Source of the DNA: an uncultured Rickettsiales bacterium
Lineage (GTDB): Bacteria > Pseudomonadota > Alphaproteobacteria > Rs-D84
Direction of reading: 5' to 3'
Assembly (NCBI GenBank): GCA_947176385.1
Contig: CAMWQN010000003.1
Span: 3,230 to 67,229 of the forward strand
DNA: 64,000 nucleotides
Shown: positions 1 to 64,000 of the stretch, one piece after another
Position numbering within the stretch: the first letter of the stretch is position 1
How the letters are laid out: each line of letters begins with the position of its first letter
Made by a program: the position numbers and the translations under genes
Notes under the pieces: generated by a model
Databases searched by the model: none
Told to the model about the DNA's origin: nothing
What the model saw: only the letters and a program-made list of their open reading frames with translations

Positions 1-437
1 TTGGTGTATTGATTGACGATATAACAACACTGGGGGTTGATGAACCATATCGTATGTTCACATCACGCGCTGAATATCGATTACATCTGCGCGTGGATAA
101 CGCGATTGACAGATTGGGACAAATTGCGGTTGAATGCGGTTTAATAACCGAAGACATGCGCCAGAAAAAATATGCATTGCATGCAGATAGCATTGCTGAA
201 AATGATAAGTTTTATGCAGGATATATTGCACGTAACGCGCGTGAAATTGCCGCGTATAAGCGTGATGCAGAACTAAAAATTCCACGCGATTTTGATTATA
301 CAAATATGCCGGGATTAACCAATGAGTTAATTGAAAAATTGACCGCCACGCGACCAGACAATATTGCGGCACTGTCGCGAATACCAGGGATGACACCGGC
401 GGGTATAATGGTCGTACTGCGTAAAATTCGCAGTTAA
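1..437 (+). CDS. mnmG: MnmG/GidA tRNA uridine-5-carboxymethylaminomethyl modification enzyme, C-terminal part (5' end outside window)
   Basis: ORF is open to the window edge. [21 protein letters not shown] and the C-terminal [18 protein letters not shown] are characteristic of the MnmG C-terminus. Confidence 0.9.
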
Positions 438-470
438 AAATTCCAAACCGCTGTTTAATACAGCGGTTCT

Positions 471-1574
471 TTATTTCTTTTTTGCGTTGTTTAATCGCAG
501 TTGACCGCATGCACTGCCGATATCAGTTCCGCGTTCACGGCGGATGCGTGTATGAATGCCATGCTTAATCAATATATCTTGGAATCTGTGTACAGCATTT
601 CCCGATGGTGATGCAAAGTCACGTTCATCAACCGCATTCCATGGGATTAAATTTACCATGCAATTTTTACCCTGTAACAGGTCCGATAATTTTTCCGCAT
701 ATTCTGGCGTGGCATTAACCAATACAGTATCCCCATTTTCGTCCCTGCGCCCCAACAAGATATATTCTATCATCAACTGACGGTTATGTGTGTTGGTAAA
801 ATCTGTTGCAGCGGTCAAGACTTCATCCAATTTATATTTATTATTGATTGGCATTATTGTACTGCGCAGTTCGTCAGTCGGCGCATGCAATGATATTGCC
901 AGATTTATTGGACGACCCCACTTTATCAAATCATATATTCCCGGAACAATGCCGCATGTCGATAATGTTATTCTGCGCCAACCAATACCCATGTCACGGT
1001 TTGCACGTTCCATAAATCCGATTACATTTTCAGTGTTCTGTAATGGTTCGCCCGTACCCATAATTACAATGTGTGACACATCGCCATTGTTTGGGTCACC
1101 GTTTGGACGAATTGCAATATCTTTGAATTTGTCACCACGCAATTCCCATTGCGCGGTCAAGATTTGCGCGAATATTTCATTTACTGTTAAATTACGCTTT
1201 AATCCCAACAATGTTGATGCACAAAAACGGCATCCCATGGCGCATCCTGCCTGGGAACTGACACAGACACTGTTGCCATATGTCGTGCGCATCAATACAC
1301 ATTCAATCTGTTCGCCATCATTTAATTCCAGCAAGAACTTTGTTGTTTCACCGTCACTGGATTCTAATTTCTTAACAATTTTACATGGCAATGTTTGTGC
1401 GGTTGCGTCCAGGTCATGACGCAGGCTTTCGGGTAAATTACGCATAGATGCAAAATCCGGCGCACCACGATTTAACCATTCGCGAATCTGTTTTGCACGA
1501 AACTTTGGCTGTCCCAGGTCGGTTACAAATTTTTCCAGTTCACTGTCTGTAAAATTAAATAAAATTGGTTTCAT
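471..1574 (-). CDS. rlmN: Radical-SAM rRNA/tRNA m2A methyltransferase RlmN
   Basis: 367 aa. Has the CX3CX2C cluster motif (GCAMGCRFC), MGTGEPL, and C-terminal GTDIGSACGQL typical of the RlmN/Cfr family. Confidence 0.9.
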   Translation of the reverse strand: MKPILFNFTDSELEKFVTDLGQPKFRAKQIREWLNRGAPDFASMRNLPESLRHDLDATAQTLPCKIVKKLESSDGETTKFLLELNDGEQIECVLMRTTYGNSVCVSSQAGCAMGCRFCASTLLGLKRNLTVNEIFAQILTAQWELRGDKFKDIAIRPNGDPNNGDVSHIVIMGTGEPLQNTENVIGFMERANRDMGIGWRRITLSTCGIVPGIYDLIKWGRPINLAISLHAPTDELRSTIMPINNKYKLDEVLTAATDFTNTHNRQLMIEYILLGRRDENGDTVLVNATPEYAEKLSDLLQGKNCMVNLIPWNAVDERDFASPSGNAVHRFQDILIKHGIHTRIRRERGTDIGSACGQLRLNNAKKK

Positions 1575-1576
1575 TT

Positions 1577-2401
1577 TTATAATTTATATCTGTCGTCGTT
1601 GATAACAATCACAGCCTTGCGACGTAATTGTTTTAATTGTTGGTCTGCCATAAACAGTGCCTGTTTATACATTGTGTTTTGTTTTATCATGTCGTCCAGT
1701 TTGCCGTATTCAGATGTCTTTTTAGTACTGCACACCAGTAACACAGTATCATCTGCGCGCGGTGACCATGTCAGGTTCGGCAACGCTGCCACACGTGCGC
1801 GAATATCCGCAGACAATTCATATTGCAGTGCAGTAAACTTTTGTGGCGCGCCCCCTAAATCTGTTGCCATTTTCATCGCAGCATCACAATCTTTTGGTTT
1901 GGTTAATTTTGCCGCAACGCTTTCCGGGATATCCGTCAAACGAATAATTGTCATTTCAATTGGTAATCCGTGTTCACGCGCAATTGCTGTGCGTTCAGCA
2001 TTTATTTCTTCGGTGCTGACATCAATTGTCGGCAATACAGTTCGGGCAACCACAATTTGCCAGGCAATTTCTGCGCGGATCGCGCTGCGTGCCATTGCGC
2101 GCACGGCAGATGACACATCCCCCAGATTCATTTTCTTTAATTCTTTATCAACCACAGAATCTTCGGGAACAGCATGAAAGTTTGATGCATATGCAATTTT
2201 GATATTGTCATCAATTATGTTCTGAAGCGCGACACGACGGTTATCGGTTGATGTCTTGCCCTGGCGGGTCATTAATTCAACACGTGATGTAACATCGGTA
2301 TCTGTTATGGGTGTGCCGTTAACTGTTGCAACAACAGTTGCCCCATTCGCAGTACCAGTTATCACACATGCCAATATCAAAGATTTTATAAATTTTGTCA
2401 T
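1577..2401 (-). CDS. SurA-like periplasmic chaperone (SurA N-terminal-domain type; no parvulin motif recognised)
   Basis: Signal peptide MTKFIKSLILACVITGTANG. Lies directly downstream of lptD, the position surA occupies in many proteobacteria. Call rests on general sequence character only. Confidence 0.5.
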   Translation of the reverse strand: MTKFIKSLILACVITGTANGATVVATVNGTPITDTDVTSRVELMTRQGKTSTDNRRVALQNIIDDNIKIAYASNFHAVPEDSVVDKELKKMNLGDVSSAVRAMARSAIRAEIAWQIVVARTVLPTIDVSTEEINAERTAIAREHGLPIEMTIIRLTDIPESVAAKLTKPKDCDAAMKMATDLGGAPQKFTALQYELSADIRARVAALPNLTWSPRADDTVLLVCSTKKTSEYGKLDDMIKQNTMYKQALFMADQQLKQLRRKAVIVINDDRYKL

Positions 2402-2420
2402 TGTTTCCTTTCCTTAAAAA

Positions 2421-4439
2421 CTAATATTGCTGCCCGTCAATACTCATTCCAAATCTGAATTGGAATGTCGTGTCACCCACATAATCTTCTTTTATCGCGT
2501 TATCACGACGGTATTCAACCGACAGATAATAACACGGATGAGTATAGAACAATCCCCCTGAATGACGTTGAAATTCTCCATACGTCATATTATATATCGC
2601 ATTAAAGCGCGCAGACCACCGGTCTGTCAATTGGATGCCAATCCCGCCGACGGCTTCGTTTATTTCGTTGTCGATTGTAAATACATCCACGAACTGCTGT
2701 GACCAGATGTGCCCCAGGTGGATATAGTTCTTGGCACTGCCGATATTCGCAGATGTTTCCGCATGACGCAATGATAAATTATAACGGTCCATACGGAATC
2801 TGCTGGCAATGCGCAACCATGAACTGTTATTAAATTCAACACGTCCAACATAGTCCGATGCACCATCATGAAATCCACTGTTTGGGTCGGTATCTTGGCG
2901 TTCTGTAAAGTCATATGATTGTCCCAAAAATACTTCAAACATGCGCCCATCATTATTAAACGCCGCCCAGCGCACGCCATAGTCTGCAAATGTACCGTTT
3001 TCCCACAGGTCATATCCGGAAAATCTGTTATCTGAAAACAGTGTTGTATCAGACAAGAATGCACCAGCAGAATCATTATTCATTGCAAATTCGTCTGTAT
3101 CTGTATGACGCATAACCGTCAATCGCGCACGCGGTTCAATTATTTGTGTCCATGCATTGCCCGCACGGAACAATGGCAATCCCCATTCGGCATAACCACT
3201 GGGCAAGAAACGATTCTTTAACCCAGAATACTGGCGTCCATCAATCATTTCCGTGTTATCAAAATTATATACATCGTATCTGGCATCCACACTTAATGTC
3301 AATCGATTGCCACCCCACAGGGTCCATGGCGACACAATTCGTGCGTCGCCGATTACACGCTGGGATGCAGTGCCTTTCCCAGATATGCCCAACACGTCCG
3401 CATTTACCAATGCATATGTTTCCCCATATATTGGTGACGTTTGATACACGCCGCGAATGTTTGGCAAAATATTTCCAGTTGGCACAGACTGGTAAAAATT
3501 ATAATTGCTGCGCAATTCCTGGAATATGTGTGTATCTGCGACAACATAGCCAGACTGACCAAATAATTCCAACTTTGCCCCGGAATCCAAATATGGCTGC
3601 GCATCATAAAATCCATACTTCTGCAAATAAGTCTTGTCTGATGTGCGTTGCAAGTACACCGTTGCACGTGTATATTCACCCAGTTCAATTATATCATCAT
3701 TAAATACGTGCCAGCGGTTTTCGCCTTCTTTGTTATGTGTAAATGACCCATTGGTCCGAAACTGTGCATGTTGGGTATTTAACCGATGTTCCAACTGGAA
3801 CAGTGGATTTTCCTGGGTCAAATATGACGGTGTAAATGTTAAATCATGCGTGTCCGAAATCGAAATATAAACTGGAATATTTATCTGGGTACCCATTTTA
3901 TTTGTCGATTGAAATGACGGCATTAAAAATCCAGTTTTATATTTTACGCCTGGGTCTGGCATTTCAAAAAATGGGAACCAAAATACCGGCACCGTATCAT
4001 AAACCCACAATACAGGATTATAAAACTGCAACATTCTGCGACGCATATTATGCACGATTTTTGTTGCTGATATTGTCCACGCTTCGCCATATGGGTCACA
4101 ATCATAACATGCGGTAAATTCTGCATTACGTGCAATTGTCAAATTACCGTCACGGGTTATATTATCAGATTCGACATACACATGCTGACCCAGCCACAGA
4201 CGAATATCATCACCAGATAAACTTTCGCCGGTTTTGGAAACATACGAATTATTCAAAGTCAAACGTTGACCGTTGGCACTGGTTATTTCTGTCTTGCCCA
4301 CAGTTTTTATTGTTTCTGATTTTAAATCATATTCAATTTTATCTGCGGTAATGGTCTTGGGTGCGTTAAAGTCCATACCTGCACCACTGGCGCAGGACAT
4401 CCCAATAAAAGACATAAAGAACATTATCGCTTTTTTCAT
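2421..4439 (-). CDS. lptD: LPS-assembly outer-membrane protein LptD (OstA)
   Basis: 672 aa from ATG 4439 (MKKAIMFFMSFIGMSCASGA signal peptide), with an OstA-like N-terminal domain followed by a large beta-barrel. The start overlaps the upstream stop as ATGA. The longer Cys-rich N-terminal extension in the ORF track overlaps the upstream gene and is rejected. Confidence 0.85.
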   Translation of the reverse strand: MKKAIMFFMSFIGMSCASGAGMDFNAPKTITADKIEYDLKSETIKTVGKTEITSANGQRLTLNNSYVSKTGESLSGDDIRLWLGQHVYVESDNITRDGNLTIARNAEFTACYDCDPYGEAWTISATKIVHNMRRRMLQFYNPVLWVYDTVPVFWFPFFEMPDPGVKYKTGFLMPSFQSTNKMGTQINIPVYISISDTHDLTFTPSYLTQENPLFQLEHRLNTQHAQFRTNGSFTHNKEGENRWHVFNDDIIELGEYTRATVYLQRTSDKTYLQKYGFYDAQPYLDSGAKLELFGQSGYVVADTHIFQELRSNYNFYQSVPTGNILPNIRGVYQTSPIYGETYALVNADVLGISGKGTASQRVIGDARIVSPWTLWGGNRLTLSVDARYDVYNFDNTEMIDGRQYSGLKNRFLPSGYAEWGLPLFRAGNAWTQIIEPRARLTVMRHTDTDEFAMNNDSAGAFLSDTTLFSDNRFSGYDLWENGTFADYGVRWAAFNNDGRMFEVFLGQSYDFTERQDTDPNSGFHDGASDYVGRVEFNNSSWLRIASRFRMDRYNLSLRHAETSANIGSAKNYIHLGHIWSQQFVDVFTIDNEINEAVGGIGIQLTDRWSARFNAIYNMTYGEFQRHSGGLFYTHPCYYLSVEYRRDNAIKEDYVGDTTFQFRFGMSIDGQQY

Positions 4440-5494
4440 TTTTTGAACAGTATAAACAATATAACAACCAATACAAGCATCTGTGCCAATGCCAAGATTC
4501 CAAATTCGGTCAGACTGCTGATCATATTGGACGCAGTCATAAACACAGACATTGCAACTGCCATCGCAACAACCGCTGCAACTGGGGCAAAACTGGCACG
4601 ACGACGCAACAATGATGTACGTAACAAAATACACGCACATAACGCTGCCAGAATCAGATTCATAATCGGGCTTAAAAAGCGTGTGCATAATTCAGACAAC
4701 ACTTTTTTATGCTGCTTTTCACTGGGGTTGTTTAATATATCACGCAATAATTGTCCTGTTGGGATTCTGCGAACCTTGAAAACACTGTCGCTGCCACGGT
4801 CTGTTACATTTAAATCCATATCAAATGTTTCAAATGTACCGGTCGTCATTGCGTCGCCCGTTGCTTGCAGTGAACCATTGGTCATAACAATTGATAATCC
4901 ACGAACCGTTGCGACCAGTTTTCCTTTCTCGGCAAATATAATCATTTGTGATTTATCATCACGGGTATCTGACAACATTACCTGGGACAGGTCGTGACCG
5001 GATACTTTATCAACATACACAACCAGACCATTTGTTAATTCGGTAAATGCTGATTCTTTTAATTTCATATGCGCCAGACCATATCGCAAATTCCACTGGG
5101 TATTATAAAATGTCGTCTGGGTTGCAGGCACAATAAACAAATTCAAAAACAAATGTGTGGCTGTCAATATCGCTGCCAGCCATAATGCAGGGGCTGCAAT
5201 CTGTCGTGGTGATAAACTGGACGCAGCCATAACAGTAACCTCGTTATCCGAAATCATCTTGCTGTAAACAAAGATGACCGCGATAAAGCACACAAAAGGA
5301 ATTATAATTGATATAATAAACGGTATCATCAATGCGGTCAGCCCCATAAAACTGTCCAAGGCGACGCCATAGTTTAACAAGAACTTCATCATGGACATAA
5401 TTTGCACCATCCATGCCAGCCCTGTCAGCACCATTAACAACATAAAGAATATTGTAATTAACTGCCGTGAAAAATACCTGTTAATAATCTTCAT
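4436..5494 (-). CDS. LptF/LptG-family LPS export permease (YjgP/YjgQ)
   Basis: Starts MKIINRYFSRQL, the typical LptF/G N-terminus. Has multiple TM segments flanking a periplasmic beta-jellyroll region. Translationally coupled to lptD. ATG 5494 is preferred over 5530. Confidence 0.8.
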   Translation of the reverse strand: MKIINRYFSRQLITIFFMLLMVLTGLAWMVQIMSMMKFLLNYGVALDSFMGLTALMIPFIISIIIPFVCFIAVIFVYSKMISDNEVTVMAASSLSPRQIAAPALWLAAILTATHLFLNLFIVPATQTTFYNTQWNLRYGLAHMKLKESAFTELTNGLVVYVDKVSGHDLSQVMLSDTRDDKSQMIIFAEKGKLVATVRGLSIVMTNGSLQATGDAMTTGTFETFDMDLNVTDRGSDSVFKVRRIPTGQLLRDILNNPSEKQHKKVLSELCTRFLSPIMNLILAALCACILLRTSLLRRRASFAPVAAVVAMAVAMSVFMTASNMISSLTEFGILALAQMLVLVVILFILFKK

Positions 5495-5537
5495 AATTCG
5501 CAGTATAAAGCCGAAAACAGTAACCGTCAAATAATTC

Positions 5538-5565
5538 TTGCAATTTGTCGATTCGGGGTTATAAT
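5538..5565 (+). promoter_or_regulatory. Putative sigma70 promoter of nusA-infB
   Basis: TTGCAA (5538-5543), 16-nt spacer, TATAAT (5560-5565), about 95 nt upstream of the nusA ATG. Confidence 0.5.
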
Positions 5566-5590
5566 GCTAGTGTTCTTAAAAGATTTTTTT

Positions 5591-5618
5591 AAGGGCGGGG
5601 TTGCAAGACCCCGCCCTT
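5591..5618 (+). promoter_or_regulatory. Stable GC-rich hairpin in the nusA leader
   Basis: AAGGGCGGGGT-TGCAAG-ACCCCGCCCTT, an 11-bp stem between the putative promoter and the nusA RBS (AAGGAG). Confidence 0.5.
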
Positions 5619-5658
5619 GTAAGTAAAAGACGCAAAAAAATAAACAAGGAGAAAGCAA

Positions 5659-7212
5659 ATGTCTTTTGTTTCTATGCCACGTCAGGATTTGCTGCTAGCG
5701 ATTGATTCACTGGCCCAGGAAAAGCAAATTGACCGTGAAATCGTCATCGAATCGTTAGAGGCTGCAATTGCCAAAATCGCAAAACACAAATATGGCGAAG
5801 AATTTAATATTACCGCAAATATCGACCGTAAAAACGGTGCAATACACGTAAAGCGTCTGTTTACTGTTATTTCATCCCCAGATAAATTGGGCGAAGATGA
5901 AGAATATGACCCAAACACTATGTTGACGGTTGCCCAGGCGAAAAAATATTCCGCAAATCCGATGGTCGGCGATGTTGTCGAAGACCAACTGCCAGAACCT
6001 GAATTTGGTCGCATGGCGTTTCAAACTGCGCGTCAGATTATGACTGCCCGTGTACGCGACGCGGAAAAGGGTCGTCAATACGAAGAATTCAAAGACAATA
6101 TCGGTGACATTGTATCCGGTGTTGTTAAACGTATCGAATTTGGCAACGTATTTGTTGATATCAATGGCAAAGCCGAAGGTTATATCCGTGGCAACGAATT
6201 GATTCCAGGCGAACGTCTGGCTGTTGGTGACCGCGTACGTGCATTGATTATGGATGTCGCACGTTCTAATACAGGTCCACAGATTTTCCTGACACGTACA
6301 CATCCAATGTTCATGGAAAAATTGTTTGTTCAGGAAGTACCTGAAATCTATGAAGGTATCATTAAAATTAAATCTGTTTCACGTGCACCTGGTTCACACG
6401 CAAAAATCGCTGTTGAAACCCAGGATCCATCTATTGACGCTGTTGGTATGACGGTTGGTATCAAGGGTACACGTATTCAGCCAGTTATCAACGAATGTCA
6501 TGGTGAAAAGATTGACGTTATCTTGTATTCCGAAGACCCGGCTGTATATATCGTCAACGCAATGCAGCCTGCCAAGGTCGCCAAGATTATCGTCGAAGAA
6601 GATACACGCAGCGCAGCCGTTGTTGTAAACGAAGATCAACAGTCTTTGGCAATTGGTCGCCGTGGTCAGAATGTACGTCTGGCATCACAATTGACCGGAT
6701 GGAACATCGACGTTATGAATGAAACCGAAGAACAAGAACGTCGCGCAAAAGAATTCAAAGAAAAGACAGAACTGTTTATCAAGGGTCTGGATGTTGATGA
6801 AATGATTGCACACCTGTTGATTACAGAAGGTTTCCGTACAATCGAAGAAATCGCATTCGTTGATGGCAAAGAACTGGAATCTATCGAAGGGTTCAATGCA
6901 GAATTGGCAACTGAATTGCAAACACGTGCAAAGGCATATCTGGACAAAGTTGAACAGGACTATAAAGACGAAGGTCATAAACTGGGTATGTCCGACGATC
7001 TGTTGGGATTTGACTTTATCAAACGTCCAATCATCATGAAATTGGGTAATGCCGGTATCAAATCTTTGGCTGATTTGGCTGATTTGGCATCTGATGAAAT
7101 GGTTGAAATCTTGGGCGAAGATAACATGAGCAACCGTCTGGCTGGACGCGTTATTATGAAGGCGCGTGAAATCGTATACGGCATTGGCGGTGATACAACA
7201 GTCGCTGAATAA
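5659..7212 (+). CDS. nusA: Transcription termination/antitermination factor NusA
   Basis: 517 aa with an N-terminal domain, S1, two KH domains (GRRGQNVRLASQLTGW) and C-terminal HhH acidic repeats. Confidence 0.95.
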   Translation: MSFVSMPRQDLLLAIDSLAQEKQIDREIVIESLEAAIAKIAKHKYGEEFNITANIDRKNGAIHVKRLFTVISSPDKLGEDEEYDPNTMLTVAQAKKYSANPMVGDVVEDQLPEPEFGRMAFQTARQIMTARVRDAEKGRQYEEFKDNIGDIVSGVVKRIEFGNVFVDINGKAEGYIRGNELIPGERLAVGDRVRALIMDVARSNTGPQIFLTRTHPMFMEKLFVQEVPEIYEGIIKIKSVSRAPGSHAKIAVETQDPSIDAVGMTVGIKGTRIQPVINECHGEKIDVILYSEDPAVYIVNAMQPAKVAKIIVEEDTRSAAVVVNEDQQSLAIGRRGQNVRLASQLTGWNIDVMNETEEQERRAKEFKEKTELFIKGLDVDEMIAHLLITEGFRTIEEIAFVDGKELESIEGFNAELATELQTRAKAYLDKVEQDYKDEGHKLGMSDDLLGFDFIKRPIIMKLGNAGIKSLADLADLASDEMVEILGEDNMSNRLAGRVIMKAREIVYGIGGDTTVAE

Positions 7213-7224
7213 TATAAATACATG

Positions 7225-7248
7225 TACCGCAGGGTTGTCCCTGCGGTA
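7225..7248 (+). other. Hairpin between nusA and infB (no U-tract)
   Basis: TACCGCAGGG-TTGT-CCCTGCGGTA, a perfect 10-bp stem. It is not followed by a T-run, so it is more likely a processing or stability element than a terminator. Confidence 0.4.
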
Positions 7249-7277
7249 AAACACACAGGGCGTAAAGGGGCGCAAAT

Positions 7278-9680
7278 ATGGCAACACTGACACTTGGAAA
7301 ATCTGTAACAATGGACGCGGTGCAAAGCCGCAAAGGCGATGCAGTATTCGTTGAACGTCGTCGGCGTGTAATTGCACCCGGCGCACGTGAACTGCGCGAA
7401 GAAGCAAAATCAAACGCGCCAGCACATAATGCCGCAGATGATAAACTGCGCGCAGTATTAGAAGCCGCACGTGCACGCGAAGAAGAACGCCGTCAACGTG
7501 CCGAGGCTGAGGCTGCCGCCGCTGCCGCACGCGCCGCAGAAATCGCACGTGAATCACGCGAATATGAACAGGTCAAAGAACAATTGGCTGCGCGTGAAAG
7601 CGCCGCGCAACCGGTTGAAGAACCAGCCGCAACACAACCTGCCAGTGCCCCTAAAAAACAATCGCACGCGCAACAGCAATTCACATCACACAATAACAAC
7701 AATAATAAATCTGCGCGCAATGATGACGAAGATATGCGCCCGGCACGTAACGCAAATCATAAAAAAGATTTCAAAAAATCTGGCAAAATTTCTTTGCATG
7801 ACATTGTTATTGGTGATGGCGACGATGATGATGAAATTGGATTGCGTGGTGCAAATCGTCGCCGTTCCGAAGCATCACTGAAGCGTTTCCGTGAAAAGGC
7901 ACGCGCAATATTTACTGCCCCACAAAAGGTTGAACATGTTGTAACATTGGGCGATACAATTACAGTCAAAGACCTGGCGGCTGCCATGGCGGAAAAGGTT
8001 GGTAATGTCATCAAAAAATTGATGGAAATGGGTATGATGGCATCACAAAATCAATCTATTGATGCTGATACTGCTGAATTGATTGCAACAGAATTTGGTG
8101 CGACAGTAAAACGCGTTGATATGAAACCATATGCTGACCAGATGGAACGTCAGCCAGATCCTGCAAAACTTACCCCACGTGCACCGGTTGTAACCGTTGT
8201 GGGACACGTTGACCATGGTAAGACATCTTTGTTGGATGCATTCCGCAATGCAAATGTTGTTGCCGGCGAAGCAGGTGGTATCACCCAGCATGTATCAGCG
8301 TATGAGGTAAAAACAAAAACCGGTCCAATGATTACATTCTTGGATACACCGGGACATGAAACATTTACTGCCATGCGTGCACGTGGTGCCCAGATGGCAG
8401 ATATCGTTGTATTGGTTGTTGCGGCAAATGATTCAATCATGCCACAGACAGTCGAAGCAATAAACCACATTCGTGCTGCCAAGGTTCCGTTTATCGTTGC
8501 AATTAACAAAATCGATTTACCAGAAGCAAACCCAACACGCGTAAAGACGGACCTGCTGCAACAGGAAGTTCAGGTCGAAGAAATGGGTGGTGATGTTCAA
8601 TGTGTTGAAATTTCTGCAACCAAGAAAATCGGTCTGGATAAATTGGAAGAAGCCATTTTATTACAAGCCGATATGATGGAATTAAAGGCTGACCCTGAAA
8701 TGCCAGCCGTCGCATATGTGGTAGAAGCAAAAATGGAACGCGGCTTGGGCGCCGTTGCAACTGTATTGATGCGCCATGGTACATTAAAGATTGGCGATGT
8801 ATTCGTTGTTGGTGAAACATTTGGTCGTGTTCGTGGTTTGATAAATTCTGCGGGCGAACGCGTAAAATCTGTAAAGCCAGGTCAGCCAGTTGTTGTATTG
8901 GGTCTGGATTCTGTGCCATCTGCAGGTGATGAACTGCGCGTAATGGAAACAGATGCACAAACCCGCGAAGTTGCTGCATACCGCGTTCAAAAGGCAAAAG
9001 ATAAGGCAAATGCGATTAAACGTTCATCGCTGGAAGAATTATTTGCACGCAGGGATGAAACGAAAAAATTAACATTACCAATTGTTTTGCGTGCTGACGT
9101 TCAGGGCAGTGTGGAAGCCATCACCGATATGTTGCGTGACATTCACACAGACAAAGCAGCGGTTGAAATCCTGTCATCAGGTGTTGGTCAAATTACCGAA
9201 GGTGATATCCGTCTGGCCAGTGCATCGGGTGCGGTTATAATTGCATTTAATGTACGTGCAGATGCTGCGGTACGTGACCTGGCACGTGGCAACAATGTTG
9301 ATATCCGTTATCACAGTGTTGTGTATCGTATCACAGACGAAATCAAAGAAATCTTGTCCGGTAAACTGGCACCTGTTCGCAAAGAAAACTTTATCGGATA
9401 TGCCGATGTTATCGCATTGTTCACAGTGGGCAAGGGCACACGCGTTGCGGGTTGTCGCATGACCGAAGGTACAATCAAGAAAGATGCATTTGTACGCCTG
9501 TTGCGTAATAACGTTGTTATATATGACGGCAAAATTGGCGAACTGCGTCGTGAAAAGAACGAAGTCAAAGAAGTATCCGGCGGTGTCGAATTCGGTATGA
9601 GTTTCGATAAATACAATGACCTGAAAGAAGGCGACCGTGTCGAATGCTATGAAGTGACCGAGGTTCGCGCACAATTATAA
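7278..9680 (+). CDS. infB: Translation initiation factor IF-2
   Basis: 800 aa. G-domain motifs [17 protein letters not shown] and NKID, preceded by a low-complexity Ala/Glu/Arg-rich N-terminus. Confidence 0.95.
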
Positions 9681-9682
9681 AA

Positions 9683-9706
9683 AACGCCCCATTGGGGCGT
9701 TTTTTC
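9683..9706 (+). terminator. Intrinsic terminator of infB
   Basis: ACGCCCCA-TTGGGGCGT hairpin followed by TTTTT. Confidence 0.8.
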
Positions 9707-9711
9707 AAAGT

Positions 9712-9736
9712 ACAAATAACAGATAACAAAGAACAA
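9712..9736 (+). repeat. Solo 25-nt copy of the inverted-repeat arm that flanks the four-helix-bundle cassette at 42.8 kb
   Basis: ACAAATAACAGATAACAAAGAACAA is identical to 42776-42800 and is the reverse complement of part of 43161-43193. Confidence 0.85.
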
Positions 9737-9739
9737 TTA

Positions 9740-9768
9740 TTGCAAACAGCAATTTAATCAGATATAAT
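9740..9768 (+). promoter_or_regulatory. Near-consensus sigma70 promoter of structured RNA copy 1
   Basis: TTGCAA (9740-9745), 17-nt spacer, TATAAT (9763-9768). The same hexamers and spacing occur in copies 2 and 3. Confidence 0.7.
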
Positions 9769-9774
9769 AGGTAT

Positions 9775-9933
9775 GCGTTGATGAATTGTCAGCGTGAGGT
9801 GTGAATACCTCTTTGAATACAAACTTCTCCAACTTGGTTGGAGGGTTGTGAAATATAAAAATAAACAACACTATCGTATTCAATAGTATTCAACCTCCAA
9901 CCTCTGTATATCTTTACAGCGGTTTTATTTTTT
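9775..9933 (+). ncRNA. Candidate structured small RNA, paralog 1 of 3 (unclassified family)
   Basis: No ORF. Aligns along its full length with 25908-25752 (-) and 48061-48219 (+). Contains conserved hairpins with compensatory changes and ends in a hairpin plus TTTTATTTTTT. Confidence 0.6.
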
Positions 9934-9936
9934 ACT

Positions 9937-9998
9937 GGTTGGGGGTGCGGAATATATTGAATACGCACGGGCATTTGAGACTGTTATCAGCCCCAACC
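9937..9998 (+). repeat. GGGGGTG...CCCCAACC palindromic repeat element, copy 1
   Basis: GGTTGGGG/CCCCAACC outer stem and GTGCG/CGCAC inner stem. Nearly identical to 25686-25748 (-) and related to 50925-51000 and 59827-59940. Confidence 0.7.
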
Positions 9999-10013
9999 AC
10001 CATAAATGACATA

Positions 10014-10042
10014 CCCCCGCAAATAATACGGGGGCTTTTTTT
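10014..10042 (+). terminator. Intrinsic terminator (plus strand; may also serve pheT on the minus strand)
   Basis: CCCCCG-CAAATAATA-CGGGGG followed by C and seven Ts. Confidence 0.75.
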
Positions 10043-10062
10043 ATATTCAATTACAATGCAAC

Positions 10063-12366
10063 TTATTTATCACGGATTTTTGCATTGCACTTTTTTTCAA
10101 CATTCGCAATTACCGCATTTTGCACAGCCATGATGTCTGAATCAGACATATTTTCATGCGGGGTTATTGTTATTGTGAATGCAATTGATTTGTTCCCATC
10201 ATTCATATCAAATGCGTCAAATACAACAACATCTGATATACGGGCGTCCGCGGTACGCGCGGCGGCAACCAATGCAGCAGCAGGTGCGCCCCCATCCACA
10301 ATAAATGCAAAATCACGTGTAATTGGTTGGAAATCAGACAACGCATCATGACGCACGCGACGTGGTCCCGGCAGGTTATCTGTATTTTCAACAATCGCAA
10401 CATTTACAGTCGTTTTTATACGGTTCTGTTTCGCAATCATTGGGTGTAATTCACCAAATTCTGCGATGATTTTTTTACCCTGGACAATTTTTCCATAACG
10501 ATATGGATGCGCCCACAATGGCGGATTTGATGTATCCACAGTGAATTTTTGCCCATGCATCAATGATATCAGGTCAGCCTTGACATCATATATATCATAT
10601 GTGCGTGCGCGCGATGCCCAATGCTTTGGCGATGTGTTACCTGTGCGCACAATGCAGACCGATGTATGTTGGTCGCCGGGGGTTGAACCGGTAAAGACGG
10701 TTCCAACCTCAAACAAACATAAATCCGGATAGCCACGCTTTTCATTATCTGCAACAACCTGCAACATGTTACCCAGCAATGTTGGGCGGGCTGCATCTAA
10801 TTCAACCGTTATCGGATTTGCAATTTTTACAATCGGATTTGTTGTTAATGCTGATTCAATGGCAGAATTGGCGAATCCGAATGTTTTAACCTCATTCAAT
10901 CCGCGGGATGCCAATTCATTTTTTAACGTGCCAAAATAATCACAATGTGCAGCAGGTTCTGCGGTGCGATGTGACGCATTCTTTGCAATGTTATCATATC
11001 CATAAATACGCAACAATTCTGCCACAACATTTTCTGGGATTTCCATATCAACACGGGCTGGTCGTGGTGTAATATGCCACGCATCCCCATCGCGTTTTAC
11101 ATCATACCCCAGGTTCGACAAAATCTGATATTGCGTGTCAGCGTCCATATCAACACCCGTCTTTTTCAAGAATAAATCAGGCGTATATTTTATCGCTTCC
11201 CGTGGCGCAACACCATTACCCGCAACACCGGTGCCACATATTTTACCACCACATGATGACATGATAATATCTGCACACTTTGCCAATGCCGTGCCCGTTA
11301 TTGTCGGGTCAATACCGCGTTCATATCGATATGATGCGTCCGTCGATAGCCCTAAGCGTTTTGATGTCTTGCGAACAGACACCGGGTCAAAATATGCACT
11401 TTCCAATATTATATTTTTTGTGTTTTCAGTTGTCGCGCCACGTGCACCACCGATAACACCCGCCAATGCCAAGATACCCATATCATCTGCGATAACTATA
11501 TCAGTATCTTTTAATTCATGCGCATTGCCAAACAGGTCTGTGAACTGTTCACCACCAGTTGCCATGCGAATTGTAATGTTGCCATGAATCTGGTCTGCGT
11601 CAAAGCAATGCATTGGCTGTGCCATGTCATAACAAATATAGTTTGTTGCATCAATCGGTGCATTCTTGGGATTTATACCAATCGCGGTCAGGCGTGATTT
11701 TATTTTGTCCGTGCTTTGCGCGACCGTAATATCACAAATTTCTGCGAATCTGTATATCGGGCATTTGTCTGTTTTAACAATCGCCTGGCGTGTCGTTGTA
11801 ACTGGCGCGATTTCCGTGTCATTTGGCGCGATATATTCGCCCGCCCCACATGCCGCCAGGTCACGCGCAATACCACGTACCGCCAAATAATCCGGACGGT
11901 TTGGTGTAATGCCTGCTTCGAATACAGTCTGCGTATTTAATACAGGTGAACCGATTTTTGTGTCATCTGGCAATTCAATTATTCCACTGTGGTCATCACC
12001 GATACCCAGTTCCCGCGCACTGCACATCATGCCGTCTGACAACACACCACGCAGTTTACCGCTGTTGATTTCATGTCCATCAATAACACAGCCCGGCACA
12101 GCCAATGCAGACATCAGTCCCACACGTGCATTTGGCGCGCCACAGACAACCTGGCGTAACTTATCAGAACCGTCATTTACCTGTAATACATGCAAGTGGT
12201 CGCTGTTTTCATGCGCATCGCATTTTTCAATACGCGCCGCAATGGGGGATATTGGTGTGATGACATCATCAACCTCTAATCCGGTGCGGGTTAACAAATC
12301 TGCGATTTCTGTGGCAGATAAATCTGTTTTTAAATAATCCTTTAACCAATCATATGTCCATTTCAT
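10063..12366 (-). CDS. pheT: Phenylalanine--tRNA ligase beta subunit
   Basis: 767 aa with an N-terminal tRNA-binding domain, B3/4 and B5 domains and a C-terminal FDX-ACB domain. Lies directly downstream of pheS. Confidence 0.95.
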   Translation of the reverse strand: MKWTYDWLKDYLKTDLSATEIADLLTRTGLEVDDVITPISPIAARIEKCDAHENSDHLHVLQVNDGSDKLRQVVCGAPNARVGLMSALAVPGCVIDGHEINSGKLRGVLSDGMMCSARELGIGDDHSGIIELPDDTKIGSPVLNTQTVFEAGITPNRPDYLAVRGIARDLAACGAGEYIAPNDTEIAPVTTTRQAIVKTDKCPIYRFAEICDITVAQSTDKIKSRLTAIGINPKNAPIDATNYICYDMAQPMHCFDADQIHGNITIRMATGGEQFTDLFGNAHELKDTDIVIADDMGILALAGVIGGARGATTENTKNIILESAYFDPVSVRKTSKRLGLSTDASYRYERGIDPTITGTALAKCADIIMSSCGGKICGTGVAGNGVAPREAIKYTPDLFLKKTGVDMDADTQYQILSNLGYDVKRDGDAWHITPRPARVDMEIPENVVAELLRIYGYDNIAKNASHRTAEPAAHCDYFGTLKNELASRGLNEVKTFGFANSAIESALTTNPIVKIANPITVELDAARPTLLGNMLQVVADNEKRGYPDLCLFEVGTVFTGSTPGDQHTSVCIVRTGNTSPKHWASRARTYDIYDVKADLISLMHGQKFTVDTSNPPLWAHPYRYGKIVQGKKIIAEFGELHPMIAKQNRIKTTVNVAIVENTDNLPGPRRVRHDALSDFQPITRDFAFIVDGGAPAAALVAAARTADARISDVVVFDAFDMNDGNKSIAFTITITPHENMSDSDIMAVQNAVIANVEKKCNAKIRDK

Positions 12367-12381
12367 TTTATCTGCCCCTTA

Positions 12382-13335
12382 TTAACAACCGCTATTTTTC
12401 AACCAGCGCACATCGCCATTATAGAACGCACGAATATCGTTCAGACCATATTTCAACATTGCCAATCTGTCCCAACCGAATCCAAATGCAAATCCCTGAT
12501 AAACATCTGGGTCAATGCCACAATTACGCAGTACATTTGGATGCACCATACCGGCACCCATGATTTCCAGCCATTTTCCATCGCCCCATTTGATATCTAT
12601 TTCAATACTGGGTTCTGTAAATGGAAAGTATGACGGGCGAATACGCAAATCGACATTTTCAATTTCAAAGAATTTTTGCAAGAACACCTTTACATCACCA
12701 ATCAAATCCGACATTGTTATACCACGGGCGATATATAAACCTTCGATTTGGTGGAACATTGGACTGTGTGTTGCATCCATTTCTTTGCGATATGTTGCGC
12801 CTATACCGAACATCTTAATCGGCACACCGTCAGATTCCATCGCACGAACCTGGATTGCAGATGTTTGGGTACGCAGAACATTACCGTTTTCAAAAAAGAA
12901 TGTATCTTGCATATCACGCGCAGGGTGATGGGCAGGGGTATTTAATGCGGTAAAGTTATGCCAGTCATCTTCGATTTCCGGTCCTGTGTACATTTTATAT
13001 CCAAATGATTCCAGGATTTCGGATATTTCATTTAATGCACGTGTCTGGGGGTGCAATGTACCATGATTTTCAGGCATTGGATCCAGTGTTGCGTCCAACC
13101 GCTGCGATTGCAGTTGCGCCATCAATACAGCATTTTCAATTTCAGACTGGCGCGTTTTAAACAACTGACGTAATTCGACATTTTCTTTGTTTAATGCCGC
13201 ACGTGCGTCGTTATCCAAATCCTTCATTTGTTTCAGGCGGGCGGTCATTGTACCATTTTTTCCAAACACAGATGCGTACAGTGCCTGTAAATCTGCCAAG
13301 TTATCAATATTTTTAATCTGTTCCTGCATAGTCAT
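12382..13335 (-). CDS. pheS: Phenylalanine--tRNA ligase alpha subunit
   Basis: 317 aa with class II aaRS motifs (HPARDMQDTFF, FRCPNVDATHSPMFHQIEG-like region, GFAFGFGWDRLAML). Confidence 0.95.
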   Translation of the reverse strand: MTMQEQIKNIDNLADLQALYASVFGKNGTMTARLKQMKDLDNDARAALNKENVELRQLFKTRQSEIENAVLMAQLQSQRLDATLDPMPENHGTLHPQTRALNEISEILESFGYKMYTGPEIEDDWHNFTALNTPAHHPARDMQDTFFFENGNVLRTQTSAIQVRAMESDGVPIKMFGIGATYRKEMDATHSPMFHQIEGLYIARGITMSDLIGDVKVFLQKFFEIENVDLRIRPSYFPFTEPSIEIDIKWGDGKWLEIMGAGMVHPNVLRNCGIDPDVYQGFAFGFGWDRLAMLKYGLNDIRAFYNGDVRWLKNSGC

Positions 13336-13351
13336 TTTACCTTAATATAAA

Positions 13352-13371
13352 AAGCCGTCGGTCTGACGGCT
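13352..13371 (-). terminator. Hairpin plus U-tract between rplT and pheS (terminator or attenuator)
   Basis: Minus strand reads AAAAGCCGTCAGACCGACGGCTTTTTAT. It occupies the position of the pheST leader/attenuator in enterobacteria. Confidence 0.6.
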
Positions 13372-13406
13372 TTTATTATTACAAAACAAACAATTGCCGC
13401 CAAGGG

Positions 13407-13775
13407 TTATTTCGCCGTGGTGCCAATAAATCGTTTTGCAGTGTCAACCAATGTGACAAAGTTTGCATCCGCATCGTATGCCATCTGTGCCAAGACCTTG
13501 CGATCCAGGTTAACACCAGCCTTTTTCAGTCCATTCATGAACTGGCTGTATGTGATACCGTGTGGACGGACAGCAGCGTTGATACGAACAATCCACAAAC
13601 CGCGGAATTCACGTTTTTTAACGCGACGGTCGCGATATGCATACTGACCCGCTTTTTCTGTTTTTTCACGTGCTGCACGGTATGTTGTGCTGTGACGACC
13701 CAGATAACCTTTTGCGCGGGCTAAAATTTTATTATGTTTCTGTTTTACGGTTGTTCCGCGTTTTACTCTTGCCAT
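13407..13775 (-). CDS. rplT: 50S ribosomal protein L20
   Basis: 122 aa, [18 protein letters not shown]..., the typical L20 N-terminus. Confidence 0.95.
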
Positions 13776-13791
13776 GATACGACCCCCTTAC

Positions 13792-13995
13792 TTATTTCAG
13801 TCCATATGGCGCCAAGATTTTCGCCTGACCGACCATGTTTTCATTCAAATACTGTGGCTTAGAACCTGCATTGTTTGCACGTGCAGACTTCTTACGCAGC
13901 AGTTTTTTGTGGGCGTTTCTGGCAACACGGATTTTGCCGGTTGCAGTCATTGATGCGCGCTTTTTCAAGTACGACTTTGTTTTTAATTTTGGCAA
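13792..13995 (-). CDS. rpmI: 50S ribosomal protein L35 (TTG start)
   Basis: PKLKTKSYLKKR... is the canonical L35 N-terminus. A TTG at 13995-13993 lies 5 nt after the RBS AAGAGGTG. The upstream extension in the ORF track is not credible. Confidence 0.85.
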   Translation of the reverse strand: MPKLKTKSYLKKRASMTATGKIRVARNAHKKLLRKKSARANNAGSKPQYLNENMVGQAKILAPYGLK

Positions 13996-14134
13996 TTTTT
14001 CACCTCTTATTTTATCCTGATGGCAGCCAATTGCCATTTCGGAACATCTTGTATGCGCGTATATTCTGGCAGATTTAAATGAAAAATCAAGTTTTTATTG
14101 AATATCACCTTTTTTACGGTTAAACTGGTGCCCG

Positions 14135-14956
14135 ATGAACCAGAATAAATTATCTTCCAGGATTACTACGTTGATAAAATCCGCAATCGCTGCGGCGGTG
14201 CTGCCGGTATTGTTTATCTATATCATGATTGCAAAGCCTGATTATACAATTATGCGGGCAATGGGACATGTTGTTGTGCCGGTATTTTCTGTTATGGGTG
14301 ACATTATTACGTGGCCCGTGCGTGCGGTTGGAAATCTGGCTGAAAATATACATGAATTATCAACACTGCGTGATGAAAACGAAGAATTGCGGGCAAAACT
14401 GGATGCGGCATTGACCGACAAAAATATGTGCGACGTTGCAATCGCAGAAAATCAAAAACTGGCACGTGAATTGGACCTGGTACAAAGCCAACCATATGAA
14501 TCCGTTTTGGCAGATGTCCAATATGATAATCGTGCATTTGGTCACAGAACATTTTTAATAAATCGTGGTTCTGCCCGCGGTATTGAACCTGGGATGGCTG
14601 TTGTATCAACTGATGGTGTATTGGCAGGCATCGTTATCGATGCAGGTGTTAATTTTGCACGGGTGCGCGCATTAACAGACGCAGATACAAATATTGCTGT
14701 CCGCGTCGTCGGGTCCGAGGTTTATGGTTTCCTGACAGGGAACGGTACATCGACAGCAACAATGGGATTTTTCAGTGACCCACAGTTTCAACCGGACGCT
14801 GGCGTAAAACTGGTTACCAGTAATATCAGCGGTGTTTTACCGGGTGGTATTATTATTGGTACAATGACAAATGACAAAGATGTAAAGGTATTACACCCAG
14901 GTAAACTATCACGGGTTATGGTTTTAAAATTTGACGCAGTGGATAAATATAAATGA
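14135..14956 (+). CDS. mreC: Rod shape-determining protein MreC
   Basis: 273 aa with an N-terminal TM segment, a coiled coil and C-terminal beta domains (GLVGxV-like motifs). Followed by mreD-mrdA-rodA. Confidence 0.85.
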   Translation: MNQNKLSSRITTLIKSAIAAAVLPVLFIYIMIAKPDYTIMRAMGHVVVPVFSVMGDIITWPVRAVGNLAENIHELSTLRDENEELRAKLDAALTDKNMCDVAIAENQKLARELDLVQSQPYESVLADVQYDNRAFGHRTFLINRGSARGIEPGMAVVSTDGVLAGIVIDAGVNFARVRALTDADTNIAVRVVGSEVYGFLTGNGTSTATMGFFSDPQFQPDAGVKLVTSNISGVLPGGIIIGTMTNDKDVKVLHPGKLSRVMVLKFDAVDKYK

Positions 14957-15408
14957 TTGATAAGGTTATAAAATCTTTGCGTTTAATGTTTCCGTTTCTG
15001 TTGACAATCGCACTGTGGCGATTGTCGATGTCTTTTTGGAATCCTGGTGGGATTTTGGCATTGATTCCAATATTCTATTGCGTGTTTGTAAAGCAAACCC
15101 CGTGGTTTGGTATATTTGGTGCAGTGATGTGTTTCTTGATTGATTATAAATTTAATACAACCGGATTTTGGTTGGCACTTTATTGCCTGTTCTTTGCTGC
15201 AAACGGATTTCAGACATTGATTGACCTGGGACGCATGGACAGAAATGCAATTAACGCTTTTATGATATTTATCGGCATCGGTATTGTAATAACAATCTTT
15301 ACCGGATTTGGTTTTATAAATGTACTGCGTGGCATATGGATATTCACATTGATGACATTACTGTACATGCCAACAACACTATTGATTCAAAGGGTGCGCC
15401 ATGATTGA
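14953..15408 (+). CDS. mreD: Rod shape-determining protein MreD
   Basis: 151-aa polytopic membrane protein. ATGA overlap with mreC, and its 3' end overlaps the mrdA start. Confidence 0.7.
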   Translation: MIDKVIKSLRLMFPFLLTIALWRLSMSFWNPGGILALIPIFYCVFVKQTPWFGIFGAVMCFLIDYKFNTTGFWLALYCLFFAANGFQTLIDLGRMDRNAINAFMIFIGIGIVITIFTGFGFINVLRGIWIFTLMTLLYMPTTLLIQRVRHD

Positions 15409-17176
15409 TACCGAGGTTGGACGTACATTTGACAGACGTGCCGCGTTATTTTTAACAGGCGGTACTGTTTTGACATCATTTTTGGTACTGCGTATGTTAC
15501 AGATGCAGGTTTTTAATTATCATGAATACCTGCGAAAAAGTGAGAATAATTCATTTCGTATTCAATTAAATATGCCGGAACGTGGAAAAATATTGTCTGC
15601 AGCTGGCATGCCGATTTCACGTGACGTACCAATATACAGAATTTATGTTATTCCCGAAGAAAGCGATGATGTAAACGGTTTGATAAAAATTGTGGCGCGT
15701 GACCTGAACCTGGGTCAAAAAAAGGTTTCACGTATTCTAAAAAAAATACGCAAGCAGCCAAAATTTCAACCAACATTAATCAGCCAGAATACAGATTGGG
15801 AAACACTGGCAAAATTACAGGCAAAAAATTTACCAGGCTTGCGCGTTGCCAGTGGATTTGCACGTCAATATGAAATGGGACCAGCAGGCGCACATGTATT
15901 CGGATATGTTGGCGCGCCAGATAATCCGGTACCATCTGCACCATTTTATACAACTGGTGTTACGGGACTTGAAAAAAGGTTTAATGATGTTATGTCTGGT
16001 ACCCCTGGTCAAACAGTTATGATAACAAATGCCGTTGGACGTATAACCGGCGAAGATACATCTCAATTTATCGCCCCAGTCATGGGTGATGATGTTGTAA
16101 CGACAATAAATGATGATGCCCAACGTGCATTATATGACGCATTAACATTGCACAGATCTGGTTGCGGTGTTGCACTAAATATTGAAACCGGCGACATTCT
16201 GGCGATGGTATCAACCCCCAGTTTTGATCCAAATGTATTTAACGAAGATGATGCGGATGAATATATTGCAACCCTGCGTCAGGATTTCGCAAAACCTTTT
16301 ATGAACAAAACCATCGAAGGTTTATATCCACCAGGTTCAACATTTAAAATCGTTGTTGCATTGGCTGGACTGGAATCTGGTGCCATTTCACCGACAGAAA
16401 AAGTATTCTGCCCGGGACATTGGGAATATGGTGACCGTAAATTCCATTGTTGGGAAGCCAAAGGTCATGGTTGGGTTGACCTGGCGGGTGCATTAAAGCA
16501 TTCTTGCGACATATACTTTTATCAAATGGCATTGCGTATTGGAATTGATGCGATTAAGTCTATGGCGCAGCGCCTGGGATTGGCACAGACATATATGGAT
16601 GATATATTAAGTCGCGAAATGAAAGGTGTTATCCCAGACCGTGAATGGAAAGAAAAAAATGTTGGGTCCCGTTGGGTACATGGTGATACCGTTATATCTG
16701 GTATCGGTCAGGGATTTATTCTGACAAATTGTCTGCAACTGGCGGTCATGATATCGCGTGCGGTATCAAATCGTCAGGTTGTGCCACGTATAATGAAGTC
16801 TGATACAAAACCTGTATTTGCGTCACTGGGATTGCAAGAAAAAAATATGCGTGCTGTAATGCGTGGCTTGGAACAGGTAACCCAACCAGGTGGAACTGCC
16901 AGTGGCAGTGCAGTAAATGTCAAAGGCAAAAAAATGGGTGGTAAAACCGGCACATCCCAGGTTCGCAGTATTTCAAAAGCCGAACGCTTGCGTGGCGTAT
17001 TAACAAATGAACAATTGCAATGGAATATGCGCAACCACGGATTATTTGTTGGATATGCACCGTTGGATAAGCCAAAATATGCTGTATGTGTTGTGACAGA
17101 ACATTCAGGGGGATCTGGTTCTGCAGCACGCAGTGCGGCAGCAACCATGCGTGTATTACTGCGGGGGGATTCGTAA
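15401..17176 (+). CDS. mrdA: Penicillin-binding protein 2 (elongasome transpeptidase)
   Basis: 591 aa with an STFK active-site motif (PPGSTFKIV), a KTGT motif (GGKTGTSQV) and an N-terminal TM anchor. Confidence 0.9.
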   Translation: MIDTEVGRTFDRRAALFLTGGTVLTSFLVLRMLQMQVFNYHEYLRKSENNSFRIQLNMPERGKILSAAGMPISRDVPIYRIYVIPEESDDVNGLIKIVARDLNLGQKKVSRILKKIRKQPKFQPTLISQNTDWETLAKLQAKNLPGLRVASGFARQYEMGPAGAHVFGYVGAPDNPVPSAPFYTTGVTGLEKRFNDVMSGTPGQTVMITNAVGRITGEDTSQFIAPVMGDDVVTTINDDAQRALYDALTLHRSGCGVALNIETGDILAMVSTPSFDPNVFNEDDADEYIATLRQDFAKPFMNKTIEGLYPPGSTFKIVVALAGLESGAISPTEKVFCPGHWEYGDRKFHCWEAKGHGWVDLAGALKHSCDIYFYQMALRIGIDAIKSMAQRLGLAQTYMDDILSREMKGVIPDREWKEKNVGSRWVHGDTVISGIGQGFILTNCLQLAVMISRAVSNRQVVPRIMKSDTKPVFASLGLQEKNMRAVMRGLEQVTQPGGTASGSAVNVKGKKMGGKTGTSQVRSISKAERLRGVLTNEQLQWNMRNHGLFVGYAPLDKPKYAVCVVTEHSGGSGSAARSAAATMRVLLRGDS

Positions 17177-17177
17177 A

Positions 17178-18323
17178 ATGGCACGACAGACACGCGTTTC
17201 AAATGCTGATATGATGCGGTTATCTGAAAAGTTTTCACGCTTTTCATGGGCAATGTTTATACCAATGTGTATCGTTTTAGCGATATCTATACTGGTTCTG
17301 TATTCCGCAGGTGGTGGCGCATGGCGCCCATTTGCATTATCACAATTGGTAAAAATTGTATTGGGGTTTGGTGTATTCTTTGTCGCGGCATTTACAAATA
17401 TAAAAACATGGGTAAAATCTGCATATGTGTTTTATGCCATCGCCCTGGTTATGATTGTAATGGTGACTTTTTTTGGTCACACGGGAATGGGCGCGCAACG
17501 TTGGCTGAACTTGGGGATTATACATATTCAACCATCTGAACTGATAAAAATTGCGCTGGTTATGGCATTGGGGCGATACTTTGCATGGTTAAATTCAGTC
17601 GAATTATCACAAATGAAAAACTATATTGTCCCGGCATGCATGTTATTGGTGCCGTTTATGCTGATTGTTATTCAGCCTGATTTGGGGACGGCACTATCCC
17701 TGGGAATGATTACAGTTGGCATGTTCTATATCGTTGGCGCACAAAAGAAATGGTTTATTATCGCGATTATCCTGGGTCTGATGTCTGCACCTATTGTGTG
17801 GTATGGTGGGTTGCATGATTATCAACGTGGACGCATTATAACATTTATAAATCCAGATCACGATGCCCAGGGTGCAGGTTATCAAATCAACCAGGCAAAA
17901 ATAGCATTTGGTTCGGGTGGTATCCTGGGCAAAGGATATATGAAAGGTTCACAATCCCAGCAATCATTTTTGCCAGAAAAGCAAACAGACTTTATATTCA
18001 CAATGCTGGGCGAAGAAATGGGATTTTTCGGGGCGTTTGGTTTACTTGCCCTCTACAGTTGGATAATTATTATCCTGTTCTGGTGCGCGAAAACATGCCG
18101 TAATCGGTTTGGGCAACTGGTCTGTTTTGGTTTTATGTTGAACTTTTTTATTTATTACTTTATAAATATTTCTATGGTCTTGGGATTGATGCCGACGGTC
18201 GGTGTACCATTACCGTTGATGTCATTTGGTGGCAGCAGTCTGTTGTCACTGATGTTCGGATTTGGTCTGTGTCAGAACGCACATATTCACAAAGACCAAC
18301 AATTATCTGCCAAAGGAAGTTGA
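17178..18323 (+). CDS. rodA: Peptidoglycan glycosyltransferase RodA (SEDS family)
   Basis: FtsW/RodA/SpoVE-type polytopic protein. ATG 17178 directly follows the mrdA stop. Contains the conserved region PEKQTDFIFTMLGEEMGF. Confidence 0.9.
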   Translation: MARQTRVSNADMMRLSEKFSRFSWAMFIPMCIVLAISILVLYSAGGGAWRPFALSQLVKIVLGFGVFFVAAFTNIKTWVKSAYVFYAIALVMIVMVTFFGHTGMGAQRWLNLGIIHIQPSELIKIALVMALGRYFAWLNSVELSQMKNYIVPACMLLVPFMLIVIQPDLGTALSLGMITVGMFYIVGAQKKWFIIAIILGLMSAPIVWYGGLHDYQRGRIITFINPDHDAQGAGYQINQAKIAFGSGGILGKGYMKGSQSQQSFLPEKQTDFIFTMLGEEMGFFGAFGLLALYSWIIIILFWCAKTCRNRFGQLVCFGFMLNFFIYYFINISMVLGLMPTVGVPLPLMSFGGSSLLSLMFGFGLCQNAHIHKDQQLSAKGS

Positions 18324-18326
18324 AAG

Positions 18327-20600
18327 ATGAACCTGCTTATTGTTGAATCGCCATCAAAGGCAAAAACTATTGAAAAATATTTGGGGGCGGGATGGCGTGT
18401 TGTCGCGTCGGTTGGACACGTACGTGACTTGGTTCCTGAAAACGGCAGTGTTGATACAGAAAAAGACTTTGCAATGCGTTGGCAAATCATGCCGGGCAAG
18501 GAAAAGCAAATTAAATTAATAACCGATGAATTAAAAAAAGCAGACGCTGTATATCTGGCATCTGACCCGGATAGAGAAGGAGAGGCAATCGCCTGGCATA
18601 TCCATGACATTTTACGTGCAAAAAAATTATTAAGTGGTAAAAAAGTCTATCGCGTTGCATTCCACGAAATTACTAAACACGCAGTCCAGGATGCCATTGC
18701 AAATCCACGTGAAATTGATGAAAACTTGGTTGATGCATACCTGGTGCGACGTGCGCTGGATTATCTGATTGGGTTTGGAATATCCCCATTATTATGGCGT
18801 CGTAATTTGGGAAAATCCGCTGGGCGCGTCCAATCTGTTGCGGTTAAATTGGTTGTTGACCGTGAACGCGAAATCGAAAGTTTTAAACCTGTTGAATATT
18901 GGTCATTGACTGCAAATTGTGCATTGTCTGATAATGCGTTTAATGCGAATTTAATATCTGCAGGTGGCGAAAAAATTGATAAAATGACCATCGGAAATCG
19001 CGCCGCGATGGATACGATTTTGGCGACAATTGGTACGCCAGAAATAAATGCGCATGTTGTCACGATTGATAAAAAGAAAACAACCCGTCGGGCAGCCGCA
19101 CCATTTACAACCAGTACCCTGCAACAGGAAGCATCACGTAAATTGTATTTTTCATCCAAGCGCACAATGTCAACTGCGCAAAAATTATATGAACAGGGTT
19201 TAATTACATACATGCGTACGGATGCAACAAACTTGTCAGTTGATGCAGTAAATGCGATACGTGAATATATTGGTAAAAACTATGGCGATAAATTTGTCCC
19301 ACGCACACCAAATATATATGTCACAAAATCTAAAAATGCCCAGGAAGCGCACGAAGCAATTCGTCCAACACACTTTGATGGTGCGGCGCCAAAACTGTCG
19401 GGCGATGAAGCAAAATTGTATGACCTGATTTGGAAACGTACAATTGCATGTCAAATGACAAATGCAGAATTTGACAGTGTTGCGGCTGATATCGAAACAG
19501 AAAATAAAGCTGCTGTATTTCATGCTGTTGGCACAACACGTACATTTGATGGATTTATGCGTGTATATATCGAAGACCGCGATGACGACACGTCAAATGC
19601 AGAATCAAAATTGCCACCGATGAATGTTGGCGATAATATAATTATTACAGAATTGGTTCCAGAGCAACACTTTACACAACCGCCGGCACGATATACCGAA
19701 GCGTCATTGGTAAAAAAATTGGAAGAACTGGGTATCGGACGTCCATCAACATATGCAACAATTATGTCCACAATCGTTGACCGTAAATATGTTGAACAGG
19801 ATAAACAACGTCGTTTTCATCCAACATCCGGCGGATGGGTAATCGCATCATATTTATCAAAATACTTTACGGATTTGGTTGATGTGAACTTTACCGCAAA
19901 AACCGAAGATATGTTGGACGATGTATCAAATGGAAAGCAGAAAAAATTGGCAGCATTAAAATCATTCTGGACACCTACACAAAGTATGATTGATGGCGCG
20001 CGTGACGTTAAAACAACCGATATTATTGATACAATAAATGCGCAAATGTTTAATCATTTGTTCACCGATGGCAACAACAAATGTCCACAGTGTGGTGGAA
20101 AATTGGGTATAAAATTATCCAAGTATGGTGCATTTATCGGATGTGTAAATTATCCGGAATGTAATTATACAAAACGCCTGACAGAAGGGGATGATACCCC
20201 AGAAAATGATGGGGATAAAAAAACGCCGTCGATGGCGGCAGCTGCCGCATCCGTCGATTTAGGCGATGGGATTTCTTTCCGTGTTGGAAGATACGGTCCA
20301 TATGTGACAGACGGCAAAAAAAATGTCGCCGCCAAGCAATATACAGCAGAAAATATTACACTGGACGTGGCACGTGAATTGTTAAGTGGTGGTCCGAAAA
20401 AAGCTGAACCCGTCGAAATCGGTGAAAACCCAGCGACAGGCGCGATGATTTATTTCTATCCAACCGGTCGCTATGGTGCATACATATCATCGAACAAGGT
20501 AAATGTCAGTGTCAAAGAAATGCCGGACCTTGCCACCGCGGCAGAACTGATTAACAATAAAAAGCCATCTGCCCGTCGCGGGTTTACCAAGAAGAAATAA
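18327..20600 (+). CDS. topA: DNA topoisomerase I
   Basis: 757 aa with a TOPRIM N-terminus (LLIVESPSKAKTIEKYLG), an active-site region and a C-terminal zinc ribbon (CPQCGGKL...CVNYPECNY). Confidence 0.95.
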   Translation: MNLLIVESPSKAKTIEKYLGAGWRVVASVGHVRDLVPENGSVDTEKDFAMRWQIMPGKEKQIKLITDELKKADAVYLASDPDREGEAIAWHIHDILRAKKLLSGKKVYRVAFHEITKHAVQDAIANPREIDENLVDAYLVRRALDYLIGFGISPLLWRRNLGKSAGRVQSVAVKLVVDREREIESFKPVEYWSLTANCALSDNAFNANLISAGGEKIDKMTIGNRAAMDTILATIGTPEINAHVVTIDKKKTTRRAAAPFTTSTLQQEASRKLYFSSKRTMSTAQKLYEQGLITYMRTDATNLSVDAVNAIREYIGKNYGDKFVPRTPNIYVTKSKNAQEAHEAIRPTHFDGAAPKLSGDEAKLYDLIWKRTIACQMTNAEFDSVAADIETENKAAVFHAVGTTRTFDGFMRVYIEDRDDDTSNAESKLPPMNVGDNIIITELVPEQHFTQPPARYTEASLVKKLEELGIGRPSTYATIMSTIVDRKYVEQDKQRRFHPTSGGWVIASYLSKYFTDLVDVNFTAKTEDMLDDVSNGKQKKLAALKSFWTPTQSMIDGARDVKTTDIIDTINAQMFNHLFTDGNNKCPQCGGKLGIKLSKYGAFIGCVNYPECNYTKRLTEGDDTPENDGDKKTPSMAAAAASVDLGDGISFRVGRYGPYVTDGKKNVAAKQYTAENITLDVARELLSGGPKKAEPVEIGENPATGAMIYFYPTGRYGAYISSNKVNVSVKEMPDLATAAELINNKKPSARRGFTKKK

Positions 20601-20603
20601 GAA

Positions 20604-20915
20604 ATGAATCGGATTCAAAAATATCAATTATACAGAAAACTGAAAAATCCAGGTCCAACAACATCGAACCGCAATGGTTCTGTTGAATCTGATATATTTC
20701 GTATTGATTGGAAATATACAGATGGAAACGTATCATATTTTATAAAGTCTGTTTATGGTGGTGATAATATTTTCTTTACTGATGTTTTGTTAAACGGTAA
20801 AACCGTAACAACATTTACCGGTCGCCGTGCACGTACATTGTTTCATTTGGCAAAATCTGTTATGGCAAAAGAAATTGTATATGGAAATGTAACTTATATT
20901 AGGATAACACGTTAA
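20604..20915 (+). CDS. Hypothetical protein (103 aa) packed between topA and dnaG
   Basis: ORF starts 3 nt after the topA stop and ends 3 nt before the dnaG start. No recognisable domain. Confidence 0.4.
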   Translation: MNRIQKYQLYRKLKNPGPTTSNRNGSVESDIFRIDWKYTDGNVSYFIKSVYGGDNIFFTDVLLNGKTVTTFTGRRARTLFHLAKSVMAKEIVYGNVTYIRITR

Positions 20916-20918
20916 TTC

Positions 20919-22535
20919 ATGGCATCATATGACCGCAACTTTACCGATGAATTACGTGCACGACTGTCAGTCGTTGATGTTGTCGCGCGACGTGTGCCGT
21001 TAACAAAAAAGGGGTTAAATTATTGGGGTTGTTGTCCGTTTCATAATGAAAAAACACCGAGTTTCAGTGTTAACGAAGAAAAAGGATTTTATCACTGTTT
21101 TGGATGCGGTGAACATGGTGACATTATATCGTTTACGATGAAAACCGGTAATCTGGAATTTCGTGATGCAATCAAAGAACTGGCAGATTTGGCAGGTCTG
21201 AAAATGCCGGAATACAAACCGAAATCTGCGGAACAAATAAATCGTGAACAGACATATTTTGATATAACCGAACGCGCTGCAAATGCATATCATAAAAGAC
21301 TGTTTGAACCTGATGGTGCGGGGGCCCTCTCATACATACGTGGGCGCGGGTTTACCGATGATATGATAAAAAAATATAAACTCGGATACGCGCCAAAAAA
21401 TAATTTTATTGCGAATACATTTACAAATGTAAAACCGGATGCATTAATGTCGGCAGGACTTTGCCGGCGTGGTGATTATGGATTATACGATTTCTTTCGC
21501 GATAAATTGATGTTTCCGATTTTTAATCCTGGTGGTCAGGTTATTGCATTTTCCGGACGCAGTATGGACGGACGCGAACCCAAATATATGAACACAACGG
21601 ATACAGATTTCTTTCATAAACGCCAGACTGTATTTGGATTAAATTTTGCCCGTAACGCAATCCACAGTGCAAACCGCAGCATTGTGGTCGAAGGACAAAT
21701 TGATGCCATTCAAATGCAATGCAATGGATTTGGCGAAACGGTTGCGCCACTTGGGACAGCACTGACCGAAGATCATATTGCGTTGCTATGTAAATCAAAT
21801 CGTAACATAACATTTTGCTTTGATGGGGATAATGCAGGGCAAAAGGCAGCCGCACGTGCAATGGGATTGGTTATGCCATTTATACGTGATAATTCCGATG
21901 TTAAATTTGCATTTGTATCTGGTGGCAAGGATCCGGATGAAGTATTAAAATCGGGTGGCGTGGATGCCATGCGTAAAATCATTGATGATGCGACCGGATG
22001 GGTTGATTATTTGTGGAATATTGCCAACACAAAGTTTTTAACATCGACACCCGGCGGGCGCAGTCAGGCAGAAAAATTCTTACAAACAGAAACAGAAAAA
22101 ATAACAGACAATAATCTGAAAAAAGAAGTGATGAAAGAATATCAAAAAAGAATGTTTCAGACCTGGCATAAATGGAAGAAAGACGACACCAAAACCAATA
22201 TTCAATTACCATCGGTCGATGCCGTTACAAAAAATACACTGATTTATATTACAAACGCGTTCCCGGATGTAACAGAACGATATGGTGATTTCTTGGCAAC
22301 ATTAAACATTGATTTCGATGGTGCAACAACTGACCTGGGGTGGAACGCTGTGGCAGCTGAAAAATATATCGTATCATTAAAACTGCAACGGCATCTGGCG
22401 AAATTGAAATTACAACGCAAAGAATTATTAACAATGGCACTTGCCGGTGATACCGGTGCCAAGGCGCAGATGGATGAAATAGACGCCGATATTGCAAAAT
22501 TTACAGAAAAACTGGAAACATTATCATCAATATAA
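20919..22535 (+). CDS. dnaG: DNA primase
   Basis: 538 aa with the zinc-binding motif CPFHNEKTPSFSV...CFGCGEHGD and a TOPRIM domain (VVEGQIDA, DGDNAGQKAA). Confidence 0.95.
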   Translation: MASYDRNFTDELRARLSVVDVVARRVPLTKKGLNYWGCCPFHNEKTPSFSVNEEKGFYHCFGCGEHGDIISFTMKTGNLEFRDAIKELADLAGLKMPEYKPKSAEQINREQTYFDITERAANAYHKRLFEPDGAGALSYIRGRGFTDDMIKKYKLGYAPKNNFIANTFTNVKPDALMSAGLCRRGDYGLYDFFRDKLMFPIFNPGGQVIAFSGRSMDGREPKYMNTTDTDFFHKRQTVFGLNFARNAIHSANRSIVVEGQIDAIQMQCNGFGETVAPLGTALTEDHIALLCKSNRNITFCFDGDNAGQKAAARAMGLVMPFIRDNSDVKFAFVSGGKDPDEVLKSGGVDAMRKIIDDATGWVDYLWNIANTKFLTSTPGGRSQAEKFLQTETEKITDNNLKKEVMKEYQKRMFQTWHKWKKDDTKTNIQLPSVDAVTKNTLIYITNAFPDVTERYGDFLATLNIDFDGATTDLGWNAVAAEKYIVSLKLQRHLAKLKLQRKELLTMALAGDTGAKAQMDEIDADIAKFTEKLETLSSI

Positions 22536-22536
22536 A

Positions 22537-22809
22537 ATGCAATATTTAATCCAGAATATCGATAAAATTCATACCACACAAAACGGGGTGGGGCGTATTG
22601 TAAAAAATACCGGTTTTTTTGAACATTTTTATCAAAAAGACCGGGAAATTGCATATAATAAAATTATCGATTTTTGCCGGCAAAATATAAAAAATCCGGA
22701 TTCAAAAATATCAATTTGTGGCAAGAATTATTATGTGGAATCAGGTCCAATAATCTGGACGATAAACCGGCACAGTTTTACAATTATTACCGCACATAAA
22801 AAGAAATAA
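22537..22809 (+). CDS. DUF3781-family small protein carrying an apparent in-frame palindromic-element insertion
   Basis: 90 aa from ATG 22537. IHTTQNGVGRIVKN ... GKNYYVE ... FTIITAHK matches my recollection of the DUF3781 pattern. Residues TGFFEHFYQKDREI are encoded by repeat 22609-22650. Confidence 0.55.
   Translation: MQYLIQNIDKIHTTQNGVGRIVKNTGFFEHFYQKDREIAYNKIIDFCRQNIKNPDSKISICGKNYYVESGPIIWTINRHSFTIITAHKKK
22609..22650 (+). repeat. Palindromic element, copy a (inside the DUF3781 ORF)
   Basis: ACCGGTTTTTTTGAACATTTTTATCAAAAAGACCGGGAAATT. It shares a 20-nt and a 10-nt identical block with 23829-23870. Confidence 0.8.
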
Positions 22810-22848
22810 TTTGTTGACACAATAATTATTTGTGTTAATTTTATTTTT

Positions 22849-23802
22849 ATGAATAACATTATTTCATTCAATGATTTTTGCAATTTCTTGAACGGGTCCA
22901 TAAGATGGGAACTGTTCATCAAGGTTACAAATTTATGTAACCTGCAATGTGCGCATTGCTGTGAATGCAGTGGTCCGAACGAAGCCCCAACATTTATTCC
23001 GATATCGGATGTGCGTACAATAACAGAAAATTTCAAACGTGAAAAAAATATATATCCAATTGTTGCAATCAGTGGTGGCGAACCGATGACAGCATATAAG
23101 CATAAGCCGTATTATATTCCACAACTGATAAAATTATTTGCAAAACAGAACTTTTATGCAATTGAATTAAAGACAAACACTGTTTGGACAACGCAACCGG
23201 GCGCTGATGTTATATTTCGCGATTTAACAGAAATATCTGCCAAATATCCGAAACTTTATACAATGTATCATTTGTCGTTGGATTCATTCCATGCAAATGC
23301 CACCAAGAATGTATCTGAATTTATTCGTTGGTATTATGACAACGATAATTTATCCCCAAAAATATGCACACACATATTTTATGATAATCATGACACGTTG
23401 GTCAACATGCTGGTTGATTTGGCTGAAAAATATAATATCATGTTGGATTTTGAAAAAGATGTGGTACATGAGTTTTCAAAACTGCATGCGAAAAAGTTTA
23501 TTAACAAAGATAAATTTATTGTGTTTGAACCATACAGTGGTATTGAAAATCTGGGGCGTGCAAAACAAAATCGTATTGCGACACGGTCATTTCCAAGTAT
23601 CCAAAAGCAATTCTTGGAAAAAATACAACAAAACCATTCTTTGACATTTGATAATCGTGGTCTGGCATTTATCGATTGTTCAGCACATATGGCATCGACA
23701 CCATATCATGACGCACGTGGTCGTATAAAACCAATACATGTCATAAAACGCGAATTGTTTGAAATCTTATATAAACGATATTTGATTGAAAATGGTCGGT
23801 AA
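22849..23802 (+). CDS. Radical SAM protein of unknown function
   Basis: 317 aa with a CX3CX2C motif (CNLQCAHCC) near the N-terminus and a GGEP motif (AISGGEPM). Has its own TTGACA -35-like box at 22812. Confidence 0.75.
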   Translation: MNNIISFNDFCNFLNGSIRWELFIKVTNLCNLQCAHCCECSGPNEAPTFIPISDVRTITENFKREKNIYPIVAISGGEPMTAYKHKPYYIPQLIKLFAKQNFYAIELKTNTVWTTQPGADVIFRDLTEISAKYPKLYTMYHLSLDSFHANATKNVSEFIRWYYDNDNLSPKICTHIFYDNHDTLVNMLVDLAEKYNIMLDFEKDVVHEFSKLHAKKFINKDKFIVFEPYSGIENLGRAKQNRIATRSFPSIQKQFLEKIQQNHSLTFDNRGLAFIDCSAHMASTPYHDARGRIKPIHVIKRELFEILYKRYLIENGR

Positions 23803-23828
23803 ATACCGGCATATAAAAAAATAAAATT

Positions 23829-23876
23829 CCCGGCCTTTTTGAACATTTTTATCAAAAAAGCCGGGAAATTTTTTTT
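23829..23876. terminator. Palindromic element copy b, acting as a bidirectional terminator (radical SAM / ychF)
   Basis: CCCGGCCTTTTT-GAACATTTTTATC-AAAAAAGCCGGG followed by AAATTTTTTTT. Homologous to 22609-22650. Confidence 0.7.
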
Positions 23877-24954
23877 AATTATTAAACAAGAAATGACATA
23901 TATCGCCGTCGGTCATTACATATTCTTTGCCGACGGTGCGCATGCGTCCAGCCTCGCGTACCGGCAGTTCGCCACCTAATTCTATAAAATCATCAGGGGT
24001 GATAATTTCGGCGCGGATAAATCCTTTCTCAAAATCACTGTGGATTTTGCCTGCCGCCTGGGGCGCGGTCATGCCGCTGGTTATTGTCCATGCATGTGCT
24101 TCCTTGGGTCCAATGGTATAAAATGTTTGCAAGCCAAGTGTCTTGTATCCGGTTTTGATAACCTGTTGCAGACCAGATTCCGCCAGACCCAAATCAGTTA
24201 AAAACATTGCACGTTCTTCATGGTCAACAATTTGCGCAATTTCCATTTCGATTTTTGATGATATAACCAATACCGCATTTGTTGCGCCAAATTTATCACG
24301 GACGCTGTCCGAATATTTGTTACCGGTTGCAGCAGATGCCTCGTCCACATTGCATACATAAATAACAGGTTTTGCCGTCAGCAAATTAAATGGTGATGCA
24401 TCAACCCCAGCATTACGCGCAGGGGTACCGGATTCCAAGCCTGCTTTGATTGTATTTGCATCAGCCAATAATTTTGCCGCTTCTTTGTCCAGACCACGTG
24501 CCTTTTTTTCCAGATTCTTAATCTGTTTATCGATACTTTCCAGGTCCGCCAGCATTAATTCTGTTTCAATTGTATCAATGTCTGACAATGGGTCGATATG
24601 ACCGTTAACGTGCACAATGTCATCATTTTCAAAACACCTTACAACATGAATTATCGCATCAGTTGACAGAATATTTCCCAAGAATTTATTCCCCAATCCT
24701 TCGCCCGCAGACGCACCCTTGACCAGACCTGCAATATCAACAATTTCCAGTTGTGTCGGTATGATTTTTACAGACTTTGCAACATCTGCCAATTTATGCA
24801 ATGTCGCATCCGGTACAACAACACGACCGGTATTTGGTTCGATAGTGCAGAATGGATAGTTCTGGGCATCCGCTGCCGCACTTTGTGTTAATGCATTAAA
24901 TAATGTCGATTTACCAACGTTTGGCAAGCCAACAATTCCACAATTGAATCCCAT
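23875..24954 (-). CDS. ychF: Ribosome-binding ATPase YchF
   Basis: 359 aa with GIVGLPNVGKSTLFNALT and a C-terminal TGS domain (RAWTI-like AHAWTITSG, GKIHSDFEKGFIRAE). Confidence 0.95.
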   Translation of the reverse strand: MGFNCGIVGLPNVGKSTLFNALTQSAAADAQNYPFCTIEPNTGRVVVPDATLHKLADVAKSVKIIPTQLEIVDIAGLVKGASAGEGLGNKFLGNILSTDAIIHVVRCFENDDIVHVNGHIDPLSDIDTIETELMLADLESIDKQIKNLEKKARGLDKEAAKLLADANTIKAGLESGTPARNAGVDASPFNLLTAKPVIYVCNVDEASAATGNKYSDSVRDKFGATNAVLVISSKIEMEIAQIVDHEERAMFLTDLGLAESGLQQVIKTGYKTLGLQTFYTIGPKEAHAWTITSGMTAPQAAGKIHSDFEKGFIRAEIITPDDFIELGGELPVREAGRMRTVGKEYVMTDGDICHFLFNN

Positions 24955-24972
24955 ACGTTTTTCCTTTATAAT

Positions 24973-25662
24973 GTGCTTAATATGTCATACATGTGGAATG
25001 AATTCAATATAAAAACCTTTGCGGCGGAAACTGTTGTTTTTCGCGATGGTGTATATTGTCCGGAATTATCCACACTGAAAAATACAGACATTGATAAAAA
25101 ATATGATTTACCGGTTCATATTATATATATTGGTGAAATCGCCGGCGAAAATGTAATTGATATAAATATAGGTGCAAAAAATCAGCCAGTATTTTTAAGT
25201 GTTGATGTAAATGTTAAAACATCGGCAAAATTAAAGATTTTTGTTAAAAATGCCGGGCAAAATTCAGAATTACGTGGACATGTAAAAATTGAAAATTCAG
25301 GTACATTGGATTTTGAATGTCGTGGGGTGCACTATGTCGAAAATACCGGCATTTTGGTTCAAACAAAATTGATTGCAAATCAGGGCAGCACATCAAAAAT
25401 GCGTGGTGCGGCAATTATCAAAAGTGATGCGCCAAATGCGGTCAGCAATATTTCATTTGCAGCAATGGCGGACCCAACAGCCAGAATCGAATTTATGCCG
25501 GCACAATATATATCATCGGTTCCAAACACTGCCGACCACAGTTCATCGCTGTATGCGCCAAGTAGCCCACAAATACTATACCTGCGCCAGGCAGGATTAT
25601 CAGGGGCAGAGGTTGCAGACGCCACCCGTCATGCATTTATGAATGATTTTAATCTGTTTTAA
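24973..25662 (+). CDS. SufD/SufB-family beta-helix domain protein (short, orphan)
   Basis: 229 aa. The C-terminal ILYLRQAGLSGAEVADATRHAFMNDF resembles the SufB/SufD C-terminus. No sufB, sufC or sufS nearby. The start codon is uncertain (18-nt divergent gap to ychF). Confidence 0.5.
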   Translation: MLNMSYMWNEFNIKTFAAETVVFRDGVYCPELSTLKNTDIDKKYDLPVHIIYIGEIAGENVIDINIGAKNQPVFLSVDVNVKTSAKLKIFVKNAGQNSELRGHVKIENSGTLDFECRGVHYVENTGILVQTKLIANQGSTSKMRGAAIIKSDAPNAVSNISFAAMADPTARIEFMPAQYISSVPNTADHSSSLYAPSSPQILYLRQAGLSGAEVADATRHAFMNDFNLF

Positions 25663-25685
25663 GAATATAAAATAAATATGATGAT

Positions 25686-25748
25686 GGTTGGGGCTGATAG
25701 CAGTCTCAAGTTGCCCATGCGTATTCAATATATTCCGCACCCCCAACC
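25686..25748 (-). repeat. GGGGGTG...CCCCAACC palindromic repeat element, copy 2
   Basis: The reverse complement aligns almost base for base with 9937-9998. Confidence 0.7.
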
Positions 25749-25751
25749 AGT

Positions 25752-25908
25752 AAAAAATAAAACCACTGTAAAAAATACAGGGGTTGGAGGTTAAGAACTA
25801 CTAAAGGTAATAGTGCTGCTTATTCAAATATTTCACAGCCCTCCAACCAAGTTGGAGATTTTTTCCTTTAAGAGGTTCTTACACCTCACGCTGATAATTC
25901 ATCAGTGC
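25752..25908 (-). ncRNA. Candidate structured small RNA, paralog 2 of 3
   Basis: The reverse complement aligns with 9775-9933 and has the same hairpins and TTTTATTTTTT end. The central ~45 nt are divergent. Confidence 0.6.
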
Positions 25909-25914
25909 GTATTT

Positions 25915-25943
25915 ATTATATCGGATTAAATGCAGATTTGCAA
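25915..25943 (-). promoter_or_regulatory. Near-consensus promoter of structured RNA copy 2
   Basis: Minus strand has TTGCAA (25943-25938), a 17-nt spacer and TATAAT (25920-25915). Confidence 0.7.
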
Positions 25944-26007
25944 ATGTAATAAAAAAAGACGCGCCATTTACATGCCACGCCCGAAAACTATAATCACAAT
26001 CCGTGAA

Positions 26008-26142
26008 TTATTTTTTCTTAAAGCCTTGTTTCGCTTTCAACTTTGGATTATCTGGATCAATCAAGATAATCTGTTTACCACGACGGATTTGTTTTACATT
26101 ACCGCGTTTTTTCCAGGCCTTTAATGAACTTAAAAATTTCAT
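26008..26142 (-). CDS. rpmJ: 50S ribosomal protein L36, type B (zinc-independent, YkgO-like); below the ORF-track size cutoff
   Basis: My own translation gives MKFLSSLKAWKKRGNVKQIRRGKQIILIDPDNPKLKAKQGFKKK (44 aa). It parallels E. coli YkgO ([46 protein letters not shown]). An AAGGA RBS lies upstream. Confidence 0.8.
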   Translation of the reverse strand: MKFLSSLKAWKKRGNVKQIRRGKQIILIDPDNPKLKAKQGFKKK

Positions 26143-26237
26143 ATCAAAATCCTTTTTACAGGGGCATTATAAACGGTTTTTCTGAAAAATCAAATAATAT
26201 ATTATTTTTATTGTTGTTGTAGTTGGGGCTGTTCAAA

Positions 26238-26426
26238 CTGTTGAAAATCGGTTTTTAAGTTTTTATTAACAGTTTTTCAACAATTATTTCCCGGATTTCT
26301 GGGACTCTATGGTCGAATTGTTGAAAAATACCCCTGTTTATTTAACAGTTGAAAAAGTCACAGTTTTAAACGTTTTTAACAATTTGGATGTGAAATTTTT
26401 TGTGCTTGTTGAAAACTGTTGAAATT
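26238..26426 (+). promoter_or_regulatory. Array of six (T/C)TGTTGAAAA-like boxes upstream of virB3
   Basis: Boxes at 26238, 26274 (inverted), 26318, 26346, 26406 and 26417. The exact 10-mer TTGTTGAAAA occurs at 26318 and 26406 and as its reverse complement at 26274. Confidence 0.55.
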
Positions 26427-26434
26427 GTTATAAT
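26406..26434 (+). promoter_or_regulatory. Putative extended -10 promoter of virB3-virB4
   Basis: TTGTTG (26406-26411), 17-nt spacer, TGtTATAAT (26426-26434). The -35 region coincides with two TGTTGAAA boxes. Confidence 0.5.
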
Positions 26435-26457
26435 TTTAAACATCCAGAGGAAGAGTT

Positions 26458-26754
26458 ATGAAACAGCAGGTATTAAAGGCGTTGGCAAATCCGGCACGTA
26501 TATTTTATGTGCCATATACGCTGGCGGTGATAAATTTCGCCGTGCTGTTTTTTGCATATATTATTATCGCAGTCGCATGGACGATTGTTATGGGTATGAA
26601 TAAGTTTCCAAGTCCAATGTACTTTTTAGTGATATTGATTGTGACACATATGATTTTGGCGACTTTTTCCAAGAAAGACCCGCAACTGGGGCAAATTATC
26701 GCCGCAAAAATTCAACTGTTTAAAAAGAAAATACCAGGGAGATTGGCAGCATAA
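26458..26754 (+). CDS. virB3: Type IV secretion system protein VirB3
   Basis: 98 aa with two TM helices and a VirB3/TrbD-like N-terminus (LALANPARIFYVPY). Lies immediately upstream of virB4. Confidence 0.75.
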   Translation: MKQQVLKALANPARIFYVPYTLAVINFAVLFFAYIIIAVAWTIVMGMNKFPSPMYFLVILIVTHMILATFSKKDPQLGQIIAAKIQLFKKKIPGRLAA

Positions 26755-26756
26755 CC

Positions 26757-29171
26757 ATGACAGATTTTTTTAACTATTTTGCCGGCAGTGGTTTTCCTTT
26801 GACGACTATCATTATGGTGATGGTGGTGATTTTTGTGTTTATTATCATGATGATGTATCTGCCGATGCTGACACGTAAATTGTTGCCACGTTTTGGGTAC
26901 GCACGTTATTCGCAATATCTGCCGTTCCAAACTGTCTATAATGATAACTCAATCGGGTTAACGAATGGCGCATTGATACGTGTATATCGTGTCCAGGGTG
27001 TCCAGACCAGTATGCAAAGCGATGAAACCAAGGCAAAATTCTTGGAACTGCGTGCACAATTATTTAATCAAATTCGTGACCCGAATGTCGTTTTACGGTT
27101 CTTTACCGTGCGTGATGCCGCGGATGAAAATACAAACTATGAATTTGACCAGCCTGTATTACAGAAAATTTATGACAAATGGAAATCCCAGGGGTTAAAG
27201 ATATTCTTGAACAACTATTATGTCGTATTGACTGTGAATGGCACAAATGCGCGTGATAAATTAAATCAATATGGGAACTATGTTGAGTCAATCTTGGCAG
27301 CATATAAACCATCTGTTCTGCGCAATGACAGCCCGGACAATATGGCGCGATTTTTTGGTCGGATTTTGTCACCGATAACCAAACCTGCGCCACGTGTATG
27401 TGATGCCAGTATCGCAGACGTTACAACTGTTGATGATGTTGTTTTCAGACGTGACGGTATTGTTCAATATATCGGTGGTGATCGCCAATCTTTCGCGGCG
27501 ATGGTGTCATTTAAAATATCACCGGACTATTTGGATGAAGAATTCTTTACATCAATATCAACCATTCAGACGGAAATGATTTGCATGAATGCATTTGGTA
27601 TCATGGGGGACGCGGATGTAGAGGTTGCAATGCGTCAACGCAAGACAACCGCCGATGGTGATGAAAATACTGCGGTTGAACAGTTATATGAAGCACAATC
27701 TGCGATGGATGAAAATATTTCCGGTAATCAGACACTGGTGAATTATTATCCGTTGTTTGCAATCTTTGCCCCCAGCGAACAAGAATTGCAAGAACATATC
27801 GATGAATTTAAAAAGATTGCGGCATCTTTTGGTGTATCCCCTATTGTTGAAACATATGCGTCCAAGGTTTCGTGGTTTGCGCAAATTCCAGGATTTGATG
27901 TTTTTCCACGCAGTTTTAAAATGCTGTCACGGACGGCTGCAATCAGTATTCCAATGGATACAACCCCACGTGGTGTGCCGAATTCAGACTGGGGTCCAGG
28001 ACCGCTGGTTATATTCCCGACCGCCCAGGGTACGCCATATCAATTCCAATTCCATGTGTCCCAGGCACCGGCAGCAGTGGCACATACGCTGACCATTGGA
28101 CCAACCGGTGGTGGTAAAACGACTTTGTTCAGTTTCTTGATTGCGCAGTCGCTGCGTCATCGTAAATTAAAAGCGTTCTTCTTTGACCGTAACAAGGGTG
28201 CAGAAATATTTACACTGGCGGTTGGCGGTAAATATGTAACCATGCATGGCAAGGATAAAAATACCGATGGTATTGATTTTCAAACACGCTTGAATCCATT
28301 GAAAATGCCGGATACTGCTGAAAATCGTGCGTTCTTGCGTCGTTGGTTGTCAATTATATCAGACCAAAATGATACCCAATCGGCAGATGAAATTGCACGT
28401 GCAGTATCGGTTAATTTTGACTATTTACCAGACAAAGACAGATTGCTGAAAAACCTGTGGGAAAGTTGTTTTTCATCATCTGGCAATATGCGTCCCGCAT
28501 TGAAAAAGTGGATTGATCCACTGCAATATGGCGATATGTTTAATGAAACGTCCGATACTTTGGATTTGGGCGCACGATTGACGACATTCGATTTTACCGA
28601 AATTTTACAGGATAAAACACTGGCACCTGCGGTTATTTCATACATATTGCATCGTATTAACAATACGACAATTTCAGGTGGTAATCCGTCGTTAATTATG
28701 ATTGACGAAACCGCACCTATGTTGGAAAACAAAATGTTCCGTGATAACTTTATCGTCGGATTACAAGAAGGACGTAAAAATCGCCAGGCATACATGGCAG
28801 CGTTCCAACGTGCAAATGTTTTGGATAAACTGGGGATTGGCGATGTTGTACGTGGTCAGGCACAGACTGTTCTGTTTTTCCGTAATCCGGCAGCCGATGC
28901 GCGTGATTATGAACATTGGAATTTAAATCCGTTGGAAATGGCATTTATTCAGGGACGCGCATATCCAAACCTGAAACGTGCGGCATTATTGTCACGCCCG
29001 GTGACAGGTGAATCTGTGATTTTAAATACAGAACTGGGTGGACTGGGGAATTTGTTAAGATTGTTTGAATCTGGACGTTCATCGGTATTGTTGGCAGAAG
29101 AATTGTATAAGCAGTATGGAAATGCGTTCGTTTCTGAATATCTGAAAAAGCAGGGCGCAGGTACATTGTGA
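26757..29171 (+). CDS. virB4: Type IV secretion system ATPase VirB4
   Basis: 804 aa with Walker A GPTGGGKTT and Walker B LIMIDE. VirB4/CagE architecture with an N-terminal hydrophobic segment. Confidence 0.9.
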   Translation: MTDFFNYFAGSGFPLTTIIMVMVVIFVFIIMMMYLPMLTRKLLPRFGYARYSQYLPFQTVYNDNSIGLTNGALIRVYRVQGVQTSMQSDETKAKFLELRAQLFNQIRDPNVVLRFFTVRDAADENTNYEFDQPVLQKIYDKWKSQGLKIFLNNYYVVLTVNGTNARDKLNQYGNYVESILAAYKPSVLRNDSPDNMARFFGRILSPITKPAPRVCDASIADVTTVDDVVFRRDGIVQYIGGDRQSFAAMVSFKISPDYLDEEFFTSISTIQTEMICMNAFGIMGDADVEVAMRQRKTTADGDENTAVEQLYEAQSAMDENISGNQTLVNYYPLFAIFAPSEQELQEHIDEFKKIAASFGVSPIVETYASKVSWFAQIPGFDVFPRSFKMLSRTAAISIPMDTTPRGVPNSDWGPGPLVIFPTAQGTPYQFQFHVSQAPAAVAHTLTIGPTGGGKTTLFSFLIAQSLRHRKLKAFFFDRNKGAEIFTLAVGGKYVTMHGKDKNTDGIDFQTRLNPLKMPDTAENRAFLRRWLSIISDQNDTQSADEIARAVSVNFDYLPDKDRLLKNLWESCFSSSGNMRPALKKWIDPLQYGDMFNETSDTLDLGARLTTFDFTEILQDKTLAPAVISYILHRINNTTISGGNPSLIMIDETAPMLENKMFRDNFIVGLQEGRKNRQAYMAAFQRANVLDKLGIGDVVRGQAQTVLFFRNPAADARDYEHWNLNPLEMAFIQGRAYPNLKRAALLSRPVTGESVILNTELGGLGNLLRLFESGRSSVLLAEELYKQYGNAFVSEYLKKQGAGTL

Positions 29172-29812
29172 TAAAATTTTTGTTTGGGATTTTTGTGGCG
29201 GTTTTGCCGATTTTATCTGCTGGGGCGTATAATGATTGCTTAAACTATAAAATAACCCCACGTATTGATATTGCGACATATGAATGGGAAAAAAGCGTAT
29301 CCCAGCCTGATGATTATATGAATGAACATGGACATGTTCAGACCAGTTTAATCCAAGAAAATGGCATAAATGTTAAATTGTTTTCTGTGATTGGTGGATG
29401 GTGTGTGGTTTTGGATTCTGTTGATACAAAAATCGGATATAAAAAATTTGATGTAAAGGTTGATAAAAAATATAAACCAAATTCTTGCTTCTATAATGCT
29501 GTATTGGCACACGAAGACAAACATATAAATGTTCATTTATCGGTATTGGAAAATCATAAAAAGGCATTGCATGATACTTTGTATGGTGCGGCAAATTCAA
29601 TAATGCCAATTTTTATTGAAGATATAGAAACAGTAGATAATGTAATTAACGACATCGGTCATCAATTAAATAAACATCCTGATGTTGTATTGATTTTGCA
29701 AAAAATGAATTCTGATTTGGACATACAAAATTCAAAAGTTGATTTAGATGAATCCGGTGCAGATATGAAAAAATGTCTGGATGAAGTATTGGACAAGAAA
29801 AAAACACAATAA
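29168..29812 (+). CDS. Secreted HExxH-motif protein, translationally coupled to virB4
   Basis: GTG start overlaps the virB4 TGA (GTGA). Signal peptide MIKFLFGIFVAVLPILSAGA. Single HEDKH (HExxH) motif. Possibly a DUF922-like zinc protease; that assignment is unverified. Confidence 0.45.
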   Translation: MIKFLFGIFVAVLPILSAGAYNDCLNYKITPRIDIATYEWEKSVSQPDDYMNEHGHVQTSLIQENGINVKLFSVIGGWCVVLDSVDTKIGYKKFDVKVDKKYKPNSCFYNAVLAHEDKHINVHLSVLENHKKALHDTLYGAANSIMPIFIEDIETVDNVINDIGHQLNKHPDVVLILQKMNSDLDIQNSKVDLDESGADMKKCLDEVLDKKKTQ

Positions 29813-29819
29813 TTGATAT

Positions 29820-31436
29820 TTAATCTTTATCTGAATTCAGATTATAAAAATATTCCATCAAATCATGGTCATAATCGCAAATGCGTCCATCTGGTAATAT
29901 TAACATACGTGTAATACCGATTTGTTCAACAAAGTCAGGATTATGGCTGACCGCAATAATTGTGCCATCAAAATCGCGAAAATTGTCCCCGATAATGCGT
30001 TGTGTATCTGGGTCCAGGTGATTTGTTGGTTCGTCCAGTATCAACATATTTGCACGTCGCAGTAACATTTTGCACAGTGCAACACGTGCCTGTTCACCGG
30101 GAGATAATACGGATATTTTTTTGAATACATCGGTATCATAAAACAAGAAATTTGCCAAAACGCTGCGTAATTGTAATTCTGTATAATCGTCCGTTGCTAC
30201 ATTTTCCAATATTGTTTTATTTTTATCCAGTAATTCTAATTCCTGGGCATAGTATGCAATATCAGTCTTTGGATTGATTGTTATTTCGCCACGTTCGGGT
30301 GGTAACATACCCATAATTAACTTTAATAATGTTGATTTACCTGTGCCATTTTCGCCAACAATTAAAAATCGTTCGCCACCCGTAATATAAAATGACAACT
30401 TGCGATATAACAATTTATTCCCCGGAAAACGAAACCACAGATCATCAACGGTTATCGGATGCCGCGCCCCCGGGGTGCGTGGGGTCAGGTTAATTTTTAC
30501 CTTTTTATATGTCTGTTCGCGCAATGTTCGATTTGCCAGTATCTTTTCCAATGTTTTGGCGCGCACATGACCGACACGTTTTATACTGTGGTTGGTTGGA
30601 CTGGCAGCATTGGCACGTGCAACAAAATCAGACAATGATTTTATCTGGCGTTCTTCGGCGGCGATTTTTACATTTCGGGCATGACGCAACGCTGCAGATT
30701 TGCGCATATAATCATCATAGTTTCCATCAAATACACTGATTTTGTGTGTTGTTTTATCAATGTATAATATTTTATTTACGATTTTATTTAAGAATTCTGT
30801 GTCATGACTGATTATCAAAACATTGCCACGATATTTACGCAAAAATTCTGTAATCCAGTCTTTGGTTTTGATATCCAAATGATTTGTTGGTTCGTCCAGT
30901 AATAAAATATCCGCCATTGAATATAACAGGCGTGCAAATGCAACCTTAGATTTTTGCCCGCCGGACAGATTCTGTAATTTCATATCCAGAATATCAGAAT
31001 CAATATCCATGTTGGATATGATTTCCAGTAATTGGTCTTCGGCATTATATACGTCATAGTATTCCAAGCGTTCTTGGGTCAGTGAAATTTCGTCTGCAAT
31101 ATTTTCATCATCAGGTGTAGTCGCCAGGCGATTATACAGGTCATTTAATTTTTCTTGTAATTTATCAATCGGGCGTCCCGACATCAGAAAATCCCAAACT
31201 GTTATGTCTGTATTGTCGAACTTTATCTGTTGTGGCAGGTATCCGATATTTGCATTATCGATATTTATTGTGCCTGCATCCGGCGATATTTCATTTGTAA
31301 TCAATCGAAACAGTGTTGTTTTTCCTGCGCCATTTACACCAACAATTCCACATTTATCACGCGGTCCGATATTGAATTCTGCGTCCTGATAAATTGGCGT
31401 TGTCCCAAAAGATAAATATAAATTACGTGCATACAT
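29820..31436 (-). CDS. ABC-F family ATPase (two ABC domains, no TM domain)
   Basis: 538 aa with two Walker A motifs (GVNGAGKTT, GENGTGKST) and two signature motifs (LSGGQ, LSPGEQ). EttA/Uup/YbiT-like architecture. Confidence 0.85.
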   Translation of the reverse strand: MYARNLYLSFGTTPIYQDAEFNIGPRDKCGIVGVNGAGKTTLFRLITNEISPDAGTINIDNANIGYLPQQIKFDNTDITVWDFLMSGRPIDKLQEKLNDLYNRLATTPDDENIADEISLTQERLEYYDVYNAEDQLLEIISNMDIDSDILDMKLQNLSGGQKSKVAFARLLYSMADILLLDEPTNHLDIKTKDWITEFLRKYRGNVLIISHDTEFLNKIVNKILYIDKTTHKISVFDGNYDDYMRKSAALRHARNVKIAAEERQIKSLSDFVARANAASPTNHSIKRVGHVRAKTLEKILANRTLREQTYKKVKINLTPRTPGARHPITVDDLWFRFPGNKLLYRKLSFYITGGERFLIVGENGTGKSTLLKLIMGMLPPERGEITINPKTDIAYYAQELELLDKNKTILENVATDDYTELQLRSVLANFLFYDTDVFKKISVLSPGEQARVALCKMLLRRANMLILDEPTNHLDPDTQRIIGDNFRDFDGTIIAVSHNPDFVEQIGITRMLILPDGRICDYDHDLMEYFYNLNSDKD

Positions 31437-31445
31437 AATATATGT

Positions 31446-31473
31446 ATTCTAGGGATTTTTTGTTATGTTGCAA
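31446..31473 (-). promoter_or_regulatory. Putative promoter of the ABC-F gene, placed so that the mRNA would be nearly leaderless
   Basis: Minus strand has TTGCAA (31473-31468), a 16-nt spacer and TAGAAT (31451-31446), then only 9 nt before the ATG. No SD sequence. Confidence 0.35.
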
Positions 31474-31479
31474 GACTGA

Positions 31480-32658
31480 TTATTTAGAATGTCCGCACAG
31501 GTAATTATTTAATCGGTTAAATTTAGCAGTAGTATATGGACGAATTAAATCCAATCCATACTTATTCATTAACTGACAAATTAAATCGGGGTATGTGTAT
31601 ATTTCTGAACCATCAATGTCTGGTGTTAATACGCGAAAGTTCCCAGTGCGCAGACGGTCAGAATCATCCAGATATAAATGCATACTGCGCCAGAATGATT
31701 TCAGTTCATCAGATGATATATTGTATGGAAATTTTAATGCATGCTGGATTTTTGTACCAATGATATCAGACATTTCTTTTTTCTGTGATTTAGCATTAAT
31801 CGCATTCATTACACGTGTTTTAAACAATTCTATATCCATGCAGGGTTCGACATTGTATTCCATGGCATACATGTATATATCCTTGGGTCCGGATATATAT
31901 AATTTTGGCATTGTACGATCAATTTTTTGCAGTGATTGAATATATGTCTTGTGTATTGTGTGCGTGTTATCAAATTTTTCAGATAATAATACATAGTACT
32001 GAAATGTATTGAACAAATCGATATAGCACCATAATTGACATCCGGTATTAAATAATATCATATTGTGATACAGGTCAAAAGGGGTATCCAGTTCAATATG
32101 TTCATCTACTGTGTTTAATGCGACAAATGGAAGCATTGGATATGTAAAATTTATACTGGTAATGCTTGATGCTGTTTTTTTTACATCCAAACCATGTGTT
32201 AATAAACTAAAATCAATTCCTGAATCCAAGGCATAATTAAATGCTATTTTTGCAATACCATTTTTAAATTCAGCATTTGATACCTGGAAATCATAAGAAA
32301 TGACTTTCAAGTCCAGTTTTGAAATATCGCATCGTAATTCACGTGCCAATGTCGGACAACCGACAACACGTCCTGCCTTGATAACTGCGGGGTATTGTTT
32401 ACCATTGTATTCGGTTGTGCCATTACATGCAGGCTGGGATTTTGTATTGTTTGTTTTTGAAAAGTTTTCAATCCGCGAAATAATCGGATTAAATACACGT
32501 GTAAATGGCGCATCAATATATTTGCTGACATAATTATTACATTCTGGGCAACAAATGTCAGTTGATTCATATAAACCACCCAGTGCGTTTTGAATAACGT
32601 GTTCACGACTGCGTGTGGTTATATGATTCCCGCAATATGCACAATTTTCCAATGCCAT
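31480..32658 (-). CDS. HNH endonuclease-domain protein with a ~300-aa uncharacterised C-terminal region
   Basis: N-terminus is CAYCGNHITTRSREHVIQNALGG...CCPECNN (a CxxC...H...N...CxxC HNH/His-Me finger, resembling the HNH_5 type). The remainder has no recognisable domain. Confidence 0.65.
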   Translation of the reverse strand: MALENCAYCGNHITTRSREHVIQNALGGLYESTDICCPECNNYVSKYIDAPFTRVFNPIISRIENFSKTNNTKSQPACNGTTEYNGKQYPAVIKAGRVVGCPTLARELRCDISKLDLKVISYDFQVSNAEFKNGIAKIAFNYALDSGIDFSLLTHGLDVKKTASSITSINFTYPMLPFVALNTVDEHIELDTPFDLYHNMILFNTGCQLWCYIDLFNTFQYYVLLSEKFDNTHTIHKTYIQSLQKIDRTMPKLYISGPKDIYMYAMEYNVEPCMDIELFKTRVMNAINAKSQKKEMSDIIGTKIQHALKFPYNISSDELKSFWRSMHLYLDDSDRLRTGNFRVLTPDIDGSEIYTYPDLICQLMNKYGLDLIRPYTTAKFNRLNNYLCGHSK

Positions 32659-32666
32659 GATATAAA

Positions 32667-33323
32667 TTACCGTTTCTTTTGTGGACGATTGTATAAATAT
32701 TTATTGTTAATCAAGTTATAATACCGTTTATTTTGCTGTGGTGTGCCATACGATTTTAATAACATACAGAAATCAGAATCAATTGGCAATTTGCCAGATA
32801 AAACTAATTCAATTTTGTATGAAACGAAACTGGCGAATTTATTTTTTAATTTTGTTGTATTAAAACTGCGTTCATTATCTATTGCGGCGCCCAGTAAACA
32901 CAGATTAGAACAAGACATCATCATCATTTTCTTTTTATTTTCCAATACGGCATATTTATTAGCACCATGTGCATTTGTATTTATTGGGGCTATACTTGCA
33001 GCCGCGTTCAGGCGTTTATATAGTTCTTCATTCATTACTTGGAATTTCTGAACAGCCAACGGAAATAATTTTTTAATAGGTTTGTATCCTGAATCCTGGG
33101 ATACAAATAAAATGCATTCCATTAAATCATAGTGTTCTGGCAATATGATGGCAATATCATTGATAAAGTCTTCTAAAAATTCTGCAGTCTGTTGTTCATG
33201 GATACGCATGCAACTGCCAAAGTAATTTTTAATACTGTATTTACGTGGGATATTTTGCTGCGATTGCAGGTATGATGATAATAATATGTAATTTGTATAA
33301 TACGGTGTTTTGTTATTTGTCAT
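32667..33323 (-). CDS. Hypothetical protein (218 aa), first gene of the orf218-HNH operon
   Basis: ORF ends 8 nt before the HNH gene start. AT-rich and preceded by a strong promoter. No recognisable domain. Confidence 0.45.
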   Translation of the reverse strand: MTNNKTPYYTNYILLSSYLQSQQNIPRKYSIKNYFGSCMRIHEQQTAEFLEDFINDIAIILPEHYDLMECILFVSQDSGYKPIKKLFPLAVQKFQVMNEELYKRLNAAASIAPINTNAHGANKYAVLENKKKMMMMSCSNLCLLGAAIDNERSFNTTKLKNKFASFVSYKIELVLSGKLPIDSDFCMLLKSYGTPQQNKRYYNLINNKYLYNRPQKKR

Positions 33324-33347
33324 GATATTACCTGTTTAAATTTTATT

Positions 33348-33388
33348 TATAACTAAACAGTTATATATCATATTATATAATTTGTCAA
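33348..33388 (-). promoter_or_regulatory. Promoter with an overlapping palindromic operator for the orf218-HNH operon
   Basis: Minus strand has TTGACA (33388-33383), a 17-nt spacer and TATAAC (33365-33360). The 7-4-7 palindrome TATAACT-N4-AGTTATA (33348-33365) overlaps the -10. Confidence 0.5.
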
Positions 33389-33394
33389 TTATAA

Positions 33395-33916
33395 CTATTT
33401 GTCAATATTGTATGAAGTATTATTGGGTCTGTACACCAGGTGCATATATTCTGTATCTTCGTAAAATCCGCTGTTTATATACATTTTAGATGATATGGTG
33501 TTTGTACGGCGTGCTTTTACCCTGAGTTCGGTGACAGTTAAGTGTTCTTGAAGATATGATATCAGTTTTTTTGCAATGCCTTGATTTCGATATTCTGAAT
33601 CTACAAACATGCATTTCAGTGTAATTCGGTCAGCGGGGCGCAGTGTTGAATGCTCGATACAATAATGCAAAAATCCGACAATTTTACCATCCTGTGATGC
33701 AACCAGAATACGATTGTCTTTGTTTGAAAATTCATACTTTAAATATCTTTTAACATCTGAAAATGATGGATTGATATTTGCACTTTGACGATATCTGATA
33801 TAAATCGGACATAGGTCACGGATTTTGTTCTTTTTAATATGCGTGATGTTCAAATTACCAGATTTGATCGTGTCAGATGATTTATGAAAAAAATATCTTT
33901 TGATAAGATTATTCAT
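33395..33916 (-). CDS. GNAT-family N-acetyltransferase
   Basis: 173 aa with acetyl-CoA motif A (VDSEYRNQGIAKKLI) and a typical GNAT beta4-alpha3 region. Confidence 0.75.
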   Translation of the reverse strand: MNNLIKRYFFHKSSDTIKSGNLNITHIKKNKIRDLCPIYIRYRQSANINPSFSDVKRYLKYEFSNKDNRILVASQDGKIVGFLHYCIEHSTLRPADRITLKCMFVDSEYRNQGIAKKLISYLQEHLTVTELRVKARRTNTISSKMYINSGFYEDTEYMHLVYRPNNTSYNIDK

Positions 33917-33928
33917 AGCTATATATGA

Positions 33929-34489
33929 TTACCGTTGCAAGATTCCGGTTTTTATCAATGCAGTTTTCAAATCACTGTAATATTGAACATGGGGGCGCAA
34001 ATGATGGTTATATAGCGTGTTTTGATTGCTAATCATTGCAATATTTACCCCATGGTGCAGACAGTCTGCAACAACATTTGGTGAATCATCAAAATGCAAA
34101 TCTGGGTTGATGGATTTTAATACTTCAACCTTAGGTTTTGGGTTATCATATACCTGGTCAAATCTGCAATTTATGCCGGCATTACGCAGTTGCGCAAAAG
34201 ACTTTTCCGGTTGATGTAATCTGCGCTGGGTGACAAAATATACCTGATATTTATCGTTTTGCAGCAGATTGTTCAGAATTATCGGATATTCTGCGGAAAT
34301 AATCGGCATTTGATATAAGATATCACTTTTAAATAATTCGATTAACCGTTCGGCTACATTTGCTGGATAACATTCTTTTACAGACCAATACAGTGGCTTT
34401 TTATATTTTACACCAAATTCTTGGTTTGCTTGAATATATAATGGTTCTATGTCAAAAATAACACTGTCCAGGTCAAAAGAAATCCGCAT
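33929..34489 (-). CDS. HAD-superfamily 5'(3')-deoxyribonucleotidase-like protein (NT5C type)
   Basis: 186 aa with an N-terminal DxDxV nucleophile motif (FDLDSVIFD) and a C-terminal HFDDSP acidic motif. Confidence 0.5.
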   Translation of the reverse strand: MRISFDLDSVIFDIEPLYIQANQEFGVKYKKPLYWSVKECYPANVAERLIELFKSDILYQMPIISAEYPIILNNLLQNDKYQVYFVTQRRLHQPEKSFAQLRNAGINCRFDQVYDNPKPKVEVLKSINPDLHFDDSPNVVADCLHHGVNIAMISNQNTLYNHHLRPHVQYYSDLKTALIKTGILQR

Positions 34490-34571
34490 ATATTAGTCCT
34501 TTTATTATCGTGTACAGAATTTACCATAATAAACCCAAATAGCCAGAAAAAATGTAATCGGGTTCAATTTT

Positions 34572-34598
34572 TAATAAAACCCTGCACAAGGCAGGGTT
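34572..34598 (-). terminator. Intrinsic terminator downstream of tRNA-Met
   Basis: Minus strand reads CCCTGC-CTTGT-GCAGGG followed by TTTTATTAAAAATT. Confidence 0.7.
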
Positions 34599-34604
34599 GA
34601 ATCT

Positions 34605-34681
<77 letters not shown>

Positions 34682-34701
34682 TTCACGTAATACGGCGTTT
34701 A

Positions 34702-34730
34702 TTATTACAGCATTTTTTCACATATGTCAA
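34702..34730 (-). promoter_or_regulatory. Putative tRNA-Met promoter
   Basis: Minus strand has TTGACA (34730-34725), a 17-nt spacer and TAATAA (34707-34702), about 20 nt upstream of the tRNA 5' end. Confidence 0.4.
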
Positions 34731-34870
34731 GATTTTTATGTCTTTATTATCCAAAAATCCCAGATTTATGGGTTTTTGAATGCTAAATATGATTGCTTTC
34801 CTATGTCCTGTCTTGAATTATATTTTTTTTGTTGCTATCATCGGGTCATCATAAAAAGGTTATTGCTATT

Positions 34871-35680
34871 ATGAGTACAGAAAAAAAGAGTTTGTTTCGA
34901 CGCCTGTGGAAGGGTTTTTGGGAACCTGTATTGCACTTATCTGTTATGCAATGGTTGGTTGCAGGGTTTATGGCGGCGTGCATTTGGATGGTGTATTTAA
35001 CCAGTTGGGTAAAGTTTACAAATATTGAAGTCTTTAAAAAGTACAAGAAAAAGCCCGCAATTTATGTGTTCTGGCATGGGCGCAGTATGATGTTATCGCC
35101 GATTGTGTGTGTGCGTGGAATGCGTTCGTATGCGGTTGCCAGCCGTCATCAAGATGGTCGTATGATGGCAAAATTGCAGCGATTGTTCGGGTTAAAGTCT
35201 ATTTATGGCAGCACATCCGAAGGGGGATTGTCCGTCTTGCGCCAGGGGGTACGCGTGTTGCGTGGCGGTAAATATTCAATGTGTCTGTCGCCGGATGGTC
35301 CTGGTGGTCCGTCACTGCGCGTCCAAGATGGGGCACTGTATTTTGCAAAAATGACCGGTGCACCGATTATTCCGGTTTGTTTTTCTGCATCAAATGGATG
35401 GTTGCAAAATCGCTGGGACAGGTATTTGGTCGCATTACCTTTTTCTAAAATTACATGTAAAGTAGGTGAGCCTATATTTATCGATTCTAAAATCAGTGCG
35501 GATGAATTTGAAAAGAAACGCCATGACTTGGAAGATTTTATGGTACGCCAGGTACGTGAAATGGATGCGGAATTTGGGCTGCCACCGGTGGAACAAGATT
35601 TAACAGCCGCTGAATATAAACAAAAACTGCGTGATGCACGCGCAGCAAAACGCGCAGCACGTCGGTCTAAGCGAGGTTAA
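34871..35680 (+). CDS. DUF374-domain lysophospholipid-acyltransferase-like protein (lipid A/Kdo-associated)
   Basis: About 269 aa from ATG 34871, with an N-terminal TM helix and the motifs FWHGRSMM and DGPGGP typical of the DUF374 family. Sits upstream of lpxK, as in many proteobacteria. Confidence 0.7.
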   Translation: MSTEKKSLFRRLWKGFWEPVLHLSVMQWLVAGFMAACIWMVYLTSWVKFTNIEVFKKYKKKPAIYVFWHGRSMMLSPIVCVRGMRSYAVASRHQDGRMMAKLQRLFGLKSIYGSTSEGGLSVLRQGVRVLRGGKYSMCLSPDGPGGPSLRVQDGALYFAKMTGAPIIPVCFSASNGWLQNRWDRYLVALPFSKITCKVGEPIFIDSKISADEFEKKRHDLEDFMVRQVREMDAEFGLPPVEQDLTAAEYKQKLRDARAAKRAARRSKRG

Positions 35681-35684
35681 TAAC

Positions 35685-36590
35685 ATGAAAACACCATGGT
35701 GGTTTTTGCGCAAAACACCGATTGCATTTTTATTATATCCGATTGCTTGGATATATTATGGGGTGGGGCGCATTGTATATATGTTTCGCAAAATGCGTGC
35801 GTATCAGTCACGTCGCCCAATAATATGTGTTGGTAATATTTTGGCAGGTGGTGTTGGCAAGACGCCAATTGTGCGACAAATTGCTACATTTTTATCTGCA
35901 CCGGTTGTAATGCGTGGGTACAAGAAAACTGCGCAAACAAATGGCGCTGGGGACGAGGCATTAATGCTGTCACGCGATGGGTTACAGGTTCATACCGGGG
36001 ACCGCAAAAGTAATATCGTTTTATTGAACAAACAAACTGGGGAATCGGGTCCAATTGTTATGGATGATGGATTTCAAAACCCATCAATTAAAAAAGATGT
36101 TTCAATATTGGTGTTTGATGAAGGCTTAGGATTCGGTAATGGTTTTTTATTGCCAGCCGGTCCACTGCGTGAACCAAAGCGTGGTGCGGTGCGTGCAGAT
36201 GCAATAATTGTTATTCGTAATAGCAAACCGCGAAAAAAGTTCAAATTGCCAGATAATATACCGACATTTTATGCGACAAATAAAACCATATCGCCATATA
36301 AGCATGGTCAAAAATTATTTGCTTTTGCGGGAATTGGTTATCCCAAGAAATTCTTTGCTGCACTGGATAATGTTGTTGGGCGCAAAGCGTTCCCAGATCA
36401 TTATCAATATACAGATGCAGATATTGATGCGCTGCGTAATTTGGCACGGCGTCGCGGGGCAAAACTGATTACAACAGAAAAAGACTGGGTGCGGTTGCCG
36501 GAAAATGTGCGTGATGAAATTGCGTTTGCGTCGCTGGAAACAACGATTGATTCTGAATTTTATACTTGGTTAAAAGGGGCGGTAAAATGA
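35685..36590 (+). CDS. lpxK: Tetraacyldisaccharide 4'-kinase
   Basis: Contains VGNILAGGVGKTP (P-loop) and GDEALML. ATG 35685 follows the upstream stop, and the 3' end overlaps lpxC (ATGA). Confidence 0.85.
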   Translation: MKTPWWFLRKTPIAFLLYPIAWIYYGVGRIVYMFRKMRAYQSRRPIICVGNILAGGVGKTPIVRQIATFLSAPVVMRGYKKTAQTNGAGDEALMLSRDGLQVHTGDRKSNIVLLNKQTGESGPIVMDDGFQNPSIKKDVSILVFDEGLGFGNGFLLPAGPLREPKRGAVRADAIIVIRNSKPRKKFKLPDNIPTFYATNKTISPYKHGQKLFAFAGIGYPKKFFAALDNVVGRKAFPDHYQYTDADIDALRNLARRRGAKLITTEKDWVRLPENVRDEIAFASLETTIDSEFYTWLKGAVK

Positions 36591-37522
36591 CGACATTGAA
36601 AAAAAATGTAAAACTGTCGGGACGCGGAATCCATTCTGGTTTACCTGTAAATATTGTTGTAAAGCCGTCAAAGGTTCCGGGGATATTCTTTCGTCGTGTT
36701 GATATGCCGGGTTCTGATTTAATCGCGGCGCGTTTTGATAATGTTGGCGATACAAAAATGCGCAATACAACCATTGGTAATCCAAATGGTGCACATGTGC
36801 AAACAATTGAACATTTAATGGCTGCATTATTTATCGCAGGAATTGACAGCGCAATCATTGAAATTGATGGCAAGGAAACGCCAATCTTGGACGGCAGCGC
36901 AGCGATATTTTATGATAAATTTAGTGCTGCAGCGGGCACAAAGAACCCAATGCGTCGTATTGTCGTGCGTCGTGATGTTATTGTGCATGCACGGGATGTA
37001 ATGCGGACTTTGCCTTTGGTTACACGGATTAAGATTTGGTTTTTTAACACAATCGCGGGTCGTAAAAGTAACGGATATGTGAAATTATCACCAAATGATG
37101 GTAAATCGTTAAATATAACAGCAACGTTGGTTTATCCGGAAAAAATAATTGGTTCACAGACATATAAATATTCATTTGATGGCTCAGATAAATCTGTTCA
37201 GACATTTGTTAATGATGTTGCACGGGCGCGTACATTTGGAAAATATTCTGAATGGGAATATTTAAAGGCACATGGTATGGGACGTGGTGCAGACGAAACA
37301 AACGTTATCGCATTAAATGACGCGGGTGATGGAACGCTGAATAAAACCATATGGTCGGATGAATTTGTCCGTCACAAGGTTATTGATGCGCTGGGTGATA
37401 TGTTTACCAGTGGTGGTATGATTGTTGGGAACATGGTGTCATATAAGGGCAGTCATGCAATGAATAACCTGGTGTTGAAAAAGTTATTCAGTGACCCAAA
37501 TAATTATGATATACTTGATTAA
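36587..37522 (+). CDS. lpxC: UDP-3-O-acyl-N-acetylglucosamine deacetylase
   Basis: Motifs SGRGIHSG, TIEHLMAAL, ILDGSA and HKVIDALGD are characteristic of LpxC. Confidence 0.9.
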   Translation: MTTLKKNVKLSGRGIHSGLPVNIVVKPSKVPGIFFRRVDMPGSDLIAARFDNVGDTKMRNTTIGNPNGAHVQTIEHLMAALFIAGIDSAIIEIDGKETPILDGSAAIFYDKFSAAAGTKNPMRRIVVRRDVIVHARDVMRTLPLVTRIKIWFFNTIAGRKSNGYVKLSPNDGKSLNITATLVYPEKIIGSQTYKYSFDGSDKSVQTFVNDVARARTFGKYSEWEYLKAHGMGRGADETNVIALNDAGDGTLNKTIWSDEFVRHKVIDALGDMFTSGGMIVGNMVSYKGSHAMNNLVLKKLFSDPNNYDILD

Positions 37523-37537
37523 AACAAGGATACAGAA

Positions 37538-37966
37538 ATGAAGAAATATTTAGGATTTATTTTTGCGCTGGCGTTAACTGCCTGTGGAAACATGATTAAA
37601 AACGAAAACGGCAGTCAATTTTTGACGCAGCTAAGTGCAGAACCAATCGGATGTACATTCTTGTATAAAATTGAATCCGAAGTGTCTGTATATGATTCAG
37701 AAGATGCACGTCGTTATCTGGAAAATCGTATCGCTGACCAGGCGCGTGGTGGTAATGCATATTGGATTGTCAGCCAACGTACTCGCCCGAATGAATGGGT
37801 TATATTTGGACCAGAACGTTCATTTGTTTTGACTGCAAATGTATATGATTGCCCATATCCAAACAAGGTTCGCACCGCACGTGATGGTGGCAGTTCTATG
37901 ACGGTTGCGCCGGTTATGGTTAATACAACCCCATGTATGACAAATGCATATGGTGCGTGTTATTAA
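37538..37966 (+). CDS. Putative lipoprotein (142 aa)
   Basis: Lipobox LALTAC at residues 11-16. No recognised domain. Confidence 0.5.
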   Translation: MKKYLGFIFALALTACGNMIKNENGSQFLTQLSAEPIGCTFLYKIESEVSVYDSEDARRYLENRIADQARGGNAYWIVSQRTRPNEWVIFGPERSFVLTANVYDCPYPNKVRTARDGGSSMTVAPVMVNTTPCMTNAYGACY

Positions 37967-37988
37967 TATATTTATGAAATAAAAAAAT

Positions 37989-38020
37989 GCCCGGCGATAT
38001 TTTTTCGCCGGGTTGTTTTA
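37989..38020 (+). terminator. Intrinsic terminator after the lipoprotein gene
   Basis: GCCCGGCGA-loop-TCGCCGGGT followed by TGTTTTATT. Confidence 0.7.
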
Positions 38021-38028
38021 TTCTGTGT

Positions 38029-38058
38029 TTGCCATAAGTGTAAATTTTGTGTTATAAT
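38029..38058 (+). promoter_or_regulatory. Putative extended -10 promoter of the type IVb pilus-like operon
   Basis: TTGCCA (38029-38034), 18-nt spacer, TGtTATAAT (38050-38058). Confidence 0.5.
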
Positions 38059-38078
38059 GACTCAACGCGAGAGAGAAA

Positions 38079-39341
38079 TTGGCAAATCAGGTTTTAACAA
38101 TTCACAGAAAAAAATACGCAGTCGGTTTGTTTTGGCAACCCGTCGCTGGTGCTGTGCGTGTGCGAAATTATGCACGTACATTGGCACGCAGTGTGGATAA
38201 AAAACTGAATTTATATACTGAATACCGGGCTATGATTGGTCTGGGGGCGCGACGCGCAGGGCAACATTCTGGTATGCCATCAGCTGCGGCAGAAATTGTA
38301 GATTCATTGACAGAATATTCATCATTCTTGGCAGCGTTCAGTGCAGGAAATGTTTTTTATCTGGTTGCGGTGCGTAATGGTATTATTCTGACGGATAAAA
38401 TTTTTAAAACAGAATCCGAAGCACGTGCCGAATATGCACGTTTGTTTGAAATTCCAGATTGGTCTGCATTGATTGCACCATCGGCATGGTCAATGCCACG
38501 TGCCATTGAACGCAGATTATCCGACCTGGTTACAGGACGTGCGCATGCGGTATTACGTCCAATTGGACGTTTGCGTTCGGTTTTATTGTCTGTTGTTTTA
38601 TTTGGCGTGTTTATTTTATTGGGATTGTCGGTATTTCGTGGTCCAATTGGTGAAATGATGACCGCACGTCCCCAGATTTCAAAAATTGATCCGGAATTAG
38701 CCGCCGAATATAAACGCCAGATAGAAGAAAAAAATAAACAACTGGATGCAGAATTTGATATTAAAAAGGCTTTGCCACCAGAACCATTGGCAATGCCGTA
38801 TGATAATTTGCCGGATGTTATGGCGCGTGCCCAGGTTTGTTTTCAGGCGATTGGTTTCTTGATGCAGCCAATATCAGGATGGAATCAGATTTCTGCCGAT
38901 TGTGGTGAAACATTTGCAAATGTAACATTACGTCGCAGTTTTGGGACGTTGGGCGATTTTTATTCGGTTGCGGGCGACCTGATACCGAATGCGGTCGTAA
39001 ATGAATTATCCGAAGATACTTTGTCTGTCCAGGCGGTTCTGCCAGCGGTTAAAACACATGCATCCCAGGATGAACGTGATGTAGATACTGTTGTTCGCGA
39101 TGTTCAGACAATATTCCAGGCGATGGATACGCCGGTTGATATTAATACTGTGTCAGATACCCTGACCAATGGTGTTGATACAGTTGATTTACATATTGTT
39201 GAAATTGCAGCGTCATCAAAATTGGTGCCAATGCAATTTATGAAAATATTTGATGGGTTTGGTGGCGTATATATGACACGTTGTGCCTGGGATGCGTCGC
39301 GTCGCACATGGAATTATGAGGTGATAATCTATGCAAAATAA
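38079..39341 (+). CDS. PilO2-like type IVb pilus biogenesis protein (R64/PAPI-1 type); TTG start
   Basis: 420 aa. The N-terminal HRKKYAVGLFWQPV resembles the PilO2-family signature as I recall it. Has a single central TM helix and is followed by PilP-, PilQ(ATPase)- and PilR-like genes in the R64 order. Confidence 0.55.
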   Translation: MANQVLTIHRKKYAVGLFWQPVAGAVRVRNYARTLARSVDKKLNLYTEYRAMIGLGARRAGQHSGMPSAAAEIVDSLTEYSSFLAAFSAGNVFYLVAVRNGIILTDKIFKTESEARAEYARLFEIPDWSALIAPSAWSMPRAIERRLSDLVTGRAHAVLRPIGRLRSVLLSVVLFGVFILLGLSVFRGPIGEMMTARPQISKIDPELAAEYKRQIEEKNKQLDAEFDIKKALPPEPLAMPYDNLPDVMARAQVCFQAIGFLMQPISGWNQISADCGETFANVTLRRSFGTLGDFYSVAGDLIPNAVVNELSEDTLSVQAVLPAVKTHASQDERDVDTVVRDVQTIFQAMDTPVDINTVSDTLTNGVDTVDLHIVEIAASSKLVPMQFMKIFDGFGGVYMTRCAWDASRRTWNYEVIIYAK

Positions 39342-40032
39342 AATGAAGTTCAGTGGTATTTTTCTGGTATTGGGATTGTTCATGCCATTATTGATGACAG
39401 ACGCACGTGCGGCGGTCGCAGGTGTTGAATTGATAGAAGATATCGAATTTGAATCTGATGATGAAAATCTGGACCAGGCATCAGCTGATGCGGTTGCTGC
39501 GTACAAGGTCGAAGGTTCACTGTTTGAACAGATTACCACACTGGAACAGGAAAAGGTTTTAATGCAGTTGGAAAAAGAACGTGCCCAATTGGACCTGGAA
39601 CTGGACAGATTGGCAGCAGAAAAAATCAAACTGCATATGGAAATTGATACTTTGTCCGGTCGCGCCGAACAGGCACAACAAGAACTGGAAACAGAAAAAG
39701 CAAGACTGGAAGCTGAGGCTGCGTCCCTGGCACGCCAAAGGGAAGAATTATCACGTCCGTCCGAACCTGTGGTTTCAAAATCCAGCCTGTCCAGTCGCAA
39801 CCAAGAACAGGAAAGCAATATCGCCGATAATTATCGTTTGGTAAATGTTGTTGGTGCCGGTAATCAATTACAGGCAACGGTTGAAGATTTGACAACCGGT
39901 CAGAATAAACGCCTGTCTGTGGGCAAGGTTTTAAATGGATATACCGTAAAATCAATATCTTTGGATGAAGGTGTTGTGTTTGTCAAAGATGGGGTTACAG
40001 AAAATCTGAATATATCTAATAACGGGCGATAA
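39331..40032 (+). CDS. PilP-like type IVb pilus biogenesis protein
   Basis: 233 aa with a signal peptide, a long coiled coil and a C-terminal beta domain (YRLVNVVGAGNQLQATVEDLTTGQNKRLSVGKVLNGYTVKSISLDEGVVF). An alternative start is at 39343. Confidence 0.5.
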   Translation: MQNKMKFSGIFLVLGLFMPLLMTDARAAVAGVELIEDIEFESDDENLDQASADAVAAYKVEGSLFEQITTLEQEKVLMQLEKERAQLDLELDRLAAEKIKLHMEIDTLSGRAEQAQQELETEKARLEAEAASLARQREELSRPSEPVVSKSSLSSRNQEQESNIADNYRLVNVVGAGNQLQATVEDLTTGQNKRLSVGKVLNGYTVKSISLDEGVVFVKDGVTENLNISNNGR

Positions 40033-40052
40033 TTTGTCAGGACTGAATTTTT

Positions 40053-41681
40053 ATGAATAATGAAACCGATATTTTAAATAACAATACTGTAATGAAACCG
40101 TCGCTGCCGGCAGGTTTGGATGGTGCCCAGAACAAGGATATTGTTGATTATCTGTTTTCAAATGGAAATCGGTTAATGACTGCAACTGGTGCGCCAATGG
40201 CGTTGCCAGTGGACACCCAGGGATTGATTGCATATTTTTCAGGTGGTGAAATTATAATTTCACGTACACATCGTTATGATGGTCGTGTGTTGGCGTTTTT
40301 GGATTTGTTGGCACGACGTGGTCGCCCAATGCGTGCGCCATTTTATTCTGATTTGGGTTTAGTATCTGCAATTTACAAGGCATATGACGGACGTCTGGGT
40401 GGTGGTGATGCTCATCAAGATTATGATAACCAGATGCAAAAAGATTTTGTCGATATAATCGCCAAGGCTGCCGCCCAGAAAGTATCTGATGTTCATATCG
40501 AGGTTGCAGACCAAACCACAATCTATTTCCGTATTGATGGCAGTATGCAACCAGTTCTGGAATATAATTCAGGATGGGGTGAATCATTTGTTCGTGCGGC
40601 GTTCGCGTCGTCGGATATGTCGAATTCTAACTATGCCCAGAATGAATATCAGTCTGCCCAGAAAGATGGACGCACACCATTACGTGGGACACGTGATTTA
40701 TATCTGCCGATGGGGATACTGAGTATTCGTATGCAATTTAACCCGATTGCATTTGGCAGCCGTTATGTTGTTATGCGCTTGCTCTATGATAACCCATCCG
40801 AAGGCATCAAAGCAGAACAAGAATTTGGTCCATATGAACAGCGTCTGTTACAGCGTCTGCGTGCGTTCCCGACGGGCTTGGTAATTGTTGCGGGTCCAAC
40901 CAGTTCGGGTAAATCAACGACATTGGTACGTAATATGTCGCTGATGTTGAAAGAACATAATTATGAAATCAACCTGATAACGGTGGAAAACCCGGTTGAA
41001 CAAAAGATTTTTGGCGCGCACCAAATGCCGGTTGTGAACACAACCAATGAAGAACAGCGCGAAGAAAAATATACCGAAGCATTAGCCGCCGCATTGCGCA
41101 GTGACCCAGATACATTGATGGTTGGTGAAATCCGAACATTGGCTGCGGCACAGTTAACGGTGCGTGGCGCATTGTCTGGGCATAATGTTTGGACGACATT
41201 GCATGCAAATTCTGCAATGGCAGCATTGACACGTTTGTTGGATTTGGGAATTGAACCGTTTAAATTAAAAGAAGATACTTTGATGCGTGGTTTGATTTCC
41301 ATGCGTCTGTTTAAGCAGGTTTGCCCATATTGTCGCGAGGCATTGATAAACCACCCAGAAAATCCTGTATATGGTCGTGTAATGGATGCATTTGGGCAAC
41401 TGGGGTTAAATCAGACATATATTCGTGGTGCAGGATGCGACCATTGCAAGGGGACAGGGACATTAGGGCGTATCAAGGCTGGTGAAATCATTATCACAAA
41501 CAGTGAATTTTTACGCCTGGCATTATCGGGTGATACAGATGGTGCGGTGCGTTATTGGTTAGAAGAAATGGATGGACGTACATTAAAAGAATCCGCCGTA
41601 TCGCTGATGTTGCAGGGAATTGTTGATGTAGAAGAAGTTGAACGTTGGGTCGGAATGCTGGACAGACCGGGGGTATATTAA
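40053..41681 (+). CDS. GspE/PilB-family secretion ATPase (PilQ in R64 type IVb nomenclature)
   Basis: 542 aa with Walker A GPTSSGKST, Asp/His boxes and a tetracysteine motif (CPYCRE...CDHCKGTG). Confidence 0.85.
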   Translation: MNNETDILNNNTVMKPSLPAGLDGAQNKDIVDYLFSNGNRLMTATGAPMALPVDTQGLIAYFSGGEIIISRTHRYDGRVLAFLDLLARRGRPMRAPFYSDLGLVSAIYKAYDGRLGGGDAHQDYDNQMQKDFVDIIAKAAAQKVSDVHIEVADQTTIYFRIDGSMQPVLEYNSGWGESFVRAAFASSDMSNSNYAQNEYQSAQKDGRTPLRGTRDLYLPMGILSIRMQFNPIAFGSRYVVMRLLYDNPSEGIKAEQEFGPYEQRLLQRLRAFPTGLVIVAGPTSSGKSTTLVRNMSLMLKEHNYEINLITVENPVEQKIFGAHQMPVVNTTNEEQREEKYTEALAAALRSDPDTLMVGEIRTLAAAQLTVRGALSGHNVWTTLHANSAMAALTRLLDLGIEPFKLKEDTLMRGLISMRLFKQVCPYCREALINHPENPVYGRVMDAFGQLGLNQTYIRGAGCDHCKGTGTLGRIKAGEIIITNSEFLRLALSGDTDGAVRYWLEEMDGRTLKESAVSLMLQGIVDVEEVERWVGMLDRPGVY

Positions 41682-41682
41682 A

Positions 41683-42753
41683 ATGAACCGTCTGGAACTG
41701 TTATATGCAAAGTTAGTGTTTCGTCTGAATACTGAAAAACGTATGGCGGTTGCACGTAAATTGGCGTCACTGTTGCGTAATGATTTTACATTGATGAATG
41801 CGCTGGGGCGTATTGAAATGATTGAATCGCGAAATGGAACCAAACCCGATGAACCATTTGCGATTGTTATGCGTCAATGGCAAAAGAACCTGGAACAGGG
41901 TATGACGTTTTCTGAGGCGACACGTGGTTGGGTACCGGCAAATGAAACGCTGTTGGTGACGTCCGGTAATATTTCAAATCTGGTTGTTGCGCTGGAAAAT
42001 GTCGGACGTGTTGTCGAAGGTACCGAACGCATCAAACGCGCAATGCGTAATGCGATAACATATCCATTGTTTTTGCTGGCATTGACATTTGGTATTATTG
42101 TTATGGTTGGAATATATTTGATTCCGCCACTTGCTGAGGTTGCAGGTCCCGGTATGGTGTGGCAGTCTGCGGCAGCATCCCTGATATGGTTATCAGATTT
42201 TGCGATACGGTTTTGGTACTTGTTCATCTTGGGCTTTGGATTATTGATTTTTATTGTGTGGATAAGTTTGGCAAACTGGTCGGGACGCCTGCGTACATTG
42301 TTTGATAAATTACCACCCTGGAATATATATAAAATTCAGATGTCTGTTGGATGGTTGATGAGTTTATCTGCCATGGTATCCGCCGGTGTCGCATTACCGG
42401 ATGCAATGCGTATGTTGGCCGATGCATCAAACAAATATCTGCGTGATATATTGGATGACGCATTACATTATATCGCGAACGGTGATAATTTGGGTGTCGC
42501 GTTAAATAATACAGGGCGTGATTTTCCAAACCGTGAATTGATTGGCGATTTGGCAATATATGCCGATATGAATGATTTTGATAAAAACCTGTCGCATTTG
42601 GCGAATGATTACCTGGATTCGTCCGTCCGCCGGATGGAGGCAATATCAAACGTCTTGAACAGTGTTGGCATATTACTGGTATCTGCAATTATTGCATGGG
42701 TTGTATTGGGTACATTCCAAATGCAAGACCAGATAACATCAGCACTGTCATAG
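41683..42753 (+). CDS. GspF/PilC-family inner-membrane platform protein (PilR in R64 nomenclature)
   Basis: 356 aa from ATG 41683, right after the ATPase stop. Duplicated GspF-type cytoplasmic domains with TM helices. Confidence 0.8.
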   Translation: MNRLELLYAKLVFRLNTEKRMAVARKLASLLRNDFTLMNALGRIEMIESRNGTKPDEPFAIVMRQWQKNLEQGMTFSEATRGWVPANETLLVTSGNISNLVVALENVGRVVEGTERIKRAMRNAITYPLFLLALTFGIIVMVGIYLIPPLAEVAGPGMVWQSAAASLIWLSDFAIRFWYLFILGFGLLIFIVWISLANWSGRLRTLFDKLPPWNIYKIQMSVGWLMSLSAMVSAGVALPDAMRMLADASNKYLRDILDDALHYIANGDNLGVALNNTGRDFPNRELIGDLAIYADMNDFDKNLSHLANDYLDSSVRRMEAISNVLNSVGILLVSAIIAWVVLGTFQMQDQITSALS

Positions 42754-42770
42754 ACAGTGCTGATGTTATC
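42732..42770. repeat. Perfect 18-bp inverted repeat (3-nt loop) spanning the stop codon of the GspF-like gene
   Basis: GATAACATCAGCACTGTC-ATA-GACAGTGCTGATGTTATC. No U-tract follows. Confidence 0.85.
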
Positions 42771-42774
42771 AATG

Positions 42775-42806
42775 AACAAATAACAGATAACAAAGAACAA
42801 ATGATG
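42775..42806 (+). repeat. Left arm of the inverted repeat enclosing the four-helix-bundle gene (includes its ATGATG start)
   Basis: AACAAATAACAGATAACAAAGAACAAATGATG. Its reverse complement matches 43155-43193 apart from a 7-nt TTCTTTG duplication there. Confidence 0.85.
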
Positions 42807-43154
42807 AACAATAATATTGTTAAAGAAAAAAGCGAAAAATTTGCTATTCGTATTGTAAATTTATATAAGCATTTGTTTGAATCCAAGAAAGAATTTGTTT
42901 TATCTAAACAAATTTTACGTTCTGGTACCAGTATAGGTGCAAATTTGGCAGAAGCAGAATGTGCTATCAGTAAAAATGACTTTTTAGCAAAAATATATAT
43001 AGCGTTGAAAGAATCTTCTGAAACGCAATATTGGCTAAGATTGTTAAAAAATACTAACTATATTACAGACCAAGAATTTGACAGTTTATTTGCAGACTGT
43101 AATGAAATAACCAAAATATTGGTAAAAACAATTAAAACAATAAAGAACAAATAG
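42801..43154 (+). CDS. Four-helix-bundle protein (23S rRNA intervening-sequence protein / S23p / Avd-like family)
   Basis: 117 aa. FAIRIVNLYKHL...VLSKQILRSGTSIGANLAEAECAISKNDFLAKIYIALKESSETQYWLRLL matches the family signature. The ORF-track extension upstream of ATG 42801 is read-through of the repeat. Confidence 0.8.
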   Translation: MMNNNIVKEKSEKFAIRIVNLYKHLFESKKEFVLSKQILRSGTSIGANLAEAECAISKNDFLAKIYIALKESSETQYWLRLLKNTNYITDQEFDSLFADCNEITKILVKTIKTIKNK

Positions 43155-43193
43155 CATCATTTGTTCTTTGTTCTTTGTTATCTGTTATTTGTT
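43155..43193 (+). repeat. Right arm of the inverted repeat enclosing the four-helix-bundle gene
   Basis: CATCATTTGTTCTTTGTTCTTTGTTATCTGTTATTTGTT. It begins directly after the stop codon and ends at the stop codon of the convergent gene. Confidence 0.85.
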
Positions 43194-43763
43194 TTATACC
43201 ATAAATGGCAGGTTTTCAAGTGTTCCTTCGGCGACACGCACGTTTACGTCAATCATCATAAACAATGTATCTGGGGTCTTGATAATATCAGGGTTAAACA
43301 TGTGTGTTGATAACATGTGGCTGGTATTTACAGACAGTTTTGTTATCAAATGGTCATCGTCCAGCAGTGTATAAATCGGACCGATGTCGGTCGGTGTGTT
43401 TGCGCCGATTTCATGTTCGTTTTGTGGGCAACGCAGACCGTCAAACAATGTTTTTACCCGGTTGTCGATGTCAGAACGTGGCACGCCCACAATTTCGGGA
43501 TGCATGATTAAAATATCCAGTTCTGCCAATAATTTCAGGTTTGGGGTAATAATCGGATTCCAATCAATTCCGCCAACGTGACGCGTGGAAATCGGGCTTT
43601 TGGTTGCACCCGGCATCATGTATTGTGTCAGATTGTTCCAAGGCTGATGTTCCACCAGTTTTTTTAACTGGGGATGGAATTGCATACGGATATCTGCGAT
43701 GTGCTGGGCGCGCTTTTTTGGATTGATTAAAATTTCGCCAAAATACAGTAATTTGAATTTCAT
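43194..43763 (-). CDS. Hypothetical protein with a RusA-like motif
   Basis: 189 aa. RSDIDNRVKTLFDGL...LLDDDHLI parallels RusA DLDNLQKAAFDAL...WLDDAQVV. This is motif-level similarity only. Confidence 0.3.
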   Translation of the reverse strand: MKFKLLYFGEILINPKKRAQHIADIRMQFHPQLKKLVEHQPWNNLTQYMMPGATKSPISTRHVGGIDWNPIITPNLKLLAELDILIMHPEIVGVPRSDIDNRVKTLFDGLRCPQNEHEIGANTPTDIGPIYTLLDDDHLITKLSVNTSHMLSTHMFNPDIIKTPDTLFMMIDVNVRVAEGTLENLPFMV

Positions 43764-43798
43764 TTTATATCCCTTTTTCCTTGCTAATTATAGCATAA

Positions 43799-46237
<2,439 letters not shown>

Positions 46238-46252
46238 TAAAAGGGATAAAAC

Positions 46253-46603
46253 ATGGACACACCACAACCAGACAAAGACGGTGTTTTTGTTGTAAACGGT
46301 CGTCGTATGCGTATTGAACCCAGTGGTGAAATTACGGCACTGGATGGTATGGATGTGTCCGGTTCACGTACCGCGGCAGAAAAAGAACAAGCGAATTTGG
46401 ATTATCTGATAAATAATCATCCGGACAGATTGGAAGACGCAGATGCTGCGCGCACCCGTCGTGATGAATTGAATAAAGAACTGGGGATTGACAGTAATGA
46501 CGCCGTCCTTGCAGACAAGCGAAAACAACTGCGTGCCGGAATATTAAATGCACAAATGCGCGCAAAAATGTTTGATGTGACGCAACAAAAACAAAACGAT
46601 TAA
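46253..46603 (+). CDS. Hypothetical protein (116 aa)
   Basis: ORF with an AAGGGA RBS just after gyrB. Charged, probably helical. No recognised domain. Confidence 0.4.
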   Translation: MDTPQPDKDGVFVVNGRRMRIEPSGEITALDGMDVSGSRTAAEKEQANLDYLINNHPDRLEDADAARTRRDELNKELGIDSNDAVLADKRKQLRAGILNAQMRAKMFDVTQQKQND

Positions 46604-46605
46604 AT

Positions 46606-47268
46606 ATGTTCACGGCAGATTGGTTTAATTCACTGGATAAAACTTTGCGTAATATGGGAATGGATTCCGATGCGCAAAGTTTTGATGAAATAAAGGAAAA
46701 CCTGTCGGTGCGTAAAATATGTTCGCCAGACGCATTTGCCGAACATTGTGCATATGTAATTTTGGCGGGTGGATTTTCGCAAAAGACAGCGAAAAAAATC
46801 CATGCAAAAATTATGGACACTATTCATTCGCATGGTGCGGATTTTGATACATTGATTGCATTGTTTAATAATAAAAATAAAATCAACGCAATTTGCAAAA
46901 TTTGGAACACGCGCGATGAATTGTGCAGTGCATATTATAAGTTGAATGATACCGATGCGCGGTTGGCATATTTATCGAAATTGCCGCATATTGGAAAGAT
47001 TACTGCAAATCATTTGGCGCGAAACCTGGGCGAAGATGTTGTGAAATACGATATCTGGATTCAGCGTTTGGGTGCGGTGTATGCAAAAAATCCGGCATTG
47101 GTTGAAAAGATTGACAATGGAAAATTAGACCCGGAAATTAAATCTGCATGTGATGATATGTTTGCACACTTGTGTGCGGTGACTCGTTTGCCGCGTGGTT
47201 ATATTGATGTTGTGTTGTGGAAAGCATGCCAGGTAAAATTGATTTCTATGGACGTCTGCTTGCAATAA
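46606..47268 (+). CDS. Putative helix-hairpin-helix (HhH-GPD-like) DNA glycosylase-family protein
   Basis: 220 aa. LPHIGKITANHLARNLGEDVVKYDIWIQRL resembles the HhH plus catalytic-Asp region of EndoIII/AlkA-type glycosylases. Start is coupled to the upstream ORF. Confidence 0.35.
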   Translation: MFTADWFNSLDKTLRNMGMDSDAQSFDEIKENLSVRKICSPDAFAEHCAYVILAGGFSQKTAKKIHAKIMDTIHSHGADFDTLIALFNNKNKINAICKIWNTRDELCSAYYKLNDTDARLAYLSKLPHIGKITANHLARNLGEDVVKYDIWIQRLGAVYAKNPALVEKIDNGKLDPEIKSACDDMFAHLCAVTRLPRGYIDVVLWKACQVKLISMDVCLQ

Positions 47269-47355
47269 TCGCCGGTCATGTAACCACACGTACACTCCCT
47301 TTGATTATTGCGGCGCATTCGTCACATATAAATCAATTTTGAAAAAGGATTTGTT

Positions 47356-48018
47356 ATGAACGTAAAAATTGAACAATCATGGAAAGATGCGCTGAGTACA
47401 GAATTTGATAAAGATTACTTTGTTAAATTAACTGATTTTGTGCGCGCAGAATATTTATCTGGAAAACCAGTCTATCCAGCCCCCGCAAATATTTTTAATG
47501 CGTTTAATTTGTGTCCATTGGATAATGTAAAGGTTGTTATTATCGGGCAGGACCCATATCACGAACCGGGTCAGGCACATGGGTTGTGTTTTTCTGTTTT
47601 GCCACCGACGGCGGTGCCACCAAGTCTGATAAACATTTACAAAGAAATAAAAAATGACCTGGGGCGTGACAGTGTGACACGTGGTGATTTGACATCATGG
47701 GCACAGCAGGGCGTATTGTTATTAAATGCGACATTGACAGTTCGTGCGCATGCGGCTGCATCACATACGGGTAAGGGTTGGGAACAATTTACCGATGCGG
47801 TTATTCGGACATTATCGACGCGTGAAAACATTGTGTATTTATTGTGGGGGTCATATGCACAGCGCAAGGCAGAATTTGTTGACCCGACAAAAAATCTGAT
47901 ATTGAAAAGTGTTCATCCATCGCCACTGTCGGCATCGCGTGGATTCTTTGGTAACCATCATTTTTCACGTGCAAATGAATATTTGGTGGCACATGGCAAA
48001 ACACCGATTGAATGGTAG
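47356..48018 (+). CDS. ung: Uracil-DNA glycosylase (family 1)
   Basis: 220 aa with GQDPYH, the GVLLLN region and the HPSPLS motif. Confidence 0.95.
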   Translation: MNVKIEQSWKDALSTEFDKDYFVKLTDFVRAEYLSGKPVYPAPANIFNAFNLCPLDNVKVVIIGQDPYHEPGQAHGLCFSVLPPTAVPPSLINIYKEIKNDLGRDSVTRGDLTSWAQQGVLLLNATLTVRAHAAASHTGKGWEQFTDAVIRTLSTRENIVYLLWGSYAQRKAEFVDPTKNLILKSVHPSPLSASRGFFGNHHFSRANEYLVAHGKTPIEW

Positions 48019-48025
48019 TAAATAT

Positions 48026-48054
48026 TTGCAAACAGCAATTTAATCCGATATAAT
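48026..48054 (+). promoter_or_regulatory. Near-consensus promoter of structured RNA copy 3
   Basis: TTGCAA (48026-48031), 17-nt spacer, TATAAT (48049-48054). The spacer differs by 1 nt from copy 1. Confidence 0.7.
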
Positions 48055-48060
48055 GTGTAT

Positions 48061-48219
48061 GCGCTGATGAATTGTCAGCGTGGGGTTTCAAAGCCTGTAA
48101 ATGTAGCGACTTCCAACTTGGTTGGAGGGTTGTGATATACATAAATAAACAACACTATTTGCTACATAATAGCTTTGAACCTCCAACCTCTGTATTTATT
48201 TACAGTGGTTTTATTTTTT
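48061..48219 (+). ncRNA. Candidate structured small RNA, paralog 3 of 3 (not followed by the GGGGGTG element)
   Basis: Aligns with 9775-9933 and ends with CTGTA-loop-TACAG plus TTTTATTTTTT. The second hairpin has a different sequence but is still self-complementary. Confidence 0.6.
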
Positions 48220-48232
48220 ATCATTGTTTTAT

Positions 48233-48793
48233 TTATTCAATGCAGCAGTTTACAGCATTGCGAACCCAGTTTTTTAACTTGCCCATTTTGCCGTCTGCAG
48301 GTGCGGTGACAACGTCTGTATCTTGTTTTGCGGCTTTGGTTTTCTGGGATGTTTTTACCCATTTTACATCTTTGACATCATCGCCCGACATAACCCCCAT
48401 ATTCAATCCCCAGAACATGCAATACAGACCGTATGAATCATCAAACAGGCTGTATGCTGTATCCTTGTCGCCGGCAGCCAGGGCTTTGGTTCCAACCTCG
48501 AACAATCGCATTGCGGATGCCAGCAAGTGCTTCGATATGCACCATACTTCGCCTTCGTATGATGGAATTATTTTCTGCATCATACGTTTACGCATTTCGC
48601 GTACTTCGTTTATCATATCGTAAAATTCTGTCTTGCCGGTTTTGGCACCCGAAAACATCAAGTGTTCTTCGATTGATATCAGGTTCATAATGCCGATTGT
48701 TAAATCTTGGTCGGATGACAGGTCTTTTGGATTCACCTTTTTCGCGGCATCCAGTTTTTCAACATATTCTTTTACGTTCTTGATTTTCTGCAT
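48233..48793 (-). CDS. Hypothetical protein (186 aa) ending in CCIE
   Basis: Long ORF with plausible coding character. No recognised domain. Confidence 0.45.
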   Translation of the reverse strand: MQKIKNVKEYVEKLDAAKKVNPKDLSSDQDLTIGIMNLISIEEHLMFSGAKTGKTEFYDMINEVREMRKRMMQKIIPSYEGEVWCISKHLLASAMRLFEVGTKALAAGDKDTAYSLFDDSYGLYCMFWGLNMGVMSGDDVKDVKWVKTSQKTKAAKQDTDVVTAPADGKMGKLKNWVRNAVNCCIE

Positions 48794-48821
48794 GGTGTTC
48801 TTTCCTTTCTGTTATTTTTTA

Positions 48822-49316
48822 TCAGCATGTTGTGGCAATCAGACTTGCAATTGACAAGACGACAATTGGCAAAACGACTTTTTCAAACGGGAAATGTGCA
48901 TGACCGTTGTTGCGTGCCTTCATAAAATCGTATGCTTTTTCTGTTACGATAAACAATATCGCACCAATAATTGTGCCGAATAATACCGGGTCAATGCGCA
49001 GGAATCCAAAATAACTGCATGGATTATATGGCGTTGTGCCCATATATATAAATCCAATCGATGCAACCGACAGGGCAAGTATTAATGCATTGCGACCAGG
49101 AAAACGCCAGCCACGTTTATCAAAAAACTTTATAATCCAATAACCCAATATCGCCAGAAATGCACCAACCCAAATGCCGGCAACCATGTCAGGCACACCC
49201 AGGCGATGCGCAATCGGTAATGCCGCGCCAATCGCAATTGTGCATACGGGGCATGCCGGATTTGCAAATGCAGACATTGGCAGTATGCACAAAATTGATG
49301 TTAATAATTTTTTCAT
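48822..49316 (-). CDS. Polytopic membrane protein with an N-terminal CPVC motif
   Basis: 164 aa with a signal-like N-terminus, CPVC at residues 22-25, about four TM helices and a C-terminal Cys. Confidence 0.5.
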   Translation of the reverse strand: MKKLLTSILCILPMSAFANPACPVCTIAIGAALPIAHRLGVPDMVAGIWVGAFLAILGYWIIKFFDKRGWRFPGRNALILALSVASIGFIYMGTTPYNPCSYFGFLRIDPVLFGTIIGAILFIVTEKAYDFMKARNNGHAHFPFEKVVLPIVVLSIASLIATTC

Positions 49317-49343
49317 ATTTCCTTTCCTTTTATTATATATATA

Positions 49344-49372
49344 AATCGATATATATAATAATCGATATATAT
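49344..49372. promoter_or_regulatory. Tandem AATCGATATATAT boxes in the divergent promoter region (possible ArsR-type operator)
   Basis: The 13-mer occurs at 49344-49356 and 49360-49372, between the CPVC membrane gene (-) and the tandem ArsR gene (+). Confidence 0.3.
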
Positions 49373-49442
49373 CAAAAAGTCAAAATATTTATTTGATACA
49401 TATCGCAATTATTGGTATAGATATTATCAAAGGGATGCAAGC

Positions 49443-50111
49443 ATGTCACGCAAGAATTCATTTGATGTTCATATTTCTGCGCCACTGCCGCTGGACGTTA
49501 TGATGCGTGCGGCAAATGGATTGTCATATGTTGCGCACCCGTTGCGACTGCGAATATTGGAATACTTGGATGTGTATGGCATGTCATCAGTATCTGCGAT
49601 TGCGCGTGGTGTTGGCGCAGAACAGGTCTTTGTTTCCCAATCACTGCGCAAAATGCGTGATGCGAATTTAGTCCGCACAACACGTCGTGGCGTATTTATT
49701 TACTATGAAATATGTGAAGAATATCCGGCAAGTATCTTTGTATGCCTGCGGAAATTATTCGGGCATATGACCGACCAGTTAAAATTTTTGCGCGATGGGT
49801 TTCGTGAAATATTACCAGCCGATTATACAACCATGGCGGCAAACCGTATAAAGTTATTTGCAAATGTGGATAAAATGCGGATATTGGAATACTTGATATA
49901 TAACGGTGAAACATGTGTTTGTGATATTGCGCATGCTACAAACATGTCGCAAATAAAAGCATCGCAATATCTGAAAAAATTATCAGACGATGATTTTGTT
50001 TCGTCCCGCAGGGCAGGGCGATTTGTGTATTATGATATAACCGCCGGTGTTCATAAAACAACAATCGGTTGCATCCATAAACGTTATGACCGTGTTGGTG
50101 CAGCGTTTTAG
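49443..50111 (+). CDS. Tandem-domain ArsR/SmtB-family transcriptional regulator
   Basis: 222 aa containing two winged-HTH ArsR-like modules (HPLRLRILEYL...; VDKMRILEYLIYNGETCVCDIA...). Confidence 0.7.
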   Translation: MSRKNSFDVHISAPLPLDVMMRAANGLSYVAHPLRLRILEYLDVYGMSSVSAIARGVGAEQVFVSQSLRKMRDANLVRTTRRGVFIYYEICEEYPASIFVCLRKLFGHMTDQLKFLRDGFREILPADYTTMAANRIKLFANVDKMRILEYLIYNGETCVCDIAHATNMSQIKASQYLKKLSDDDFVSSRRAGRFVYYDITAGVHKTTIGCIHKRYDRVGAAF

Positions 50112-50196
50112 GTTTTTATTTATTTTTTTGCTGTGAATCAGGCTTTGACAGCCGATGTTTGTGCAACGATGTGATAACCAAATCAAGGAGTATAAT

Positions 50197-50814
50197 ATGA
50201 TATATGGTTATATTCGTGTCAGCACAGATAGTCAAGATTGCGAAAATCAAAAGATAGGAATCGAATCAAAAGCCACATCATTGGGGCTGAAAATAGATAA
50301 ATACATAGAAGACGCGGGTGTGTCCGGAACCAAAGAACCGAATGAACGCGCGCTGGGTGGATGTCTGGCAAAACTGAAATCTGGTGATATATTGATTTGT
50401 TCGGAACTGTCCAGGCTGGGGCGCAAAATGTTTATGATTATGCGTATTCTGGAACATTGTATGAAATCTGGCGCCAAGGTTTATACAGTCAAAGATGGTT
50501 ATGAACTGGGGGATAATATTCAATCCAAGGTTATGGCATTTGCGTTTGGTCTGTCGGCTGAACTGGAAAGAGAGTTGATTAGCCAGCGGACAAAAGAGGC
50601 TCTGTTTCGGTTAAAAAAACAAGGCAAAAAACTGGGGCGCGAATACGGCAGCCGGAACAAAAAACGCAAACTGGATGACAAAACCGAAATAATAAATGAT
50701 TTATTGCTGAAAAAGGTCCCAAAAACAGCCATAGCAAAACGGTTAAAAGTAAGTGAACCAACGCTTTACAGGTTTATTTCTTTGCAAAAATCTAATATTC
50801 AAACGAACCTTTGA
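50197..50814 (+). CDS. Small serine recombinase (resolvase/invertase family)
   Basis: MIYGYIRVSTDSQ catalytic-serine N-terminus, SRLGR motif and a C-terminal HTH (KTAIAKRLKVSEPTLYRF). AAGGAG RBS upstream of ATG 50197. Confidence 0.85.
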   Translation: MIYGYIRVSTDSQDCENQKIGIESKATSLGLKIDKYIEDAGVSGTKEPNERALGGCLAKLKSGDILICSELSRLGRKMFMIMRILEHCMKSGAKVYTVKDGYELGDNIQSKVMAFAFGLSAELERELISQRTKEALFRLKKQGKKLGREYGSRNKKRKLDDKTEIINDLLLKKVPKTAIAKRLKVSEPTLYRFISLQKSNIQTNL

Positions 50815-50924
50815 TTTTTATCTTTACCATTAGGAATGGTATCGTATAAATCCGGGAAAAGCAAGCCCATCACAGTCTATTTTTCATACGTTCCTTAGTT
50901 TTTAAGGGGGCTGGTCTTTTTATC

Positions 50925-51000
50925 AATTCATGGGGGTGCGACATATCGCAAGACTGTCGGAATTAGGATGCTTGGTCCTGGTTGTTTGAACGCCCCCAAC
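50925..51000 (+). repeat. GGGGGTG...CCCCCAAC repeat element, copy A (left flank of the 8.8-kb island)
   Basis: AATTCATGGGGGTGCG...GCTTGGTCCTGGTTGTTTGAACGCCCCCAAC. It shares its 5' and 3' ends with 59827-59940 and several blocks (GGGGGTGCG, AGACTGT, CCCCAACCA) with 9937-9998. Confidence 0.6.
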
Positions 51001-51022
51001 CAAGATGATATTAAAAGAAAAT

Positions 51023-52195
51023 ATGGCAACCAATATGAAACATAATAAAACAGCAGTTGCATTTTGTATTCCCAATATGGTTATTGGTGGTGTGGAATTT
51101 GTGTTTATACGAACATTGGCAGAATTGCTGAAACATAAAGATTTGGAAATATCCGTTATGTTTTCCAGTCCACTGACAGAACCTGTCTTTATAGAATGGT
51201 TTAATGCACATCCGCAAATTAAAACGTATGTTGTTTTTCCATTGTGTCAGAAATTTGAAGCACTGAAAGATAAATGTGATTTCTTTCCGTTAAAACAACT
51301 GCGGAAACTGGTATTCAGTTTTTATAAAAATATAAAACGGTTTCAATTGGCGCACAGTGCATTCATTAAAAAGCAGGATATTATCATAGACTATGCCAGT
51401 TTTGGTTTTATCAAGGAACTACGCCATATTAAAAAGCCGAAATTTACCTGGGTGCATTGCTCTATCAATTACTTTAATGACCATAAATTTTATCCAATGA
51501 CAAAGCATTACGATAAACTTGTCGTGCTGAGTGATTCAATCCGCCAGGATTTAACCAAGCAATATCCGGATTTGGAACATAAATTAGTTCATATCTATAA
51601 CCCAATAAACACAGATGAAATTTTGGCAAAATTAGATAAAGCAACTATACCGGACGGTAAATATTTTACATGCGTATCGCGTTTGGATTATGACAAAGAT
51701 ATTCCAACATTGATAAATGCATTTAATATCTTTTGGATGGGTGCTGGGCAGCCTGATGTCAAACTGTATATCGTCGGCGGTGGTCCCAAGGAAAAAGAAT
51801 TCAAGACACTTGCCGCTGGGACAGATGCCAAAAACAATATAATCTTTACCGGTGCGCAACCAAATCCGTTTGGATATATGTCGGGCGCTATGGCGCATAT
51901 CTTATCAAGTTATAACGAAGGCTTGCCCACAGTATTAATCGAGGCAGCCACCGTCGGTACATTAAATATATCGTCTGATTGTAAATCAGGTCCACGCGAA
52001 ATATTACTGAATGGGCATGGCGGATTATTATTTGAACCGGGAAATGTTGATGCGTTGGCACAAGTAATGTCAGATGTCTGGCACAAACAGATTGATACCC
52101 GGACTTTGATTTCAAATATGACTAATTCATTGAAACGTTTTGAACCAAAATCAATCGCAAGCCAGATTGTCAAATTAGTAAATACAGTAAAATAA
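51023..52195 (+). CDS. Glycosyltransferase family 4 (GT-B fold)
   Basis: C-terminal EGLPTVLIEAATVG (E-x7-E region). An alternative upstream start is at 51005. Confidence 0.75.
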   Translation: MATNMKHNKTAVAFCIPNMVIGGVEFVFIRTLAELLKHKDLEISVMFSSPLTEPVFIEWFNAHPQIKTYVVFPLCQKFEALKDKCDFFPLKQLRKLVFSFYKNIKRFQLAHSAFIKKQDIIIDYASFGFIKELRHIKKPKFTWVHCSINYFNDHKFYPMTKHYDKLVVLSDSIRQDLTKQYPDLEHKLVHIYNPINTDEILAKLDKATIPDGKYFTCVSRLDYDKDIPTLINAFNIFWMGAGQPDVKLYIVGGGPKEKEFKTLAAGTDAKNNIIFTGAQPNPFGYMSGAMAHILSSYNEGLPTVLIEAATVGTLNISSDCKSGPREILLNGHGGLLFEPGNVDALAQVMSDVWHKQIDTRTLISNMTNSLKRFEPKSIASQIVKLVNTVK

Positions 52196-52207
52196 GGATG
52201 AAATATC

Positions 52208-53287
52208 ATGGCTGTATACGTCACAAAATCTTTTATGCCACCACTAGACGAATATAATAAATATGTGGTCGGTATATTTGAACGCGCTATTTTGACAAAT
52301 CAGGGTCCAAATGTTCAAGAACTGCAACAGAAATTATCGTGTTTTCTGGATGTTCAGAATTTTCATTATTTGTCTAATGGAACGGTTGCATTACAATTGG
52401 CTTTATCGGCGTTGGATATAAATGATGGCGAAATTATAACAACACCATTTTCGTATGTTGCTACAACATCATCGGTATTATGGCAACAGTGTAAACCTGT
52501 GTTTGTTGATATTGAACCTAATAATTTTACCATTGATGTGGATAAAATTGAATCCGCAATAACGGATAAGACACGTGCTATTATGGCTGTGCATGTATTT
52601 GGGTATGCATGTGATGTGGATAAGATCCAAAAAATTGCCGATAAATACGGGTTAAAGGTTATTTATGACGGCGCACATGCTTTTGGTGCACGCTATAAAG
52701 GAAAATCATTGTTATCATATGGCGATATATCCACATGCTCGTTCCATGCAACCAAATTGTTTCATACCATAGAAGGTGGCGCATGTATAGTCCGCGATAA
52801 AGCCGTGTCTGACAAACTGGAATTACAAAAACGGTTTGGTCATAATGGCGATGAGCATTATATGTTGGGTATAAATGCGAAACAGTCTGAATTTCATGCT
52901 GCAATGGGACTGGCTAATTTTCCATATATCAAAGACATAATTGCCGACCGCAAGCGTGTATCGGATACGTATGATAAATTGTTGGTCGGTTGTGTCGGGC
53001 GTCCACAGGAACAGGTAGAATTGGAATATAACTATGCCTATTACCCGGTGGTGTTCAAAAGTGAGGATGAATTATTAAAAGTGTTTGCTGCATTAAATGC
53101 ACAGGATATTTTCCCACGTCGTTATTTTTACCCCAGCTTAAACAAATTACCATACGTTGATGATGTACCATGTCCAATATCCGAAGATATATCGTCGCGT
53201 ATTGCGTGCTTGCCACTGTATGTTGGGTTATCTGACAACATTATTCAAATAATTTGCAAAACAATAAAACAGGTATGCGGAAGATGA
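52208..53287 (+). CDS. DegT/DnrJ/EryC1/StrS-family sugar aminotransferase
   Basis: 359 aa with a PLP-lysine region (SFHATKLF) and the family N-terminus (SFMPPLDEY...LTNQGPNVQELQ). Confidence 0.85.
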   Translation: MAVYVTKSFMPPLDEYNKYVVGIFERAILTNQGPNVQELQQKLSCFLDVQNFHYLSNGTVALQLALSALDINDGEIITTPFSYVATTSSVLWQQCKPVFVDIEPNNFTIDVDKIESAITDKTRAIMAVHVFGYACDVDKIQKIADKYGLKVIYDGAHAFGARYKGKSLLSYGDISTCSFHATKLFHTIEGGACIVRDKAVSDKLELQKRFGHNGDEHYMLGINAKQSEFHAAMGLANFPYIKDIIADRKRVSDTYDKLLVGCVGRPQEQVELEYNYAYYPVVFKSEDELLKVFAALNAQDIFPRRYFYPSLNKLPYVDDVPCPISEDISSRIACLPLYVGLSDNIIQIICKTIKQVCGR

Positions 53288-54270
53288 AAAATAATAAACC
53301 AAAAGTTTCTGTTATTTGTATGACATATAATCATAAAAACTTTATTCGCCAGGCACTGGATGGTTTTGTTATGCAAAAAACAAAATTTCCTTTTGAGGTC
53401 ATCATTCACGATGATGCATCAACTGATGGGGCAACTGATATTATTCGCGAATACGCAGAAAAATATCCGGATATTATCAAACCAATATTGCAAACTGAAA
53501 ATCAATGGTCTCGAGGAATATCTATCAGTCAAAATTACATTTGGCCCAATATTTGCGGACAATACGTTGCAGTTTGTGATGGTGATGATTATTGGACGGA
53601 TCCGTACAAATTACAAAAACAGGTTGATTTCCTGGACAAGCATCCGGATTATAGCATATGTTTCCATCCTGTTGTTGTGTTTTGGGATGATAACAGCCAA
53701 CCAGAAACAGTATATCCCAGACGTAACAAAGAATTAACATTACAGGAATTGATGTTTAAAGGTGGAATTACAAATTGCAGTGTTATGTATCGTTGGTCAG
53801 ATCCAACAAATCAATGGTCGAAAAATATTTATCCTGGGGATTGGTTTCTGCATCTTTTGCATGCTAAACGTGGCAGAATTAAATTTATGCCGCAAGTTAT
53901 GGCACGGTACAGACGGCAACCTACGGGTATTTCTTTTTCAGAAACATCAGGGGCAGATGCACTGTCGCGACGGTGGGGATTACATCAAGTAAACTTTTTT
54001 AATGCGGTCGAAAAACAAATTGCGCCGAATAATGATCAGTATCATCAATATGCGTGCCGACGTGTCCGTGAAATCATAACAGCATATGCTGTAAATGGTG
54101 AATTTGATAAAGTCAATCAAATCTTGTCAATATATCCCGATGCAAAAAATGTATATCCAATCAATGATAACACAGAAACAAAAAAATGGCAAAAACGCTT
54201 TAACCGTGTATTGGCGGTCAGCATTATAATAATTGCAACACTAATAATAGCAGGAGTAGCATTGTTATGA
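53284..54270 (+). CDS. Glycosyltransferase family 2 with a C-terminal TM anchor
   Basis: VSVICMTYNHKNFIRQALDG...HDDASTDG, plus a DGDD-type (CDGDDYW) DxD motif. ATGA overlap with the upstream gene. Confidence 0.8.
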   Translation: MKNNKPKVSVICMTYNHKNFIRQALDGFVMQKTKFPFEVIIHDDASTDGATDIIREYAEKYPDIIKPILQTENQWSRGISISQNYIWPNICGQYVAVCDGDDYWTDPYKLQKQVDFLDKHPDYSICFHPVVVFWDDNSQPETVYPRRNKELTLQELMFKGGITNCSVMYRWSDPTNQWSKNIYPGDWFLHLLHAKRGRIKFMPQVMARYRRQPTGISFSETSGADALSRRWGLHQVNFFNAVEKQIAPNNDQYHQYACRRVREIITAYAVNGEFDKVNQILSIYPDAKNVYPINDNTETKKWQKRFNRVLAVSIIIIATLIIAGVALL

Positions 54271-54965
54271 AAATTGGAATAATGCAACCTTACTTTTTCC
54301 CATATTTAGGTTATTGGCAAACACTTAATGCCGTGGATAAATATGTAATATATGATGACGTTAATTATATCAAAAACGGCTGGATAAATCGCAATAACAT
54401 TTTGTTAAACGGTCAGAAACATATGCTGACAATCCCGTTGGATGGGGCATCGCCGTTTTTACCAATAAACCAGGTGAAAATCACATCACGTGATAAGGAT
54501 AAAGAAAAGTTGCTGAAAACAGTTGAACAGGCATATAAAAAGGCTCCTTATTTCAATGACGTTTTCCCAATAGTTTGTGACGTTGTCATGGAAGATACAT
54601 GTTTGATAACAAACGCATTGATTAAACAATTCAAGCTAGTATGTAAATACCTAGATATAAAAACAGAATTGATTGTGTCATCAACACTACAAAAAGATAA
54701 CGCTTTAAAGGCACAAGACAAGGTTATTCATATATGCAAATTGTTGGGTGGTACACACTACATCAATGCCATAGGCGGTCAAGAATTGTACAGTTTTGAA
54801 GATTTTAAGAAAAATGATCTGGTGTTATCATTTTTACAAACCCAATTTACCCCATATAAGCAATTTAAAAATGAGTTTATGCCAGGGTTATCTATGATAG
54901 ACATATTAATGTTCAATGATATTGCACATATTAAAGATATGCTAAATCAATACAAATTAAGATAA
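54267..54965 (+). CDS. WbqC-family protein
   Basis: MKIGIMQPYFFPYLGYWQ is the hallmark WbqC N-terminus. The start overlaps the GT2 stop. Confidence 0.8.
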   Translation: MKIGIMQPYFFPYLGYWQTLNAVDKYVIYDDVNYIKNGWINRNNILLNGQKHMLTIPLDGASPFLPINQVKITSRDKDKEKLLKTVEQAYKKAPYFNDVFPIVCDVVMEDTCLITNALIKQFKLVCKYLDIKTELIVSSTLQKDNALKAQDKVIHICKLLGGTHYINAIGGQELYSFEDFKKNDLVLSFLQTQFTPYKQFKNEFMPGLSMIDILMFNDIAHIKDMLNQYKLR

Positions 54966-54981
54966 CAAAAAGGTAACTATT

Positions 54982-55950
54982 ATGAATATTTTAATTATTG
55001 GCGCTTTTGGAATGTTGGGACAATATTTAGCCAAGGAATTATTAAATGCAGGTCATAATGTTGTATTAACAGGCAGGAAAATACCAACCGATAAAATAAT
55101 AGATAAAAATGTTTCTTATGCATTAATCGATATAACACAGCCAGAAACTTTTAAGAATGTAGAAAATAAAACATTTGATTCTGTGGTACATTTGGCAGGG
55201 ATTATGCCGGCAACTATGGCCAAGTATTCACCAGAACAATATTTCCTTGTCAATTCTATAGGAACATTGAATGTGTTAGAATTTTGCAGAACAAATAATG
55301 TAAAACAAATAATATTTACCCAGACACATAGTGATTTATCAGGACATTGGGGGCAATCAGATCCGATAGATCCCTATGCTCCAGTTAATTTTACATATGG
55401 TAACGATCATACAATATACAGCATATCCAAAAGAGCAGCAATGGATATAATTAAGCATTATAACGCGTTATGTGGATTAAAATATGCTATATTCCGGTGT
55501 CCAAATATATATTCTTGGCATCAAAATGATTTTTTTTATGTTGATTCAGTAAAACAAGAAATCGGCTGGAGAAAAATCATCAAAAAGGCATTAAATTCAG
55601 AAGATATTGAAATCTGGGGAGATGCCGGCACTAGAAAAGATTTGATGTATGTAAAAGATTTGACATGGATGATAAGAACCGCCATAGAAAAGCAAATTGA
55701 ACACAGTGTATATAATGCAGCAAATGGTGAATCATCTTCTCTCAAAGAACAAATGTTAACAATTGCAAAAATCTTTAATCCTAGTGATAAACCATCAAAA
55801 ATAATTTATAGACCTGATAAAAAAGTAAAATTGAACAATCATCATTACTGCATTGATAATGCTGTTAAAGAATTAGGATACAAGCCAAAATATTTCCTTA
55901 AGGAAATGTTTGAAGATATGAAAAAAGAAATGGAATTTGAAAACCGGTAA
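54982..55950 (+). CDS. NAD-dependent sugar epimerase/dehydratase (SDR family)
   Basis: ILIIGAFGMLGQYL (GxxGxxG) and YSISK (YxxxK). Confidence 0.8.
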   Translation: MNILIIGAFGMLGQYLAKELLNAGHNVVLTGRKIPTDKIIDKNVSYALIDITQPETFKNVENKTFDSVVHLAGIMPATMAKYSPEQYFLVNSIGTLNVLEFCRTNNVKQIIFTQTHSDLSGHWGQSDPIDPYAPVNFTYGNDHTIYSISKRAAMDIIKHYNALCGLKYAIFRCPNIYSWHQNDFFYVDSVKQEIGWRKIIKKALNSEDIEIWGDAGTRKDLMYVKDLTWMIRTAIEKQIEHSVYNAANGESSSLKEQMLTIAKIFNPSDKPSKIIYRPDKKVKLNNHHYCIDNAVKELGYKPKYFLKEMFEDMKKEMEFENR

Positions 55951-55966
55951 TTTGCATTACCGGTTC
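55942..55966. terminator. Perfect 10-bp hairpin between convergent genes (epimerase / tail-fibre-like)
   Basis: AACCGGTAAT-TTGC-ATTACCGGTT. It includes the epimerase stop codon. Confidence 0.6.
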
Positions 55967-55981
55967 TGCATTTATATATAT

Positions 55982-56899
55982 TTATTGTTTGGCAACCCCA
56001 TATACATACCACATAAAACCACCTGTTGACATTGATTGTGCAAATGTTTTAAATGTGCTTATCGTTCTGTTTGTGACGCAAAATGAACGGTATGATGCAT
56101 CAATACCTATAGATTCGCCTATACCCGTTTTTTGAACTTGATAGTTTGCATCTTGCATTTTTATGGGCAGTGTAATTGTAACATACGTATCATTGGCAGT
56201 TGACACTGTTCCGCCTTGTTCAACCCAGCCGCTGGCATATTTACGGTACCAGGTATAATTGTTTTCTGCTGTTGGCATTTGCGATTCAATTACATAATCC
56301 ATATTATCTGGCAGGGTGGGAATGTTTATGTTTTGAACTTGGTCAGCCAATTGAGAGATGCTTACGCTTAGCGCGGTAACCGTGGTTTCTAAATCTGACA
56401 GTCTGCTGTAAATTTGCGATAAATCCACAGATGCATCTGGTTGCTCTATAGCAATTCTCAACTCTTCAATTGTTGCCATGATTTGTGTAATTTGTTCGGA
56501 TATATTATCAATGGCATCTTTATTTGCTGCATCAGGCGACATTGGCAGGGCGGATTCTACTGCATCTTGCATATCTTTCAGAATTTCAATTATGTAATTC
56601 ATGTCCTGGTTATGCGTAATGGGACTGTATGGCGCAGTTATTTGATAATCAACCAGACGTTTTATTGGCAATTTGCGCTGGATGGTAATGACGCTGGGTT
56701 GTTTGGGTGGCTTGGTGAACTGAACTGCACCACCACTGAATGGTACGTCTGCATTTAATCCATTTTTTATGCACAGCAGATTATAATTTGTTGCCGGTTG
56801 ACCATCGACTTCGATAATTACATCGCTTTTTAAAAAGAACGGAAATGTAAAATGGAAAATCTTGGTCTGCCCATCGGCTATAAAAGTAATTGTTTTCAT
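55982..56899 (-). CDS. Phage tail-fibre-like protein (lone)
   Basis: 305 aa from ATG 56899. The N-terminal FIADGQTKIFHFTFPF...VDG resembles tail-fibre N-domains, followed by a central coiled coil. The C-terminal WYRKYASGWVEQGG...ITLPIKM resembles gp53-like tail-fibre tip domains. No other phage genes are nearby. Confidence 0.55.
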   Translation of the reverse strand: MKTITFIADGQTKIFHFTFPFFLKSDVIIEVDGQPATNYNLLCIKNGLNADVPFSGGAVQFTKPPKQPSVITIQRKLPIKRLVDYQITAPYSPITHNQDMNYIIEILKDMQDAVESALPMSPDAANKDAIDNISEQITQIMATIEELRIAIEQPDASVDLSQIYSRLSDLETTVTALSVSISQLADQVQNINIPTLPDNMDYVIESQMPTAENNYTWYRKYASGWVEQGGTVSTANDTYVTITLPIKMQDANYQVQKTGIGESIGIDASYRSFCVTNRTISTFKTFAQSMSTGGFMWYVYGVAKQ

Positions 56900-56914
56900 G
56901 TGATTCCCTTTTGA

Positions 56915-56986
56915 AATAAAAAAGCCCCCGCAGATGCAGGGGACAAAATTCACAGGACATAACGAACATATCTATGTCCTTTCTTA
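56915..56986 (-). promoter_or_regulatory. Two-hairpin leader or small RNA ending in a terminator-like stem plus U-tract, 20 nt upstream of the tail-fibre-like gene
   Basis: Minus strand carries a TTGATT-N17-TAAAAT promoter (57021-56993), an AGGACATA/TATGTCCT hairpin (56980-56954), then CCCCTGC-ATCT-GCGGGGG and CTTTTTT (56942-56915). Confidence 0.35.
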
Positions 56987-57040
56987 ATTTGAATTTTATC
57001 ATAAAATCGCTTTAAAATCAACGAGATAGTTTATGTTTTG

Positions 57041-57067
57041 ACAAAAAAATCGCCATTATGGCGATTT
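57041..57067 (-). terminator. Intrinsic terminator of the ArsR/CadC-like gene
   Basis: Minus strand reads AAATCGCCA-TAA-TGGCGATTT followed by TTTTTGTC. Confidence 0.7.
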
Positions 57068-57126
57068 AAATTGTTGAAAACAACAGACTTGAAGTTATGG
57101 GTCTGAAATATTTAATTTTGTGCCGG

Positions 57127-57492
57127 CTATTTAATGCAAGAAATTGCCATAACGCGTTCAATGGTTTTGTGTAACAATTTGACTTGTGATGTTTTTGCTG
57201 CTTGGTAATATGTTTCTTTGCCGTCACGGCGCGAAATGATTAAGTTACTACGTTTTAAGAAACGCAAATGGTGGGCAATCGCTGGACTGGACATATTCAT
57301 GATTGCTGCAATGTTTATAACACACTCCTCGCGATGACATAATAACCAAAATATACGCAGGCGTGTCATATCCCCCAGATTCCAAAACATATCGGATACA
57401 ACCTTAAAATCCGCCACGGCGCATAACTGTGTATGCACATTTTCGGTATTTTTATTTTTGCCGTGATTATGTGGCAAATCAAACTTTTTCAT
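57127..57492 (-). CDS. ArsR/SmtB-family metalloregulator (CadC-like)
   Basis: 121 aa. LRIFWLLCHREECVINIAAIMNMSSPAIAHHLRFLK is a typical ArsR wHTH. Divergent from the HMA/P-type ATPase genes. Confidence 0.8.
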   Translation of the reverse strand: MKKFDLPHNHGKNKNTENVHTQLCAVADFKVVSDMFWNLGDMTRLRIFWLLCHREECVINIAAIMNMSSPAIAHHLRFLKRSNLIISRRDGKETYYQAAKTSQVKLLHKTIERVMAISCIK

Positions 57493-57593
57493 ATCAAATC
57501 CTGTTGGTTTGAAATTTTTGCTTGCATTCCTAAAACAATTATATCACAATCAAAACAATTAAACAAATACTTAATCGTTAAAGGGGTATTAAA

Positions 57594-57812
57594 ATGAAGA
57601 AAATATATAAAATAGAAGTAGATTGCGCTAACTGCGCCAATTTAATGGAAGATGCTGCTAAACGGGTTCCGGGTGTACAAAACGCATCTGTGAATTTTAT
57701 GGCACAAAAAATGACGATTGAATTTGCCGCAGATCAAGATGAAGAGACTGTTATGGCGGCGGTTGTTCGTGCCTGTAAAAAAGTAGAACCGGAGTGCGAA
57801 ATCGTTTTATAA
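57594..57812 (+). CDS. Heavy-metal-associated (HMA) domain protein
   Basis: 72 aa with a CANC (CxxC) motif in a ferredoxin-like HMA fold context (KIEVDCANCANLMEDA). Confidence 0.7.
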   Translation: MKKIYKIEVDCANCANLMEDAAKRVPGVQNASVNFMAQKMTIEFAADQDEETVMAAVVRACKKVEPECEIVL

Positions 57813-57818
57813 GTATCG

Positions 57819-59789
57819 GTGGAAATCATGCAGGAAATTATAATAAATTCTGTTCTGGCATTTGTTGTATTGATGGCTATGTTTGTTCGTTTTGGTGTGC
57901 GTGACGCGTCGCGCCGCCAAAAAACAATGATGACGCGCATACTGATATCCAGTGCTATGTTGCTGGGCTTGCAATTTGTGCCGTCATTGCCATACTTGGT
58001 TCGGTTTGGCTTATATTTTATCGCATATTTGATTATCGGATATGATATTTTACGCAAAGCATGCAAAGGTATTTTGAATCGCCAGATTTTTGATGAGAAT
58101 TTTTTAATGGCTGTGGCGACCATTGGTGCAATGGTCTTGGCTGTATATGAAAACGGCGATTATATAGAGGCGATAGCCGTTATGTTGTTTTATCAAATTG
58201 GCGAGTGGTTTCAATCCTATGCTGTTGGGAAAAGCCGCCGCAATATCAGTGAATTGATGGATATACGCCCAGATTATGCCAATATTGAGTGCAAGGACAA
58301 ATTGGTGCGCACGGATCCGGCATCGATCAAAATTGGCGATACAATCGTGGTGAATCCTGGCGAGAAAGTGCCGATTGACGGCGTTGTGCTGACTGGTCAC
58401 AGCAGTTTGAACACCAGTTCCCTTACCGGCGAAAGTATGCCACGCACGATTGTGCCTGGTGATGTGGTGATCAGTGGTTGCATCAATATGACCGGCATGA
58501 TAAAAGTCAAAACGACAAAAGATTTTGGCGAATCCACTGTGTCCAAGATTTTGGATTTGGTTGAAAATGCGAGTTCCAACAAATCAAAATCTGAAAACTT
58601 TATCTCTAAATTTGCACGGATTTATACACCGGCTGTTTGCTATGCCGCTTTGTCGTTGGCAGTTTTTCCGCCTGTGTATCGTATGTTTGCGCTTGGGCTG
58701 TCGCCAGATTGGGGTGTATGGATTTATCGGGCGTTGACATTTTTAGTTATCAGTTGCCCATGCGCATTGGTTATCAGCATACCGCTTAGCTTCTTTGCGG
58801 GTATCGGTGGCGCATCACGCCAGGGAATTTTGATTAAGGGATCCAATTACCTTGAAATTTTATCACATGTCAAGACAGTTGTATTTGATAAAACCGGCAC
58901 ATTAACCCAGGGCGTATTTGTTGTAAATGCCGTGCATCATAATGTGCGCGCAGAGCAAAAACTGATTGAATATGCCGCCCTGACCGAAAGCGCATCATCA
59001 CATCCGGTGGCAAAAAGCCTGCAACACGCCTATGGTAAAACAATAGACCGCGGTCGCATTACGGATATACAGGAAATCAGCGGTCATGGTATCATCGCCA
59101 CGGTTGATGGTATGACGGTTGTCGCTGGCAATGATAAACTAATGAAAAAGTTAAAAATTCGGCACATAGACTGTCATCAAACTGGTACTATTATCCACAT
59201 GGCGATTGACGGTAAGTATGAGGGGCATATCGTTATATCCGACGTGATTAAACCAATGTCCTGCACTGCGATTGCCGCATTGCGTGCCAATGGAATACAG
59301 CAAACGGTTATGTTGACCGGGGACGCAACCGCGGTTGCCAATGTAGTGGCGGAAGAGTTAAAAATAGACCAAGTGTACAGTAACCTGTTGCCGGCTGATA
59401 AAGTGGCGATAGTAGAAAATTTGCTGTCGGATAAAGGGCGCACCGGCAAATTGGCATTTGTGGGCGACGGCATAAATGATGCCCCGGTATTGTCGCGTGC
59501 TGATATTGGCATTGCCATGGGTGCATGCGGATCTGATGCGGCGATAGAAGCGGCTGATATTGTTATCATGGACGATGACCCATTAAAAATTGCAACTGCA
59601 ATGCAGATTTCAAAAAAGTGCCTGCGCATTGTTTATCAAAATATTATCCTAGCACTGGGGGTTAAGGCAGCGTGTTTGTTGCTTGGTGCGTTTGGCATTG
59701 CCAATATGTACATGGCGATTTTCGCAGATGTTGGTGTTATGATATTGACCATATTAAACGCCATACGATGCTTGTTTATCAAGAAATAA
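57819..59789 (+). CDS. Heavy-metal (Cd/Zn/Pb-type) P1B-type ATPase
   Basis: 656 aa with a CPC TM motif (SCPCALVIS), DKTGTLT, GDGINDAP and HP (SSHPVAK). An alternative start is ATG 57828. Confidence 0.9.
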   Translation: MEIMQEIIINSVLAFVVLMAMFVRFGVRDASRRQKTMMTRILISSAMLLGLQFVPSLPYLVRFGLYFIAYLIIGYDILRKACKGILNRQIFDENFLMAVATIGAMVLAVYENGDYIEAIAVMLFYQIGEWFQSYAVGKSRRNISELMDIRPDYANIECKDKLVRTDPASIKIGDTIVVNPGEKVPIDGVVLTGHSSLNTSSLTGESMPRTIVPGDVVISGCINMTGMIKVKTTKDFGESTVSKILDLVENASSNKSKSENFISKFARIYTPAVCYAALSLAVFPPVYRMFALGLSPDWGVWIYRALTFLVISCPCALVISIPLSFFAGIGGASRQGILIKGSNYLEILSHVKTVVFDKTGTLTQGVFVVNAVHHNVRAEQKLIEYAALTESASSHPVAKSLQHAYGKTIDRGRITDIQEISGHGIIATVDGMTVVAGNDKLMKKLKIRHIDCHQTGTIIHMAIDGKYEGHIVISDVIKPMSCTAIAALRANGIQQTVMLTGDATAVANVVAEELKIDQVYSNLLPADKVAIVENLLSDKGRTGKLAFVGDGINDAPVLSRADIGIAMGACGSDAAIEAADIVIMDDDPLKIATAMQISKKCLRIVYQNIILALGVKAACLLLGAFGIANMYMAIFADVGVMILTILNAIRCLFIKK

Positions 59790-59791
59790 AA

Positions 59792-59820
59792 AAATGCCCC
59801 AGATTGGGGCATTTGAATTT
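59792..59820 (+). terminator. Intrinsic terminator of the P-type ATPase gene
   Basis: AAATGCCCCA-GAT-TGGGGCATTT followed by GAATTTT. Confidence 0.75.
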
Positions 59821-59826
59821 TGAGGG

Positions 59827-59940
59827 AATTCATCGGGGGTGATATATGCATATCGCCCCACGCTGGAACTGCGCAAATTTGCGCGTTCACGCAACCGGCA
59901 TGTTTCCACATGTCTATTTGCTTGTTTGAACCCCCGACAC
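59827..59940 (+). repeat. GGGGGTG...CCCCC repeat element, copy B (right flank of the island)
   Basis: AATTCATCGGGGGTGATAT...GCTTGTTTGAACCCCCGACAC. Same orientation as copy A, with internal hairpins GGGGTGATAT/ATATCGCCCC and GCGCAAATTTGCGC. Confidence 0.6.
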
Positions 59941-60223
59941 GCGGATTATGATATTTCTGAACTAAAAACATAAAACCGCAGATTTCTGGGCGATTGATGA
60001 ATATTTGTCGATAAAATTACAAAGCCCGTGTAGCCGCTGTGTAGACCCACACATACAATTTCACTTATATCGTTTATATCGCCCTGTAGTTTTATCCGCA
60101 CCTCTGGCTCTGACATATTCCATTTTGAGCTGTGTCCAGCCCATAATAAATAGCCCCACAAAGATATTCTGCTGGATTAAATCAAACAATTCGTCTAACA
60201 TCATGGCAAGGAAAGGATTTTGA

Positions 60224-61156
60224 TTGATTGCTATACCAGCGCGATTGCCGGAATATTCAGATTGCAAGCCTGTATTAAAATGGGCCGGCGGCAAGGGGCA
60301 ATTGCTGGATCAAATCGAACAAAAACTGCCATTAAAACTGAAGATGGGCGGCATAAAACGCTACATAGAACCATTTGTTGGTGGTGGTGCCGTATTCTTT
60401 GATATATATAACAACTATCCAATCAAAGAAGCCTTTCTGTTTGATGTAAACCCAGAACTGGTCATTCTGTATAATGTCATCAAACACGATGTTGAAAGTC
60501 TGATACTGGAACTAAACAAGATTCAGACCGAATACCGTTTGACCGCGGATGCCAAGGCCTATTATTACGCCAGACGTGATGAATATAATTCGCTGGACAA
60601 GAACGTTGATGCTAACACTTATCGGACGTCATTTGTTCGCCGGGCGGCGTTGACCATATTCTTGAACCGGACTTGTTTTAATGGATTGTTCCGTGTAAAC
60701 AGCAAGAATCAGTTTAATGTGCCAATGGGCAAATATACAAATCCGCGTATTTTGGATGAAGACAACCTGCGCAATGTGTCCGAGGCACTGCAAATAGCGA
60801 CCATTACGCAATGTGATTTTGCGCGTGCGGCGGACTTTGTGACACCAGACACATTTATATATTATGACCCACCGTATCGCCCAATTCGTGAAACATCATC
60901 ATTCAATTCATATGCAGTTGGCGATTTTGATGATGATGAGCAAATACGTCTGAAAACAATATTTGATAAATGTCATCATGCCGGCGCATTGCAGATGCTC
61001 AGCAATTCAGACCCAACGAATTATGCTGACGATCCGTTCTTTGACGATTTGTACCGTGATTATAATATAAATCGAATTCCGGCCAAGCGCATGATAAATG
61101 CTAAAGCGGACGGACGTGGCGAAATTCACGAGTTGTTGATTACGAATTATGACTAA
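60224..61156 (+). CDS. Dam-family N6-adenine DNA methyltransferase (DpnM/MboIA-like, probably GATC)
   Basis: KPVLKWAGGKGQLL (motif X/I region), FVGGGAVFF and YYDPPY (motif IV). Non-ATG (TTG) start assumed. Confidence 0.85.
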   Translation: MIAIPARLPEYSDCKPVLKWAGGKGQLLDQIEQKLPLKLKMGGIKRYIEPFVGGGAVFFDIYNNYPIKEAFLFDVNPELVILYNVIKHDVESLILELNKIQTEYRLTADAKAYYYARRDEYNSLDKNVDANTYRTSFVRRAALTIFLNRTCFNGLFRVNSKNQFNVPMGKYTNPRILDEDNLRNVSEALQIATITQCDFARAADFVTPDTFIYYDPPYRPIRETSSFNSYAVGDFDDDEQIRLKTIFDKCHHAGALQMLSNSDPTNYADDPFFDDLYRDYNINRIPAKRMINAKADGRGEIHELLITNYD

Positions 61157-61934
61157 AAAGCAATACCGTCTTTATTGTGCCAATTGCTTGGAAAAATTGG
61201 CAGAAATCCCAGAAAATACATTTGATATGATTTTTGCAGACCCACCGTACATGCTGTCCAACGGCGGTATTACGTGTCAAAATGGGTGCGTGGTTTCTGT
61301 GAACAAAGGCGACTGGGATAAATCGCATGGTCTAAGTGAGGATTTTGAGTTTCATAAGAAATGGCTTTGTGCGTGTCATCGCGTACTGAAACCGAATGGA
61401 ACATTATGGGTCAGTGGTACATATCACAGTATATATTCGTGTGGCTTTGCGATGCAGTTGCTGGGCTTTCATATACTGAACGACATTGCATGGTTTAAGC
61501 CGAATGCCAGCCCGAATATGTCGTGCCGCTATTTTACAGCCAGTCATGAAACGTTGTTGTGGGCGCGAAAGTCAAAAAATGCAAAACACACGTTCAATTA
61601 TGAAGCGATGAAAAACGGTTCTTTCCCAAAGGATTTTATAAAAAAGCCTGATTGCCAAATGCGTAGCGTTTGGGCAATCGGAACACCGACCAAGTCTGAA
61701 AAGGTATATGGCAAGCACCCAACCCAGAAACCGGTTGAATTATTGGAACGTATTGTTCTGGCATCTACGAATCCCGGCGATTTGATTTTAGACCCATTTA
61801 TGGGCAGTGGCACAACCGGTGTCGCAGCACTGAAACACGGACGGCGGTTTGTCGGCATAGACATGGAATCACAATTTGTTGAATTGGCCGAAAAAAGATT
61901 ATATGATGCATCTGAAAAGAAGGATAAAAAATGA
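61149..61934 (+). CDS. Beta-class N6A/N4C DNA methyltransferase (DpnA-like second methylase)
   Basis: MIFADPPYMLSNGG...VSVNKGDWDK...GKHPTQKPVELLERI...LDPFMGSGTTG closely parallels my recollection of DpnA. Overlaps both neighbouring genes. Confidence 0.85.
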   Translation: MTKKQYRLYCANCLEKLAEIPENTFDMIFADPPYMLSNGGITCQNGCVVSVNKGDWDKSHGLSEDFEFHKKWLCACHRVLKPNGTLWVSGTYHSIYSCGFAMQLLGFHILNDIAWFKPNASPNMSCRYFTASHETLLWARKSKNAKHTFNYEAMKNGSFPKDFIKKPDCQMRSVWAIGTPTKSEKVYGKHPTQKPVELLERIVLASTNPGDLILDPFMGSGTTGVAALKHGRRFVGIDMESQFVELAEKRLYDASEKKDKK

Positions 61935-62467
61935 AGGCAAATGGGATTGGTGGCGCGAACACGAAAACAGGACTGGTTTTTGAAGGTAAGACTGATTTGC
62001 GCACTTTTTTGTGTTCTCAGCCTGGATATAGTTGTGTGGATAACAAACAAGGTTGGGTCACCGTTTTGTATAATGGCGAGGATGTCGCATCCATTTTCAA
62101 GAAAACAGCCTTATATAAATTTTTAGAATATCGCGAGATTGATTGGCGTTCCATTTTATCCAAACGTCTGTTTCCGGATGATTCTATATATGTTGTCATC
62201 AACAATACGTTCTTTATAATTGAATGTAAGTTTCAACAGGTTTCCGGCTCTGTGGACGAAAAACTGCAAACCTGTGATTTTAAGAAAAAGCAATATAAGA
62301 AACTGTTGGCCCAGTTGAATATGGAGGTGGAATATATCTACCTGCTCAGCGACTGGTTCAAACAACCGTGCTATCAAGATGTATTGGATTACATCGTTTC
62401 GGTGGGGTGTTCGTACTATTTTGAATATATTCCATTACAAAAGTTTGGGTTACCAGTACCGAGATAA
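61931..62467 (+). CDS. Putative PD-(D/E)XK type II restriction endonuclease (178 aa, unlike DpnII/MboI)
   Basis: FPDDSIYVVINNTFFIIECKFQ fits PD-x15-ExK. ATGA overlap with the second methylase gene. Confidence 0.5.
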   Translation: MKANGIGGANTKTGLVFEGKTDLRTFLCSQPGYSCVDNKQGWVTVLYNGEDVASIFKKTALYKFLEYREIDWRSILSKRLFPDDSIYVVINNTFFIIECKFQQVSGSVDEKLQTCDFKKKQYKKLLAQLNMEVEYIYLLSDWFKQPCYQDVLDYIVSVGCSYYFEYIPLQKFGLPVPR

Positions 62468-62489
62468 TAACACAAAAGGACTTTTTGTT

Positions 62490-63551
62490 ATGACGAAAGA
62501 ATTAGAATTATATGAAAATACGATAGAAGGAGCTGAAGATGAGCCTATCCTTCCGCCTAGCGATATTTTTACTACGAATGAAATTCGGTCTTGTGCTGAA
62601 TTATATCGAATGGTTCACGAAAATAGCCTGAATACCCAACCAGAGTATCAGAGAAATGTTGTATGGAATAATGCGGATAAAACCAGATTTATTGACTCTT
62701 TGGCAAAGCGTTTACCTATCCCTAGCTTATGTATAAGCGTATCTAACGAAAAATACGAAGTGATAGATGGACAACAGCGCATATCAGCGATTGTTTCCTT
62801 TTTAAACGAAAATTCGGATGCTGATTGGCGATTGTCTCATTTGAGTGATGTTGATCCTAAACTAAGTGGAAAAAAAGTATCAGAAATAAGAAAGTCTGAA
62901 CCAGAATTATATTCTCGTATAAGGAATACTATGTTGCCGGTTACATCTGTATATTGTGATTATTCTCGTTCTGAGCACTTGGAGTATATCTATAAAATAT
63001 TTCACAGACTAAATACAGGCGGTCTAACTTTAAATAATCAAGAAATTAGAAATTGTGTATTTTTCGGACCATTTAATAGTCTTATCAAAACTCTGGATAG
63101 CAATGAAAATTGGTTAAAAATCATGAAGGGGGTTGCCGGTAGTAATCGATTAAAAGGTCAAGAAAGAATATTGATGTTTTTTGCTTTTGTGGACTCATTA
63201 AGTGAATACACCGGAAGATTGACCACTTTTTTGAATACTTATATGATAGAGAATAGAAATTTGACAGAAGACGCAATTTCTACAAAAAGTCAGCTGTTTC
63301 ATCGTGTGCTTGCTATAGCAAAAAACATAAAATATGGAAAAAATTCTAGAGTTATGATGGATGCGATTTTGTATGGAATCGCTAAAAATATTGACAGACT
63401 CGAAACCAAGTCTAAGGAAGAAATAATAGATATGTACAATGAGTTAATATGCGCCCCCGAATTTAACTCGGAAAGTCTGTCTGAAGGCTTATGGCAAAAA
63501 GAAAGTGCTACTCGCAGATTAAATAAGGCAAAAGAGATATTTCAATGTTAA
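62490..63551 (+). CDS. DUF262 (ParB/GmrSD N-terminal-like) domain protein without a DUF1524 nuclease domain
   Basis: YQRNVVW...FIDSL...IPSLCI...VIDGQQRISAI (DGQQR motif) and FHRLNTGGLTLNNQEIRN. ATG 62490 is preferred (AAAGGA RBS) over the ORF-track start, which overlaps the nuclease gene. Confidence 0.8.
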   Translation: MTKELELYENTIEGAEDEPILPPSDIFTTNEIRSCAELYRMVHENSLNTQPEYQRNVVWNNADKTRFIDSLAKRLPIPSLCISVSNEKYEVIDGQQRISAIVSFLNENSDADWRLSHLSDVDPKLSGKKVSEIRKSEPELYSRIRNTMLPVTSVYCDYSRSEHLEYIYKIFHRLNTGGLTLNNQEIRNCVFFGPFNSLIKTLDSNENWLKIMKGVAGSNRLKGQERILMFFAFVDSLSEYTGRLTTFLNTYMIENRNLTEDAISTKSQLFHRVLAIAKNIKYGKNSRVMMDAILYGIAKNIDRLETKSKEEIIDMYNELICAPEFNSESLSEGLWQKESATRRLNKAKEIFQC

Positions 63552-64000
63552 ATAGCCGAACGGTTAAAAGTAATATTGACTTTTGTAACACTCTATTTGA
63601 TGCAGAAACAGACCCAATCAAGAAGCAATTTTTGATGAATATGGCATTACTGGAGCTTTGTGGCTGGATAGAATCTTCATTGGATGATATTTATTCTATG
63701 AATATTTGTTTGGGGCAACCGGATATACTTAAGAAGCAAATAGAAAAGACATATTCCTTTAACTACAATACAATAAAAGAAGTAATATCATTATGTCTAG
63801 GAGCTCATAAAACCCATCTTTTAGGAATCGAGTTTACCAGTAAATATGGGGAAGATTTTATACGTTTTAAATGTGCCATTAACGATTTACAAAAATATAG
63901 AAATATCAGCGCTCATAATAATGCAGATGCAGGACAAAGTCAAATAGGATTTACAAAGCTCAATAGTTATTTTCGTATTATCCGTCAAGGGCTCATATTT
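63545..64000 (+). CDS. HEPN-like protein (Rx4H motif), 3' end outside the window; not in the ORF track
   Basis: My own translation from ATG 63545 is MLNSRTVKSNIDFCNTLFDAETDPIKKQFLMNMALLELCGWIESSLDD...INDLQKYRNISAHNNADAG...RQGLIF, open to the window end. RNISAH matches the HEPN Rx4-6H motif. The start overlaps the DUF262 stop (ATGTTAA). Confidence 0.55.
   Translation, partial: MLNSRTVKSNIDFCNTLFDAETDPIKKQFLMNMALLELCGWIESSLDDIYSMNICLGQPDILKKQIEKTYSFNYNTIKEVISLCLGAHKTHLLGIEFTSKYGEDFIRFKCAINDLQKYRNISAHNNADAGQSQIGFTKLNSYFRIIRQGLIF

Follow-up and report, generated by a model that had tools for sequence, protein, structure and literature searches.

The 64,000-nt stretch of an uncultured Rickettsiales genome analysed here (the window; contig CAMWQN010000003.1) encodes three units that our data support as genuine paralogous structured RNAs, each with its own σ70-type promoter and intrinsic terminator. 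A sequence-only reading of the window had presented them as a trio of structured RNA genes. Comparison with metagenomes established that they do not stand alone: they belong, as orphans, to a family of at least 85 distinct sequences, in which 5′ leaders immediately ahead of an ORF predominate. On balance, we favour the view that the family is a transcription-attenuation leader that switches between terminating and read-through folds, and that the window units are orphan copies of it.

The window copies and their homologues

The three repeat units occupy positions 9740-9933 (+ strand), 25943-25752 (− strand) and 48026-48219 (+ strand), and both these coordinates and their end-to-end alignment were verified. 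The promoter described for the units, TTGCAA and TATAAT separated by 17 nt, is present in all three. In copy 1 (9740..9768, +), the −35 and −10 hexamers lie at 9740-9745 and 9763-9768, and in a consensus scan this promoter scored 10/12 with a 17-nt spacer. Pattern matching placed the hexamers of copy 2 (25915..25943, −) at 25943-25938 and 25920-25915, and those of copy 3 (48026..48054, +) at 48026-48031 and 48049-48054. The full pattern, TTGCAAAN5ATTTAATCNGATATAAT, had three exact occurrences in the window versus 0.00 expected and was confined to the three copies; the promoter core, TCCAACTTGGTTGGAGGG, occurred three times in the window versus 0.05 expected. The assignment to the σ70 type is by consensus match, for which hexamers 16-18 nt apart and at a conserved distance from the RNA are expected.

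The RNA of copy 1 spans 9775..9933 (+; ~159 nt), with a predicted start ~7 nt past the −10 box and a 3′ end at the U run. Its minimum free energy (MFE) is −52.2 kcal/mol (z −6.6), and it scored 119.6 bits (E 2e-31) with R1, our covariance model of the family. Copy 2 (25752..25908, −; ~157 nt) has the same architecture, an MFE of −49 kcal/mol (z −5.1) and an R1 score of 127.6 bits. The corresponding values for copy 3 (48061..48219, +; ~159 nt) are −60.2 kcal/mol (z −7.7) and 119.5 bits. The sequence-only reading had predicted 157-159 nt. For each of the three RNAs, none of 200 shuffled sequences reached as low an energy. As had also been noted, every unit ends in a hairpin, ACC.CTGTA-loop-TACAG.GGT, followed by TTTTATTTTTT. 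In copy 1, this predicted intrinsic terminator lies at 9900..9933 (+), where a ACCUCUGUA / UACAGCGGU stem is followed by UUUUAUUUUUU; the element thus finishes in a hairpin and U tract, as an attenuator does. The copies have no ORF in common, but the claim that none contains an ORF was too broad: closed sense-strand ORFs of up to 30 codons occur and differ from copy to copy. A mechanical TTG ORF (48072-48623) that exits copy 3 is antisense to a real gene.

According to Pfam, the copies are flanked by genes for IF-2 and PheT, for a SufBD-core protein and L36, and for UDG and a 186-aa ORF of no known family, respectively. All three pairs are convergent, as had been claimed, and the 186-aa ORF beside copy 3 ends at 48233. 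The flanking ORFs gave only housekeeping genes, which bears out the statement that no reverse transcriptase or transposase gene is adjacent. A resolvase gene lies ~2 kb from copy 3 and is not adjacent to it. No uptake signal sequences were found in the window.

Copies 1 and 2 have in common a further hairpin element of ~70 nt that the sequence-only reading omitted. This half-element lies at 9935..10003 (+) after copy 1, where it consists of GGUUGGGGG, then UGCG-GAAUAUAUUGAAUA-CGCA, then CCCCAACC, and folds at −24.1 kcal/mol; after copy 2 it lies at 25683..25750 (−). Within the window it accompanies these two copies only, copy 3 being without it, and it also stands behind the homologue at locus L044. 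Its layout resembles that of region 2, P6 and region 3 of the RNA itself (described below). Alignment of the half-element with the core of copy 1 was marginal, scoring 31 versus a shuffle maximum of 30, and the suggestion of homology draws on the shared motif GAAUAUAUUGAAUA and common helix layout. A second hairpin with a T run (CCCCCG...CGGGGGCTTTTTTT) follows just past the pheT stop codon at 10013..10045 (+). A hairpin scan lists it on the − strand, and it could serve as a stop for read-through from copy 1.

Homologues were sought by a metagenome pattern scan, which returned 89 loci, and with R1, which gave 86 matches at E ≤ 1e-5. Of these matches, 85 were distinct, and within the window only the three known copies were found. 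The homologues come from gut metagenomes wherever the source is named, and their contigs are probably from uncultured Alphaproteobacteria. Across the family, the RNAs measure ~157-240 nt and the −10 box is at a constant distance from the RNA (T 0.62, A 0.75, A 0.86 and T 0.69 at −6, −5, −3 and −1, respectively). Tandem copies upstream of single genes occur, and every tandem copy has its own promoter. The unpaired bases GAAUA...AAUAA and CRCNAU are conserved in the core. A scan of genome contigs with the 16-mer CCAACTTGGTTGGAGG, a pattern of the short-loop subtype, was too unspecific: among 105 loci, only L044 was a true homologue. The three matches on viral contigs were all at prophage ends with ordinary downstream genes and were uninformative.

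In a cmscan search against Rfam 15, no family reached its gathering score for the copies and the whole window yielded only a tRNA; 20 homologue-bearing loci likewise gave tRNAs only. In E-value mode, copy 1 returned only eukaryotic miRNA and snoRNA noise, and divergent members had no match. A literature search on motifs and structured RNAs of gut alphaproteobacteria found nothing relevant. The claim of novelty thus stands as far as Rfam thresholds are concerned, but is tempered by a sub-threshold resemblance of part of the RNA to sRNA-Xcc1 in two homologues, weighed below.

Two sets of covarying pairings

In the closed fold, State I, 94.6% of alignment cells were paired, versus 73.7% after shuffling. 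Two-sided compensatory changes were seen at 43 of 54 pairs, and the covariation score was 0.54, versus 0.16 for shuffled and 0.05-0.08 for slid alignments. Because G·U pairs are abundant and reverse-strand scores were weak (~20 bits), the transcribed strand is fixed. Compensatory change at 43 of 54 pairs, together with G·U pairs that work only in the sense strand, therefore indicates selection on the RNA fold. The search of metagenomes suggested by the sequence-only reading thus did find homologues with structure-preserving covariation, which supports a structured RNA but not the fold first proposed for it. The fold is richer, with long-range helices and a second, exclusive fold.

In copy 1, State I begins with the 5′ hairpin P1 (GCGUUGAU-GAAUU-GUCAGCGU; 9775..9795, +), which has compensatory changes at 8 of 8 pairs and 96.2% of cells paired. 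The 5′ arms of P2 (GAGGU plus V1, UGAAUAC) and P3 (V2, UUGAAUAC) follow at 9796..9820 (+). In the MFE fold, these pair with 9876-9897, and the arms covary; this downstream segment (9876..9897, +) carries the 3′ arms of P3 (GUAUUCAA) and P2 (GUAUUCA plus ACCUC). The ~45-nt central block that had been described as variable really consists of two complementary arm pairs, V1/V1′ and V2/V2′, which form P2 and P3, and the second of the proposed hairpins, GAGGT...ACCTC, has a competitor in the long-range pairing GAGGU:ACCUC. Hairpin P5 (9826..9844, +) joins region 1 (CUCCAAC, 9827-9833) to region 2 (GGUUGGAGG, 9836-9844). It was present in 76 of 77 MFE folds, and changes in its 5′ half were either G·U wobbles or compensated. 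We propose that P5 would act as an anti-antiterminator. The stem of P6 (GUUGU...ACAAC; 9845..9869, +) covaries, and its loop, GAAAUA...AAUAA in copy 1, keeps the consensus aAUA...AAUAa. Across the family, the terminator helix (helix 8) was 85.6% paired, with six covarying pairs.

The second set of pairings, State II, uses the complementarity of region 2 (GGUUGGAGG) not only to the upstream region 1 (CUCCAACC) but also to the downstream region 3 (CCUCCAACC; 9894..9902, +), with which it forms P8. The last three bases of region 3 are the base of the terminator stem, and the AACC at alignment columns 411-414 takes part in P8 as well as in the terminator. P8 was 99.3% paired, a value to be read with our search pattern in mind, which in most members fixed the exact sequences of regions 2 and 3. 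The unbiased support for P8 therefore comes from RNAalifold, which chose P8 together with P7, and from five divergent homologues outside the selection by the search pattern. In these five, region 2 reads GGUUCAGGAGG, GGUCGGGGGG, GUCGGGG, GGUCGGGA or GGCCGGGAGG, and both of its partners have changed to match, yielding compensatory changes in P8.

Two local hairpins belong to the same set. P7 (9871..9886, +) pairs CUAU at 9871-9874 with AUAG at 9883-9886 and has V2′, the 3′ arm of P3, as its loop. Its pair 372:394 is U-A in 47 members, A-U in 35 and unpaired in one, with at least 10 state changes by Fitch parsimony on a neighbour-joining tree. P2′ (GAGG...CCUC, within 9796..9820, +) competes with P2 and covaries, its pair being G-C in 55 members, A-U in 15 and G-U in 13. 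The flips in P7 and P2′ were repeated independently on the tree. An arrangement of P3 and P7 together as an H-type pseudoknot was rejected on geometric grounds, since, as inferred from alignment columns, ~1 nt would have to span a helix of 8-9 bp.

The mean predicted energies were −55.4 kcal/mol for State I and −45.5 kcal/mol for State II, and State I was favoured in 76 of 77 members. Structurally, P8 looks like an antiterminator that excludes the terminator by sharing part of its stem, and we infer from these models that it may act as one. P2′ and P7 could alternatively be co-transcriptional folding intermediates, and it may be that State II never forms unless a factor favours it.

These observations are consistent with the following mechanism. 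Transcription would begin ~7 nt past the −10 box. The RNA would then fold into the very stable State I, comprising P1, P2 and P3 (long helices whose strands are the variable arms), in some members P4, and P5 and P6. Pairing of region 1 (CUCCAACC) with region 2 (GGUUGGAG) in P5 would leave AACC available for the base of the terminator, so transcription would stop. In State II, region 2 would pair with region 3 (CCUCCAACC) as P8, accompanied by P2′ and P7. Because P8 takes away four terminator base pairs beside the U tract, the polymerase would enter the downstream gene. As State I is ~10 kcal/mol more stable, some factor, whether a small molecule, a protein or an RNA, would have to favour State II. 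The products of the genes so controlled would mostly be either Cys-rich proteins destined for secretion or the cell surface, or a small HTH protein.

Downstream genes and the orphan copies

In 46 of 75 members, a Shine-Dalgarno (SD) sequence and ORF lay within 60 nt of the model end, at a median of 26 nt; the mirrored control had such an arrangement in 5 of 85. Among these 46 ORFs, 28 look like signal peptides. The downstream proteins are mostly unannotated and secreted or Cys-rich, and further include a small HTH_31-like protein and a single ABC transporter; these genes have no metabolic or transport theme in common from which a ligand could be guessed. Control by a leader peptide was rejected for want of a conserved reading frame or SD: an ATG ORF was present in 50 of 82 members, in frames distributed 23/17/10, and had an SD in only two. 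About one third of the members, including the window's three, have no ORF within 60 nt, and the RNA may therefore also, or mainly, act alone.

The U tracts of the window copies are the strongest in the family: 8 of the 9 bases past the copy 1 terminator stem are U, versus a family mean of 6.1-6.2. This tract stands out only in the window copies and L044. The idea that orphans as a class have stronger terminators was rejected, the means being 6.17 U of 9 for orphans versus 6.13 for leaders. A search of the window for a homologue of the 75-aa HTH protein, as a lost downstream gene, found none.

Related contigs differ in their occupancy of the sites. The copy 2 site was empty in 8 of 9 compared contigs that encode an identical L36; in the ninth, another gene neighbours the site, which likewise has no element. 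Comparison of the filled and empty copy 2 sites revealed neither terminal inverted repeats nor a target-site duplication. At the copy 3 site, a relative carries just a degenerate 3′ half. For copy 1, a look-up of relatives via L20 returned only the window's own genome.

Because no gene follows them, their neighbours are convergent and their U tracts are strong, the window copies would be expected to yield free RNAs of ~160 nt. Such RNAs might act as decoys for the same factor that the leader members respond to. Alternatively, transcription that now and then read through would enter pheT, the SufBD-like gene and the 186-aa ORF in the antisense direction. The merRNA of Bdellovibrio and SreA/SreB of Listeria are orphan RNAs derived from riboswitches whose ligands, like the riboswitches themselves, have been identified. 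The window copies share with them a strong promoter and terminator and the lack of a downstream gene, an arrangement in which the RNA would accumulate in free form and could sequester an effector or act in trans.

Alternative explanations and significance

The architecture of the family is that of terminator/antiterminator leaders, such as riboswitch expression platforms and classical attenuators, for example those of the PyrR type with anti-antiterminator, antiterminator and terminator. In both, four successive segments can pair either as 1:2 plus 3:4 or as 2:3, and the third segment takes in the base of an intrinsic terminator. Both are promoter-proximal and occur in tandem copies; the family stands directly ahead of a putatively regulated ORF in 46 of 75 members, the window copies not being among them. 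Unlike classical attenuators, the family has no leader peptide and matches no T-box, PyrR or other cis-regulatory Rfam family. It also has an unusually large putative sensor domain, and almost all helices of the closed fold (P2, P3 and P5) have covarying competitors (P2′, P7 and P8).

The members might instead be independent trans-acting sRNAs, with the window copies as the normal form, the ORFs as mere neighbours and an anti-SD-like CCUCC as a possible route of action. The promoter and terminator of every unit, tandem members included, the third of members that have no adjacent ORF and the very strong terminators of the window copies fit this idea, as does the fact that the nearest Rfam relative, sRNA-Xcc1, was detected by Northern blot as a discrete RNA of ~88 nt (PMC2996969). 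We nevertheless consider it unlikely. The excess of ORFs over the mirrored control would be left unexplained, and another promoter would not fit before the ORF, the median gap being 26 nt; the three-way covariation of regions 1-3 and the overlap of region 3 with the terminator base would have no obvious purpose, and the CCUCC segments are paired in both folds. A narrower version of the attenuation leader is a true small-molecule riboswitch, responding for example to a second messenger, in which the junction would be the aptamer and P5, P8 and the terminator the expression platform. The complex, well-conserved core with invariant unpaired bases, the covariation that supports a terminator/antiterminator platform and the many copies per contig, some in tandem, speak for such a model. 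The diverse genes for surface and secreted proteins may also be comparable with the gene sets of c-di-GMP riboswitches. This version appears doubtful, given that the two competing folds already explain much of the sequence conservation, that the downstream genes have no metabolic or transport theme from which a shared pathway could be read, and that the family was found in gut-type metagenome contigs only.

A selfish or neutral repeat, such as a mobile, MITE-like promoter-terminator cassette whose RNA has no function, would account for the empty copy 2 sites, for the decayed 3′ half at the copy 3 site of a relative and for the homology of the window copies, which starts at the −35 box and stops at the terminator or half-element. 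We regard it as very improbable in view of the compensatory substitutions and sense-strand G·U pairs, the lack of terminal inverted repeats or target-site duplication and the strongly non-random placement ahead of ORFs. Elements of the retron msr/msd, IS110 bridge RNA and IscB/TnpB ω RNA kinds have an adjacent reverse transcriptase, transposase or nuclease gene; the flanks of the window copies hold none, and the ORFs downstream of homologues encode secreted or HTH proteins and not such enzymes. Compatible with an attenuation leader is a distant descent from sRNA-Xcc1 (RF02221), in which P8, P6 and P7 would be ancestral and the 5′ domain a later competitor. Two homologues gave full-length sub-threshold matches (model positions 1-87), L133:433-508 with 35.4 bits (E 4e-5 to 7e-5) and L196:915-992 with 32.9 bits. 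In these two members, the three-way junction of sRNA-Xcc1, with its 9-bp G-rich/C-rich closing helix and A/U-rich first hairpin loop, corresponds to the P8/P6/P7 domain; the L133 alignment puts the model's outer helix and two hairpins on P8, P6 and P7. Like the present family, sRNA-Xcc1 is multi-copy, as in Xylella, and commonly stands immediately before a gene, such as symE in Xanthomonas integron cassettes or an ORF6N gene in APSE phages. By contrast, it lacks the P1-P5 5′ domain and, at ~88 nt, is shorter than the ~157-240 nt of the family, and it has been described in Gammaproteobacteria, from their phages, genomic islands and integron cassettes, whereas the present contigs are from the gut and, by inference, alphaproteobacterial. 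The scores are well under the 53-bit gathering score and come from only two of ~40 scanned homologue-bearing loci. The window copies had no match at E ≤ 10, even with the half-element included for copy 1, divergent G/C-rich members had none at E ≤ 0.01, and convergence could produce two hairpins closed by a G-rich/C-rich helix. We therefore regard the relationship as doubtful.

Should the attenuation-leader reading be correct, the family would be an uncatalogued and unusually well-supported structured RNA, represented by 85 distinct sequences. Both conformations of the switch would carry covariation signatures, which is rare and would be useful for the study of expression platforms. It is conceivable, if speculative, that the family constitutes a new, riboswitch-like class of switches for many secreted and surface proteins of an uncultured alphaproteobacterial lineage of the gut, with the window copies as highly expressed decoys that buffer the signal and, if the sub-threshold link is genuine, the poorly understood sRNA-Xcc1 family of mobile elements as a minimal version. 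A tie to sRNA-Xcc1 could account for the position of that family ahead of genes in phages and integron cassettes, and the orphan copies prompt one to ask whether RNAs derived from leaders serve as decoys. For uncultured gut bacteria that are hardly known and probably belong to the Alphaproteobacteria, the family would point to a co-regulated set of Cys-rich secreted or surface proteins and would make the signal that controls them directly testable.

Three window copies and a larger RNA family

The three RNA units (copies 1, 2 and 3, at 9740-9933(+), 25943-25752(-) and 48026-48219(+), respectively) lie where the sequence-only reading had placed them and are alignable from the −35 box through the U run. 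As that reading proposed, each has its own promoter: there are three occurrences of the promoter pattern in 64 kb (0.00 expected) and three of an 18-nt core (0.05 expected). The copy 1 promoter matches the sigma-70 consensus at 10 of 12 positions, with a 17-nt spacer. The predicted folds were far better than those of shuffled sequences (z of −6.6, −5.1 and −7.7 for copies 1, 2 and 3), consistent with structured RNAs. The flanking genes are convergent in all three cases and, according to Pfam, encode IF-2/PheT, SufBD-core/L36, and UDG/an unannotated 186-aa ORF. The units were also said to contain no ORF: none is common to the copies on the sense strand, but closed ORFs of up to 30 codons are present, different in each copy. 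Among the window copies, scaffold identity was 80-83% and arm identity 42-52%. Copies 1 and 2 share an additional element of ~70 nt, 3' of the terminator.

An initial genome scan lacked specificity, yielding one true homologue, at locus L044. In metagenome contigs, a two-part pattern identified 89 loci, nearly all true homologues, and 70 of these were used to build a covariance model, R1. In 487 kb of homologue loci, R1 found 86 copies (E ≤ 1e-5), 10 of which do not fit the search pattern; its matches in the window were limited to the three known copies (119-128 bits). The units thus belong to a large family and are not a private sRNA trio. The homologues originate from metagenome contigs, and from gut metagenomes wherever a source was stated. 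Hundreds of relatives of the window UDG (85-95% identity) also occur in metagenome assemblies, the few with a source name being "MAG: Alphaproteobacteria bacterium" or plain "bacterium".

Main fold, alternative fold and terminator

In the main fold (State I, helices P1-P6), P5 is formed by CUCCAAC and GUUGGAG and was present in 76 of 77 minimum-free-energy folds. The variable segments differ between copies, as noted from the sequence, but are mutually paired, V1:V1' forming P2 and V2:V2' forming P3. P2 and P3 make up a long stem, inside which P5, P6 and, in most members, P4 meet at a junction. The model-based alignment had 94.6% of its cells paired and two-sided change at 43 of 54 pairs, and the covariation score was 0.54, versus 0.16 for shuffled and 0.05-0.08 for slid controls, figures that are somewhat inflated because the alignment had been fitted to the State I structure. 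The structure itself is hardly in doubt, given the low slid-control scores and the diverse pair types in P1-P3. The many G.U pairs, together with reverse-strand scores of only ~20 bits, fix the transcribed strand.

Region 2 (GGUUGGAGG), the 3' partner in P5, is perfectly complementary to region 3 (CCUCCAACC) as well; this pairing, P8, is favoured by RNAalifold and belongs to an alternative fold (State II, helices P2', P7 and P8). Because the search pattern fixed both motifs, the invariance of regions 2 and 3 proves nothing. In five divergent copies recovered by R1, region 2 is altered (GGUUCAGGAGG, GGUCGGGGGG, GUCGGGG, GGUCGGGA and GGCCGGGAGG), and in each of them regions 1 and 3 are both altered to match. 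Overall, P8 was 99.3% paired, with four covarying positions. In P7 (C[U/A]AU...AU[A/U]G), which carries the 3' arm of P3 as its loop, the variable pair is U-A in 47 sequences and A-U in 35, with one exception; in P2' (GRGG...CCYC), it is G-C in 55, A-U in 15 and G-U in 13. On an NJ tree, the minimum number of state changes by Fitch parsimony was 10 for the P7 pair and 23 for the P2' pair; neither set of flips is therefore one inherited event. P3 and P7 would be mutually exclusive, since one nucleotide would have to bridge an 8-9-bp helix.

Region 3 ends in AACC (columns 411-414), which also makes up the U-tract-proximal base of the terminator stem. As AACC is common to P8 and this base, the predicted layout is anti-antiterminator (1:2), antiterminator (2:3) and terminator (3:4). 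State I was on average 10 kcal/mol more stable than State II and was favoured in 76 of 77 members; with State I the stabler fold, a factor would be needed to turn the element on.

No Rfam family reached threshold on the window or on 20 homologue-bearing loci, in agreement with the novelty first suggested, and the family was found neither in Rfam nor in the literature. The only Rfam signal, below the gathering score of 53, was sRNA-Xcc1 (RF02221), an 88-nt, Northern-verified RNA (PMC2996969) that precedes symE in Xanthomonas integron cassettes (10.1101/2025.06.18.660453) and an ORF6N gene in APSE phages (10.1101/2020.03.17.996009), and is present in seven copies in Xylella (PMC12189769). Matches over its full 87 positions were obtained at L133:433-508 (35.4 bits) and L196:915-992 (32.9 bits). 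The printed alignment for L133 places the closing helix of sRNA-Xcc1 and its two hairpins on P8, P6 and P7. The window copies and divergent members gave no match. We do not place the family in RF02221; a distant relationship is possible.

Gene context and the orphan copies

Downstream sequence of at least 150 nt was available for 75 copies. In 46 of these, an ORF with an upstream SD begins no more than 60 nt past the model end (median gap, 26 nt), versus 5 of 85 in a mirrored control. A −10-like hexamer lies upstream at a fixed distance family-wide. Of the 46 ORFs, 28 have a signal-peptide-like start. Most downstream proteins lack annotation, with weak or partial matches to Flg_new repeats, an Ephrin_rec_like Cys-rich repeat, HTH_31-like proteins of 72-95 aa and, in one case, an ABC transporter. 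A conserved leader peptide was looked for in the family and none was found. Same-strand tandem pairs precede a single ORF at L188:4687-5053(+), L122:2678-2301(-) and L044:5092-4453(-); in the first two, promoter-like sequence precedes each copy. At L129, L150 and L170, a different G/C-rich repeat (TTTAACCCCCTCC...CACTCCCCCAYATTGGGGGAG) lies 3' of the RNA homologue instead of an ORF.

None of the three window copies has a same-strand downstream gene, and with 8 of 9 U, versus a mean of 6.1-6.2, they have the family's strongest U tracts. Of the 9 related contigs compared that encode an identical L36, 8 lack copy 2 and have an rpmJ-sufBD spacer of 83-112 nt versus 345 nt in the window; the ninth (L203) has another downstream gene and likewise lacks the element. 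At the copy 3 site, a relative with a 91%-identical UDG carries no more than a degenerate 3' half. It follows that the orphans are either young in evolutionary terms or unstable. The ~70-nt half-element occurs at 9935-10003(+) after copy 1, at 25750-25683(-) after copy 2 and at ~4920-4850(-) in L044 after the homologue. It resembles region 2, P6 and region 3 without the 5' domain and has the family loop motif GAAUAUAUUGAAUA; its plain-alignment similarity to the RNA core is only marginal. Possibly, it is a stand-alone three-way junction.

Several other features were noted. A 25-nt repeat, ACAAATAACAGATAACAAAGAACAA, occurs just 5' of the copy 1 promoter (9712-9736(+)) and on either side of the 42.7-43.2 kb intergenic region (42776-42800(+) and 43192-43168(-)). 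On the rpmJ side of copy 2, the 44-aa L36 protein (26008-26142(-)) scores 22.1 bits in Pfam versus a cut-off of 26.1 and is identical in 172 blocks of the assembly index; type IV secretion genes at 26458-29171(+) encode VirB3-like (98 aa) and VirB4/TrbE-like (804 aa) proteins. Some 2 kb 3' of copy 3, a gene for a serine recombinase (Resolvase; 50155-50814(+)) occupies a variable site, as a close relative has an Mtd_N-domain gene there instead (L197:5264-5663). A mechanically called TTG ORF of 183 aa (48072-48623(+)) begins within copy 3 and runs antisense across the 186-aa gene; it is probably spurious and would mark the path of any read-through from copy 3.

Overall, these data provide strong evidence for the structure and for its predicted behaviour as a terminator switch with two states; what triggers it, and what the gene-less window copies do, we infer. 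The observation is genuine and of greater interest than three private sRNAs would be.
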